Positions 1 to 64,000 of a stretch of DNA of 64,000 bases are shown one piece after another (positions within the stretch are counted from its first letter, which is position 1; the number at the start of each line of letters is the position of its first letter). The notes under the pieces are model-generated. The model was not told the origin of the DNA. It saw only the letters and a program-made list of their open reading frames with translations, and ran no database searches. The DNA is taken from contig OX597819.1 in NCBI GenBank assembly GCA_951406725.2, positions 372,001 to 436,000 of the forward strand. Reading direction: 5' to 3'. This DNA comes from Octopus vulgaris. Its lineage: Eukaryota. Both the position numbers and the translations under genes were made by a program.

Positions 1-219
1 AAGGCGGCGAGCTGGCAGAAACGTTAGCACGCCGGGCGAAATGCGTAGCCATATTTCGTCTGCCATTACATTCCAAGTTCAAATTCCGCCGAGGTCAACT
101 TTGCCTTTCATCCTTCCAGGGTCGATAAATTAAGTACCAGTTACGCACTGGGGTCGATGTAATCGACTTAATCCGTTTGTCTCCTCTGTGTTTAGCCCCT
201 TGTGGGTAGTAAAGAAATA
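1..219 (+). mobile_element. tRNA-derived SINE (family 1)
   Basis: A-box-like AGCTGGCAGAA, B-box AGTTCAAATTCC and conserved body GCCTTTCATCCTT..GGGTCGATAAATTAAGTACCAG; homologous copies at 33610-34230, 54350-54570 and 55470-55720. Confidence 0.8.
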
Positions 220-446
220 TATATATACACACACACATACATACACGTGTGTATGCACACACACACACATAGATACCTGCTCTGCATGTCAAGTAAAAAT
301 ATATCTGAAAAAGGCATAACCATGACTCTATGGTCAACAAGTTCACTATGCAACTACACGGTTTTAGCAAATGCCTTCTAATACAGCCCCACACCAACAT
401 TGAGAGTGAATTTGGTAGATAGGAGCTACATGGAAACCTACCATAT

Positions 447-565
447 AGGTGCAGATGTGGCTGTGTTGTAAGAAGATTGTTTCCCGGCTACGTGCTTTCC
501 TATTCAGTCCACTGCATGGCACCTTGGGCAAGTGTCTTCTACTATAGTCTCAGGCTGACTAAATG
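447..565 (+). mobile_element. CORE-like tRNA-SINE fragment (family 2)
   Basis: TTCAGTCCACTGCATGGCACCTTGGGCAAGTGTCTTCTACTATAG matches the copies at 14133 and 37757. Confidence 0.7.
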
Positions 566-1199
566 TTTTCTCTTATTGTTCCTATCGTGGGAATATTATA
601 TATTTCCCATACTTTTGTATGTTAAATGCATTTTCAAAATGTAGTTATTTCATTGATTTTTAATAGACTTATTGCGTCATATATTAAAAAAATTTAATTT
701 AAATTATGAGGTAAATCTACCATTTAGTAATACAATAATAAAATAAAATGAATAAAATAAGTACTTTCTGGGAATTTAATAATTCATTTAAGAACTGACT
801 ATTACTACCTAGATTAATATGTTTACAGTAGAAGTAAGCTTTTGTTAAACCAAGTCTATAAGCTAATTCTATTTCACTAAATTTGCCTTGCTAAAATTTA
901 CATGTGAATTTTACAAACATCCCTAATGATCTAATGTAGGTGTTTCTATAGAGTCATTCAAACTGCTAGAAATACCAAAGAAATCTTCAGATCGCACCCA
1001 ACCATCATTAAAACAAAGGTGGCACAGTTTCTCTAAAACTACATTATCCATTGTCTGAAATTAGAACACAGAACTTTAATGAAAATATCGTTTTTTAATT
1101 GAATGTCTGTGTAAATTGATGTGAAACAGTCTTGTGGAATCAATGAGTCGGGTTTTAAATCACAAAATAATGTAAGAATCTGTCATGCATCATCTAAAT

Positions 1200-1519
1200 C
1201 AGTGGTTCTCAACCAGATCCATATGACCCCAGGGGCTCCATATAAGATTTTGGGAATCTACACAAGTAAAATTAGGAATCCACAGTGAAATACTTCTGTC
1301 CATGGGAAAATAATTTTGCTTTAGATTTATCTATTGTAAAGAGCAGCTAGATTTCTTTCTCAAATATGTTACATAGTTCAATCTACACAAGTCAATGTGT
1401 GGAAAAAGAAATAGGAATTTTAGAAGTATTTATAACACTAGTTCTTAAACATAAAAAGGCTGTGGGGCTCCATCATAGTAAAACTGTCTATAGGTAAAAA
1501 AAATGGTTGAGAACCATTG
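1200..1519. mobile_element. hAT (Charlie-type) MITE
   Basis: TIRs CAGTGGTTCTCAACC / GGTTGAGAACCATTG; 8-bp TSD ATCTAAAT (1192-1199) / ATCTAAGT (1520-1527). Confidence 0.85.
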
Positions 1520-1611
1520 ATCTAAGTAATTTTTTTCTTCCTAAGTTGATTTTAAAATAGAAAAAGAAAAATCATTTGATTAATTTAAACTTATCTTTTA
1601 CTAAATGTGAA

Positions 1612-1850
1612 AGTGTGTGGCTTAGTGGCTAGGGTGTTGCATTCAGAATTGCAAGGTCATTGTTTCAATTCCTAGTCTAAGCAGTGCATTGCGTTCTTAA
1701 GCAAAACACTTCATTTTACATTGCTTCAGTCCACTCAGCTGTAAATGAGTAAATCTGAAATGGACTTGCATCCTGTTCAAGAGGAATGTTGTGATCTTGG
1801 TTACTTACATGGCATGGAAACTGGGTAACTGGGTCTATGAGCCATAGCAC
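1612..1850 (+). mobile_element. CORE-like tRNA-SINE, diverged (family 3)
   Basis: A-box TGGCTTAGTGG, B-box-like GTTTCAATTCC and core CAGTCCACTCAGCTGTAAATGAGT shared with 62472-62790. Confidence 0.7.
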
Positions 1851-2062
1851 TTGAGACAGTTATCTGTCTCAAGTAATCTTGAGACAGTAATAATTACATT
1901 TTGACTATTGGAATTCCCTATGATCTTGTCTTCATCCTTATACATTTACCATAGAATAATTGTTTTTAAATGTTGATTTGGTGTGTGATTATATGATAAT
2001 TTGTAAACTTAAAAAAAAAAACGAGATGACAAAAGAATAAACAATTTTTTTATGAACTTATT

Positions 2063-2143
2063 AGCTTACAGCTGTTTCTGCTATAAGATGCAGTGTGCTC
2101 AGAGCTGAGCTCCTGAGTAACACCTTACAGCTTCACCAGAGTC
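2063..2143 (-). ncRNA. Degenerate type I minimal hammerhead ribozyme
   Basis: Minus strand reads GACT-CTGGTGA-A-GCTGTAAG...CTTATAGC-A-GAAA-CAGCTG-TA-AGCT: one core mutation (CUGA to CUGG), 8-bp stem II, palindromic stem III, weak stem I. Confidence 0.55.
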
Positions 2144-2230
2144 TCAAACATGAAGTGTTGTAAACTTATAAAGAATGTATTTGCTCATTAGTGTTTTGTT
2201 TCTACATATTGGTGTTTAATCATGTTACAG

Positions 2231-2325
2231 TCAAAATCAAATGGAGCATCTTACCCTCAGTCAAGTCGGCTTTCCAATGAAATAAAATCTGAGTTGACAT
2301 CAATTAAAGGTATTCTTCTAAGCAG
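2231..2325 (+). CDS. PEX14: Peroxisomal membrane protein PEX14, penultimate coding exon
   Basis: ttacag acceptor and AG|gtaagc donor; translates SKSNGASYPQSSRLSNEIKSELTSIKGILLS(R), matching the PEX14 motif [20 protein letters not shown]; phase 2 joins exactly to the exon at 30238. Confidence 0.9.
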
Positions 2326-2687
2326 GTAAGCCATACGATTTGATGATACTTCTGTATTTTGTCTGCATTTCAGGTTTGTGATAGTTGTTTCTTAGAAATA
2401 TGAATCTCTGCCATGGCTATAGATTCCTGTACTTAAAGGTTTATTATCATCATCATCATCATCATCATCATGATTTAATGTCCACTCTTCCATGCTTTCA
2501 TGGGTCAGATGGAATTTGTTGAGACAGATTTCCCACAGCCAGATGCCCTCCATCTCATCAACCCTCACCTTTTACTTGCATGGTAATATTTCTCGAGATC
2601 AGACATTATTTACAAGCATCACATGATGTGAAGACAAGGGTACACACACACACACACACACACATAATGGGCTTCTTTCAGTTTCCA

Positions 2688-4220
2688 TCATCATTATCAT
2701 CTCTTCATTTAATGTCTGTTTTCCATGCTGGCATGGGTTGGATGGTTTGACTGAAAACTGGTAAGCTGGGGAGCTGCACCAGGTTCCAGTCTGATTCGGC
2801 ATAGTTTCTATGGCTGGATGCTCTTCCTAACACCAACCACTCCAAGAGTATAGTGGGTGCTTTTTACGTGGCACTGGCATGGGTGCCAGTTATGCAGCAC
2901 CAGCATTGGCCATGACTACAATCTTACTTGGCTTGACAGGCCTATTGCCAAGAGTCTTGACTACTCTATGAGGCCCAAAGTTTGAACAGTGCTTTTTACA
3001 TGACACTGGTATCAGCCACGACTACAATTTCACTTGGTTTGACAGGACTTCTCAAGCACAGCATATCGCTCACCATTTGAGGGTGCTTTTTACATGCCAG
3101 TTACATGACGCTGGCATCGACCACGACTATGATTTCACTTGACTTGATGAGTCTTCTCAAGCACAGCATATCGCCAAAGGTCTTGGTCACTTGTCATTGC
3201 CTCCGTGAAGTCCAATGTCTGAAGATCAGGCTTCACCATCTTGTCCCATATCTGCCTGGGTCTACCTTTTCCACAGGTTCCCTCCACTGTTAGAGTTCAG
3301 CACTTCTTCATACAACTGTCCACATGACCATACCAGCACAGTCATCTCTTTTGCACACCACATCTAATGCCTCTTATTCCCAACTTTTCTCTCAAGACAC
3401 TTACACTCTGTCGTACATGCACACTGATATTACCCATCAAGTGGAGCATGCTAACTTAATTTCACAGCCCATGTTTCACTGCTGTGTTGCATGGCTGTTC
3501 GTACACAAGCATCATACAATCTACCTTCTTCTCTGTGAGAGAGGCACTTTGTTACCAAAACAGGTAGGAGCTCTCTGAACTTTGCTCAGCCTATTCTTAT
3601 TTTAGTAGCAATGCTCTTGGAGCATCCACCCCAACTATTGACTTGGTCACCTAGGTAACAGAAGCTATCAACTACTTCTAGTTTACCCCCTGGCATTTGA
3701 TGGAGTCTACTTTCTGTGTTAATTGTACCTGTTCACCTTCTATACAAAATACTATTATCCCTGTTAACCTTCCTCTGATATTGCTGCACCTCTTATATGT
3801 CCATAGTTTATATCGAGTACATCTTATGGAGTCCTACCTACACCTTTACTACAGATTGGGCAGGGTCATCAACCTGAAGGGATTTATGATTTGTTTGCTC
3901 TTTTACTTACTAAGACTTTGGCTTTTGCTAGATTAACTCTAAGGCCTTTTGATTCTAGACCTTGCTTCCACATCTAAAATTTCTTCTCTCATTCTGGTAG
4001 TGATTCGGCTATAAGAACAAGTTCATCAGCATAGAGGAGTCCCTCTGCTATTGCCTGGAGGACTATGATGAGGACTGATCCATGGTGAACCCTTACTTGT
4101 ACCCTAAATTCATCGCTATATTCATAGCTAATCTTCACCTTACTGACAGCATCCCTGTACACAATTTGTACAGCTATCTAGCTTCTATATTGACCACCCA
4201 ATATGCCTTTAGAGGTATTA
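2688..4220 (-). mobile_element. Old degraded RTE-clade LINE copy (same lineage as 4969-6767)
   Basis: Homologous to the RT C-terminus of 5820-6767 with stops and indels; degenerate GTGCTTTTTAC units at about 2857, 2989 and 3083; (GAT)n-like tail. Confidence 0.8.
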
Positions 4221-4279
4221 GGATATATATATATATATTACCAGTGCCGGTGGCACATAAGAGAACCATCTGAACGTGG

Positions 4280-4529
4280 CCGTTGCCAGTGCCGCCCCGA
4301 CTGGCCTCCATGCCGGTGGCACGTAAAAAGCACCATCTGATCGTGGCACGTAAAAAGCATCCACTACACTCACGGAGTGGTTGGCGTTAGGAAGGGCATC
4401 CAGCTGTAGAAACATTGCCCGATCAGGCTGGGCCCGGTGCAGCCTTCTGGCTTCCCAGACCCCAGTTGAACCGTCCAACCCATGCTAGCATGGAAAGCGG
4501 ACGCTAAACGATGATGATGATGATGATGA
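4280..4529 (+). mobile_element. 3' end-only copy of the RTE LINE, inserted in a TA run
   Basis: GTGCCGGTGGCACGTAAAAAGCACC units, GGTTGGCGTTAGGAAGGGCATCCAGCTGTAGAAAC and (GAT)n tail; TA repeats on both flanks. Confidence 0.85.
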
Positions 4530-4584
4530 TATATATACACATTAGGAATGTGTCATGAATAAATATTCAGAGTAAACAATAGGC

Positions 4585-4930
4585 ATTAATGAAGTGGAAA
4601 AGTTTAAGGATCTCAAGATGGTACTCACGAGTGATGAGAGGCAGGAAGCAGAATTGGATGCTAGAATTGCAGGTACTAGGATTGAAAGGTCACAGCTTCG
4701 ATGCTATGGACGTGTGATTGGAATGTCACAGGAAAGTATTACATGACAGTTTTTAAGACAGACCAACTAGTAGGAGACCTAGGGGTAGATCAAGAATGAG
4801 CTGTTTGGATAATATCCATAGTCTCAGTTCGTTGTGCTTGGGAATCCAACTGGAAAGTCCAATGGTAGTTGCTTCTGATAAGACCCTATGGAAGAGCTGT
4901 CAGAAGACTCTACCCTTACAACCCTCCTAG
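4585..4930 (+). pseudogene. Degraded C-terminal RT fragment of another RTE (Rex3/Expander-like) LINE
   Basis: INEVEKFKDL..LTSDERQEAELDARI, QLRCYGRV and an RPRGRSR-like motif, interrupted by stops. Confidence 0.55.
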
Positions 4931-5257
4931 GAACAGTGGGTAGAACAAAAACATTATTATAACTGAAACATCATCATCATCATCATCGTTTAGCGTCCGC
5001 TTTCCATGCTAGCATGGGTTGGACGGGTCAACTGGGGTCTGTGAAGCTAGAAGGCTTCGTCAGGCCCAGTCAGATCTGGCAGTGTTTCTACGGCTGGATG
5101 CCCTTGACAAAAAGTATTTCAAAGTTATTGTCCTGGGGGGATCAGAGAACCAGGGCTTGCTTGTACTGGATGCATTTTATTGCAGTGCTACCACTAGCCT
5201 TGTTCCTTGCAAGAATCTGTTCTACTCTACATTGTTTCTATTCTTTCAAGGAAATTC

Positions 5258-5771
5258 AGCTGGCAACCGGCCACGAACGGACGGTGCTTTTACGTGTCAC
5301 CGGCACGGGGGCCAGCCGACGCTGGCAACGGACGCGAACGGATGGTGCTTTTACGTGCCACCGACACGGTTGCCAGACAGAGCTGGCAAACGGCCACGAG
5401 CGGACGGTGCTTTTACGTGTCACCGGCACGTGGGTCAGCCGAGGCTGGCAACGGACACGGACGGATGGCGCTTTTATGTGCCACCGACACGGGGCCAGAC
5501 AGAGCTGGCAAACGGCCACGAACAGATGGTGCTTTTACGTGCCACCGACACGGGGCCAGACAGAGCTGGCAAACGGCCACGAACGGACGGTGCTTTTATG
5601 TGTCACCGGCACGGGGCCAGGCGAGGCTGGCAACGAACACGAACGGATGGTGCTTTTACGTGCCACCGACACGGGGCCAGGCAGAGCTGGCAAACGGCCA
5701 TGAGCGAATGGTGCTTTTACGTATCACCGGCACGGGTGCCAGACGAGGCTGACAGCGGACACGAACGGATG
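5258..5771. repeat. Tandem array of ~61-bp GC-rich double-hairpin units in the LINE 3' UTR
   Basis: GGTGCTTTTA anchors at 5283, 5344, 5406, 5467, 5528, 5589, 5649 and 5710; each unit has CGTG(C/T)C-ACC-G(G/A)CACG and GCCAG-N6-CTGGC stems. Confidence 0.95.
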
Positions 5772-5819
5772 GGTCACTTAACCCCTGCTTTCTGATATAT
5801 GATTTGATTTTGATTGTTC

Positions 5820-6767
5820 TCACTGGTCTTGCCGGGTCTTCTCACGCACAGCATACTTCCATAGGTCTCGGTCTCTGGTCATTTCCTTGGTGAGACCTAG
5901 AGTTTGTAGGTCGTGCTTCACCACCTCGACCCAGGTTTTCCTGGGTCTACCTCTTCCACAGGTCCCCTCAACTGCCAGGGTGTGGCACTTTTTCACACAC
6001 CTATCTTCATCCATTCTCACCACATGACCATACCAGCGCAATTGTCTCTCTTGCACACAACATCTGATTCCTCTTAGGTCCAACTTTTCTCTCAAGGTAC
6101 TTACACTCTGTCGACTATGAACACTGACATTACACATCCAACGGAGCATACTAGCTTCATTTCTCGCGAGCTTACGCATGTCCTCAGCAGTCACGGCCCA
6201 TGTTTCACTGCCATGTAGCATGGCTGTTCGTACACATGCATCATACAGTCTGCCTTTTACTCTGAGTGAGAGGCCTTTAGTCACCAACAGAGGTAAGAGC
6301 TCCCTAAACTTTGCCCAGGCTATTCTTACTCTAGCCGTTACACTTTCAGCACACCCACCCCCACTACTGACTTGGTCACCAAGATAACGGAAGCTATCAA
6401 CTACTTCTAGTTTTTTCCCCTGGAAAGTGACGGAAGTTGTTTTCTGCAGATTTTCAGAGGTTAATGCTCCCGAGCATCTGCCACATACAAAAACCATCTT
6501 CCTAGTTAGCCTTCCTATGACATTGCTGCACCTCTTATGTGTCCATAGCTTACACTTGGTGCATCTTATAGAGTTTCTACCTACACCTTTTCTACAGATC
6601 GAGCAGGGCCATCTACCTGAAGGCGTTTGTGATTTGTCTACCTTCCTACTTATTAGGACTTTGGTTTTAGCTAGGTTGACTCTAAGGCCCTTCGATTCTA
6701 AACCATGCTTCCACACCTGAAACTTCTTCTCCAGTTCTGATAATGACTCAGCAATTAGAGCAAGGTC
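5820..6767 (-). CDS. RTE ORF2 C-terminal part (RT thumb region with inserted PHD finger), truncated within the YADD motif
   Basis: Open frame beginning DLALIAES; C4HC3 motif CSIC..CTKC....H..C..CGRC; the listed N-terminal MYIYIY is microsatellite. Confidence 0.85.
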
Positions 6768-7000
6768 GTATATATATATATACATGTATATATATATACA
6801 TGTATATATATATATACATGTATATATATATATATGTATACATGTATATATATATATGTATATATATATACATGTATATATGTATATATATATATATATA
6901 TATACATGTATATATATATATAAATATACATGTATATATATTTATATAAATATACATGTATATATATATATATATAAATATACATGTATATATATATATA
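6768..7000. repeat. (TA)n microsatellite with periodic CATG interruptions
   Basis: Repeated TACATGTA(TA)n units. Confidence 0.95.
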
Positions 7001-7075
7001 TTGTTATATTTCGGAATGGTCATATTGCCAGTTTAGCCAATAAAAAATCTTGCACAACAAATATTTAAACGTATA

Positions 7076-10072
7076 TCATCATCATCATCATCATCGTTTA
7101 GCGTCCGTTTTCCATGCTAGCATGGGTTGGACGGTTCTACTGGGGTCTGTGAAGCCAGAAGGCTTCATCAGGCCCAGTCAAATCTGGCAGTGTTTCTACG
7201 GCTGGATGCCCTTCCTAACGCCAACCACTCCGTGAGTGTAGTGGGTGCTTTTTACGTGCCACCCGCACTGGTGCCAGACAGAGCTGGCAAACGGCCACGA
7301 ACGGATGGTGCATTTTATGTGCCACCGGCACGAGGGCCAGGCGAGGCTGGCAACGGACACGAAACGGGGAGGTGCTGGCAACGGTCGCGAAACGGAAAGT
7401 TCTCTTACATGCCAGTTCTCTATAGCTACTGAATTTGTGAGTATATAAACACATCTGCAATTTCCATTGATCGATTTCGATTCTGATCCTCACTTGCCTC
7501 AACGGGTCTTCACAAGCAGAGTTTTGACATGCCACCGGCACTGGTAGCACATCCGCAATTTCCATTGATCGATTTCGATTCTGATCCTCACTTGCCTCAA
7601 CACGTCTTCACAAGTAGAGTTTTGTGTCCCAAGAAGGGAAGGTATGCATACGTAGGCCGGCTCCATCCCATGTAGAAGGCCACGGGTTATGGACTCACTT
7701 GTCCTGCCGGGTCTTCTCGCGCACAGCACACTTCCAGAGGTCTCGGTCTCTAGTCATTTCCTCAGTGAGACCTAAAGTTCGAAGGTCGTGCTTCACCACC
7801 TCGTCCCAGGTTTTCCTGGGTCTGCCTCTTCCACAGGTTCCCTCAACCGCTAGGGTGTGGCACTTTTTCACACAACTATCTTCATCCATTCTCGCCACAT
7901 GACCATACCAGCGCAAACGTCTCTCTTGCACACCACAACTGATGCTTCTTAGGTCCAGCTTTTTCTCTCAAGGTACTTACACTCTGCCGAGTGTGAGTAC
8001 CGGCATTACACATCCATCGGAGCATACTGGCTTCATTTTTAGCGAGCTTACGCATATCCTCAGCAGTCACGGCCCATGTTTCACTGCCATGTAGCATGGC
8101 TGTTCGTACACACGCATCATACAGTCTGCCTTTCACTCTGTGCGAGAGGCCTTTTGTCACCAGCAGAGGTAAGAGCTCTCTGAACTTTGCCCAAGCTATT
8201 CTTACTCTAGCAGTTACACTTTCAGCACACCCGCCCCCGCTGCTGACTTGGTCACCTAGGTAACGGAAACTATCAACTATTTCTAGTTTTTCTCCCTGGA
8301 AAGTGACGGAAGTTGGTCTCAGAGCATTTTCAGTGTTTATTGTTCCTGAGCATCTGCCACATACAAAAAAAAACCATCTTCCTAGTTAGCCTTCCTATGA
8401 CATTGCTGCACCTCTTATGTGTCCATAGCTTACACTTGGTGCATCTTATAGAGTTTCTACCTACACCTTTTCTACAGATCGAGCAGGGCCATCTACCTGA
8501 AGGTGTTTGTGATTTGTCTACCTTCCTACTGATTACGACTTTGGTTTTAGCTAGATTGACTCTGAGGCCCTTCGATTCTAAACCATGCTTCCACACCTGA
8601 AACTTCTTCTCCAGTTCTGATAGCGACTCAGCAATTAGAGCAAGGTCATCAGCATAGAGGAGCTCCCAAGGGCATCCTGTCTTGAATTCCTCCGTTATTG
8701 CCTGGAGGACTATGATAAATAGGAGGGGGCTGAGTACTGAGCCTTGGTGGACTCCTACCTCTACCCGGAATTCTTCACTGTACACATTTCCAACCCTCAC
8801 CCTACTAGCGGCGTCCCTATACATGGCCCGCACAGCTCTCACTAACCATTCATCTATCCCTAGTTTCCTCATTGCCCACCAGATAAGGGATCGGGGGACC
8901 CTGTCGAAGGCTTTCTCCATGTCAACAAAAGCCAGGTACAGGGGCTTATCTTTGGCTAGGTATTTCTCCTGCAGCTGCCTTACCAGGAATATAGCATCAG
9001 TAGTACTTTTCCCTGGCACAAACCCAAACTGCATCTCATCTAAACTAACTCTCTCTCTAATTAGTTGGGCTATGACCCTCTCCGTAACCTTCATCACCTG
9101 GTCCAACAGCTTGATACCTCTGTAGTTATTTGTATCTAGGGCATCACCTTTACCTTTGTAGCAGTTGACTATTATACTGCTACACCAGTCATTGGGTATG
9201 ACCCCTTTGTGTATCACCTGATTAACTATACGGGTGACTAGGCTATAGCCGACACTACCAGACATTTTGAGCATCTCTGCAGTGATTCCTGATGGGCCTG
9301 GGGCTTTCCCTGTCTTCATGCTTCTAATTGCCTTAGCTACCACGGAACTATCAACTCGGATAGCTGGTCCCTCTGTTGGGTCAACATTCGGCAGACTCTC
9401 TTTATCCCATTCATTTTCTTCATTCAGCAACCTTTCATAGTGGCATCTCCAAACCTCTCTCTTTGCATCCTCATTTAGCGCAAGTGAACCATCTTCCATG
9501 CGAACACACTTCTCTCCTACCACATCACGATTCTCTCTCACACACTGTCTTGCAACACGAAACACCTCCAGTCTTTGGTCCTCACGGCGCAGAACATTGG
9601 CAAATTTTTTTCTTATCTGCTTCCCCTCTGGCTAAATAAACCTGTCTCCTAGCTTCTCTTCTGGCAGTCTGATACAATCCCCTGCTACCCCAATTTTTCC
9701 AGACCTTCCAAGCCTGTCTCTTTTCTCTAATAGCCCTGTCTACAATATTGTTCCACCACCACGTTATTCTAGGTCGAGAGGGGACTTTGCACCAGCCACA
9801 GATCTGGTCAGTGGCTCTCAGCAGGTTGTCCCTTAGAAACGTCCAGCTGTCTTCTACCCCCTGTGATGCTCTATCCCCTTCTACTTCGTCAGAGGCTTCA
9901 AGTAATATGTCCCTAAATCTCTGTCCATTTGCAGGATCTTTATGCTTCCAGATCCTTCTTCTCCATATTTGTCGTCTTCTGGTTGTCCTCCTAGTCCTGA
10001 TCCTAAAGTCACTAACTACCAGTCTATGTTGTGGGGTACATTCTTCACCTGGGAAGGTTTTGGCATTTATAA

Positions 10073-10075
<3 letters not shown>
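7076..10075 (-). mobile_element. 5'-truncated RTE-clade LINE, short-array subfamily
   Basis: Frameshifted ORF2 pieces (9582-10075, 8330-9565, 7882-8160, 7695-7931); 3' UTR with 2 array units and an internal ~75-bp duplication; (GAT)n tail; TA flanks. Confidence 0.92.
7695..10075 (-). pseudogene. RTE ORF2 (end of APE endonuclease, RT and PHD insertion), frameshifted
   Basis: PQHRLV (APE end), [38 protein letters not shown] and YADD motifs; frameshifts in homopolymer runs. Confidence 0.92.
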
Positions 10076-10113
<38 letters not shown>

Positions 10114-10147
10114 CATGTATGTATATATGTATATATATATATATATA

Positions 10148-10251
10148 CAGTTCATAAAATGGGCAAACGAAAAAATTTCTAATGCCAAATATGCATTTCG
10201 GGATTTGAACTCACAACCTCACAATCATAAGCTCAATGCTCTAACCACTGA
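10148..10251 (-). mobile_element. tRNA-like SINE head fused to a 47-bp segment inverted-repeated at 10680-10727
   Basis: Minus strand CAGTGGTTAGAGCATTGAGCTTATGATTGTGAGGTTGTGAGTTCAAATCCCG followed by GCATATTTGGCATTAGAAATTTTTTCGTTTGCCC. Confidence 0.65.
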
Positions 10252-10866
10252 CATATATATATATATATACATACATATATATTGGTAAAAACGGTAAGAT
10301 AACAAAAGAAAGAAAGAGACCTCAATATTATGTAAATTTTTTTCGATAAAAATTTAATCCTAAATTAGATATAAATTTAAGCGTTTACTTCCAGACTCTC
10401 TCACTCTGTGAGAGCCTCAGTTCAAATTGCATTTGTCTCGAATGGTCTGGAGTATTTCTATTTTGGATGTATTTGGGGTACTTAGTTGTGCTCATGACTT
10501 AGTGTATACTTCTTCCATAGGTATGAGTAGGTATCTCATTTATTTCTTTTGCCACATGTATCTCTGACAAAGGGAGGGCTGTTACGAGCTAAGCCTGAAA
10601 TTTCTGTCGACCTTTTTTCGAGTAGCGGGCATATTGTGAAAAAATTATATGGTTAATGGACAATATGTCCAATTTTTCGGCATATTTGGCATTAGAAATT
10701 TTTTCGTTTGCCCTTTTTATGAATTGTTTATAAATTTAACCTTTTAAAAACGGTATTTTTTAATATGCTGGTCATTGATAAAATTTTTTTCGAAAAAAAA
10801 TTTTATCCTACATTAGATATATATATATATACATGTATATGCATACTTATATATATAAGAATTTTT

Positions 10867-10979
10867 TGCGTAAGGAGATAAACAAAACCAAGGCTGTGTA
10901 GATATTAGAACATTTATAGACCTTCTATCTATAATTGTTCTAATATCTACACAGCCTTGGTTCTTTATCTCATTACGCA
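10867..10979. repeat. ~110-bp imperfect palindrome
   Basis: TGCGTAAGGAGATAAAC..AACCAAGGCTGTGTAGATATTAGAACA pairs with TGTTCTAATATCTACACAGCCTTGGTT..TTTATCTCATTACGCA. Confidence 0.85.
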
Positions 10980-12693
10980 GTTCTTATACACACATTCTGA
11001 CATGTGACCAATGTTGAAACCCCTTCACAAATTACCAAACCTGGAACTTAACTATAGTGTCTATAGCACTTCTTCAACATTACCTGACACCTTTGGGTCT
11101 CAATGACACCATTACCTATGATAACCTATATATATATATGTACACCATAAAAACACGTAATTTGCACACCTGTGTAATTTTCTGGATAAAAACTGTTAAA
11201 AAGAAGCTTCTACTCGTGTAAAATTCACACCCAATTGTTATCAGAATTACTGATATGGCCAGAGAGAAAAGGATTTCAATTTAGTTGTATTTAGCATAAT
11301 TTCACTTACTCATGATTAGATTTTATTAAATTTTCACTAATTAAAAATAATTTCTGTTTAACAGGTATCACATTGAAAGTTATTAAATTATGAAGTGTTT
11401 GTGTTGTTTATAATAAACTTTATTTTACACAAGCGCTATGACCTGGCAACACCGGGTCATAGTGCTTGTGCATGCATATACAGCTGTGTGCGTGCGCACA
11501 TACATGCTAGTACTGTCCAAATCTCCGACCAATCACATACAGCTAGCTGGCATTCAATTGGCATATCAAGTTTTGGGCATTTTGATTGGGTTTTGGATAG
11601 AAAATTCACTTCTATTGATTGTTTAATGGCTTTGTGGGGTGACTGGGGAAACGTAAAGATGTGCACGACCACCCTTGGATGATTTTGAATGACCATAGAA
11701 AGTGCAAGCCCTCTAACTGAAAAATTGTGGATTTATACAAAGAACACACATACACACAGACAGACATTTTGCCATTTATATATAGAGATATATCTTTCCC
11801 GCAAGAGATTATGTCCGATCTTTCGTATTCTTCTGTAGGTCTTCCCAAATCATGATCATAGGAAAAGTTGTTGCCAGTTCTTATCAACAAAAACAAAGCT
11901 GATAAATATGCACAGGTGTTCTAAATTAAGTTTAATTACCAATAAACATCAGCTTCGATGACACTTAATCAAATGACAGAGGAAGGTGTCCAATCAAACT
12001 GATTATGTAAACAGAATTCTGATAGGTCGAAAGTGTCTTCTTGTCTCAAGCTCTGATTTTCTGCCTATTCTTGTCAGAACCTTTGATATGGATTATCGAA
12101 ATTTTAATCCCTTTCACACTTCTAAAATGTCAAACAAACTTTAAAATCTGTCACAACTGTTTTAGGCGGGAGACGAAACTGATAGTTTGGTAACCTGCTG
12201 AAATAAACAATAAAAATCAAAAAGAGAAAATAAACAGCTTTGCAAGTTTAACTCAGTGTTTATTGAACAAGAGAGGTGGGAAGTTTAAGAAGTGACTTGT
12301 TAGAATATACACGTCTGTGAGGAGACGTAAACAAGGATAGCAAAGATCTACAATACCAAAACAACTGGTAATACATACATTACAAGTGTTCTGTGAAGAG
12401 AACATAAGACTGCTGCATAATTCAACATGAATGTGAACCGACATTAAACATTGTATAAGGTAAATGAAGGTTTCTGTAGGAATGCCACGTCATATTTACT
12501 TAGGGAGTTTACATGCACAAGGGTGAATTATGATGTTGATGGTGGTGTTAGATACAGTAAAATATGGCCCAGACTATGATTACCAGCATCAATGTGAAAC
12601 TTCAGAAAGTAGTTAACCATTTAATGGTTTTAGTAAATTTATAAAGAAAAAAAAAAAGCATTATACCATCCAGAATAAAGGAAAGTCGACCAG

Positions 12694-12888
12694 ATGGTGA
12701 GTCTAGATGTGATAAGTCTGTTCACCAAAGTCTCAACTGATGAAGCACTATCAGTGATTCAAGAAAAACTAGTGACACACACCCATCTAAAAGAAGGCAT
12801 TAGTATACCAATAAGGAACTTGATTGAAATGTTGACCGTCTGTGTAGAAACCACCTACTTCAGAATGCATAGTAATATATATCAGTAA
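12694..12888 (+). pseudogene. Penelope-like element RT fragment
   Basis: VSLDVISLFTKV...LIEMLTVCVETTYF..IYQ is a PLE RT motif; bracketed by a ~135-bp direct repeat (12555-12691 and 12883-13018). Confidence 0.7.
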
Positions 12889-13368
12889 AATATGGTCCAG
12901 ACCGTGATTACTAGCACAGACGTGAAACTTCAGAAAGTAGTTAACCATTTAATGGTTTTAGTAAATTTATACAGAAAAAAAAAGCATTATGCAGTCCAGC
13001 ATAAAGCAAAGTCGACCTCTAGAGTGATACCTAGAATTCTTTGGAAAATTCCTATTAATAGCTTCACGAAACTGCAATGGAAGATTAGATTTAATTTGCC
13101 TCCCATATGGAATAATTAACCAAATGGTTTTACTATTAGTTATCTTATTTTAAGTGTAATTATTTTTGAAAGACATAAATTTACCTTTAGATTGAAAATA
13201 GGGGATTAAATAATGGTTATCTCTCTTCCTCTGTTATATTTTGGTGTATAAATTAAAATTAATATCGTTAATTTCTTTACAACTAGATTTCATATCTACA
13301 TTAGTAAAGTCAACATAAGATTGAATGGAATATACACATCTATATATATATACATACATACAAATATA

Positions 13369-14126
13369 CAGGGTGGACCAAAATGACCTGACACATTTGG
13401 AGGCTTAATAAAAGCACAAAATATGAAATAATGGAAAGAAATATTTTATTTTCTAAATGTACATATAATGCCATTATATTTCATTAAGTTTTAAAAATTA
13501 AATTAGCTAAAAGCCTCCATCATTGTCAACACATTGTTTGAGACGTTCATGAAAGTTATCGATAACTCTATGGATCATTTCTTCTGGAAGGGTTGCTATT
13601 TCTACACAAATTGCACATTTTAATTCATCGATAGATCGAAGGCGATGACTGAATACTTTTCATTTTAACCCTTTCATTACTGTATTTATTTTGAGATGTT
13701 CTGTGTTTCTTTCAATTACTTTAAATATCGCAAAGAATTTAGTAAAATAACTTAGTTATCATTCAGCTTGTATTAGGAACTTAAATTGTGACTAAGGTTT
13801 GGTGGAAGATTTTAATTTAAAACTTATGGAAACAAGACATTTGTACAACAGAGCCAGAGCCAGTTTCAGCCAGGTTGGTAACAAAAGGGTTAAATATCCC
13901 CACAAGAAGAAATCACATTTCACCACTCCAGAAGAAATGATCCATAGAGTTATCGATAACTTTCAGGAACGTCTCCAACAGTTTGTTGACAATGATGGGA
14001 AGCATTTAGCTAATTTAAGTTTTAAAACTTAATGAAATATAATGGCATTATATGTACATTCAGAAAATAAAATTTTTCTTTTCATTATTTCTTATTTTGT
14101 GCTTTTATTAAGCCTCCAAATGGGTC
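13369..14126. mobile_element. Foldback non-autonomous Tc1/mariner derivative built from two inverted transposase 3' ends
   Basis: TA|CAGGGTG end; long inverted arms at about 13394-13590 and 13927-14124; removing the nested MITE restores CDFFLWGYLNEKVF..IDELKCAI..HRVIDNF.ERL on minus. Confidence 0.75.
13669..13889. mobile_element. piggyBac-type MITE nested in the Tc1 derivative
   Basis: TTAA|CCCTTT ... AAAGGG|TTAA termini. Confidence 0.8.
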
Positions 14127-14132
14127 TATATA

Positions 14133-14482
14133 TAACCAACCATAAGGTTCCGGGTTCAGTCCCACTGCATGGCATCTTAGGCAAGTGTCTTCTGCTATAG
14201 CCCCAGGCCGACCAATGCCTTGTGAGTGGATTTGGTAGACGGAAACTGAAAGAAGCCTGTCGAATATATGTATATATATGTGTATGTGTGTCTGTGTTTG
14301 TCCCCCTAGCATTGCTTGACAACTGATGCTGGTGTGTTTACGTCCCCATCACTTAGCGGTTCAGCAAAGGAAACCGATAGAATAAGTACTGGGCTAACAA
14401 AAAATAAGTCCCGGGATCGATTTGCTCGACTAAAGGCGATGCTCCAGCATGGCCGCAGTCAAATGACTGAAAAAAGTAAGAG
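14133..14482 (+). mobile_element. CORE-like tRNA-SINE (family 2) with CR1-group 3' tail
   Basis: B-box GGTTCAGTCCC, core CTTAGGCAAGTGTCTT, internal TA/TG microsatellite and tail GCTCCAGCATGGCCGCAGTCAAATGACTGAAA. Confidence 0.85.
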
Positions 14483-14806
14483 TATATATATATATATATA
14501 TATATATCATTTCGCTCAGCATCTGCCTGCCATGCTGGCATGGGATGGACCATTTCACCGGAGCCAGCCAGGTAGAAGCCTGCACCAGACATATATATAC
14601 GTTATTTTACTTGTTTCACTCATACAACTGTAGCCATGCTGGAGCACCACCTTTGAGTCAAACAAATCGACCCCAGGACTTATTCGTTGTAAGCCTAGTA
14701 CTTGTTCTAACAGTTGCTTTTGCCAAACCACTAACTTATAGGGACATAAACACACCGACACCAGTTGTGAAGCGAAAGTGCGGAAACAAAAGCAGACACA
14801 ACAGAA

Positions 14807-16746
14807 CATCATCATCATCATCATCATCATTTAGCGTCCGCTTTCCATGCTAGCATGGGTTGGACGTTTTTATCTGGGGTCTGTGAAGCCGGAAGGCTTC
14901 ATCAGGCCCAGTCAGATTTGGCAGTGTTTCTACGGCTGGATGCCCTTCCTAACGCCAACCACTCCGCGAGTGTAGTGGGTGTTTTTTACGTGCCGTGCCA
15001 CAGAGCTGGCGAACGGCCACGAACGGATGGTGTTTTTACGTGTCACCGGCACGGGGCCAGGTAATGCTGGCAACGGACACGAACGGATGGTGCTTTTACG
15101 TGCCACCGACACGGGGCCAGACAGAGCTGGCAAACGGCCACGAACGGACGGTGCTTTTACGTGTCACCTGCACGGGGGCCAGCCGAGGCTGGCTACGAAC
15201 ACGAACGGATGGTGCTTTTACGTGCCACCGACACGGGGCCAGACAAGCTGGCAAACGGCCACGAGCGGACGGTGCTTTTACGTGTCATCTGCACGGGGGC
15301 CAGCCGAGGCTGGCAACGGACACGGACGGATGGTGCTTTTACGTGCCACGGGGCCAGACAGCTGGGGGCCAGACATGGAGCTGGCACCGAACGGCCAGAC
15401 AGAGCTGGCCAACGGACGAACGGACGGTGCTTTTACGTGTCACCGGCACGGGGCCAGGCGAGGCTGGCAACGAACACGAACGGATGGTGCTTTTACGTGC
15501 CACCGACACGGGGGCCAGACAGAGCTGGCAAACGGCCACGAGCGAATGGTGCTTTTACGTATCACCGACACGGGTGCCAGACGAGGCTGACAGTGGACAC
15601 GAACAGATGGGTCACTTAACCCCTGCTTTCTGATATATGATTTGATTTTGATTGTTCTCACTGGTCTTGCTGGGTCTTCTCACGCACAGCATACTTCCAT
15701 AGGTCTCGGTCTCTGGTCATTTCCTTGGTGAGACCTAGAGTTCGAAGGTCGTGCTTCACCACCTCGACCCAGGTTTTCCTGGGTCTACCTCTTCCACAGG
15801 TCCCCTCAACTGCCAGGGTGTGGCACTTTTTCACACACCTATCTTCATCCATTCTCACCACATGACCATACCAGCGCAATCGTCTCTCTTGCACACAACA
15901 TCTGATGCCTCTTAGGTCCAACTTTTCTCTCAAGGTACTTACACTCTGTCGACTATGAACACTGACATTACACATCCAACGGAGCATACTAGCTTCATTT
16001 CTCGCGAGCTTACGCATGTCCTCAGCAGTCACGGCCCATGTTTCACTGCCATGTAGCATGGCTGTTCGTACACATGCATCATACAGTCTGCCTTTTACTC
16101 TGAGCGAGAGGCCTTTAGTCACCAACAGACTAAGAGCTCCCTAAACTTTGCCCAGGCTATTCTTACTCTAGCCGTTACACTTTCAGCACACCCACCCCCA
16201 CTACTGACTTGGTCACCAAGATAACGGAAGCTATCAACTACTTCTAGTTTTTCCCCCTGGAAAGTGACGGAAGTTGTTTTCTGCAGATTTTCAGAGGTTA
16301 ATGCTCCCGAGCATCTGCCACATACAAAAACCATCTTCCTAGTTAGCCTTCCTATGACATTGCTGCACCTCTTATGTGTCCATAGCTTACACTTGGTGCA
16401 TCTTATAGAGTTTCTACCTACACCTTTTCTACAGATCGAGCAGGGCCATCTACCTGAAGGCGTTTGTGATTTGTCTACTTTCCTACTTATTACGACTTTG
16501 GTTTTAGCTAGGTTGACTCTAAGGCCCTTCGATTCTAAACCATGCTTCCACACCTGAAACTTCTCCAGTTCTGATAATGACTCAGCAATTAGAGCAAGGT
16601 CATCAGCATAGAGGAGCTCCCAGGGGCATCCTGTCTTGAATTCCTCCGTTATTGCCTGGAGGACTATGATAAATAGGAGGGGGCTGAGGACTGAACCTTG
16701 GTGGACCCCTACCTCTACCCGGAATTCTTCACTGTACTCATTGCCA
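14807..16746 (-). mobile_element. 5'-truncated RTE-clade LINE, long-array subfamily
   Basis: Near-identical to 5772-6767 across the shared region; ORF pieces 15658-16125 and 16119-16553 plus the QGSVLSP/YADD region; (GAT)n tail; 5' end at a TA run. Confidence 0.92.
14978..15611. repeat. Tandem ~61-bp double-hairpin array (10 anchors)
   Basis: Anchors at 14978, 15029, 15089, 15150, 15211, 15271, 15332, 15426, 15486 and 15548. Confidence 0.95.
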
Positions 16747-17230
<484 letters not shown>

Positions 17231-17231
17231 T

Positions 17232-18440
17232 GACGTCAGCATGGGTGCTAACGACTCTGCTGAAATAAGTGACCTAGTGGGCCTTTTCATCCTCCATAGG
17301 CTGAAAACCCTATTCACAGGCCTCTCCGGTGGTCTTTACCGCGATGACGGCCTTTTCGCCCTCCACAAAATAAACCCCAGGACCACGGATGGGTTCCGGA
17401 AAAATCTTTACACCTTCTTTAAAAACTTAGGCCTTAGGATTACCTTAGAATCCAACTTAACTAAAGCTAACTTCCTTGATGTCACCCTCGACTTAAAAAC
17501 CTCACTTTATTACCCGTACCACAAACCGAATGAATCCCTTAAATATATAGATATTAATTCCAACCACCCCAAAAATATATTAGATAACCTAGTAAAAAGT
17601 GTCTCAATTAGAATTTCTAGCCTGTCCGCCACGGAAGATATCTTTAAGGCCGCAGCCCCCTACTACAACGAGGCCCTGGCCCGCAGTGGCTTCAAAGATA
17701 AGATTACCTATACTAGTATTGCCCCACGCCAACCCAGGAAAAATAGACGAAGACACATTAGCTGGTACAACCCCCCCTTCAACCGTGAGGTCGCTACACC
17801 TGTAGCTAAAATCTTCTTCACTCTCCTACAGAAACACTTCCCCACCCAACATAAGTACTACACTATCCTAAATAAGAACACTATTAGACTCTCCTACTCT
17901 ACCACGCCCAATCTAGCCAGGAACCTAGCCAACAACAATGTGAAAAAACTTAACATATCTACTTTTTCCGAGGCCCATCCAACGTCCGATAGCAATTGCA
18001 ACTGCCCTGATAAAACCACCTGCCCCCTCAACAACAACTGCCTACAGAGGGACCTAGTATATACATGCGAGGTAAGATCAGGCCCTGACGATAAAAGAAA
18101 ATCCTACATAGGAATGACGTCAAACAGCTTTAAGACCCGTTGGTACGCACACACACACTCGTTCCGGCGACAAGATAAATCCAACCAAACTACCCTCGCC
18201 ACCCACATCTGGTACCTTAAAAGGAACTCCATCCCCTTCAAGACCAAGTGGAAACTACTACAGAAGGCGCGCTCGTACACAGGAGGCCATACCTGCTGTG
18301 ACCTCTGCATATCGGAGAGCCTAGAGATCTTGTTCGCCAAAGGCCCTCTCCTTAACAAAATCTCAGAACACTCCCCAAATTGTATGCATAAAAAGTATGC
18401 GAACTACAAGAACTATAGACCTACCCGGCAACCAGATTGA
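17232..18440 (+). CDS. PLE reverse transcriptase (C-terminal half) plus GIY-YIG endonuclease
   Basis: [42 protein letters not shown] (CxCx5C), LVY..SYIGMT..FKTRW..H, CDLC..E; uninterrupted frame. Confidence 0.92.
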
Positions 18441-18958
18441 TGACACCCCACCCACAAAACGCCCCCAACCCCACCGTTCCCCTAGCACCCCCGATCACCT
18501 TTTCTCCTAAGACCTTTCACATATTGTATGTGCACGCTTGTATATGTGTATCGTATATATGTATAGAAATGTAAATAGGTAACTGCACGTACATATACTT
18601 AATATTTTTTATTTATTATTTATTTTTTGAGTATGCATGTATGAATAACTGCGCGTATATACTTTTTACTATTTACTTATTTTTTGAGTATGCATGTAAG
18701 TATGAATATAAGGAGGCGCGTGTGTGTGTGTGTATGTGTAAGCATAGATATATGTATACTCTTACGCATGGGTGTACTTATGTGTATATATGGACGCGCG
18801 CGTGTGTGTGTGCGTGTAAGGGGACGCATGTACATGTGTATATGTGTGTGTATGAGTATATGAGTATGTATGTATGTGTGTGCGTATATTTGTATATGTA
18901 TGTATGTATGTGTATGTGTGTGTATGAATATATATGTATATATGTATATATGTATATG

Positions 18959-18997
<39 letters not shown>

Positions 18998-19230
18998 ATA
19001 TATATATGCGCGTATATATATGTATGTATGTGGGTGTGTGTATGTGTATAAAAATAAATGTATGTATGTATGGATGTATGGATGTATGTATGTATGTATA
19101 CGTATGTATGTGTATGTGTGTACATGTATGTATGTGTATGTGTGTATATATGTGTATATGTGTGTATATGTGTGTATATGTGTATGTATGTGTGTGTGTA
19201 TGTATATATGTGTATATGTGTGTGAATATG

Positions 19231-19307
<77 letters not shown>

Positions 19308-19675
19308 ATTTGTATGTAGGTGTACGTGTATGTGTGTGTATTTATATTTATTGGTGTATATGTATAGACTAGCCTTCTAAGAGTGTAGACATGAATCTGT
19401 AGGTACGCGTACGTATGTGTATATACGTGAATGTATGTAGATGTATGTATGTATGAATATAACGCGTGCGTGCGTGTATGTGTATGAGTGTACGAATGAG
19501 TGAGTGTACGTGCTAAAGAGTGTGCGTGAGTGAATGAGTGCTTGTTTTCCAGTAGACAGATAAATGGACTGGCTGTCATAGCCAAGATGTTTGTGACCAA
19601 GCGGCAAAAGATAACAAAAGTAATAAACGAAGATAATAAAATTAAAATTAGGGAATGGGTCTGTATTTGTATGTG

Positions 19676-19706
<31 letters not shown>

Positions 19707-19739
19707 ATGTGTAGATATGCATGGGTACACATGTGTATG

Positions 19740-19772
<33 letters not shown>

Positions 19773-20231
19773 GTGTGTGTATATATATATATGTGTGTGT
19801 ATGTATATGTATGTGTGTGTATGTATATATATATATATATATATGTGTGTATGTGTATATATGTGTATATAGGGACTAGTGTGCTGGGTGTGCATGTGTG
19901 TGTGTGGATTTGTGTGTGTATGCGTGTATGTGAGTATGTGTGTGTATGTGTATATATATTTTTCTGTGTGTATATGTATGTGTTGTCGTGTGTGTGTATA
20001 TATACATGTGTGTATACGTGTATGCATGTGAGTGTGTGTATGTATACATATATGTGTATGTGTAGATATGTATATGTATGTGTAAGTGTATATATATGTA
20101 TATATATATATATGTGTGTGTATGTATGTGTGTATGTATATGTATATGTTTGTATGCGTGTGTATATATGTATACATATGTGCATAGGTATAAGTGAGAA
20201 TCTCCTTATTTACCTAAAACCCTATCCCCCT

Positions 20232-20288
<57 letters not shown>

Positions 20289-20450
20289 TATTTTTTATTT
20301 TTATTTATTCTTCTATCTAATTTAACACTGACTCCTTGACCACTCCCCCAAGTATGATATTTTGCGCTATGCCTACCCCCAAAAAGTCCCCCACCAACAC
20401 CCCTTTAAACCTGCCTAAATGTATAAATGCCAATACAATTCTTGTTAACT

Positions 20451-20501
20451 AGCTTCCTGAAGATTTCTCTTGAATGAAACAGTTCTAGTCCTGTAGAAGC
20501 T
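20451..20501 (+). ncRNA. Type I hammerhead ribozyme of the PLE pseudo-LTR
   Basis: AGCTTC (stem I)-CTGAAGA-TTTC TCTT GAAT (stem II)-GAAA-CAG TTCTAGTC CTG (stem III)-TA-GAAGCT (stem I'); predicted GUA cleavage after 20495. Confidence 0.85.
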
Positions 20502-20560
20502 CCTTCTATATAATAATTTTACTCTGCTATATTATATATTTACTGTGGTTATCAACCGGA

Positions 20561-20729
<169 letters not shown>

Positions 20730-20768
20730 GTATGTATGTATATATATGTATATGTATGTATATATATG

Positions 20769-22960
20769 AGTGATTGATTGATTGATTGATTCTAGTTTCA
20801 GCTTATGAGCTGTGGCCATGCTGGGGCACCGCCATTTGGTGTTGCTACTTGGTTTCACTTCATGGAGACTTTCTAGCAACTGCTATTTGGTGCATGAGAG
20901 AGTTCGATGCAGCTGCCCTCATCTGCCCCTCCTGCCGTGAAGTTGGTTCATCTGGGACACCTGACAGGAAGAGATCCAGCTTCATTTTAAAGACATCTGT
21001 ATCCACCCCATGCAGGTCTCTCAGGTTCTTCGGGAGGATATTGAAGAGCTGTGGGCCTCGGAAGCCCAGGCTATCACAGAATCTTGTCCTACATCTTGAT
21101 GGCAGGTTTGGAGTCCTAGGCACCACGCAGTGGTGCCCAGTTCTGGCATTTGCGTAACTCTCGATGCCAAAGTTCAGGACACTTCCCTCCAGGATCTTCC
21201 AGATGTATATTATGGCATATCTTTCCCGCCTACGCTCCAGGGAATATAATTTTAATCTCTTGAGTCTTTCCCAGTAGCTTACATTCTGCATAGAGGCTAT
21301 CTTCTTTGTGTAGCTTCGTTGGATCGCCTCAAGTTCTGTGATCAACTTGACACTGGATGGTGACCATAGCTGAGAGCAATAGTCAAAGTGACATAGGACA
21401 AGTGTCTTCCAGAGGACCATCATGGTTTCTTGTTCTCTTGTTCTAAAGGTTCTAAGAATCCATCCAGCCAGCCGTCTACATTTCATTGTCAGTTTAGCAA
21501 CATGTACATGAAAGGTCGCGTCATCACTCATGTGAATACCCAGGTCACGCACTGATTGTGCCTCTGGGATTGCAATCCCTCCGGGTCCAGTGTATTCATT
21601 GGGTATTGCATTCAGTTTTGCATGCTGATAGTATAAAGCTTGAAACTTTCCAGCATTGAACTGCATGCTATTCTTTTCAGCCCACTTGTATATTTCGTCC
21701 AGCTCACATTGCAGGTGTTTAGTGTCCTCAGGGTTCTGTATTGCCTGTGAAACTTTTGTATCATCTGCATAACTTGTGATCGTGGCTCTCTGCGTGGCTG
21801 AGGGCATGTCTGAGAGGGCCATTATGAACAGTAGTGGTCCCAGAACAGTGCCCTGCGGAACACCGCTCACTATTTGTGTGTTAATGGAGGTGGCCCCATT
21901 GGCTACTACCACCTGACTTCTATCCTTCAGAAAGTCATGAAGCCATTCTCCCAGTTTTCCAACTATGTTGAGATCACGCAGTTTGTGACATATCATTCCA
22001 TGATCGACTTTATCAAAGGCCTTTGCAAAGTTGAGATATATCACTTCCACATTTGAGTGGTTGAGCAGCCGTTTCAGCACCCAGTCATAGTGTTGTAGGA
22101 GCTGAGTTAAACAGCTTCTCCCTGGTCGGAAACCATGTTGGGTGTCGGGCAGCAAGTCATTCTCTTCAAGGAAGGTGATCAGCTTCCTTCTGACTATTCG
22201 TTCCATGACCTTGCTGATGTGTGAGGTCAGAGAGATAGGTCTATAGTTCTTGGCTTCCGCTCTGCTACATCCTTTATGAATGGGGCATATTTTACCTTCC
22301 TTCAGTTTTCCTGGAAGTTTGCCAGCTGCAAGGAAGCTCTGAAAGAGGAACTGCAGTGGTCTTGCTAGGACTCTCTTACATGCTTTTAGGAGGATTGCTG
22401 GGAATCCATCGGGGCCAGTAGCTGAGTCTGTTTTCATTTCATCTATAGCCTTGGTTACATCGTCTTCCTTTATATCGATGTAATCTATCGTCGCCGCCTC
22501 TGATTTTATATCTGCAGTGGTAAAAAAGTCAGTTGGATTGGTGATTTGGAGATGCCCAAGGGGTGGAGTGAAAACACTCTTGAATTGCTCATTCAGTATT
22601 TCACTTACCCTCATTGGTTTTCCTGTAAGTGTGCCATCCTTTTCGAGGAGTGGCCCTATTCTACAGTGCACTGTAGCTGTTTCTTTGGCATACCTGTAGA
22701 AAGCTCTGGGGTTAGATTTTATGTTTTCTATAGCCCAGGCTTCTTTGTCTGCTCTTTCTTTTTCATGGGAGAATTGCAGACATTTTTCGATTTCCAACAG
22801 TTTTATTTTTAGGCGGGACTTTTCACTGCTTTCAATCTGTTTGTTTAGGCGATTTGAAAATTTTGTACGCCGTCTCATTAAAATTTTCCTCTCTCTGGGG
22901 ATTTTGTTCTTGTGTACAGTGGCCTTTCTCTCTGGGACACATTTGTAGCATATGGCTTGC
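20769..22960 (-). mobile_element. 5'-truncated CR1-group LINE
   Basis: RT ORF, short 3' UTR with stem-loop CAGCT-CATA-AGCTG and (AATC)n tail. Confidence 0.88.
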
Positions 22961-22962
22961 AT
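20860..22962 (-). CDS. CR1-group ORF2 reverse transcriptase (endonuclease lost by truncation)
   Basis: 700-aa open frame with [43 protein letters not shown] and YSLERRR; the first catalytic Asp is N here (YLNFAKAFD). Confidence 0.92.
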
Positions 22963-23022
22963 ATGGCTTGCATATATATATGTATATATATTTATATGTA
23001 TCTATATTTATATATATATATA

Positions 23023-23100
<78 letters not shown>

Positions 23101-23194
23101 TATATATATATATAAATATAGATACATATAAATATATATACATATATATATGCAAGCCATATGCAAGCCATATGCTACAAATGTGTCCCAGAGA
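22929..23194. repeat. Perfect 266-bp palindrome at the CR1 5' truncation point
   Basis: TCTCTGGGACACATTTGTAGCATATGGCTTGC.. is mirrored as ..GCAAGCCATATGCTACAAATGTGTCCCAGAGA around a TA centre. Confidence 0.9.
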
Positions 23195-23199
23195 AATAC

Positions 23200-24705
<1,506 letters not shown>

Positions 24706-25392
24706 GCGGTTGAGGGAACCTGCGGAAGAGGCAGACCCAGGAAAACCTGCGATGAGGTGGTGAAGCACGACCTTCGAACTTTAGGTCTCACTGAGGAAAT
24801 GACTAGAGACCGAGACCTCTGGAAGTGTGCTGTGCGCGAGAAGACCCGGCAGGACAAGTGAGTCCATAACCCGTGGCCTTCTACATGGGTTGGAGCCAGC
24901 CAACGTATGCATACCTTCCCTTCTTGGGACACAAAACTCTTCTTGTGAAGACCTGTTGAGGCAAGTGAGGATCAGAATCGAAATCGATCAATGGAAATTG
25001 CAGATGTGTTACCAGTGCCGGTGGCATGTAAGAGAACTTTCCGTTTCGCGACCGTTGCCAGTGCCGCCCCGACTGGCCTCGTGCCGGTGGCACGTAAAAA
25101 GCACCATCCGTTCGTGTCCGTTGCCAGCATCGCCTGGCCCTCGTGCCGGTGGCACATAAAAAGCACCATCTGTTCGTGGCCATTTGCCGGCTCTGTGTGG
25201 CACCTGTGCGGGTGGCACGTAAAAAGCACCCACTACACTCACGGAGTGGTTGGCGTTAGGAAGGGCATCCAGCTGTAGAAACACTGCCAGATTTGACTGG
25301 GCCTGATGAAGCCTTCTGGCTTCACAGACCCCAGTAAAATTGTCCAACCCATGCTAGCCTGGAGAACGGACGCTAAACGATGATGATGATGA
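24706..25392 (+). mobile_element. Strongly 5'-truncated RTE LINE, short-array subfamily
   Basis: Reverse complement of 7076-7850 ([22 protein letters not shown] stop), 3 array units, (GAT)n tail, TA flanks. Confidence 0.9.
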
Positions 25393-25866
25393 TATATACA
25401 TATATATATATCATCATCATCATCATCATCGTTTAATGTCCGCTTTCCATGCTAGCATACAACAAATCTATGAAGAGATTTTATCTCAGATAATTCCACA
25501 GCATCATGCCTTCTAATGGTGTGTATATATTTTTGCATGATACACATCAGCGATTTTTATGTATTTATATATATATTCATGCATGTGTGTGCATTTGTGT
25601 GTGTGTGCATTTGGTTTGAAAAGTTTGCTTCCCAACCACATTGTTTCAGGTTCAAGTCTGACTGTGTGGCACCTTAAGCAAGTGTCTTGTACTCTGGCTC
25701 CAGGTTGACCAAAGCCTTGTGAGTGGATTTAGATACAAACTGAAAGAAGTTTGTCATATATACAAGGCAAGGTGAATAAGCTGTCGTCAAAATTACCCAA
25801 AAATGAAAATGACACTAACATCTCATTTCAACAGCTATATTTACCAAAATATGGACATAAAAACAT

Positions 25867-25897
<31 letters not shown>

Positions 25898-26261
25898 CTA
25901 GCTATCAAACTTAGATACATATCTATGCGCACACACACACATAATGATAAATAATATACATAATGTGTGTGTGTGTGTGTGTGTGAGAGACCATTCTGTA
26001 AAGTGGGTGGCATTAGGAAGGGCATTCAACTGTAAAATCCATGCTGAAACAGACCTTGCTGGTTTCACATAAAAAGCACTCAATCCACTTTGTAAGGTGA
26101 CTGGCATTAGGAAGGACATCTAGCCATTAAAACCATGCCAAAACAAACAGTGAAGCCTGGTGCAGTTTTTTGGTTTGCCAGCTCCTGTCAAACAGTCCAA
26201 CTCTTGCCTGCATGGAAAACAGTCATTAAATGATGATGATGGTGATATATATATATATATT

Positions 26262-26590
26262 GGACAGGAGCACTCTGTCGGTTACGACGACGAGGGACCC
26301 AGCTGATACGATCAACAGAACAGCCTGCTCGTGAAATTAACGTGCAAGTGGCTGAGCAATCCACAGATGTGTGTACCCTTAATGTAGTTCTTGGAGTAAA
26401 TTCTGCGTGACACAGGGTGTGACAAGGCTGGCCCTTTTGAGATACAGTTGCTACTCATTTTCACCAGCTGAGTGAACTGGAGCAACGTGAAATAAAGTGT
26501 CTTGCTCAAGGACTCAACACGTCGCTGGGAATTGAACTCACGACCTTACGATCATGAGCCGAATGCCCTAACCACTAAGCCACGTGCCTA
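26262..26590 (-). mobile_element. CORE-like tRNA-SINE (family 3)
   Basis: Minus strand GGCACGTGGCTTAGTGGTTAGGGCATTCGGCTCATGATCGTAAGGTCGTGAGTTCAATTCCC, then CCTTGAGCAAGACACTTTATTTCAC; same family as 62472-62790. Confidence 0.88.
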
Positions 26591-26837
26591 CATATATATA
26601 TATAGGCAATAAAACATATCAAAAAAGAAGCACACTCTAAAGAATAGAGCAGTAATTATTATTCAGTTTCTGTTGACCTAATCCACTTACTTTAAGCAGG
26701 CACTGTTCTCGCATTGTGATGGAATTGATGCTTTTCGTTTATGTCCTGTAACTTAACAGTTTGACAAATACAAATCAATATAAGTATCAGGCTTAACAAT
26801 AAAAACCAGGCATGACACAAGTAACTAAACTCGTCAA

Positions 26838-26911
26838 GGTTGCATATGTTTCCTAACTAGCAGAATCATAGAAGTAAATGAGGGGGTACTCTGCTAGCTA
26901 CTCATCAGGCC
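26838..26911 (-). ncRNA. Hammerhead ribozyme remnant (cleavage triplet mutated)
   Basis: GGC-CTGATGA-G-TAGCTAGCAGA..TCTGCTAGTTA-G-GAAA-CATATG-CA-ACC; 11-bp stem II, palindromic stem III, GCA in place of GUH. Confidence 0.6.
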
Positions 26912-26919
26912 AAAGATAC

Positions 26920-27207
26920 CTGAGTTAAATGAAGATTACATTGTTGTCAAGGAATCCTATAAATAATAATTTTAAGCTTTGAAGCTTTTACTGTGTATTG
27001 GCTAAAGAAAATAGTCTAATATTAGGGCATATAAGCCCTTGATGGAAAAAAACAAACTAATAACCACTTTTTTCCACCAAGGGCTTATATACTCCTATAT
27101 TAGACTTATTTTTTTTTTTTAGCCAATACATGGTAAATGCTTATAAACTTAAAGCTTATTATTATTTACAGAATTTTCACTTGTCACCATTTTTTCATTT
27201 AACACAG
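26920..27207. repeat. Imperfect ~290-bp palindrome adjoining the HHR remnant
   Basis: TGTATTGGCTAAA..TAGTCTAATA..TATAAGCCCTTGATGGAAAAAA mirrored by TTTTTTCCACCAAGGGCTTATA..TATTAGACT..TTAGCCAATACA. Confidence 0.8.
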
Positions 27208-27360
27208 AGTATGTATGTATGTATGTATGCATGGTGTGGTGAATAAACTGTTGTTTAAATTACGTATAATGAAAATAACATTCAGTTCTATATTTAAGAG
27301 ATGAGGAATTATTTACATTATTTAAATTTACGGATATTTGTCCTTATTTTGTTTGTTGTT

Positions 27361-27406
27361 AACACAACGTTTCGGCTGATATACTCTCCAGCCTTCATCA
27401 GGTGTC
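27361..27406 (-). ncRNA. Minimal type I hammerhead ribozyme (left arm)
   Basis: GACAC-CTGATGA-A-GGCTG GAGAGTATAT CAGCC-GAAA-CG-TT-GTGTT. Confidence 0.85.
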
Positions 27407-27560
27407 TTGGGGAAATTTCAAACCTGGATTCACATTCTTAAGGTATTTTTTGGCGGCGGTGGTGGTGGTGGTGGTGCTGTTGTTGTTGTTCAGGTCACTG
27501 GCTGGAATTGAACTTGGAATCTTGGAGTTAGTAGCCCTTGCTCTTAACCACTATGCCCAT

Positions 27561-27632
27561 GGGCATATGGTGTAGTGGTTAAGAGCGCAGACTACTAACT
27601 CCTAGATTCTGAGTTTGATTCTGGGCAGTGAC
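27561..27632 (+). promoter_or_regulatory. tRNA-derived Pol III internal promoter (right arm; mirrored in left arm)
   Basis: A-box TGGTGTAGTGG, anticodon-arm-like GACTACTAAC, B-box-like GAGTTTGATTC; the mirrored left-arm B-box reads AAGTTCAATTCC. Confidence 0.7.
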
Positions 27633-27695
27633 CCGAATAATAATAACATCGAAAAATATCTTAGGAATGAGAACCCAGGTTCAAAATTTCTCCTA

Positions 27696-27741
27696 AACAC
27701 CTGATGAAGGCTGGAGGGTATATCAGCCGAAACGTTGTGTT
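27696..27741 (+). ncRNA. Minimal type I hammerhead ribozyme (right arm)
   Basis: AACAC-CTGATGA-A-GGCTG GAGGGTATAT CAGCC-GAAA-CG-TT-GTGTT; palindromic AACGTT stem III; predicted cleavage after 27736. Confidence 0.85.
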
Positions 27742-28844
27742 AACAACAAACAAGATGAGGACAAATATCCGTCAAATGTAAATAATGTAAATAATGTAAG
27801 TAATGAAAATAAGACAAAGATTTTAACAGATTTATTTATCAAAATTGCATAAAAATATCTTGAAAACTAAAGAGTAAATTTATTCAATAAAATTGCCATT
27901 GGCTCCAACCATGGCCTCCAGATGACTTTGGAAGCTGCATCTCTTCTGGGCAGTCTCTTTGTTTAAGTTGGTGAATGCTGCCATAATCCTTGCCTTCATT
28001 TCATCTTTGGTGTTACAAGAAGTTCTGTTGGCCTCTTGTTCAACTGTGCCCCACACATAATAATCAAGGGGGTTGCAGTCTAGGGAGTTAGGTAGCCAGA
28101 TGTTAGGGGTGATGTCGTCGCAGAAATTGTCTGACAGCCATGACTGAGTTCTCCTGCTTGTGTTGCATAGTGCAGAGTCCTGTTGCCAGACATGGCATCT
28201 TCCAGCAGCCACCCTCTTGACCCAGGGTAGCACTACCTCCTCCAGGCACTTGATGTAGGCCTTTGTGTTGAGTCTGAGGCTGAATGGGAAGATGATTTGA
28301 GGCATAATGTTGCCATCTCTAGCGTTGCACTAGTGTCCTTGTGTACTTTTGTAAGATGTGTGAGATAGTCAAGAAGATAGAGATAAGTGGAGAGACAAAG
28401 AGAGGATAGGTTACTAGAAGGATAAGGCAAGAATATGAGAGAGAAGAGAAAAGAGTTATAAGATATTAATACCACCTGAGAATGAGAGCTTTGCTGTGGT
28501 GTCCCTGCATAGTTTAGTTGTCAAGTGAGCCAAGAGGAAATTTATAGTGGACGAAGGAGAGTAAGCACTGCTACTAAGTGTTTGTGATCCTCTTTGTCTG
28601 TCTAAATTGTTTTAAAGAGTAATTTGTAAATATGTTGAAAGTAAGTATACATGAAAGCGGGAACAGCAAGTTTATTGTCTGTTGATCATGTCCCATAAAA
28701 TTAAAGATAATTTCTATAAATAAAATTGCTTGGAAATACAATCACATATCAACATAAATGAATTAATGAAGTCATAATATCCTACCTTAAAATGGTGAAA
28801 TAACTACTTCTAGCCTTCTATATTGTTTATTGCTCTTGTTTCTC

Positions 28845-28890
<46 letters not shown>

Positions 28891-30237
28891 ATGCCACTCA
28901 GCTTTTGTAACCTTCTCAGTCAGTATCATTATAAATATTAATATATAAATAATAAATTCCAAATGCAAATTCAGGAATGCTAGAGCTCCCATGTATACCT
29001 TAGTTTTTAGAATATGTACACTGTATCCCTGCATATCCTAAGTTGTAACTAAAAGCAGTGGCACCAAAAGAGGCATTTAATTGTAAAATATTACCTGAGA
29101 ACATCTTGTCCAATCCATTCCAGCACAGAAAAGCAGGTGATGATATATCTCTTCAACAATTGACAAAACATAATGTTGGTGAAGACTTGCTCACCTATGT
29201 AAGCATAGTAAAGCAAACATTAAAATGGTGATAGTGATGAAGATGGTCTTGTCCATAATATTCTTAAGTCTCCATCTATAGTCTCCCTCTTTGAAACCTC
29301 ATCAGATACTAAGTGGCTCTTGTAACAGAAGATTGCTTCTGATCTGGTTATACTTGATACACCTACGATTATCCTTTTGTCCTGCTAGCTGTCACTTAAT
29401 ATCACTCCTCATTGACATCACTCTTTCTTACAACGTCTACTCATCACATTCTGTCTCTTATCAACAAACATGCAGCTGCCATCACTGTCTTTCTTCTATT
29501 GCTCCTGCTATCATTCACTCTCTCTTTCTCTCCCATTACTCTACTCTCTTTTCCAATCTTTCTCTCTGGTTATTCCAGCATTACCGTCTCTTCTGTTCAA
29601 CCTCTTAATCTTACTACCTTTAACAAATAGAGACAACATATACTAGTGAGAGATTTTTTTGTCTTGTGGGCTACAAGGCAACCCAGCTAGTGCTGGTGTA
29701 TCAATAAAATGCACCTACTACATCCTGTAAAGCAGTTTGTCGATGAGGCCTTTGTAGAGCCAAGAGGTCTCTTGAATCTTGCCAAGGATATAACAGTCTC
29801 TCTAATGCTGGTACCATGACAAAAAATGCATTTAGTGCATTCTGTACAGCAGTTGGCAATAGAAAAAGTGAGATTTAGTTTTCAAACCCTTCTTGGAAGG
29901 TAATAATTCTGAATAAGAACTGACTCAGACTCTGATTCCCCATCCAACCCATGTCATCATGGAAAGCAAATGTCAAATGATGATGGTGGTGGTGTTGGTG
30001 TTGGCAGCAGCACCAAAATCTTTCATATTTAGATGCACATCTTTAGCACATATACAATTTTGATGACAAAAACTATCAAATACATCAACATTATACTTCA
30101 TAGCTTCACAAAATTATGTAACCTTTAATTTTCAGCTAATTACTTATTTAAAAGTTTCTTAGAATTACTTAACAAGTGCTTACATTTCTTTTGGTTTAAA
30201 TGAATTTTTTGGTGACTGCTTTTTTTTCCTATTTCAG

Positions 30238-30553
30238 GAAGCAATTTACGCCAATACCAAACATTACAGCAACTCTCCCACCTTGGCAGTTATCAGAAGA
30301 AAGTAGCAATTCAAATAATAATAGCCATGTAGAGCTGTCGGTTGGAAAATCCTCTCAGTCTTGTATAAATACTGCAGCAGACAAAATTAAAAGTGATATA
30401 AAAGAACGGATGAATCCAGTTGCAGCATCTGGGCAATCAAGTGCAGATTCTTCAGATATTAGTCCAGTGAATAGTGAAGACCTAGCACCAGATATTGAAG
30501 ACATAAGTAATGTGAATGAAAGCAATAACCAAGATTCTGCTCAGTCTACATAA
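30238..30553 (+). CDS. PEX14: PEX14 terminal coding exon
   Basis: Pyrimidine tract and ttcag acceptor; KQFTPIP..LPPWQL..SSDISPVNSE matches vertebrate PEX14 RQFPPSP..IPSWQI..SSDISPVSNE; acidic tail; TAA stop. Confidence 0.9.
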
Positions 30554-30593
30554 ACGATACAAAAAGGAAAAGGAAGGTGTTTGGTAGGTTTTG

Positions 30594-30599
30594 AATAAA
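30594..30599 (+). promoter_or_regulatory. Candidate polyadenylation signal
   Basis: AATAAA about 40 nt after the PEX14 stop; the hexamer is common in AT-rich DNA. Confidence 0.3.
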
Positions 30600-31576
30600 A
30601 AACAAAAAAAGAAAAGAATGGAGAGCAGGGAATCATTGAAAATATTTTCTTAAATCTGTTTGTTTGAGATTTTTGTATAACGTTTACTGGTAACCAGAGA
30701 TGTGAGATCACTATGAACAAGGATAAGGTTTAACCACTTTCAGTGCCGTACAGGTCTGATGAATAGTCAGTGGAGCAGCTGTGTAATTAACAATAACTAT
30801 TCAGCAGTTTCTGATAGCTTGATAAACATAATAGTAAATAATATTTTATTTGACTGTAATTGAATATGGAAACCTGCTGGTCATTTGCTTGCAGAACTGA
30901 AAGGATAAAATTATGATTTAATTTACTACCTTTTGCTTTGAAGCTTAAACACGTTGGTTCATTTGATGAACAGAAACAACGTTAACACATCTAAATTGCA
31001 AGAACACTGCTTGAAGCATGAAAAAGTTTTCATAATATATTATGAATAAATTTTGATGATCACATACAAGCACCTGTTTTTATTTTATGCTGTTATGGGC
31101 AAATTTTGTTAATGATAAATGAGGAAATGGTTGCATTCAACCATAAAATACTTCCTCAGTTCTAATTTAAAAGCATATCAACCAAACATTTGCTATACTC
31201 TAATGCAAATACTTAATTCGTCAGACTTCACTGGTTCACTGGGTTGGTTCTTTCTTTCAGGTTCCATACCACTTCTTCTGGAAGCCTTTCACTGCCTACT
31301 GCTGGAAGAATTGAACTCAGCACTGTAAACCAACTAATCCATCATCAGTGTTGCAGTTGTAGAGTTAATGTTTACAGTAGTATATTATCCCACTTGTAGT
31401 ACTTACTTAAGTGAAAGTGGACACAATTCTCTACAGATGATAGATAAAAGTCAAATTTCAAAACTGCTTTATTCACTACCATATTGATGGGACCTGTCTT
31501 TACTCTCCGAATGGAAAATGCATTGTGTGAAAGCATTAAAGTATTAAGCATGTATATACTCAGAAGAAATGAAATA

Positions 31577-32797
31577 TTGGGTCATCCCATAAATAATGTG
31601 GCTTTTTCAATTGCATGAACTAAAAGTCGACAGAGGGATGGGATAAACTATCTCCATCAACTTGCTATAAAAGCAGGTAGTAATTTTACCTTGTGCTTAT
31701 TCTTAGTGTAAGTTTTGAAGAGTGCCGTTCGATTTTAACAATTTTTTTTTTCAAAGTTATAATGGCAGTAACAAAGGAGCATAGCTGGCATATTTTGCTT
31801 TATGAGTTCAATAAATGAAACAACACAATGGAAAGTGCGAGGAATATTTATGCAGTATATGGGGATCCGACAACAAGCATAAGCCAGTGTGAATGGTGGT
31901 TCCAGAAATTACAGCCTAGAAGATGAGCCTTGTCCTGGAAGATCTGTAGAACTTGACAAGGATGTCCTGCAAACTCTGGTGGAACAAAATCCCATTGCAA
32001 CTGTTTGAGGAACTAGCAGAGAAGCTTGGATTTGGTCATTCAACCATTCGACACCTGTGTGCCATCGGAAAAGTCAGCAAATTGGGTCAGTGGGTTCCTC
32101 ATAAACTTTCCAAGTCTAATCATGCACAGAGAGGGAATGTGTGCTCTTCTTTGCTGTCACATATCATGAATGAACTGTTTTTGAACCGAATAGTGCCTGG
32201 TAGCAAGAAATGGGTTCTCTATAAAAATGTGAGGTGCCAAAGACAGTGGGTAGGGAAAGGAGAAACAACGGCTCCCCAGCCTAAAGAAGGTCTTCACCCA
32301 TGAAAGGTTTCGTCTACTTTGAACTTTTAAACCCAAACCAAAGGAGATTTATTGTGAGCAACTTGATTGGCTTATGTTAACGCTAGGAGAAAAACGATCA
32401 TCTTTGGTTTCAAGATGAAAGCTGTTCCTCCATCAGGATAATGCTCGGCCACATACAGGGAGGATGACATTCCAAAAGCTGGAGCAGTTTGAATGGGAAA
32501 CGATGCCCCACTTACCATATTCACTGGACATTGCCTCATCATTTGTTCTGCAGTCTTCAAAATCATTTGGCCGGAAAAAATATGAATACTGTAGACAAGG
32601 TCAGAACAGTACTGGCGGTGTATTTTACGTCACGGACAAGTTAATTTTGGAAGAGGGGCCTTGCAAGTCTAGCAGATAGATGGAAGAAGATTGTAGAAAA
32701 TGAAGGAGAGTCTATTTTATATTACAAAAGAACTTTATCTTAATTTTGAAAAATAAAAAAATATAAAAAGAACTGCATTGTTTATAGGATGACCCAA
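31577..32797 (+). mobile_element. Full-length but decayed mariner element
   Basis: TA-flanked TIRs TTGGGTCATCCCATAAA / TTTATAGGATGACCCAA; 1221 bp; transposase remnants MAVTKEH, WVPHKL, HQDNARPH and PYSLDIA with stops and frameshifts. Confidence 0.92.
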
Positions 32798-33140
32798 TAT
32801 ATTTAATAAGGGTTCCAAATGTTAGTAAATGTAGATGTTACCAATTGTTTTATGAGGCAGATGTAATGTCTGTACAAATCTGAAATACATCTTATCTTTT
32901 GCCAGAATGGAAAGATTAGAAGTTATGTAAATCTCTGTTTTATATTGTCATGGGAACATCTGCTTATAGTCTTCCATATATATATATATAAATCTCCATA
33001 TATATATATATATATATATATATATCATCATCATCATATATATATATAATGTATTTCAATTAATAAGTCAAAATACTCAATAGCTTTCTAAACTGTTTAA
33101 TCTAGATAAAATAATATTTATTAATTGTTACACCATTGTA

Positions 33141-33600
33141 ATTACCTCTTCTTTCGTTTGTAATTACTCCTGTGTGGAGTCAATAATGTAACCTAGTAAC
33201 AGCTTTGGCACAGTAGAGGTGATGTTTTCAACTGAAGAACTGACCAAAGAAAATGCCCCTGGAGGGCAGTTCTTTTCAAATTTATGGATTTTCAGGTTCA
33301 ACATGTTTCAAATAAGTCATGTTTGTTTGTTTGTCCGTAGACAAGATGTCTCAAAAACTGCTGCATGGATTCGGATGAAACTTGTAGGGATGTTTGGCCT
33401 CATGACTGGCACAAACTAATTAGATTTTTTGGGATCGATCCGGTACCAGACAAGGATTCTGGATTATTTTTCCTGTTTTTTCCTAATTTTTAGCAGTCAA
33501 GATTATTTCAGATATTCTCATTTTAAAAATCATCTCTGTTTAATCGTTGAGAGGACGTTGGTGTTGCCTTGGCAGAGGTTTGCACTCTTTGAGTGCTCTT
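33141..33600 (+). mobile_element. Helentron-associated (HINE/DINE-like) non-autonomous element with a 148-bp insert
   Basis: 5' ATTACCTC, (GTTT)n then TCTCAAAAACTG..GGATTCGGATGAAAC, subterminal CCTTGGCAGAGG (33567-33578) and 3' hairpin GCACTC-TTT-GAGTGC. Confidence 0.65.
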
Positions 33601-33609
33601 ATTATTATT

Positions 33610-34230
33610 ATGGATGGTGGTGGTCTGCCAGACAAAATGCTTAGCAGTATTTCATCTGTTGTTCCATCCTGGGTTCAATAAAATAAGCACTAGTTGAACA
33701 CTGGGATCAGTGTAATCAACTCATCCCCTCTCCCAAAATTGCTGCCCTTGTGGCAAAATTTGAAACTATTATTATTAAGGCAGCAAGCTGGCAGAATCAT
33801 TAGCATGCTGGACAAAATGCTTAGTGACATTTTGTCTGTCTTTATGTTCTGAGTTCTGCTGAGGTCAATTTTGCATTTCATCCTTTCAGGGTCACTAAAT
33901 TATGTACCAGTTGCATACTGGGGTTGATCTAATCGACTGGCCCCCTCCCCACAAAATTTCAGGCCTTGTGCCTATAGTAGAAAGACTTATTATTATTATT
34001 GTCATTATTATTAAGGTGGCAAGCTGACAGAATCGTTAGCATGCTGGGCAAAATACTTAGCAATGTTTCATCCGTCTTTAAGTTCTGAGTTCAAATTCTG
34101 CCAAGTTTAACTTTGCCTTTCATCCTTTTGGGGTTGATAAATTAAGTACCAGTGAAATACTGGAGCTGATGTAATTGACTAGTCTCCTCCCCAAAATTTT
34201 CAGGCCTTGTCTTTAGTAGAAAGAATTATT
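33610..34230 (+). mobile_element. Three tandem family 1 SINE copies separated by (TTA)n
   Basis: Repeated AAGG..CAAGCTG.CAGAATC.TTAGCATGCTGG..GAGTTC..CATCCTTT..AGTACCAG. Confidence 0.8.
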
Positions 34231-34744
34231 AGTGTTATTATTATTTTAGTCTGGAGCCGGCAGCTGCATGTTTGGAGGCCTGTAAATTTTTCCTAAAATT
34301 TGTGGTTCCATTGTTTGCTTTTACAGATTTTATTGAACTGTTGTCTTGATAACTCAACTTACCACAAGCAGGGCTAGCTCTGTTGGGGAAAAAATTCACC
34401 CTTTAGGGGTAAATTTCAAGATTTTGTAACTCAAAATTCGATATTTTGAAAACAAATATTTACAATGTGTTTCTTCAAAATGAGAGGTGCAGTGTTTGTT
34501 GTAACAGCCTTTTTGACATTTCATTCCCTCCACAACCTAATGTGGTTGAGAGGGAGAGGAAAAACAACATCACAACCATCAACATCGATGGAAGCATGAA
34601 AGAGGGAGCTACTACCACTGTCGTCATGTGGACCAACCAGAACAACAACAACAATGAGCAAGAAAATGAAGAGAAAGAAAAAAGAATTTTGCGTACCAAA
34701 CACCTGCAGATTTCACCACCACTTCAAACAGAAAAAAATGAGCA

Positions 34745-34880
34745 TAGTGGCTGTGTGGTTAGTAGCTTGCTTACAAACCACATGGTTCCGAGTTCAGTCC
34801 CACTGCATGGCTCCATGGGCAAGTATCTGACCAAAGCCTTGTGAGTGGCTTTGGTAAACGGAAACTGAAAGAAGCCCATC

Positions 34881-34918
<38 letters not shown>

Positions 34919-35130
34919 CTGTGTCCGTGTTTGTCCACCCCCAACATCGCTTGACAACTGATACTGGTGTGTTTATGTCCCCGTAACTTAGCAGTTCAGC
35001 AAAAGAGACCGATAGAATAAGTACTAGACTTACAAAGAATAAGTCCTGGATTCGATTTGCTCGACTAAAGGCAGTGCTCCAGCATGGCCACAGTCAAATG
35101 ACTGAAACAAGTAAAGGAGTAAAAGAGTAA
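34745..35130 (+). mobile_element. tRNA-SINE (family 2) with internal deletion
   Basis: TGGCTGTGTGG A-box, GAGTTCAGTCCC B-box and CAGTCAAATGACTG tail. Confidence 0.85.
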
Positions 35131-37756
35131 AGCAATGATGACAGTTGCTTTTTCTGAGCAAGCAACTCAGATGTGTCGAAGGTGGAGTTGTCAGAAGAGG
35201 TGTTGGCTAGAGCGAAAATGCATCTAACCAGCACTGGCAGGACAGTCTACCTCAACACACCAGATGAAATGCAAAAGGAAACAAGGCAAAAAACAATTAT
35301 ATACAGACGTATATCTGTGAAGGCAAGGAAACTGGAAAGAGCTATACAATCCTAGGCCAAAAAATGTCTGAGACATGTGTGGAGTCAATAATGTAACCTA
35401 GTAACAGCTTTGGCACAGTAGAGGTGAGGTTTTCAACTGAAGAACTGACCAAAGAAAATGCACCTGGAGGGCAGTTCTTTTCAAATTTATGGATTTTCAG
35501 GTTCAACATGTTTCAAATAAGTCCTGACAACTGAAGGTGATTGCAAAGACAAAGAAATAACAGTTTTTCTAACAATTTCAACAGGGAGAACATGGGACAA
35601 AACATGTTATTTTCAATAACCTGGGAAATGCCAAGTTATTAATGTATAACGTTGGTATCTCAGCTCCTAGGAGGTGAGACCTGTGTAGTCTATGTTTCAT
35701 GTTAGTTAGAAATCTAAAAGGCATTTTTAAATTTCGTTATTTTCTTTAACCAGGTCAACTATTTCTGCTAGGGTAAGACACAGGACTACTGTTTATAGTT
35801 CTCTGATTTACCTCCCTTAAATCCTTACAACGTTTATATCCTGTTTGTCATCATCATTTTAATGTCCACTCTTCCATGCTTGCATGGGTAAGAAATAGTG
35901 TATTGAGGCAGATTTTCTATGGCCAGGTGCCATTCCTGTTATCAACTATCACCTGTTTCCAAGCAAAATAGTATTTCCTCATGGCCAGGCATGTTCTCAT
36001 AGAATATTAGAACTGAATGACATTGCTTGTATGATGGTGACAACAATCATGTTTTACAACAATCATGTGTTTATCAAGGAAAGGAGACTCAAACATATAT
36101 ATTTGTATGCAACATGCTTTTTTTTTTGGTTTCAGTCTACCAAATTCATACACAAGGCATTAATTGGCCTGGGGCTATAGTAGAAAACACTTGCCCACAT
36201 GAAACCACATGTTTGGAAAGCAAACTTCTTACCATAGAGTCACATCTGTGCCTATTATTATTCTGCATCCAGCTGTTATAGTCTAAGTTGAAGCTCAAAC
36301 AGTTTCTTACGACAAACACATTTTCTATGTGTTTTGATATGGCATTATAAAATTAAAAGATCTTTTTCCTTTTTTTAAAAAAAATACAATTAACTAACCT
36401 AGAAAGGTAGAATCAAATCAATTATAATTTCGTTGATTGATTAAAACTGGAACGAAATAATTATCATTTTTTAATCATTAAGGATATTTTCAGGTAGGAA
36501 GCATTATTTAAAACTAATTGATAAAATGTAATTTTTGATAAAATTTGCTGTTTCATTACGCAAATGTAATTATTTAATCATTGTTGCATAATTGATAACA
36601 GGCACTCAATAATAGATGACATGGTACATAGATATAGAGTATTTTTCTAGAGATAAAAAATAGGATATTGCATGTTGATTAGGTTAAAGTATTCAGATCT
36701 TTAGTGGAATTTCATTATGATTTACATTAATGCATCTGGAGAATCAGTATTTTTTAAAAACAAAGGTTAAAATCTATGATAAGTTATTGAAATTTAAAAA
36801 AATTGTATTAGCCTAACTGCAGATAAACAGACATAGAGAGAAAAAAATGCATTAACATAGCTGCAGATAAACAGACATAGAGAGGCAGTATCTCTCTCTC
36901 TCTCTCTCTCTCTCCCCCCCCTTTTTTTTTTTTTTAGATAAAATCCATGGCATACTTCATATCCAGAGAGAGGTTTCTTTCTTATCAGATTAGAATGTTT
37001 GAGATTTAGACTGGGGATTTTACAAATTCTTCAAACCTCTTTCATATTTGTATTGTGGTTTAAAATAGATTCTAATATAAATTTATTAACAAAGTTGTTC
37101 TTGAAATGTAAGATACAGCTCTCCAATTGATGATTAAGCAAAAATGGTCTAATCTTTAAAGAAGACAAATGGAACTGATATATTTAATATGTGGTTTTGT
37201 TTTTAGTTTTGAATTTATAAGCTAAAATATAGAAGTATGTAAAAGCTATATTTACTTTTTACTATAACTCAAGGTCAGATGTTAGTGGAAGAATATAATG
37301 ACATAAGGTCACAAAGAGTAAAATAATAGATAGATGACAGGCACAATTGATTCCAGTGGAATTTGAGTTTACACTGTAAAAAGATTTAACATAAGGGGAG
37401 CACTAATAGTTGATTATATTCAATGATGTTCTGTTTTATCATACCTTGAAGGACAAGAGGCTGAGTTGATTTTGGCATGATTTGAACTCAGAATGTAAAA
37501 GAGCTGTAGCTAAAATTTGCAAGAGATTTTCCCCAATGCTCTGGTGTACCTTACAAAATCTTACATTAAGAACTGTTGAATTCATTGAAACATGGAAAAT
37601 GTAATATTAAAATATATATTTGTTGATGCTTAATACGTGACACCCATTGCATCATTCGTCTGTTGAGCTTCCTGTTAGTCATAAGGCCTTTAAATCTTTA
37701 AAGCTTCTTTCCTTGAACTGCTGTGCTCTGGAACTTACTGTTATTAAATATATATG

Positions 37757-38143
37757 CAGGAGTGGCTGTGTGGTAAGTAGCTTGCTTACCAACCACATGG
37801 TTCCGGGTTCAGTCCCACTGCGTGGCACCTTGGACAAGTGTCTTCTACAATGGCCTCAGGCCGACCAAAGCCTTGTGAGTGGATTTGGTAGACGGAAACT
37901 GAAAGAAGCCTGTCGTATATATGTATGTGTGTGTATGTGTTTGTGTGTCTGTGTTTGTCCCCCACAACATCACTTGACAACTGATGGTGGTGTGTTTATG
38001 TCCCCATAACTTAGTGGTTCGACAAAAGAAACCGATAGAATAAGTACTAGGCTTACAATGAATAAGTCCTGGAGTCACTTTGCTCGACTAAAGGCAGTGC
38101 TCCAGCATGGCCACAGTCAAATGACTGAAACAAGTAAAAGAGT
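37757..38143 (+). mobile_element. tRNA-SINE (family 2), full length
   Basis: GGAGTGGCTGTGTGGTAAG..GGTTCAGTCCCACTGCGTGGCACCTTGGACAAGTG..CAGTCAAATGACTGAAAC. Confidence 0.88.
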
Positions 38144-38882
38144 AACAGAGGTAGTGTTAATACTGAGAGGTGATATTTATCCCCACTTAAACATGGATGT
38201 TCTGTCAGAACAACTTTACTAGCTTTTGGTGCAAAATACACTCTGCTAGCGATATAAACAAGAGTGCTTTTGCACCAAAAGCCAATATGGGAGGTCCTCT
38301 TATGGTATCTACTGCAGTATAGTTTGTTCTAACATTCACATTTAAGAGGAGATAAATATTACTTTATTGTTTTTGTCGTGTTTCCTTCTGGACTATGATA
38401 TTCAGCCCTTTAAACTTTCTGTCAATCAACATCTTTTGAATTTGTAGGCACTCTTCTTTTCCTTACACTATGGTGACTTCAATTATTGTTTTGTACAAAA
38501 AAGATAAAAGAAAACCAAGAAGATGGTATTGATTATTATGTTATTGTTATCATTAATTAGTGTGTATTATATTTTAACAAGCAGTCATTTTGCCTTCCTT
38601 GAATAAGTTGATTTGATGGTAAACATTTAGAGACTCAGATCTAGTATTCTACAAATAAACATAAATTATTTATGATATTTGCAAATCTCCATCACTTTCT
38701 TTTGCTTCCCTTTTCTCATATATCTATAATATCAGAATTTTGTGTTAAATCTTACTAAACTATTTACTATATTTCTTCAATTTCAAAAGTTCCTATTAAG
38801 AAAAATAACATTTTGTTTCTGTGAACTTTTTTTTTTTTTAGGTGACAATTATTAATTATTAAAACAGTTTGAATAAGAACAT

Positions 38883-38941
38883 GCGGTGCCCCAGCATGGC
38901 CACAGCTCATGAGCTGAAACTAGAATCAATCAATCAATCAA
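38883..38941 (+). mobile_element. ~60-bp extreme 3' end of the CR1-group LINE
   Basis: GCGGTGCCCCAGCATGGCCACAGCTCATGAGCTGAAACTAG(AATC)n, reverse complement of 20775-20832; possible ATGCG TSD. Confidence 0.85.
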
Positions 38942-39352
38942 TGCGATCATTCTTGTTTGTTTCAGTTGGTTCTGTGCTGTGCAACTATTGAAGGCACTTG
39001 GTGCTGCATTGATGTTTTTTTTCTTTCTCCCATTGTTTGTATTTTTTTTTGTTTTCATTTGTAAAATACATTCCCACATTAGTTAATTATGATCTTCTTC
39101 ATCTAAAGTTCCTTAATTAGCTTTTATTTTTGTGTAAAATTTAATAAACTATTTTCAGATTTCATGATTTTAGCTTTTTTTTATTTTCATTGTATTATTT
39201 ACTGTTAAAATGTTGGCTAACATGCTGGGCTGTCTTGTACGGATGAATATATATTTAAAAAGGATTTGATTTTCTGTGACACTAAAAATTGCTTATCATC
39301 ATTTGGGAATTGACCTGTGGGTATCTTTCCAAACCATGAATCAAAATCCTGA

Positions 39353-40041
39353 TGTGGGACAGGGATTCCACGACTGTTAATGAATGTGGGACACATGATG
39401 GTAAGAGATGCTTCTGTTCATGCCTGACACAACTCCAAGTTATGATTGATAGACGGTTATTGTATTTGTACAGTCACCGGAAGTAACTTGCACGGACACC
39501 GGAAATACATCTGCCATCACCAGAGAAAACAAAGCAACTACCCCCAGCGACTTGCCTGGCCTTTCATTGGACAAAAGCTACCTACCTGCCATTCTATTGG
39601 ACACTGGCTAAACATCACTGCTGATATTTTTGTATAAATAGACATCATAAATCGCTGTAAAGGCAGTTGGCTTTTTGGCACTCAACCGATGTAAATCATG
39701 TCCCTCTCGCCTGCCACGCTCGCCACTCACGCCGCCTCGAACCTTTGTACTGCTATTTCCCGCCTGAAATAAATCGCTGTATAAACTTACACCTCTTGTC
39801 TGCTCGTCCTTTCAACTACTGCTTTCGTCTGTCCAGTTTTGCTGATTACGACCACAGTCCTTTTCAGTCTGATCTGAATGCGATAACAGTCCTTTTTAGG
39901 ACTACTCTCAGATCCGATCTAATTACAATAACAGTCCTTTTTAGGACTATTCTTGGATCAGATCTAATTGCGATAACCGTCCTTTTAAGGGCCACCCTCA
40001 GATCAGACCAGAAGTAGTGGCCAAGAATCATACCCGCTACA
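39353..40041 (+). mobile_element. Probable solo LTR with internal 45-bp tandem repeats
   Basis: GC-richer island, TG...TACA ends, TATAAA at 39632 and AATAAA near 39768; no clear TSD and left end uncertain. Confidence 0.45.
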
Positions 40042-40429
40042 TATTTTTATCGTTTTTGTGTCTTTTTCTACATTATCATGAAAACTATTCAGATAGTTTA
40101 CATTATTGGTGGTTTATTTCACAATATCATAACATCTGATCTAAACTGAAATAGATTTGGGATTTATATTTGCTAAAAGGCACTTTGAGTTAATTCATAG
40201 TATGTGTGCAGAATATGTAGTCCCTGCAGCAGAATGTAAACCTTTATCATATGGAACCATGAGTTCAGGGTCTTCTTTAATGTAAGACATAAAAAAAACA
40301 TGATTTTGAAGATGATAGATATTAATCACCTTCTAAATTATTTAGAGAAGGTAAGGTAGGGTTTTTTTTCAAGATCTTTGTGACAGGTGGAAGAAGGAGA
40401 AAATTACCCTCACACTGAGGCATTAATTA

Positions 40430-40660
40430 AGTGACGGCAGAATGTAAACTCTACTTCAGCTACTCTAAGGATCAGGTGGTGCTGCTAAACTTGTGACAAC
40501 AGAGTGGACTCCACTAGAGGTATCTTGAGGGACAGGTGTTAAACTAGGTAACTGAGTGAATTCTACTGAAGGTACCCTGAGGATTAGTTTAAAACTGGGT
40601 GGCAACACAGTGGACTCTACTAGAGGTACCTTGAAGGCCAGGTGGTGCTAATAAATTGGT
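40430..40660. repeat. Degenerate ~55-62-bp tandem repeat (4 units)
   Basis: Recurring GAGTGGACTC.ACTAGAGGTA.CTTGA.G..CAGGTG..CTAAA. Confidence 0.7.
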
Positions 40661-42711
40661 TGATGGATCAAGTCATCTGAAAACAAATACTCTCTATCCA
40701 GTGAGTTTCCACACAATTTCTGTTTGATCAATTTCACTAATAAAGCTTTAATCAATGCAAGACTTTCATAGTTTCTGTTTCTGTTTCATAGAAATAATCT
40801 TGCTGGTTGTATTATGATATATTCTCAAACATTTCACATTTTATTTCTTAGCCTGTGGATGTTTCTGTATTTGGTTTATCTTTCACAGCATTAGGGTGAA
40901 TAAGCTACAATAACCAGTTTAATCAATGATCCAATCTTATTAAGATAAATGATGTAAGGATGATAATAGGTGCTTATGTCAAAAGAAAAAGAAGAAAATA
41001 ACTTCTATAAACTCCTGATCTTTTCTGACATATCTACAATCTTTTTAAAATTGGAATATTGCAATAATTAGCTGTCAGTGACTCACACACAACTTATTTT
41101 TACCCAAGGTATATTGAATTAGTAGTCCCAATTAGTAGATCCACAATATTGTCAACACAAACTATATCATGCCATTTCCTATACATGCAATACAGAAACA
41201 CCAACCTTCAACTAGATGTGTATAATTATACACAACAAAACTCTAAGATAGTATGGTTTCCTTGTTGAGATTTTAAAAAACTGTGATGTTTGGATTTACA
41301 AACAGATCGTGTGTGAATGTGTCAGTGAGAAGACCAAACAAAGGCAGCTGCAACTATCTGGCCACTGCATGAACCACCCTGAACTGGAAGCATCCAAATT
41401 AGTCACATGGAACCCACTTCATGGTGATGTAAGATGAGGAAAACATTGTCACACTTACTTTGAAAACTTAATTGCAAACACTGGCCTGGAATGAATCCAG
41501 GACCTTAAGTCAGTGACGTTGGACTGGGAGGTGTGGTGAGTGGACCATGTTGCTGTGGCTCAGGTTAGAACCCAGCCATAATAAAAAAATGTGTGCATGT
41601 GTATGTATACACACATATGCATACAAGGTGCAAGGAATCAATAATCTCTGTGGTGTCATAATTTTGGCTTTGAGTGTTGGTATTATCTTGTCTATAATTT
41701 TTTTACTTGGGAAGGATCTTTATCCTTTATCCAAATCCTATGAGATTAAGACTGTGAGGTAGATTACATCAAGATTTAAATACCTATTCACCATGCCATC
41801 GTTTTGGTTGGCATAGTTAAAATGGAAAGCTATCCACCACTCTATCATATGAAAGAGTTAGTCTTCCCTATGAGCAACTTCGTTTGGAATATCCTTCATG
41901 AAAAACAGCCAAGCGGAATTTCTCTATCCAGAAGGTAATCATCCAAGAGATGAACAATAATAGAGGGGTGATACAGTATATGAAAGAGGATTTGGTTACC
42001 TCATTCAGTATTGATGCCTGACCATCTCCATATTTTTACTTGTTATTACTCTGTAATTGCCAAAAATATTTCCTGGATTTTCAATAATTTGTGTGAATCA
42101 TTTTCTCCTACTGAAGCATCGTTCCCTTCCACACTCATGTACATCCTATTAGCAGTATATACATGAGATTGACTGAGGTAACTATCTGCATTTCACATAT
42201 ACCTTTTCATACACCCTTCCCCCCACACACACATGTATTTAAGGGTATCCTGAAAGGCCTCGTTGGAGGCCCAACCTTCCAGCTTCTTTTACAGGGCTTA
42301 GAAAAACTGAAGGACCACTTTCATAGTTTCTGTTTCTGTTTCATAGAAATAATCTTGCTGGTTGTATTATGATATATTCTCAAACATTTCACATTTTATT
42401 TCTTAGCCTGCAGTTTGTGGATGTTTCTGTATTTGGTACATGAGTGTGGAAGGGAACAATGCTTCAGTAGGAGAAAATGATTCACACAAATTATTGAAAC
42501 TCCAGGAAATATTTTTGGCAATTACAGAGTAATAACAAGTAAAAATATGGAGATGGTCAGGCATCAATACTGAATGAGGTAACCAACTGACTTTCACAAA
42601 TCCTCTTTCATATACTGTATCACCCCTCTATTATTGTTCATAATTTTGTGTGAATTTGAGAAGAGGAATATATTGAATAAAATTATAATTAACTAATCCT
42701 CCTGTGTTTTC

Positions 42712-43037
42712 AGGATGGCCTGCTGTGTTAACCTTGGATCGTAGGGTGACCCGCTGTGAGACCTATTGAGGAGACCTATTGAGTCAAGTACATCAACATT
42801 AACATCAAAATGAAAATCAAATGGAAACTGTAGTTGTGATACCTGTGCTGGTGGCACGTAAAAAGCACCCACTACACTCACGGAGTGGTTGGTTAGGGTT
42901 AGGGTTAGGGTTAGGGTTAGGGTAGAAACTCTGCCAGATCAGACTGGAGCCTGGCACAGCCTCCTGGCTTCCCAGACCCAGGTTGAACCGTCCAACCCAT
43001 GCTAGCATGGAAAACAGATGTTAAACAATGATGATGA
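42712..43037 (+). mobile_element. RTE-type 3' tail element containing an interstitial (TTAGGG)5
   Basis: Homologous to 4340-4529; telomere repeats at 42893-42922 replace the usual GCGTTAGGAAGGGCATCCAGCT. Confidence 0.85.
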
Positions 43038-43070
43038 TAATATATATATATATATCTACATACATATATA

Positions 43071-46002
43071 TTTTGGCCTGCCCGCCCAGCCAGTGGGATG
43101 GCGTCATCTTATGGCTAAAACAGCACGAAGAACGAAGAGAAAAGGAAAAGGGCCTCAGTACCCTGCACGTCAATCGGGCCACTCCATGACGGCGGAGTGC
43201 AACTCGAATGACGAGAGGCTGCTAAGAATCACAGGTTCCTGAAAGCCGTCATGGAACAGGACTAAACTTGCCATATGCACCTACAACTGCAGGTCTATGG
43301 CAGGGTGGCAAGAACTGAACCACCTAATGGAGGAGAGGAAGAAGATCAGGTGCGACGTGTTAGGGCTGTGCGAGACACTCTGGAAGAAGGAAGCGAGTAT
43401 ACGATGGCAAGATGGATGCACTGTGAGATTAGGAAGAGCGGAAGGTGTTAGATCGGTCGGAGGTATCGGATTCATCGTAAGTAAGGAATGGGCTTCGAGG
43501 GTCGCTTCATGCCACTTCATATCATCACGGATTGGTGTACTAAATGTGAACCGCTCAGGGAAGGCCACCCTCAAGATTGTCCAGACCTATGCTCCCACAA
43601 GTGCCAGCGACGACGACGAGGTGGAAGAATTCTATCGACAACTAGACAAAGGGCAGGCTATGAAGTCCACTTACACTGTCGTGATGGGAGACTTCAACGC
43701 AAAGGTTGGACATGGACGACAAGGAGAGGAGTACGTCGGGAGATTTGGCATGGGAGAGAGAAACGAGAGAGGGGAACGTTTGGCTACCATGGCAGAGGCG
43801 AGGCAGCTCTACATCGGAAACAGCCTATTCAGGAAGAGATGGACATGGATATCGCCGAACTCTAAGCACCGAAGCGAGATCGACTACATCCTGGTTGATA
43901 AGCGACGCATATTGCATGACGTCTCCGTCGTGATGCCATTCAACACCGGCAGCAATCATCGTCTGGTAAGGGCGAGGGTCGTCATCGACGAGAAGAGGGA
44001 GAAGATGGCGTTATATTTGGCGTCGAAGGGAAAACGTGTCCCATCTACAACGAGGCAAAGCTGCAGGAAGACTGGTGCCAAGGAGACGACATAGACAATG
44101 ACTACAACTCACTGATAGAGAAACTGAAGGAGTGTTTAAGGAAGGCTAAGGGAGTATGTCTAAGAGAAAAGAAGGGAAGAATCTCGGAAGAAACTACGAA
44201 GTTACTCAAGAAGAGGAAAAATATGAAGAGGACTATTGAAGATCACCTTGAATATTCCATTCTCAGCAGAGTGATTCGTGAGCAACTAAAGAAAGACTTT
44301 GAGGCATACTGGATGGAGAAGCTCTTGAAGGCCGCAGGGGAAAAAAAGAGCCTCAAGAAATGCAAGAGGGACATGGTACTATATAGATCGGAGGTGACGG
44401 CCCTGAAAAATACAGATGGAATACCGGTCAACGAGAAGAGCGAGATGGAAAAAGTTTGTGAAGACTTCTACACCAAGCTCTTTAAGTCTACCAGAAATGT
44501 CCAGCCGTTACCACCACTCCAACAGGAAGAAAACGTGCCACCTATCCTTGTCAGTGAGGTTGAAAGAGCCATTGGCTCGATGAAAAACGGTATAACATCA
44601 GAGGTGCTAAAGTCAGGCAGAGAGCAGCTCTGGAAAATCCTCACTGAGCGATTTACGCACTATCTAGACGAGGGAAGAATTCCCTCGCAGTGGAAAGAGT
44701 CAAATACCATCCTGCTGTATAAGAAGGGCGACAGAGAAGATCTAAAGAACTACCGACCCATATGCCTGCTGTCTCACGAAGATAATTCTGAACAGGTTGT
44801 CACGTCGTCTCGACGAACAACAACCGAGGGAGCAAGCAGGCTTCCGGAAGAACTACAGCACAATGGACCATATATTTGCTCTAACGCAACTGCTTGAGCA
44901 AGCAAATGAGTACAAGCTGCCTCTTTGCGTTGCGTTTGTAGACTATGAGAAAGCCTTTGATAGCGTCGAAAACCAACGCAGTGCTGAACTCGCTGCAGAG
45001 ACAAGGAATCGAAGCGCAATATGTGCAGCTGCTCAGAGAGGCAAATTCCGGATGCACCACCGACATAGCTCTACTGTCATCACCCATATGAGTGCCGGTC
45101 GAGAAGGGAGTGAAGCAAGGAGATTCAATCTCCCCAAAACTTTTCACTGCATGTCTCGAACAGATCGTCAGAGGCATCGAATGGCAAGGTGGTATCAACA
45201 TCAATGGCGAGCTCCTCACTCACCTGTTTCGCTGACGACATCGTACTCATCGCTGAAAACATGGATCAGCTTCAGACCATGCTGACGGAGCTCGACATCA
45301 AAAGTTCTGCAGTCGGTCTCAAGATGAACCGCATGAAAACAAAGTTCATGCGGTCAGACAATGTACCAACAGGTCGAATGGTGATCGGCAGTGATGAAAT
45401 AGAGGAGGTGAGAGAATATGTCTACCTGGGACAGGAAGCAAATATGTGCCGGGATATCAAAAAGGAGATCTCACGGAGAGTAAGGGCCGGATGGAAGGCG
45501 TTCAATGGCATAAGGGATGTGCTCAAGGGAAGGTTGGACAGGACCACCCGCGCCAACCTCATTAACAGTGCAGTTCTGCCTGCAATGTTATATGGTAGTG
45601 AAACATGGGCTACCACAAAGAGAGAAGAGCAAAGACCGGTAACAGTTCAAAGAGCCATGGAAAGGTCAACGAGATCATTGACAGAGTACATCTGTAGCGA
45701 GATCATCAAAAAGAAGTCCGGCGTGAGAGATGTCATCGCAGAGTATACTCGCAGCAAGTATAGATGGGCTGGACACGTCGCCCGGCTCACCGATAATCGG
45801 TGGAGGCACGCAGTTGTCGATTGGTACCCGCGTGAGCGGAAAAGACCACCCGGAAGACCTCCACGACGGTGGAGTTACGATTTCAGGAGGACGATTGGGA
45901 TCACGTGGATGAGAAAGGCGCGAACTAGAGAGGAGTGGACAGCCTGCTGTGACCAGCAGTGTCAAATGGACGCCTGACGGACTGGTCAGTCAAAGTGAAG
46001 TG
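43071..46002 (+). mobile_element. Near full-length RTE-clade LINE of a second lineage (RTE-1/BovB-like), frameshifted
   Basis: APE motifs (ICTYNCR, LGLCET, YAPTS, GDFNAKVG, IDYILV, SNHRLV) and RT motifs (NYRPICL, QAGFR, DYEKAFD, FADD, YGSETW, WAGHV); 9-bp TSD ACATATATA (43062-43070 and 46003-46011). Confidence 0.93.
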
Positions 46003-46017
46003 ACATATATACTTATA

Positions 46018-46224
46018 TGAGGGAGTGCTGAAAAGTTCCTGTATTTAAGGGTATCCTGAAAGACCTGGTTTGAGGCCCAACCTTCCAGCTCCCTTTACAA
46101 GGCTTAGAAAAACTGAAGGACCACTGTGAATTTGAGAAGAGGAATATATTGAATAAAATTATAATTAACTAATCCTCCTGTGTTTTCTTTTACTCAAAGC
46201 CAGGAACATTTCAGCATCCCCTCA
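46018..46224. mobile_element. mariner-derived MITE
   Basis: TA|TGAGGGAGTGCTGAAAAGTTCCTG ... CAGGAACATTTCAGCATCCCCTCA|TA. Confidence 0.8.
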
Positions 46225-46679
46225 TATGTATATATCAGAGAAAATGAGAGATAGAAAAAGTGTGAGAGGCAGTTTGGTGCACCCTAACCCTAACCCTAAC
46301 TTTAAATCTTGTAAGTTTCTGAAAAATATATATTCATTTATGAAATTTTGCAGAGATAGATTTTCAACAGAAAAGATTGGGCTTATGTTGACCAAATTTA
46401 TAAAAATGTACATATTTTTTGCAAATATACAAATGAGAAATTTATTTTATTTAATTTTATTTCAAAGTAATGAATATATTTCATTTGAAGATTAGTACTC
46501 GTTTCATCATTTCATATAAGCACCAGAAATTTGACACAAGTCACATCATAATTTTTGTATGTGTCTTATATTTCTTTATGTTATACCTGGTGGTTATAAT
46601 ATATTTCAAAGGTTACCTGTCACATGATGGGTAATACTCTATACTTGTATTTACATGTATATACATACACACACACATT

Positions 46680-46729
<50 letters not shown>

Positions 46730-47007
46730 TACATATATATACATACATATACATATATGGATGAGGTTGTAGGTGCGGGCATGGCTGTGTGGTTAGGGAG
46801 CTTGCTTCCTAGCTATATGGTTTCAGGTTCAGTCCCACTGCGTGGCACTTTGGGTAGGTGTCTTCTGCTGTAGCCCCGAACCGACCGGAGCTTTGTGATT
46901 GAATTCGGTAGGCAGAAGTTACTGCCGTGTGTGTATGTGTGCGTATAGCTGCTCAGTGCCTCTCCGAAAAGAGAGAGAGAGGGTATGTATCTAGTATTAT
47001 TTATTTA

Positions 47008-47315
47008 TTTATGCACCCTTTTCAAGCCTAGCCAGGCTCATGGGCCCTGTTTCCCGGTTTCTATGGCGTATGTATTCCCCCCAGCTGGACGCGACGCCAG
47101 TCCATCGCAGCATTACTCAAGAAACAGGAATAAAAAGTGAGAGAAAGTTGGGGCAAAAGAGTACAACAGGGGTGGCTCCCCATCCCTTGCTGGAGCCTCA
47201 TGGAGCTTTAGGTGTTTTCACTCAATAAACACACACAACACCCAGTTTGGGAATCGAAACCGCGATCCTCTGACCGCGAGTCTGCTGCCCTAACCACTGG
47301 GCCAGTGCACCTCCA
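47008..47315 (-). mobile_element. tRNA-derived SINE (family 4)
   Basis: Minus strand GGAGGTGCACTGGCCCAGTGGTTAGGGCAGCAGACTCGCGGTC..GGTTTCGATTCC; (AAAT)n tail. Confidence 0.8.
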
Positions 47316-47425
47316 TATCTAGTATACATATACATATATATATATACATACACATGTACATATATATATTTATATAAACATTTATATATATATACATATA
47401 AAATTATATATATAACTATATACAT

Positions 47426-47495
<70 letters not shown>

Positions 47496-48255
47496 ACATG
47501 TATGTATATACATATGGACACAGGTGCACTATATTGGAAAATTATTATTTCAACTGAAATAGCAAAAGGTTTAACCGATGCATAGCCTATGTGTGTATAT
47601 GTATACATATTTATATCTATATGTGTGTGTGTTGGTGTGTGTCAAAAGTATAAAGTAACCAATTAGATTAATGTCAAATTGTTTTTAATATAACTGAACA
47701 CTGATATATATACATATATATTTGAAGAAATATTTTCTTAAAATTTATCAACTCTTTAAAATATATTAGAAAAACACGTGTGTTTGAGAAATTCAAAAAT
47801 AAAAGTGCTTACACACAATATGAAAACTTCCTTCAAAAGGGTTTGTGTCATGTTTTTAAACATTTTCTTAATAATTAATAATCATTAGTTAAAATATTTC
47901 TTCAAATATTGTGACTGTATAAAGTAATTTTTGCAAAACCTTTTAAATATATATACATATACATAAACATTTAAAACAGCTTTCAGCTCTGTGCATTTTA
48001 AAATTTTATGCGCCTCTAACAGAAGCCCATCTCTTTCAGGCTTTAGATTACTAAATGAAAAGATACATGAAGTCCAAGATGGCTACTGGAAATAGGCTGC
48101 TATTGGCCAAGGCAGGCTACATGGTGCTTTCAGGGTAATATCTGTTGTTCAGCAATGGAAGTTCCTTTAGAAAGGGGGATTTCTTTGACTGCATGGCTGG
48201 GCAGGAAGCTGGTGGTGTCTAGATGTCTGGGTGCAGATTGTGTGTGTGTGTGTGT

Positions 48256-48517
48256 GTATTAAAAATGGGGAAGGTTGGTTTATGGGGTTACCATAGGTTT
48301 CCCGCCTGTAAAGGGTTTAGCTTTATGGCGTATCATCAGATCCCAAAAACCTATTGGCCCAAGACACAGGATAGTTATATTCTTAGTGGAGTAGCTGAAA
48401 AGAGATTTTTAAGAGGTCTTGGGCCAACAGGTTTTTGGGATATGCCATAAAGCTAAACCGTTTATGGTCAGGAAACCTAAGGTAATCCCATAAACCGGCC
48501 TACCCCATTTTTAATAT
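48256..48517. repeat. Imperfect inverted repeat (~105-bp arms)
   Basis: ATTAAAAATGGGG..TTTAGCTTTATGGC..ATCCCAAAAACCT.TTGGCCCAAGAC is mirrored on the right; adjacent 48519-48549 is reverse-similar to 26625-26655. Confidence 0.8.
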
Positions 48518-48634
48518 ATACTGCTCTATATCTTAGAGTGTGCTTCTTCATTCGGATTTATGTTTTCTACAAATGATATATATATATATATATATATACA
48601 CCCAGTGCAATCAATATGATTGGTGTTAAGAAGA

Positions 48635-48673
<39 letters not shown>

Positions 48674-48736
48674 TATATATGATAGATCGTTAACTCCTAC
48701 ACGCATTTTTTTCTCTCCTTGTTTTTTTTCTGTGTA

Positions 48737-48774
48737 TCTTTTTGTCGAAGAGCGTAGGCTCAAAACGTAAAAGA
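48737..48774 (+). ncRNA. Degenerate minimal hammerhead in a short TA-flanked element (48680-48875)
   Basis: TCTTT-TTGTCGA-A-GAGC GTAG GCTC-AAAA-CG-TA-AAAGA: all stems and spacing fit, but three core positions differ. Confidence 0.45.
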
Positions 48775-48899
48775 CTTGTTCTATTTCTATTCCTGAGTGC
48801 CATACTAATACATTTGTTTGTTTGTACTCCACCTGCCTTTGTCTGTTGTTTATTTTTGTAAACCTTCCCGTTATATATATATATATGTACATATACATC

Positions 48900-50529
48900 C
48901 TTCCCACTGCTGTCATTCGTGAAACAACCTACGACACTCAAGCGCTTTCAAAGTACATTGTTGAAAATGAGCCTAAATTACTTCTGGACCAGCTGCAGGC
49001 TTACAGAACTATTCTTAACAGTGTACGCCAACGCGAGGGATGAATCTTCTTCCTCGATGCTCCTGGAGGGACAGGAAAAACATTTATTACAAAGCTTCTC
49101 TTGCAGAAGTTAGGTAGCATCAGGACATTGCAGTAGCTGTAGCCTCCTCTGGCATTGCAGCTACTTTGTTACCCGGTGGAAGGACAGCACACTCAACTTT
49201 TAAACTCCCTCTCAATTTAGCAGCATCCGAAATGCCTTCATGCAACATCAACAAAAGCTCAGATCAGGGACAAGTACTTAAAATGTGTTATGTAATTGTC
49301 TGGGATGAGTGCACTATGGCTCACAAGGGAGCTTTGGAAGCATTAGATAAGAGCCCTGAAAGACATCCGAGACTGTCAGGCTCCAATAGGAGGTGTAACG
49401 CTTCTGTTGTCAGGTGATTTCAGGCAAACTCTTCCTGTCATTCAGAAAGGCACTAGAGCTGACGAAGTTCAAGCATGCCTAAAGTCCTCTACCTTGTGGC
49501 ATCATGTTACAATCTTTAGTCTCATCACTAACATGAGAGCTCAGCTACATGGCGACAAAATGTCCACAAAGTTTGCACAGGACATTTTGACACTTGGTGA
49601 AGGCAAGATGCTTCTCGATGCTGCAGGACAAATGGAAGTGTGGTCATTTTCCTCTGTTGTTAATTCTGTAGATTACCTCAAAAACAAAGTCTTTTCCAAC
49701 TTCACACAAAACTACCAAAATCACAATTGGCTGTGTGAAAGAGCAATATTAGCTCCAAAAAACGTTGCTGTTAACAAAATTAATCAACAGCTAATGCATT
49801 CTCTTCCCGGCACTATACACACTTACAAGTCTGTTCATACAATTCCAGATATAAATGAAGTTGTGAACTATCCTCCTGAATTTCTCAATTCACTGGAGCC
49901 TCCTCGACTACCTCCACACATATTAGCACTTAAAGTTGGAACTCCTGTAATGCTACTCCGCAATCTGGAACCACCAAGACTTTGCAATGGAACACGACTG
50001 GTGATAAAGAAAATGATATCACACGTTATCGAGGCGATCATTCTTTCTGGATGTGGAAAAGGTGATGACGTCTTTATTCCAAGATTTCCTCTTACTCCAT
50101 CAGGAGCAGAAATTCCATTTACATTCAGAAGACTGCAATTCCCCCTTCGTGTCAGCTTTGCCATGTCCATTAACAAATCTCTGGGTCAAACCCTCTCTGT
50201 AGCTGGTCTTCTCTTGGAAGAGCCCTGCTTCTTGCATGGGCAACTGTATGTTGGCTGCTCAAGAGTAGGAACCAAAAGAAACCTTTTTGTATTTGCTCCA
50301 CAAGGAAAAACAAGGAACATTGTTTACAACGAGGTGTTATAATCTCAACAGCCAGGAGGTATATACATGATCCCCTTTTTTTTAACAAACTTCATGTACT
50401 TTCATGTATTTATATTAATATACATATATTTGTGTGTGTGTGTGTGTGTGTGTATCCATATATATATATAACAGAAAAGTCTAATTCTTCTATTGAATGT
50501 AACCGGGCAACGCCGGGTATCTCTGCTAG
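48900..50529 (+). mobile_element. Helitron 3' fragment with PIF1-family helicase pseudogene
   Basis: FLDAPGGTGKTF, GGRTAHS, WDECTM, GDFRQTLPV, LCNGTR, QFPLRVSFAMSINKS.GQT and HGQLYVG.SR; stops and frameshifts; 3' hairpin CCGGGCAACGCCGGG then CTAG|T (50526-50530). Confidence 0.92.
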
Positions 50530-51479
50530 TATATATATATATATATATAAACATACGCACATATATATGAGATGTGTGGATACAGATGTGTTATTGACTG
50601 TATGGGCATGCACGCGTGTGTGTGTGTGTGCATATATGTATGCATGTCAGTATATGTATGCACATATATACGTGTGTATATATGTAAACATACATATATA
50701 TGTGTGTGTATGTGTGGGTGTATCATCATCTTCATCTTTTATGCCTGCTTTCTATATTGTAATGGGTTGGATGTTTGAGCAGGATCAGAGGATCAACCAT
50801 ATCTTGCTCTAATGTCTCAGTTTTGGATTGGTTTCTAAAGCTCTTCTGAACACCGATCACATTGACTGCACTGGGTGTATTAGTCATGGCAAGGACACTA
50901 GTAATGTTGGCCTGCAACTTGCAAGACCTTCTTTGATATAAATAGAGAATAGGACACAGAGTGGTCATTTTATGAGACGTGTTGAAAAGTATGATGGGAG
51001 GAGCAGTAATAGGTTTGTTATTGTTGGGGAGATTCCTGGCTACCTTGCACTTTACATGGATGGATGAGGTTGGATGGAGCTGTACCTGAAAAAAGGGAAG
51101 TATGTATGTGACAAGGTGCCAGAATGTATCCTCGTTAAGTTAACATGTCCGAAGAGGTGAATAGAAAAGAGCATGAGTATAGAAAAATCAGGGAGGATGG
51201 GTAAGGTTGCAAGAGTGTGAAAGGAGAGTGGGCGAAGGATATAAACGTTGGGTGGGTGTGATTAGCTGTACATAACAGATGAATGTAGAGAATATTGAAC
51301 AGGGGTTGGTTGGCTTTAATTATAAGCTGGGGTGATGATGATAAGAATGAAGAACAGAGGGAGTAGTGACTGGCAGTATAAAAATGGCAGTAATTTTGGT
51401 ATGTAATAAGTTTCTGCTGACATTACTCACAACAGCAGAATAATGAAGTAATATTGTGTGCATATAAATACATATTACT

Positions 51480-52000
<521 letters not shown>

Positions 52001-52066
52001 AATACCTGATTTCAACATGCAATTTCATATCAAGAATCTTGCATAATAAATACATAAACGTGTGTG

Positions 52067-52121
<55 letters not shown>

Positions 52122-52235
52122 ATATACATGTATACATTATAATTATATACACATATGTGTGTGTATGCACATGTACACATATAAATATAAATTTCCAACT
52201 ATTAAATGGTTTTTTTTTCAAAAGGTATCAATTTT

Positions 52236-52444
52236 TCAAAGTTTTTTGTTGACTTCTAATTGAAACAGTTTTGATAATTTGTTGTATTCATCTGTATGAT
52301 GGGTGAAAATACTTCGTATGAGGCCAAATTGCATACGAGGGAGCTGCACAACCACAGCAGATGATCCTACACATGTAAACCAGAGACATAGTTGACTTAA
52401 ATCTGTGTTGCCTTTCTTTATTACCAGAGAATGAATTATTTGAC
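52236..52444 (-). CDS. Uncharacterised 284-aa protein, terminal exon
   Basis: T-rich tract and ttttcag acceptor; phase 1 joins the 53018 donor; GQIIHSLVIKK..EVNKKL stop. Confidence 0.75.
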
Positions 52445-53017
52445 CTGAAAATAAAAAAAAAAACATTTAGTAGATTATTTACAGCAATTAATAATTTGCT
52501 TTAAAAAATGAAATATTAACTACATTTTCCAATATACAAGTCAAATTTTTCAGGCCAAAATTTACAGTTCCCAAAAAGGTAAGGTTGATTTACACACTAA
52601 GATGACTTTGGAGGACCAAAACTTCCTTGTGAAATGCAGCAGGATTTGGAAAGATAGAGACAATGTGTGAATGTTTCCATTATATGCTACATTGACTTGT
52701 ATGCAAGAAGATAAAGTAACAAACTGTTTGGCAGTTAGTTTTATCCTACATACTGACATGAATTCTTCAGAACATCTATTACTCCAGTCAACTTAATCCT
52801 ATGTCGTATTTTCAATTATTTTAATGTCTGGTCATAAGTGTCTAACAAAAGACACCATAAGGAATTATTTAACTTGTTAAAAGTGGCAACCAAATCTCCC
52901 TCAAACCTTACTCTGCCGTTTTTGAAAAAGGAAAGACACATTGGTTAATGTAATCCAGTATGACAAATGAGATGGTCAAATTAAAAAAATAACCAAAAGT
53001 GAAATTAATTTACTTAC

Positions 53018-53608
53018 CTACACAGAGAATAGAAACAGAGAGTGACATCCAGTCAAAATACCGTAAATTACTTTCAACTTTCTTTGTTAAAATATCAGCT
53101 AATTGAATAGATGATTTCGACAAATATTTGAAAATTGATTTAATGTTTTTGATTTGCTCCATGATTTTGGATAACGACTGAATATTTGATGCTGTGTTTG
53201 TTTTGCAACAAACTTTTTCAACAGACTCCTCCAAGTGAAAGACACGCTTCTCTAAATCTTTGGCCATTGAAAGTAAATTTTTCATTTGATTGTGTGTTCT
53301 GCAACTGGCTGGAATAATTCCAGAGTTTAAAGCTTTTTTGCATATATTTAGGCAAACTATAATGTGTATAGTTTCAATTATAACTGAGATTGTATAATGA
53401 ATGAATGAAGCTGAGAGAGTTAGATATTTTAAATTTCCAGGATTTGATAAATAAGTGTGAACATGGCCGAGAAAGTCAATCCTTCTTTGAAGCTCATTTT
53501 GGTTCTCCAAGTAAAATTTATCCCTTAATAACTGGAGGAGGTATTCATAGAGACATGCAATAGAATCTTTATAGTTGTCCCAAAGAATAGTGTCTTTGTG
53601 GTCCAATG
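53018..53608 (-). CDS. Uncharacterised 284-aa protein, large internal exon
   Basis: 591-bp open frame in AT-rich DNA, tttgtag acceptor, G|gtaagt donor, phase 1-1, non-repetitive helical protein sequence. Confidence 0.8.
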
Positions 53609-54323
53609 CTACAAATAAATAAAACAAAATTATCATATTCATATAGCAGTGATTATTTTCAATAATATTTATCATTTTTTTTGTTCTTTTCTTTTCATCA
53701 GATTTCCAAGTACAGACAATATTTGTATAAAAACTTGAAAGGTATCAGCTAAATAATTAATGTTGGCTTCTCTCCAAATGTGTAAACAAGTAGCATTTTA
53801 GCTGCTTAATGTTTGGTTAGGTCATTATGCAGACATGTTGCTGGTGATAATCTATAGAACCACCATCTAGTGTATAATGTTATGAATATGCAGAAACATA
53901 CTCAAATAGTTTGTATATTTAATATGTCTGACTTTCAATGCTTATACAAATACGGCATAAGTAAAGTTGTTATGTTTTTGGGAGGATCATTTTGTCAATA
54001 AGAAGCACATGTACTGATTCTGTTTCACTTCTTTTTATTATTATTAGTCAACTAACATGGCGAGTTGGCAGAATTAGTTACAAAGTTAAAAAACAAAAAT
54101 ACTTGGCAGCATTTCTTCTGACTCATTATGTTCTGAGTTCAAATCTTGCCAAAGTCAATTTTACATTTTATTGTTTTGTGTTGATCAATGTAATCAGCTA
54201 ATTACCTCTCGATAAATTGCAAGGCTTGTGCCAAAATTTGAAATCATCATTAGTAAAGACGGACACAATGCCAGTAAACATTTTGCTTGGCACGCTACCT
54301 TAATAATAAAACAGTTTGCTACC

Positions 54324-54358
<35 letters not shown>

Positions 54359-54584
54359 CCTTTCTACTGGAAGCAAAAGGCCTCAAATTTGTGGGGTGGG
54401 GAGTAGTTGGTTATATTGACCCTAGTGTTTCACTGGTACTTAATTTATCGACCCTGAAAGGATGAAAGGCAAAGTGAACCTTGGCAGAATTTGAACTCAG
54501 AACTTAGCGATGATCAAAATACCGCTAAGTATTTCATCTAGCACACTAACGATTCTGCCAGCTCACCATCTTAATAATAATGAC

Positions 54585-55241
<657 letters not shown>

Positions 55242-55711
55242 GATGATAGTAATTGGTGCACTTGAAAGTATCAGCACTCAACTACCAACATGGCTCAAAA
55301 AGATTGGTACAAATGTAAATGTAGAACACTGACAAAAATCATCATTGCTTGGAACTAAATGTCCCCTTAGTCTGCTGGCTGTGGACAGCTGACACTTTCC
55401 ATCATTCCCAGCAAAATAGGCTGAGAGCTGTCATCAAAATAATAATAGTAATAATAATAATAATTAATAATAATGATTTCAAATTTTGGTACAAAGGCCA
55501 GCAATTTCATGAAGGGGTCTAAGTTGATTACATTGACCCCAGTGCTCAATTGGTACTTATTTTATCGACCCTGAAAGGATGAAAGGCAAATTCAACTTTG
55601 ACGGAATTTGAACTCAAAACGTAGCAACAGGCAAAATGCTTAGCTGTGTTTTAATGTAATTGGCTACGACCCTCCCCACTAATCTCAGGTTTTGTGCCTT
55701 TAGTAGAAAGG

Positions 55712-55755
<44 letters not shown>

Positions 55756-56658
55756 TGTTGTTATTATTATTAAAAGAAGTGAAATACAACCACTGTGTGT
55801 TCCTTTGGGCAAAATAACTCTCCCAAGATACAACAAAATATCTGTTAATGATTTAACAATTTATTTAATCACAAGGTCGCTTTTCAAATGACATCAGGAA
55901 TAATTGAATGAAATCTATACTTGTACTATTTAAATGACTTTGAAACGAAGAAAGACGGGATGACCCCATCCCACTGAAGGATTTTAATTTAGATAAATAA
56001 GGTTTAGAGTCAGATAATATACAGTCTGGCTTTCTACCATCTGTATTAACTTATTTAAACATCTGTGAATATTAAACGACATGGTATAATCTAATATACT
56101 AATTGGTTTACTTTCTTTACTTTCTTAAACACCCTGAACACCCTGAATACATCTCACCTCTATACATACACAATTAGGTCAGCTTATCACATATTTAGAT
56201 GAATTTTAAAAAAAACTCAGAAAAACCAGCAAATTGGAACAAAATCTTATTGTTCCAGTGGTCAGTCAAGTTAAATAGTTTGTGAACACTGTAATTGTAA
56301 ATCTAAAAGAATGTATCTGTATGTTTGTACAGCCATACATGTTACAGTACCTGTGTGTGTGTGTGTGTGCGTGCGTGCGTGTGTATTTCAAGTTGCCTTT
56401 TATTAAGTTGACATTGGTAGGATATTTTTAGTAATCTAAATAATTTGTGGTATGATTCAGGGATAGTTTTATAAATTCCGATATTTTGAATGAAGTCTGA
56501 AAATTGAAAACTGGTTAGAAAATGTTGTTTGTAATTCTAATCAGTCTATGAAAGAGGAACAGCACCTACTTGTCATCAAAGTAGACCCAGATAAATATAA
56601 AAAGGAATATTCTGTGCTCAAGATAATGGGCAGTGTGAAAGTATAAACTATTAATTAA

Positions 56659-56878
56659 TCCTTCAGCATTCAGATTTCTCTGTCAAATGTAATGCTTATT
56701 TATTCATATTGCTTTGAATTTGTCATCTATTATCTTGTAGCTTTGATATTTCGATGATGTGATTGATTATTTTAAGAATGACATTGTAGGGTAAGTATGA
56801 GAGACTGGATCTGGCTAGTTTGAACATACAGCTAGTAGAATATTTTGGCCTAATCTGGCTAGTTTAAATGCTAAAGGG
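56659..56878. mobile_element. piggyBac-type MITE
   Basis: TTAA|TCCTTCAGCATT ... AATGCTAAAGGG|TTAA. Confidence 0.7.
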
Positions 56879-56925
56879 TTAACTCATGGCTAAATGCTTA
56901 AATTATTCAGCCACTATACACTTAA

Positions 56926-57100
56926 CCTTTGAACATTTAAACTGGCAATATCTGACCAAAATATTCTATTTGATTTTTACATTCAAGCTGGCCAAGTCCA
57001 GTCTCTCTCACCTACCCTACATTATCATAGTAAAAGTAAACAATCACTCAGAAATCTTGAAGCCATAAGATAATGACAGAGCAATCTGAATGCAAAAGGG
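56926..57100. mobile_element. Second, inverted copy of the same MITE
   Basis: TTAA|CCTTTGAACATTTAAACTGGC ... ATCTGAATGCAAAAGGG; reverse-similar to 56659-56878. Confidence 0.65.
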
Positions 57101-57109
57101 TTTATCATT

Positions 57110-57495
57110 TATCTTTAATTGTTTCAGTCATTAGACTGCGGCCATGCTGGGGCACCACCTTGAAGAATTTTTTTTTTAGTCAAATGTATCAGCCCCAGTA
57201 CTTACTTTTTAAAAGTCTGGTACTTATTCTATCAGTCTCTTCTACCAAACTGCTAAGTTACAGGGTTGTAAATACACCAGCACCAGCTGTCAATCAGTGG
57301 TGGGGGAACAAACTCATACACACACACACACATATATACGATGAGCTTCTTTCAGTTTCCCTCTAAAAAATCCACTCACAAGTCTTTGGTCGGCCTGAGG
57401 CTATAATAGAAGACACTTGCCCAAGGTGACACATAGTAGAACTGAACCTGGAACCATGTAAACTTCTTACCACACAGCTGCACCTGCGCCTAAAA
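57110..57495 (-). mobile_element. tRNA-SINE (family 2)
   Basis: Reverse complement of the 37757-38143 architecture, including the GTTTCAGTCATTAGACTG tail. Confidence 0.8.
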
Positions 57496-59310
57496 GGTTA
57501 AAGATCAATTCTTGCAGTTTTTTCCCTAGTGCTATACACCTCAAAATAAAGCATCTTGTGTGTGTGAGTTTTTATTACATGCATACACACATATATAAAA
57601 CTGTGATGAATGGTGATATGCAATGCCAGAGAAGACCAGCTCACAGATGCAAGCATGGCAAACATAAAACTGGTGGTGTCAATGGAAATTGGGGTGTATA
57701 AGATATTTTTGTTATATCCTCGTTAAATCTCCATCTACTGCATTCTTCATTACCCAATTGCTTATTCACTATACACTGTCTATGTATTTAGGAACAGCAT
57801 TTGATTTAATCCCTCTATATTCAAACTATCTTCACCCCTTTTACAACTTTATTACTCTAGCACTCTAAGCTATTTTTTCCTTGTATGTAATTTTCCATCG
57901 ATATCTTACAATACCCCATCACTCTCTCTTATCATAAGCCATATCTACTGTTATACCATCATGCCATTCATGCTGTTTTTCAATCATAATTTTCTTGCAT
58001 TACTCACTCCTCTGTCTTCCTTTCACTACCGTCACTATTTCACACCGACACTCTTCTTTCATCTTCTTAGTTATCACTTCCCCCTCTATCCATCCTTTCA
58101 GTCATATTCACCTTTTAAACTGTAATATAGAGTAGAGAAAACTCTTTAGTCTTGTAGGAGACAAGGCCATCTCTCTAGTGCTGGTGCCATGATAAAATGT
58201 ACTTAGTAATAGGAAGTAATAGAAATCATGCCATAAGAGAGCATATTGAATGGCATAATCCTCTGACATATCTGAGTGCAGTAACACTGAATATGAACTA
58301 ACTCAGACTATTGCAACTCAAGCAACCCATGCCAGTACAGGTTCTATGGGTTGCCAAGTTGTAATGGTAATATCATCATTATTATTGTTACTATTTATAT
58401 CTGTTTTTCTTCACCCACCCTTATGAGGACAAATTGCAAAATAAATCCTAGATTGATTTTTCTCTGGAGTGAATATCTTAAACAAATAATCCACAACCTT
58501 TTTTTATCAACCTCTTCATGTCAGATGATCTTCTTTATAACACACATCCTTGTCAATACCTTCAACTCAATTCAAGTCAGACTTCCTTTCTTCAATGCAA
58601 GTCAATGTGAGTCATACAGAGTTCATTCAAAGGTTTGTTCAAACAAATGTATCTCTTGAGCTAATTGAGAAATTCCATCCCATTTACAGGTGTACAACAC
58701 TGATTTTACAAACACTGATGGTCTGCAATGCCTTTTAATCCACACTAATATACAAGCAGGAACTTCAAATTCATACAGCTACCAGACTAGTTTACTGGTT
58801 CCTACTAGTAGCTTTTATCTTAAATTCAATATCTGTTTAATTCAGTGATGTTGACCAAGGTGAGCATTTCTGGTTCAGAAAAATTAGAATCTGAAAAGGC
58901 TTTGGAACCAAAGATTTTGGAATATTGATGTTGTACCTGTACTTATATTTCAACTATCAGAGCAGTTAATACTATGCTTTGCAGTTGTTTCTCATTTGGC
59001 ATTACTTCCTACAACTGGATCCTTGATTAGTTCCATGGAGAGAGATTCCTCTTGACCTTTGTTTGTTATAGGTTTAGACTTGTATTCATCTTAGAGTAAG
59101 CACTTCAATGCAATTTCAAACAGACTTTCTTTTCAATGATGTCTTGGTTTATTTCCCATGTCTTACTGACTCTAGATAGAAATTTCACATGTTTTATCCA
59201 CTCTGGATAAAAATAATTTCCTACTTATTGTTTCTCTTCTAGATTGGTAAACCCTAGGCTCTAAGTAAGGACAGATGGAACTGTAGATATATAATGCACA
59301 CACACACACA

Positions 59311-59363
<53 letters not shown>

Positions 59364-59877
59364 CAGGCTTCTTTCAGTTTCACAAGGCTTTAGTTGACTT
59401 GGAGCTATAGTAGAAGACGCTTGCCCAAGGTGCCATGTAGTGACGCTGAGCCTGAGATGATGTAGTTAGGATATAAATTTCTTAGCCACACAGCCATGCC
59501 TGTGCCTGTTATATACATATATTATATATTGTGTGTATGTGTGGGTGTGTGTATAGATTATATAAATGATATATATAATATCTATCTTTGGTAAAGATTT
59601 CTTCTTGGATGAAGAAAAGAAATATGCCACGATTGTTTCCACAAGTGCTATGATCTCTTTACTTGAAAATTGTTACAATGAAAACATCCTTTAGATCTGC
59701 AGGTACTGTTTGAGTTTCCTACATTTTCAAAATGAGGTGGAATAATCTTTGGTCACCATTTTGGATGAGTTCCAGGAAATTTCAATGTTTTCATCTTTTC
59801 GGCAGCCAGAAAACTGTTATACTGTCTCTTAGTTATCTCACAGAAAGTGTTGGTGGAACCTCAGTGAACCACTAAGT

Positions 59878-60235
59878 CAGTGGTTCCCAATTAGGGTCTA
59901 TGGACCTCTGAGGGTCCAAAATTGAGGATCCACAGTAGTATTTTATGAATTTAATGAAAGAAATTTTGCTTTTGGATGTATTTATTACAAGAAGTAGCTA
60001 GGCTGTTTCTCTAACGTTTTACATAGTTTAACATGTTTCCAACCAGTGAAACATGTTCTTGCAGAGAGCGTTATTGCAAACTACACAAGTGAACGTGTGA
60101 AAAAGAAAGTAGGAATTTTGAAAGAAGTATCTATTAAACTAATTTTTAAACATTGAATGGCTATGGGGGTTCCTCTGAGTCAAATAGTTATCAAAGGGGT
60201 CCATAGGCAAAAAAAGAAATGTTTGAGAACTGCTG
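59878..60235. mobile_element. hAT MITE, same family as 1200-1519
   Basis: CAGTGGTTCCCAA ... TTGAGAACTGCTG termini and shared internal sequence. Confidence 0.75.
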
Positions 60236-61758
60236 CATTATTAGACAAACAATCAACATGATAACTTGTACAAGAAAGCTACAGGAAAATGTAAAGGACA
60301 ACAGAAATAGAGAGGTAGAAAGATAGATAGAGAGAGGGTGGGAATGAGAGAGGGTGTGTAGAAAACAAAAATACATGTGTATGTATATGTTTTTACTTAT
60401 GCATGCGAATGTGTGTATATGTGTGTGAGAATTTTTATTCAGCCTGCTGGCTAACTGCAACATTTGTGATTTTTCAGTCACTGTTTTACTATATCAATAA
60501 TGGCAGTTTTCGTCTTAGCATGCATTTACCCATGGATATTTGTTAATCACAAAGTGCAAAGAAGCAGAAATGCACATTTAGCCACGTCACCACTGCTGCT
60601 GGGCTTCTAAGAAAGCTAAATAGCATGACTATAATATGTCTATAATGACTGTATGCCCCGGAGATGTTTGATTGGAGGTTAAGGATGGATGAGAATTAAT
60701 TCTGCAATGCAATCATTCTATTGTTCCAGTCCCAAGTTGAATTCCAAGTGTAGGCCAATTCATCCCAAAGTTCTTATCTTAACATAAAATTAATGAGGTG
60801 AATGTCATTTATCTCCCCCCTTGACCTCTGACATCATCTGACAAATGCCAACCAAGATGGCGTGAATCAGCCAAGCTTTGCCTGTTAGAAATAGCAACCC
60901 AAATGCTTTTAAATTAGATCCCAATGCTGGATGTTCAAGAATCAAATGAAGGGCAGATTTTCAACCCTGGGATCATCTTGGTTCCAAAAAGGTATAACAT
61001 GTCTGTGTAGAGCAAATGTTGTCTGAGATACAGAGGTCCCAGATGGACAGACAGAATTTCGCTTTTATTATTATAGATACTATCTGAGGACAAATACCAC
61101 AGTTAATTAGGTTGTCACTGATGTATCTGATTTAAATATGATATACAGATAACTATTTTACACAAACCTAGGTATGGATTGTGTGTAAGCACAACTGGTT
61201 CAGAGCATTCATCTGTGATATATTTAGTTGAGTGCATTTATAGGTTGGGTGGGTGACTGAATAACGAACAGTCAGTTCAGTGTGTATGCAATTGGTGCCT
61301 GACCCTTTTCATGTGTGAATGTTTTAGTTCTCATAGCTTTTTTTGTCTGTCAGCAGTAGGTATACTCCTTCCCCAACTGTTGACACCTACACACCCCACA
61401 CCATTGAGGAATGTCATTTTGTTCCCTTTCAAATTCATTTGATTTTGTTTATAATCACCAATTAATGTGTAGCTGGTTGAGCATTCCATAAACATAGGTA
61501 TCCTTAATGTAATTCACAGGCAGAATCAGGGTGACACAGTAAATGTGATAAGATTAGGTGTGACATTATGACCTACAGGCACAATCCACCTAATGGCCTT
61601 CTGTACAGGTTCTGTCACCCAATTTCACCTGAAAGGTACAAGTTGACCCAAGGTTATAGAAAATGGCACTTATCTGAGACACCATGCAGTGGGATCAAAC
61701 TTGTGCTCTTGTGGTTACAATGCAAACTTCTTAGATGGTTGCCCAAACTGTGCTTTAT

Positions 61759-61795
<37 letters not shown>

Positions 61796-61989
61796 GCTGT
61801 GTGGTTAAGAAACTTGCTTCAGAACCACGTAATCTCAGGCTCACTCTCACAACACAGAACCTTGTGCAAGTGTCTTCTACTGTAACCCCTGACTGAACAA
61901 AGCCTTGTGTGTGTATTTGGCAAATGGAAACTGAAAGAAACCTGTGATATATATATGTGTGTATGTATTAATACACACACACATATATA

Positions 61990-62450
61990 TCATTATCATC
62001 ATTTAACATCCACTGTCCATGATGGCATGGGTTGGATGGTTTGACCAGGGCTGGTAAGCTGAGGGACTGCACCTCCAGCCTGATTTGGCATGGTTTCTAT
62101 GGCTGGATGCCCTTCCTAACAGCAACCACTCTGAGAGTGTAATGAGTGTTTTTATGTGCCACTTGCATGGGTGCCAATTGTGTGACACCAGTATCTGCCA
62201 TGGCTACAAGTTGACTTGGCCTGATGGGTTTTCTTCTCAAGCATGGCATATTGCCAAAGGTCTCGGTCATTTGTCATTGCCTCCGTGAGGCCAAATGCTT
62301 GAAAGGTGCCTTTTATGTGCTAGTGACATGGGTGCTAGTTATGTAACATCGGCATCAGTCACTTTGCCTCCCTGAGACCCAATGCTTGAAAGATGCTTTC
62401 TACATGCCACCAGTACAGGTGCCAGTTACATGGCACTGACATCGGCCACG
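61990..62450 (-). mobile_element. Old RTE 3' UTR with degenerate array units
   Basis: GGCTGGATGCCCTTCCTAAC..CAACCACTC and three GTG.TTTT.A.GTGC units; similar to 2688-3230. Confidence 0.75.
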
Positions 62451-62471
62451 ATTATAATTATATATATATAA

Positions 62472-62790
62472 GGCGCATGGCTTAGTGGTTAGGGCATTTG
62501 GCTCACAACTGTAAGGTCGTCAGTTCAATTCCCGGCGACATGTTGTGTCCTTGAGCAAGATACTTTATTTCACGTTGCTCTAGTCCACTCAGCTGGCAAA
62601 AATGAGTTGTACCTGTATTTCAAAGGGCCGGCCTTGTCACACTCTGTGTCATGCTGAATCTCCCTGAGAGCTACGTTAGGGGTACGCATGTCTGTGGATT
62701 GCTCAGTCACTTGCACGTTAATTTCACGAGCAGGCTGTTCCGTTGATCGGATCAGCTGGGTCCCTCGTCATCGAAACAGACGGAGTCCTC
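62472..62790 (+). mobile_element. CORE-like tRNA-SINE (family 3)
   Basis: GGCGCATGGCTTAGTGGTTAGGG..AGTTCAATTCCCGG..GTGTCCTTGAGCAAGATACTT. Confidence 0.88.
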
Positions 62791-63543
62791 CTATCCAATA
62801 TATATATAGACACACACACATACATCCTTCACTGGATTAATCATTAAGCAAAAAAAAGCATGTGCTTAGGACATCAAGAGAAGCTGGGGTACTAAAGAAA
62901 TGGTAAATGGTTTATGGTATAAAAGAAATAACTTAAAACTTGCTAAAATAATATTCAAAGTGGCTTATATTATCAGAAATATAATTTTGAAGTGTTCATG
63001 GTGTCATAGTGCGGATCTGATCAAAAACTTTGCAATTAAAAAAAAGTAGGAGAAAACTTCAAATAAAGTGAAAGTGTAGGAAAATAAAGCATTATTTTCT
63101 ATCTTAATGTTAGTTTTGTTTCCCTTTGAAAAGGAAATGTTTATTTACGGTTTACTATTGATTATATTTTAAATTACATATGTATGGAGTCACCAAAATT
63201 TTTTAAGTGCTTAGGGCCCCTATGGGTCACAGACATCACCAATACATAAGCTTGTAGTGACAAGGAAATATATCCACACATCATACCTACACTTGCATGT
63301 TGCTAAGGCAGCAAGCATGTTATGTATGCCTTTGAGAGGTGGTGGGCATGGATAGGCGTTAAAAAGAGAGTAGAAAGATACAGATTTCACGCTCTTGTTC
63401 CTTAGTAAGATTATTGCTTAAAATTATTTATTCATTTAAGGTACACTAACACTTGAAAGAATGAAAATTATGTATATATTTGTACAATATACATACATAT
63501 GTGTGTATATATGAATGTATATATATATATATATATACATGTG

Positions 63544-63596
<53 letters not shown>

Positions 63597-63617
63597 TATA
63601 TAGATATATATATATAT

Positions 63618-63655
<38 letters not shown>

Positions 63656-63830
63656 GCACATCGATGTGTATACGTGTTTGTATCTGTTGGGTAACGTGTA
63701 GCAGTTTTTTCTCTCTGTTTCCTATCGAGTATGATAAGCAGCCAGAACGACAATAACACCTATTTTGACAACAACAGCAACGATTGATTTGCAAGCAATT
63801 TTAGCATAAGAAGTTCGGTTGATTACTTAC

Positions 63831-63885
63831 CTGAGGCTAGCTGAGATTGTCCTTGCGGTGTCTGCGAAAAATAATCCAAGTCCAT
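63831..63885 (-). CDS. Uncharacterised 284-aa protein, putative first coding exon
   Basis: ATG preceded by an in-frame stop; MDLDYFSQTPQGQSQLAS; consensus CAG|gtaagt donor in phase 1, matching the 53608 acceptor (55+591+209 = 855 nt). Confidence 0.65.
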
Positions 63886-63991
63886 ATTTCTATTTCGGTA
63901 AATTGTATAAAGTGGACAAATCGAAAATCATGAAAAGACCGTTTGTTAATAAGTGCTTTTCTTGTAAAATCCACATCGCGTTGGCACATGG

Positions 63992-64000
63992 CCTTTTTAT
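63992..64000 (-). promoter_or_regulatory. Possible TATA box of the minus-strand gene
   Basis: ATAAAAAGG at the window edge, about 110 nt upstream of the ATG; truncated by the window. Confidence 0.3.

What the first reader, a model, noticed from the sequence alone, without database searches (positions are those of the whole stretch)
5258..5771. RTE LINE carries a copy-number-variable array of ~61-bp double-hairpin units in its 3' UTR
Seen: between the RT stop codon and the (GAT)n tail lie 8 units here, 10 at 14978-15611, 2-3 in the other subfamily (7244-7400, 25010-25230) and degenerate units in old copies (2857-3180, 62146-62450). Each unit has an invariant GGTGCTTTTAC core, a CGTGCC-ACC-GGCACG stem and a GCCAG-N6-CTGGC stem with a variable loop. 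Two variants mostly alternate (GTGTCACCGGCAC with CCGAGG-type loop; GTGCCACCGACAC with ACAGAG loop), giving a ~122-bp higher-order repeat. The two long-array copies are near-identical in the ORF but differ in array content. Established: RTE 3' UTRs are usually short. Inference: the array may multiply an RT-recognition or protein-binding RNA module, yield small RNAs, or seed satellites.
Basis: partly seen in the sequence, partly recalled or inferred. Interest (0 to 1): 0.75.

Follow-up and report, generated by a model that had tools for sequence, protein, structure and literature searches.

The report
Reshuffling repeat array in LINE tail
A very common jumping gene, likely of an octopus, carries behind its gene a variable run of ~61-base repeats that likely are spare copies of one conserved folded-RNA module, likely gained and lost while the element copies itself, and that sometimes grow in place into kilobase minisatellites without more repeats making the element more successful.

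Summary
The array is real and family-wide: young long-array copies hold 4-25 ordered units (mode 11). The window's 8-unit copy is damaged: 129 bp of its tail are replaced by 152 bp of unique DNA, and its 99.8% identical sibling has 10 units. Duplicated units rarely share substitutions (11 shared, 181 single), so most reshuffling happens at or before insertion, likely by reverse-transcriptase template switching. One older copy expanded in place to 52 units. Unit number does not track success: the 2-unit subfamily is younger and more numerous (813 versus 343 exact hits), and both have intact ORFs. Stems are conserved across six subfamilies, most strongly in the tail-side unit (2.6% versus 27% difference), but do not covary. 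The first hairpin is predicted to pair between units; a pseudoknot fits its core equally well. The block behind the array lies in the 5' UTR of distant relatives. Relatives lack the array and share a terminal hairpin, the better reverse-transcriptase recognition candidate. The scan noted this family before on other DNA of this genome. Closest published analogues: SVA/LAVA VNTRs and Ogre 3' UTR repeats. Verdict: new variant of a known kind.

The parts
5258..5771 (-). Array of 8 remaining ~61-bp units (subfamily A), alternating variants
5106..5257 (.). 152 bp of unique DNA replacing 129 bp of the element (two tail-side units and part of block M)
4969..5105 (-). Rest of the 3' tail of the same copy, ending in (GAT)n
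4988..5025 (-). Terminal stem-loop, candidate RT-recognition element (inferred); kept with one double-sided and one wobble change in distant relative L325
5772..5819 (-). Unique proximal 3' UTR of subfamily A
5820..6767 (-). 5'-truncated ORF end (PHD-like finger and C-terminal region) of subfamily A
7075..7697 (-). Complete 3' UTR of a subfamily B copy: 2 units (7244-7400), intact block M (about 7190-7243), terminal stem, (GAT)n
7695..10075 (-). Broken, 5'-truncated ORF of the subfamily B copy; B-(TA)n-A chimera shared with G000:C1:5576749-5581186
14807..16750 (-). Second subfamily A copy; 10 cores at 14978-15611 with a scrambled stretch
25010..25393 (+). B-type 3' end with about 3 unit cores
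2700..3180 (-). Old copy; core repeated in longer, irregular duplications
62000..62450 (-). Old copy with degenerate cores
4240..4530 (+). Short 5'-truncated copy with three cores and tail

Best explanation
The array lies in the 3' UTR of an abundant RTE-type LINE and likely consists of spare copies of one conserved ~60-nt RNA module (a GCCAG/CUGGC hairpin plus a core predicted to fold as a small pseudoknot), likely gained and lost in register by reverse-transcriptase template switching while the element is copied. Shown: unit order, number range, conservation gradient, timing signature, in-place expansion of one old copy, and lack of a link between unit number and success. Inferred: the tail-side unit is the working one and, with the adjacent block M (a leader-derived stem-loop), likely helps the element's protein bind or stabilise its RNA; priming itself likely uses the terminal stem. 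Upstream units were likely once tail-side units and decay. Units are predicted to pair with one another in 14-bp helices, which would bring like units together and favour jumps. After insertion, a minority of arrays expand at DNA level into minisatellites.
For: 51 distinct subfamily A loci: 4-20 units, 18 of 51 with 11; in the 29 usable ORF-anchored loci 15 shorter, 7 with 11, 7 longer. Units of repeated type share 3 substitutions against 76 single in 16 arrays and 8 against 105 in 16 further arrays; about one third shared is expected for expansion at random times after insertion. Rearranged arrays are no older than modal ones (0.53% vs 0.48%, p=0.78). One 15-unit string recurs in 6 of 30 long arrays, so gains are heritable through sources. 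Tail-side units of six subfamilies differ at 2.6% of paired and 27% of unpaired columns; inner units differ from them at 31 of 364 and 88 of 338; ORF-side units decay. Pseudoknot stems paired in 126 of 135 and 103 of 108 cells over 27 unit types; such a pattern arises in 0.5-0.7% of shuffles. Older copies repeat only the core, with a 24-26-bp period. Block M lies in the 5' UTR of relatives L323 and L386 and keeps 96% of pairs over 10 sequences. Short-array subfamily younger and more numerous; intact frames in 4 of 20 B and 2 of 20 A long loci. 52-core array with 11 shared and 5 single variants.
Against: No covariation above shuffles for the pseudoknot (223 of 500) or the hairpin (198 of 500), nor clearly for block M (60 of 500); one-sided stem changes show no strand bias (11 G-U in sense, 9 in antisense, 6 mismatches). 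Folding z-scores are weak and better for the antisense strand (-1.4 vs -2.9). Unit types were kept only if they matched the stems at 19 of 23 positions, which inflates stem conservation; about five degenerate units were dropped. Inner units are still better conserved in stems than in loops, which could mean they work too. The shared-versus-single test cannot separate RT jumps from DNA slippage confined to fresh, unmutated arrays or to many source elements, and some 'single' calls are chimeric units. In SVA/LAVA the VNTR is remodelled at DNA level and not during retrotransposition (PMC4432496, passages). SINE-like elements with the tail but no core (10 sites) show the core is not needed by every passenger.
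Confidence: 0.6

Rival explanations
1. An SVA-like VNTR: the array is remodelled by replication slippage or microhomology repair in genomic DNA after insertion, and stem conservation reflects repeated re-amplification from one unit rather than function.
For: L452 shows in-place expansion with shared variants; a few young arrays share substitutions between units (L423, L425); no covariation; DNA-level remodelling reported for SVA/LAVA (PMC4432496, passages).
Against: 11 shared against 181 single substitutions in 32 young expanded arrays and no age effect; a near-identical locus pair keeps the same array string (L425/L426); tenfold lower divergence in paired columns of tail-side units.
Confidence: 0.2
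2. Dosage model: every unit is a working RNA module and more units improve protein binding, cis-preference or RNA stability.
For: All six subfamilies sampled keep two or more units; 22 of 41 tails in 77 random 10-kb stretches have two or more; inner units keep stems better than loops; two mirrored substitutions in alternate units give a perfect between-unit helix (-24.1 vs -20.8 and -11.9 kcal/mol).
Against: The 2-unit subfamily outnumbers and postdates the 11-unit one; losses are at least as common as gains; ORF-side units decay; 21 distant relative loci show no array.
Confidence: 0.12
3. The conserved motifs act as double-stranded DNA sites (palindromic protein-binding or promoter-like elements inherited from a leader), not as RNA structure.
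For: Conservation is of sequence, including the A-rich stretch, without covariation or strand bias; block M sits in 5' UTRs of relatives; the B-(TA)n-A chimera implies read-through transcription.
Against: Loops of 6-11 nt vary freely between fixed arms; all 5 further pair types in block M are standard pairs and only 2 of 51 cells are unpaired; the one core position unpaired only in the pseudoknot model is among the most variable.
Confidence: 0.08

Closest known systems
SVA/LAVA central VNTR (PMC4432496, passages read)
   Same: GC-rich, ordered repeat-unit array inside a non-LTR retroelement, conserved end units, variable middle, chimeric units at breakpoints.
   Different: Here the host is an autonomous LINE and the array is in its own 3' UTR; the signature in young copies points to change at or before insertion, whereas that paper found DNA-level remodelling and no change in new integrants.
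Hypervariable 3' UTR tandem repeats of Ogre/Tat LTR retrotransposons that seed satellites (PMC7004042, passages read)
   Same: Tandem units downstream of the coding region, differing in length between families, hypothesised to arise during element replication, some expanding in place.
   Different: Non-LTR element; one conserved core is re-amplified with 26-, 61- and 67-bp periods; longest array seen here is 3.4 kb.
Bipartite RTE derivatives and RTE-derived SINE bodies (PMC5786205 parts 1-4 of 5 read; PMC7245038 passages)
   Same: A 5' UTR segment of an RTE joined to an RTE 3' end.
   Different: Here the joint sits in the 3' UTR of an autonomous element with an intact ORF; the block M motif was not found in that paper's supplement.
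R2Tg 3' UTR pseudoknot bound by the R2 protein (PMC12222951, passages read)
   Same: Small pseudoknot in a non-LTR 3' UTR as a model for protein recognition.
   Different: In R2Tg it is single and within the last 67 nt; here it is predicted only, about 150 nt from the end and multiplied.
RTE-2_OV of Octopus vulgaris (PMC9115989, section 6 and passages read)
   Same: RTE-clade LINE in the same kind of genome, about 600-nt 3' UTR described as mostly microsatellite.
   Different: A different family: its primer hits 50 other places, whose ORF is 35% identical in RT.

Membership tests
RTE-clade LINE | Single ORF with AP endonuclease and RT, no ORF1 | tested here: met
   1,055-aa ORF with Exo_endo_phos and RVT_1 above Pfam cut-offs; no other frame over 400 aa upstream
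RTE-clade LINE | 3' end in a short tandem repeat | tested here: met
   (GAT)n tails throughout
RTE-clade LINE | RT phylogeny inside the RTE clade | tested here: inconclusive
   Only pairwise: 155 bits to the ORF at the RTE-2_OV primer site, 87 bits to another LINE ORF of the window; no tree with reference clades built
RTE-clade LINE | Short 3' UTR | tested here: not met
   About 590 nt in B, about 880 nt in modal A; short in relatives and in PMC2887409
RTE-2_OV | Matches the published primers; 1,109-aa ORF | tested here: not met
   0, 0, 0 and 1 of 20 long loci match four primers with up to 3 errors; ORF 1,055 aa
VNTR composite retrotransposon (SVA/LAVA) | Non-autonomous composite with Alu-like 5' part | tested here: not met
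   Array is attached to the element's own ORF
Retroelement-derived minisatellite | Long homogeneous array grown in place from an element's own unit | tested here: met
   52 cores, 3.4 kb, joined to the LINE tail, variants shared among units
H-type pseudoknot RNA module | Two crossing stems with short loops | tested here: met
   Pairing potential in 126 of 135 and 103 of 108 cells
H-type pseudoknot RNA module | Covariation or structure probing | tested here: inconclusive
Nin/Deu SINE domain | 70-120-bp conserved central domain | tested here: inconclusive
   Only a ~25-nt by-eye resemblance to bivalve and snail sequences in supplements; no scored alignment
Rfam family | Match to a curated model | tested here: not met
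   No hit on array or tail in 6 loci at E up to 1

The most novel reading that the evidence does not exclude
An autonomous LINE moved a piece of a leader to its tail and stacks pseudoknot modules there; the stack is re-dealt at most retrotransposition events through between-unit helices selected for by mirrored substitutions, making array length a per-insertion variable that tunes RNP assembly and continually seeds minisatellites.
Probability: 0.15. Interest if true: 0.75.

Novelty: new variant of a known kind. Interest (0 to 1): 0.45.

Why it matters
If the timing signature holds, this is a natural, countable readout of template switching by a non-LTR reverse transcriptase inside its own RNA, which was proposed for Ogre repeats and rejected for SVA. 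Ordered unit types make each event traceable, and the same unit shows the path from a LINE UTR motif to a kilobase minisatellite. It also points to a candidate structured RNA element and a relocated leader block in a LINE with about one tail per 19 kb (41 tails in 770 kb sampled).

Tried and rejected
Identity with RTE-2_OV: rejected. Rfam: only AT-repeat microRNA noise outside the array. Expression and small RNAs: no RNA holder listed; laying contigs of four runs gave only short pieces and nothing on expression or allelic length. Block M as Meta/MESC or V domain: its motif was not found in the supplements or texts searched, rejected as a label. Nin/Deu resemblance of the core: kept as a weak lead only; a pattern for it hit only this LINE family and 0 of 79 metagenome loci. 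Stand-alone satellite of the subfamily A unit: none among the 30 best long matches, longest 25 units, all tail-anchored; this search scores 40 candidates only. The nhmmer hits of the 3' UTR in relatives are individually weak (E 0.24-6); they count because 9 of 14 fall on block M. One search used a mis-registered structure and is void. One row (L214) is an unrelated stretch. One search timed out. Not found in print: searches; Repbase, most subscription journals, four unsearched and two oversized supplements of PMC9115989 and the repeat library of PMC13282606 were not seen and could describe the array.

Full report
Observation. The window lies in a 2.8-Gb genome, likely an octopus, inferred from its size and from 50 exact matches to a primer published for Octopus vulgaris. 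One point was missed. In this copy 152 bp of unique DNA (5106-5257) replace 129 bp of the element, removing the two tail-side units. A sibling on C1, 99.1-99.8% identical over window 5258-9722, has 10 units. The 8-versus-10 contrast is therefore damage, but copy-number variation is real elsewhere.

The element. Full copies encode one 1,055-aa ORF with AP endonuclease, RT and a PHD-like finger below Pfam's cut-off; 882 relatives were found among 7,985 candidates scored, the best at 57% identity, with the few names from a catfish and lancelets. It is not RTE-2_OV. Two young subfamilies exist. A has the long array, 343 exact hits for a 30-mer at the stop, mean tail divergence 1.1% (30 tails) and open frames of 1,047 aa in 2 of 20 long loci. 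B has two units, 813 hits, 0.3% (28 tails) and 1,055-aa ORFs in 4 of 20 long loci. The divergences come from best hits and are biased young for both. More units do not mean more success.

Array dynamics. Among 51 distinct A loci the unit number runs from 4 to 20; 18 have 11 units and 12 have the modal order; 38 type strings are distinct, an upper bound because some types differ by one base. In the 29 usable loci picked by the ORF side alone, 15 are shorter than 11, 7 equal and 7 longer. Changes are in register between like units (X next to X at 1 of 527 junctions) and the end units are kept. In 16 expanded arrays, units of repeated type share 3 substitutions and carry 76 single ones; one shared one is a lineage variant. 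In 16 further arrays the counts are 8 and 105; 9 loci already counted and 5 with poorly typed units were left out of those 30, and two of the 16 are a duplicated pair. Expansion at random times after insertion would share about a third (my model). Rearranged arrays are not older than modal ones. A 15-unit string recurs in 6 of 30 long arrays. [quoted passage not shown] A second regime exists: a search with a 67-bp unit of older subfamily C found runs of about 3.4 and 2.4 kb, and the first holds 52 cores joined to a LINE tail, with 11 shared and 5 single variants, i.e. expansion in place.

History of the unit. In 77 random 10-kb stretches, 41 tails reach the array side; 27 have at least one unit and 22 at least two. 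Older subfamilies carry about 2.5 (C, 4.6% divergence), 6 (D, 3.3%), 5 (E) and 4 (F, 7.4%) units; in C, D and F the link to the ORF end was seen (13, 3 and 13 of 30 loci). The oldest copies repeat only the core with a 24-26-bp period, up to about 7 times. The constant part is the core, not the double hairpin.

Structure. The second loop varies from 6 to 11 nt. In an 11-unit RNA the first hairpin is not predicted within units but between them (up to 0.99), and the two alternating variants are mirror substitutions that give the best between-unit helix; a templated mutation in an inverted repeat would give the same pattern. Earlier scan notes proposed an H-type pseudoknot in the core. I tested it: both stems can pair in 126 of 135 and 103 of 108 cells, it explains why the first hairpin's loop is nearly invariant while its innermost position varies, and it arises in 0.5-0.7% of shuffles. 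Paired columns differ by 0.11 and unpaired by 0.34 over 20 types; for tail-side units 0.026 and 0.27. Covariation on 20 real cores is at shuffle level for pseudoknot and hairpin alike, and folding z-scores are weak. Constraint is shown, with a selection bias from my parsing; the fold is predicted only.

What lies behind the array. Of 79 metagenome loci with related ORFs, 21 were read past the ORF end; none shows such an array, and where a tail is visible the 3' UTR is about 60-190 nt, in line with PMC2887409. One (L325) shares the terminal stem with one double-sided and one wobble change. Block M, just behind the array, lies in the 5' UTR of L323 and L386 and at the front of short elements ending in the RTE tail, and keeps 96% of its pairs over 10 sequences. 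In the own genome, 10 of 301 sites with block M and the terminal stem belong to a SINE-like body and have no core; 270 have the core; the sample is biased to the LINE. The 3' UTR thus looks like a bipartite RTE derivative (PMC5786205) fused behind an autonomous ORF, and the terminal stem is the better candidate for RT recognition (inference).

Comparison and verdict. It works like the SVA/LAVA VNTR and the Ogre 3' UTR repeats, but is neither. Papers seen: PMC9115989 (section 6, passages, four supplement files searched), PMC13282606 (part 1 of 3, passages), PMC5786205 (parts 1-4 of 5, supplement search), PMC4758252 (passages, supplement searches), PMC4824008 (passages, supplement parts 1-2 of 4), PMC5804259, PMC2887409, PMC7004042, PMC4432496, PMC7245038, PMC12222951 (passages). 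Nine searches found no description of this array. The scan has noted the family before on other DNA of this genome. New here are the timing test, the subfamily counts and the broken state of this copy. Best reading: one working tail-side module with spare, reshuffled copies (0.6). Interest 0.45.

Noticed in passing
window 5258-10075 and G000:C1:5576749-5581186: A B-(TA)n-A chimera occurs twice with different 5' ends and flanks, suggesting read-through from one source copied from the downstream tail.
   Followed up: partly
window 42891-42923: Five and a half TTAGGG repeats interrupt block M of a C-type copy.
   Followed up: no
L143 ORF residues 799-842: PHD-like finger after the RT domain; many of the 120 listed relatives carry PF00628.
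   Followed up: partly
L118 near 1415-1500: A 5'-truncated copy begins with an inverted copy of its own tail-side unit, as from a fold-back during copying.
   Followed up: no
L143 3' UTR; L086, L088: Subfamily B has its own duplications of about 100, 28 and 14 bp outside the 61-bp units.
   Followed up: no
unit core: About 25 nt resemble, by eye, the stem and A-rich motif of Nin/Deu SINE domains in supplements of PMC4824008 and PMC4758252.
   Followed up: partly
window 26034 region; L186 near 5115: Old copies with a ~105-bp duplication that includes both the core and block M.
   Followed up: no
window 16926-18440, 20860-23001, 43243-45977, 49347-50342: Other mobile-element ORFs: Penelope-like, CR1/Jockey-like, a second RTE-like and a Helitron-like helicase; labels recalled from motifs, not tested.
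   Followed up: no
window 33768-34245: Two tandem copies of a 236-bp unit, 78% alike, resembling the SINE-like repeat at window 1-215.
   Followed up: no
L112 about 5530-6750: A ~39-bp tandem array abuts the 5' end of the C1 sibling.
   Followed up: no
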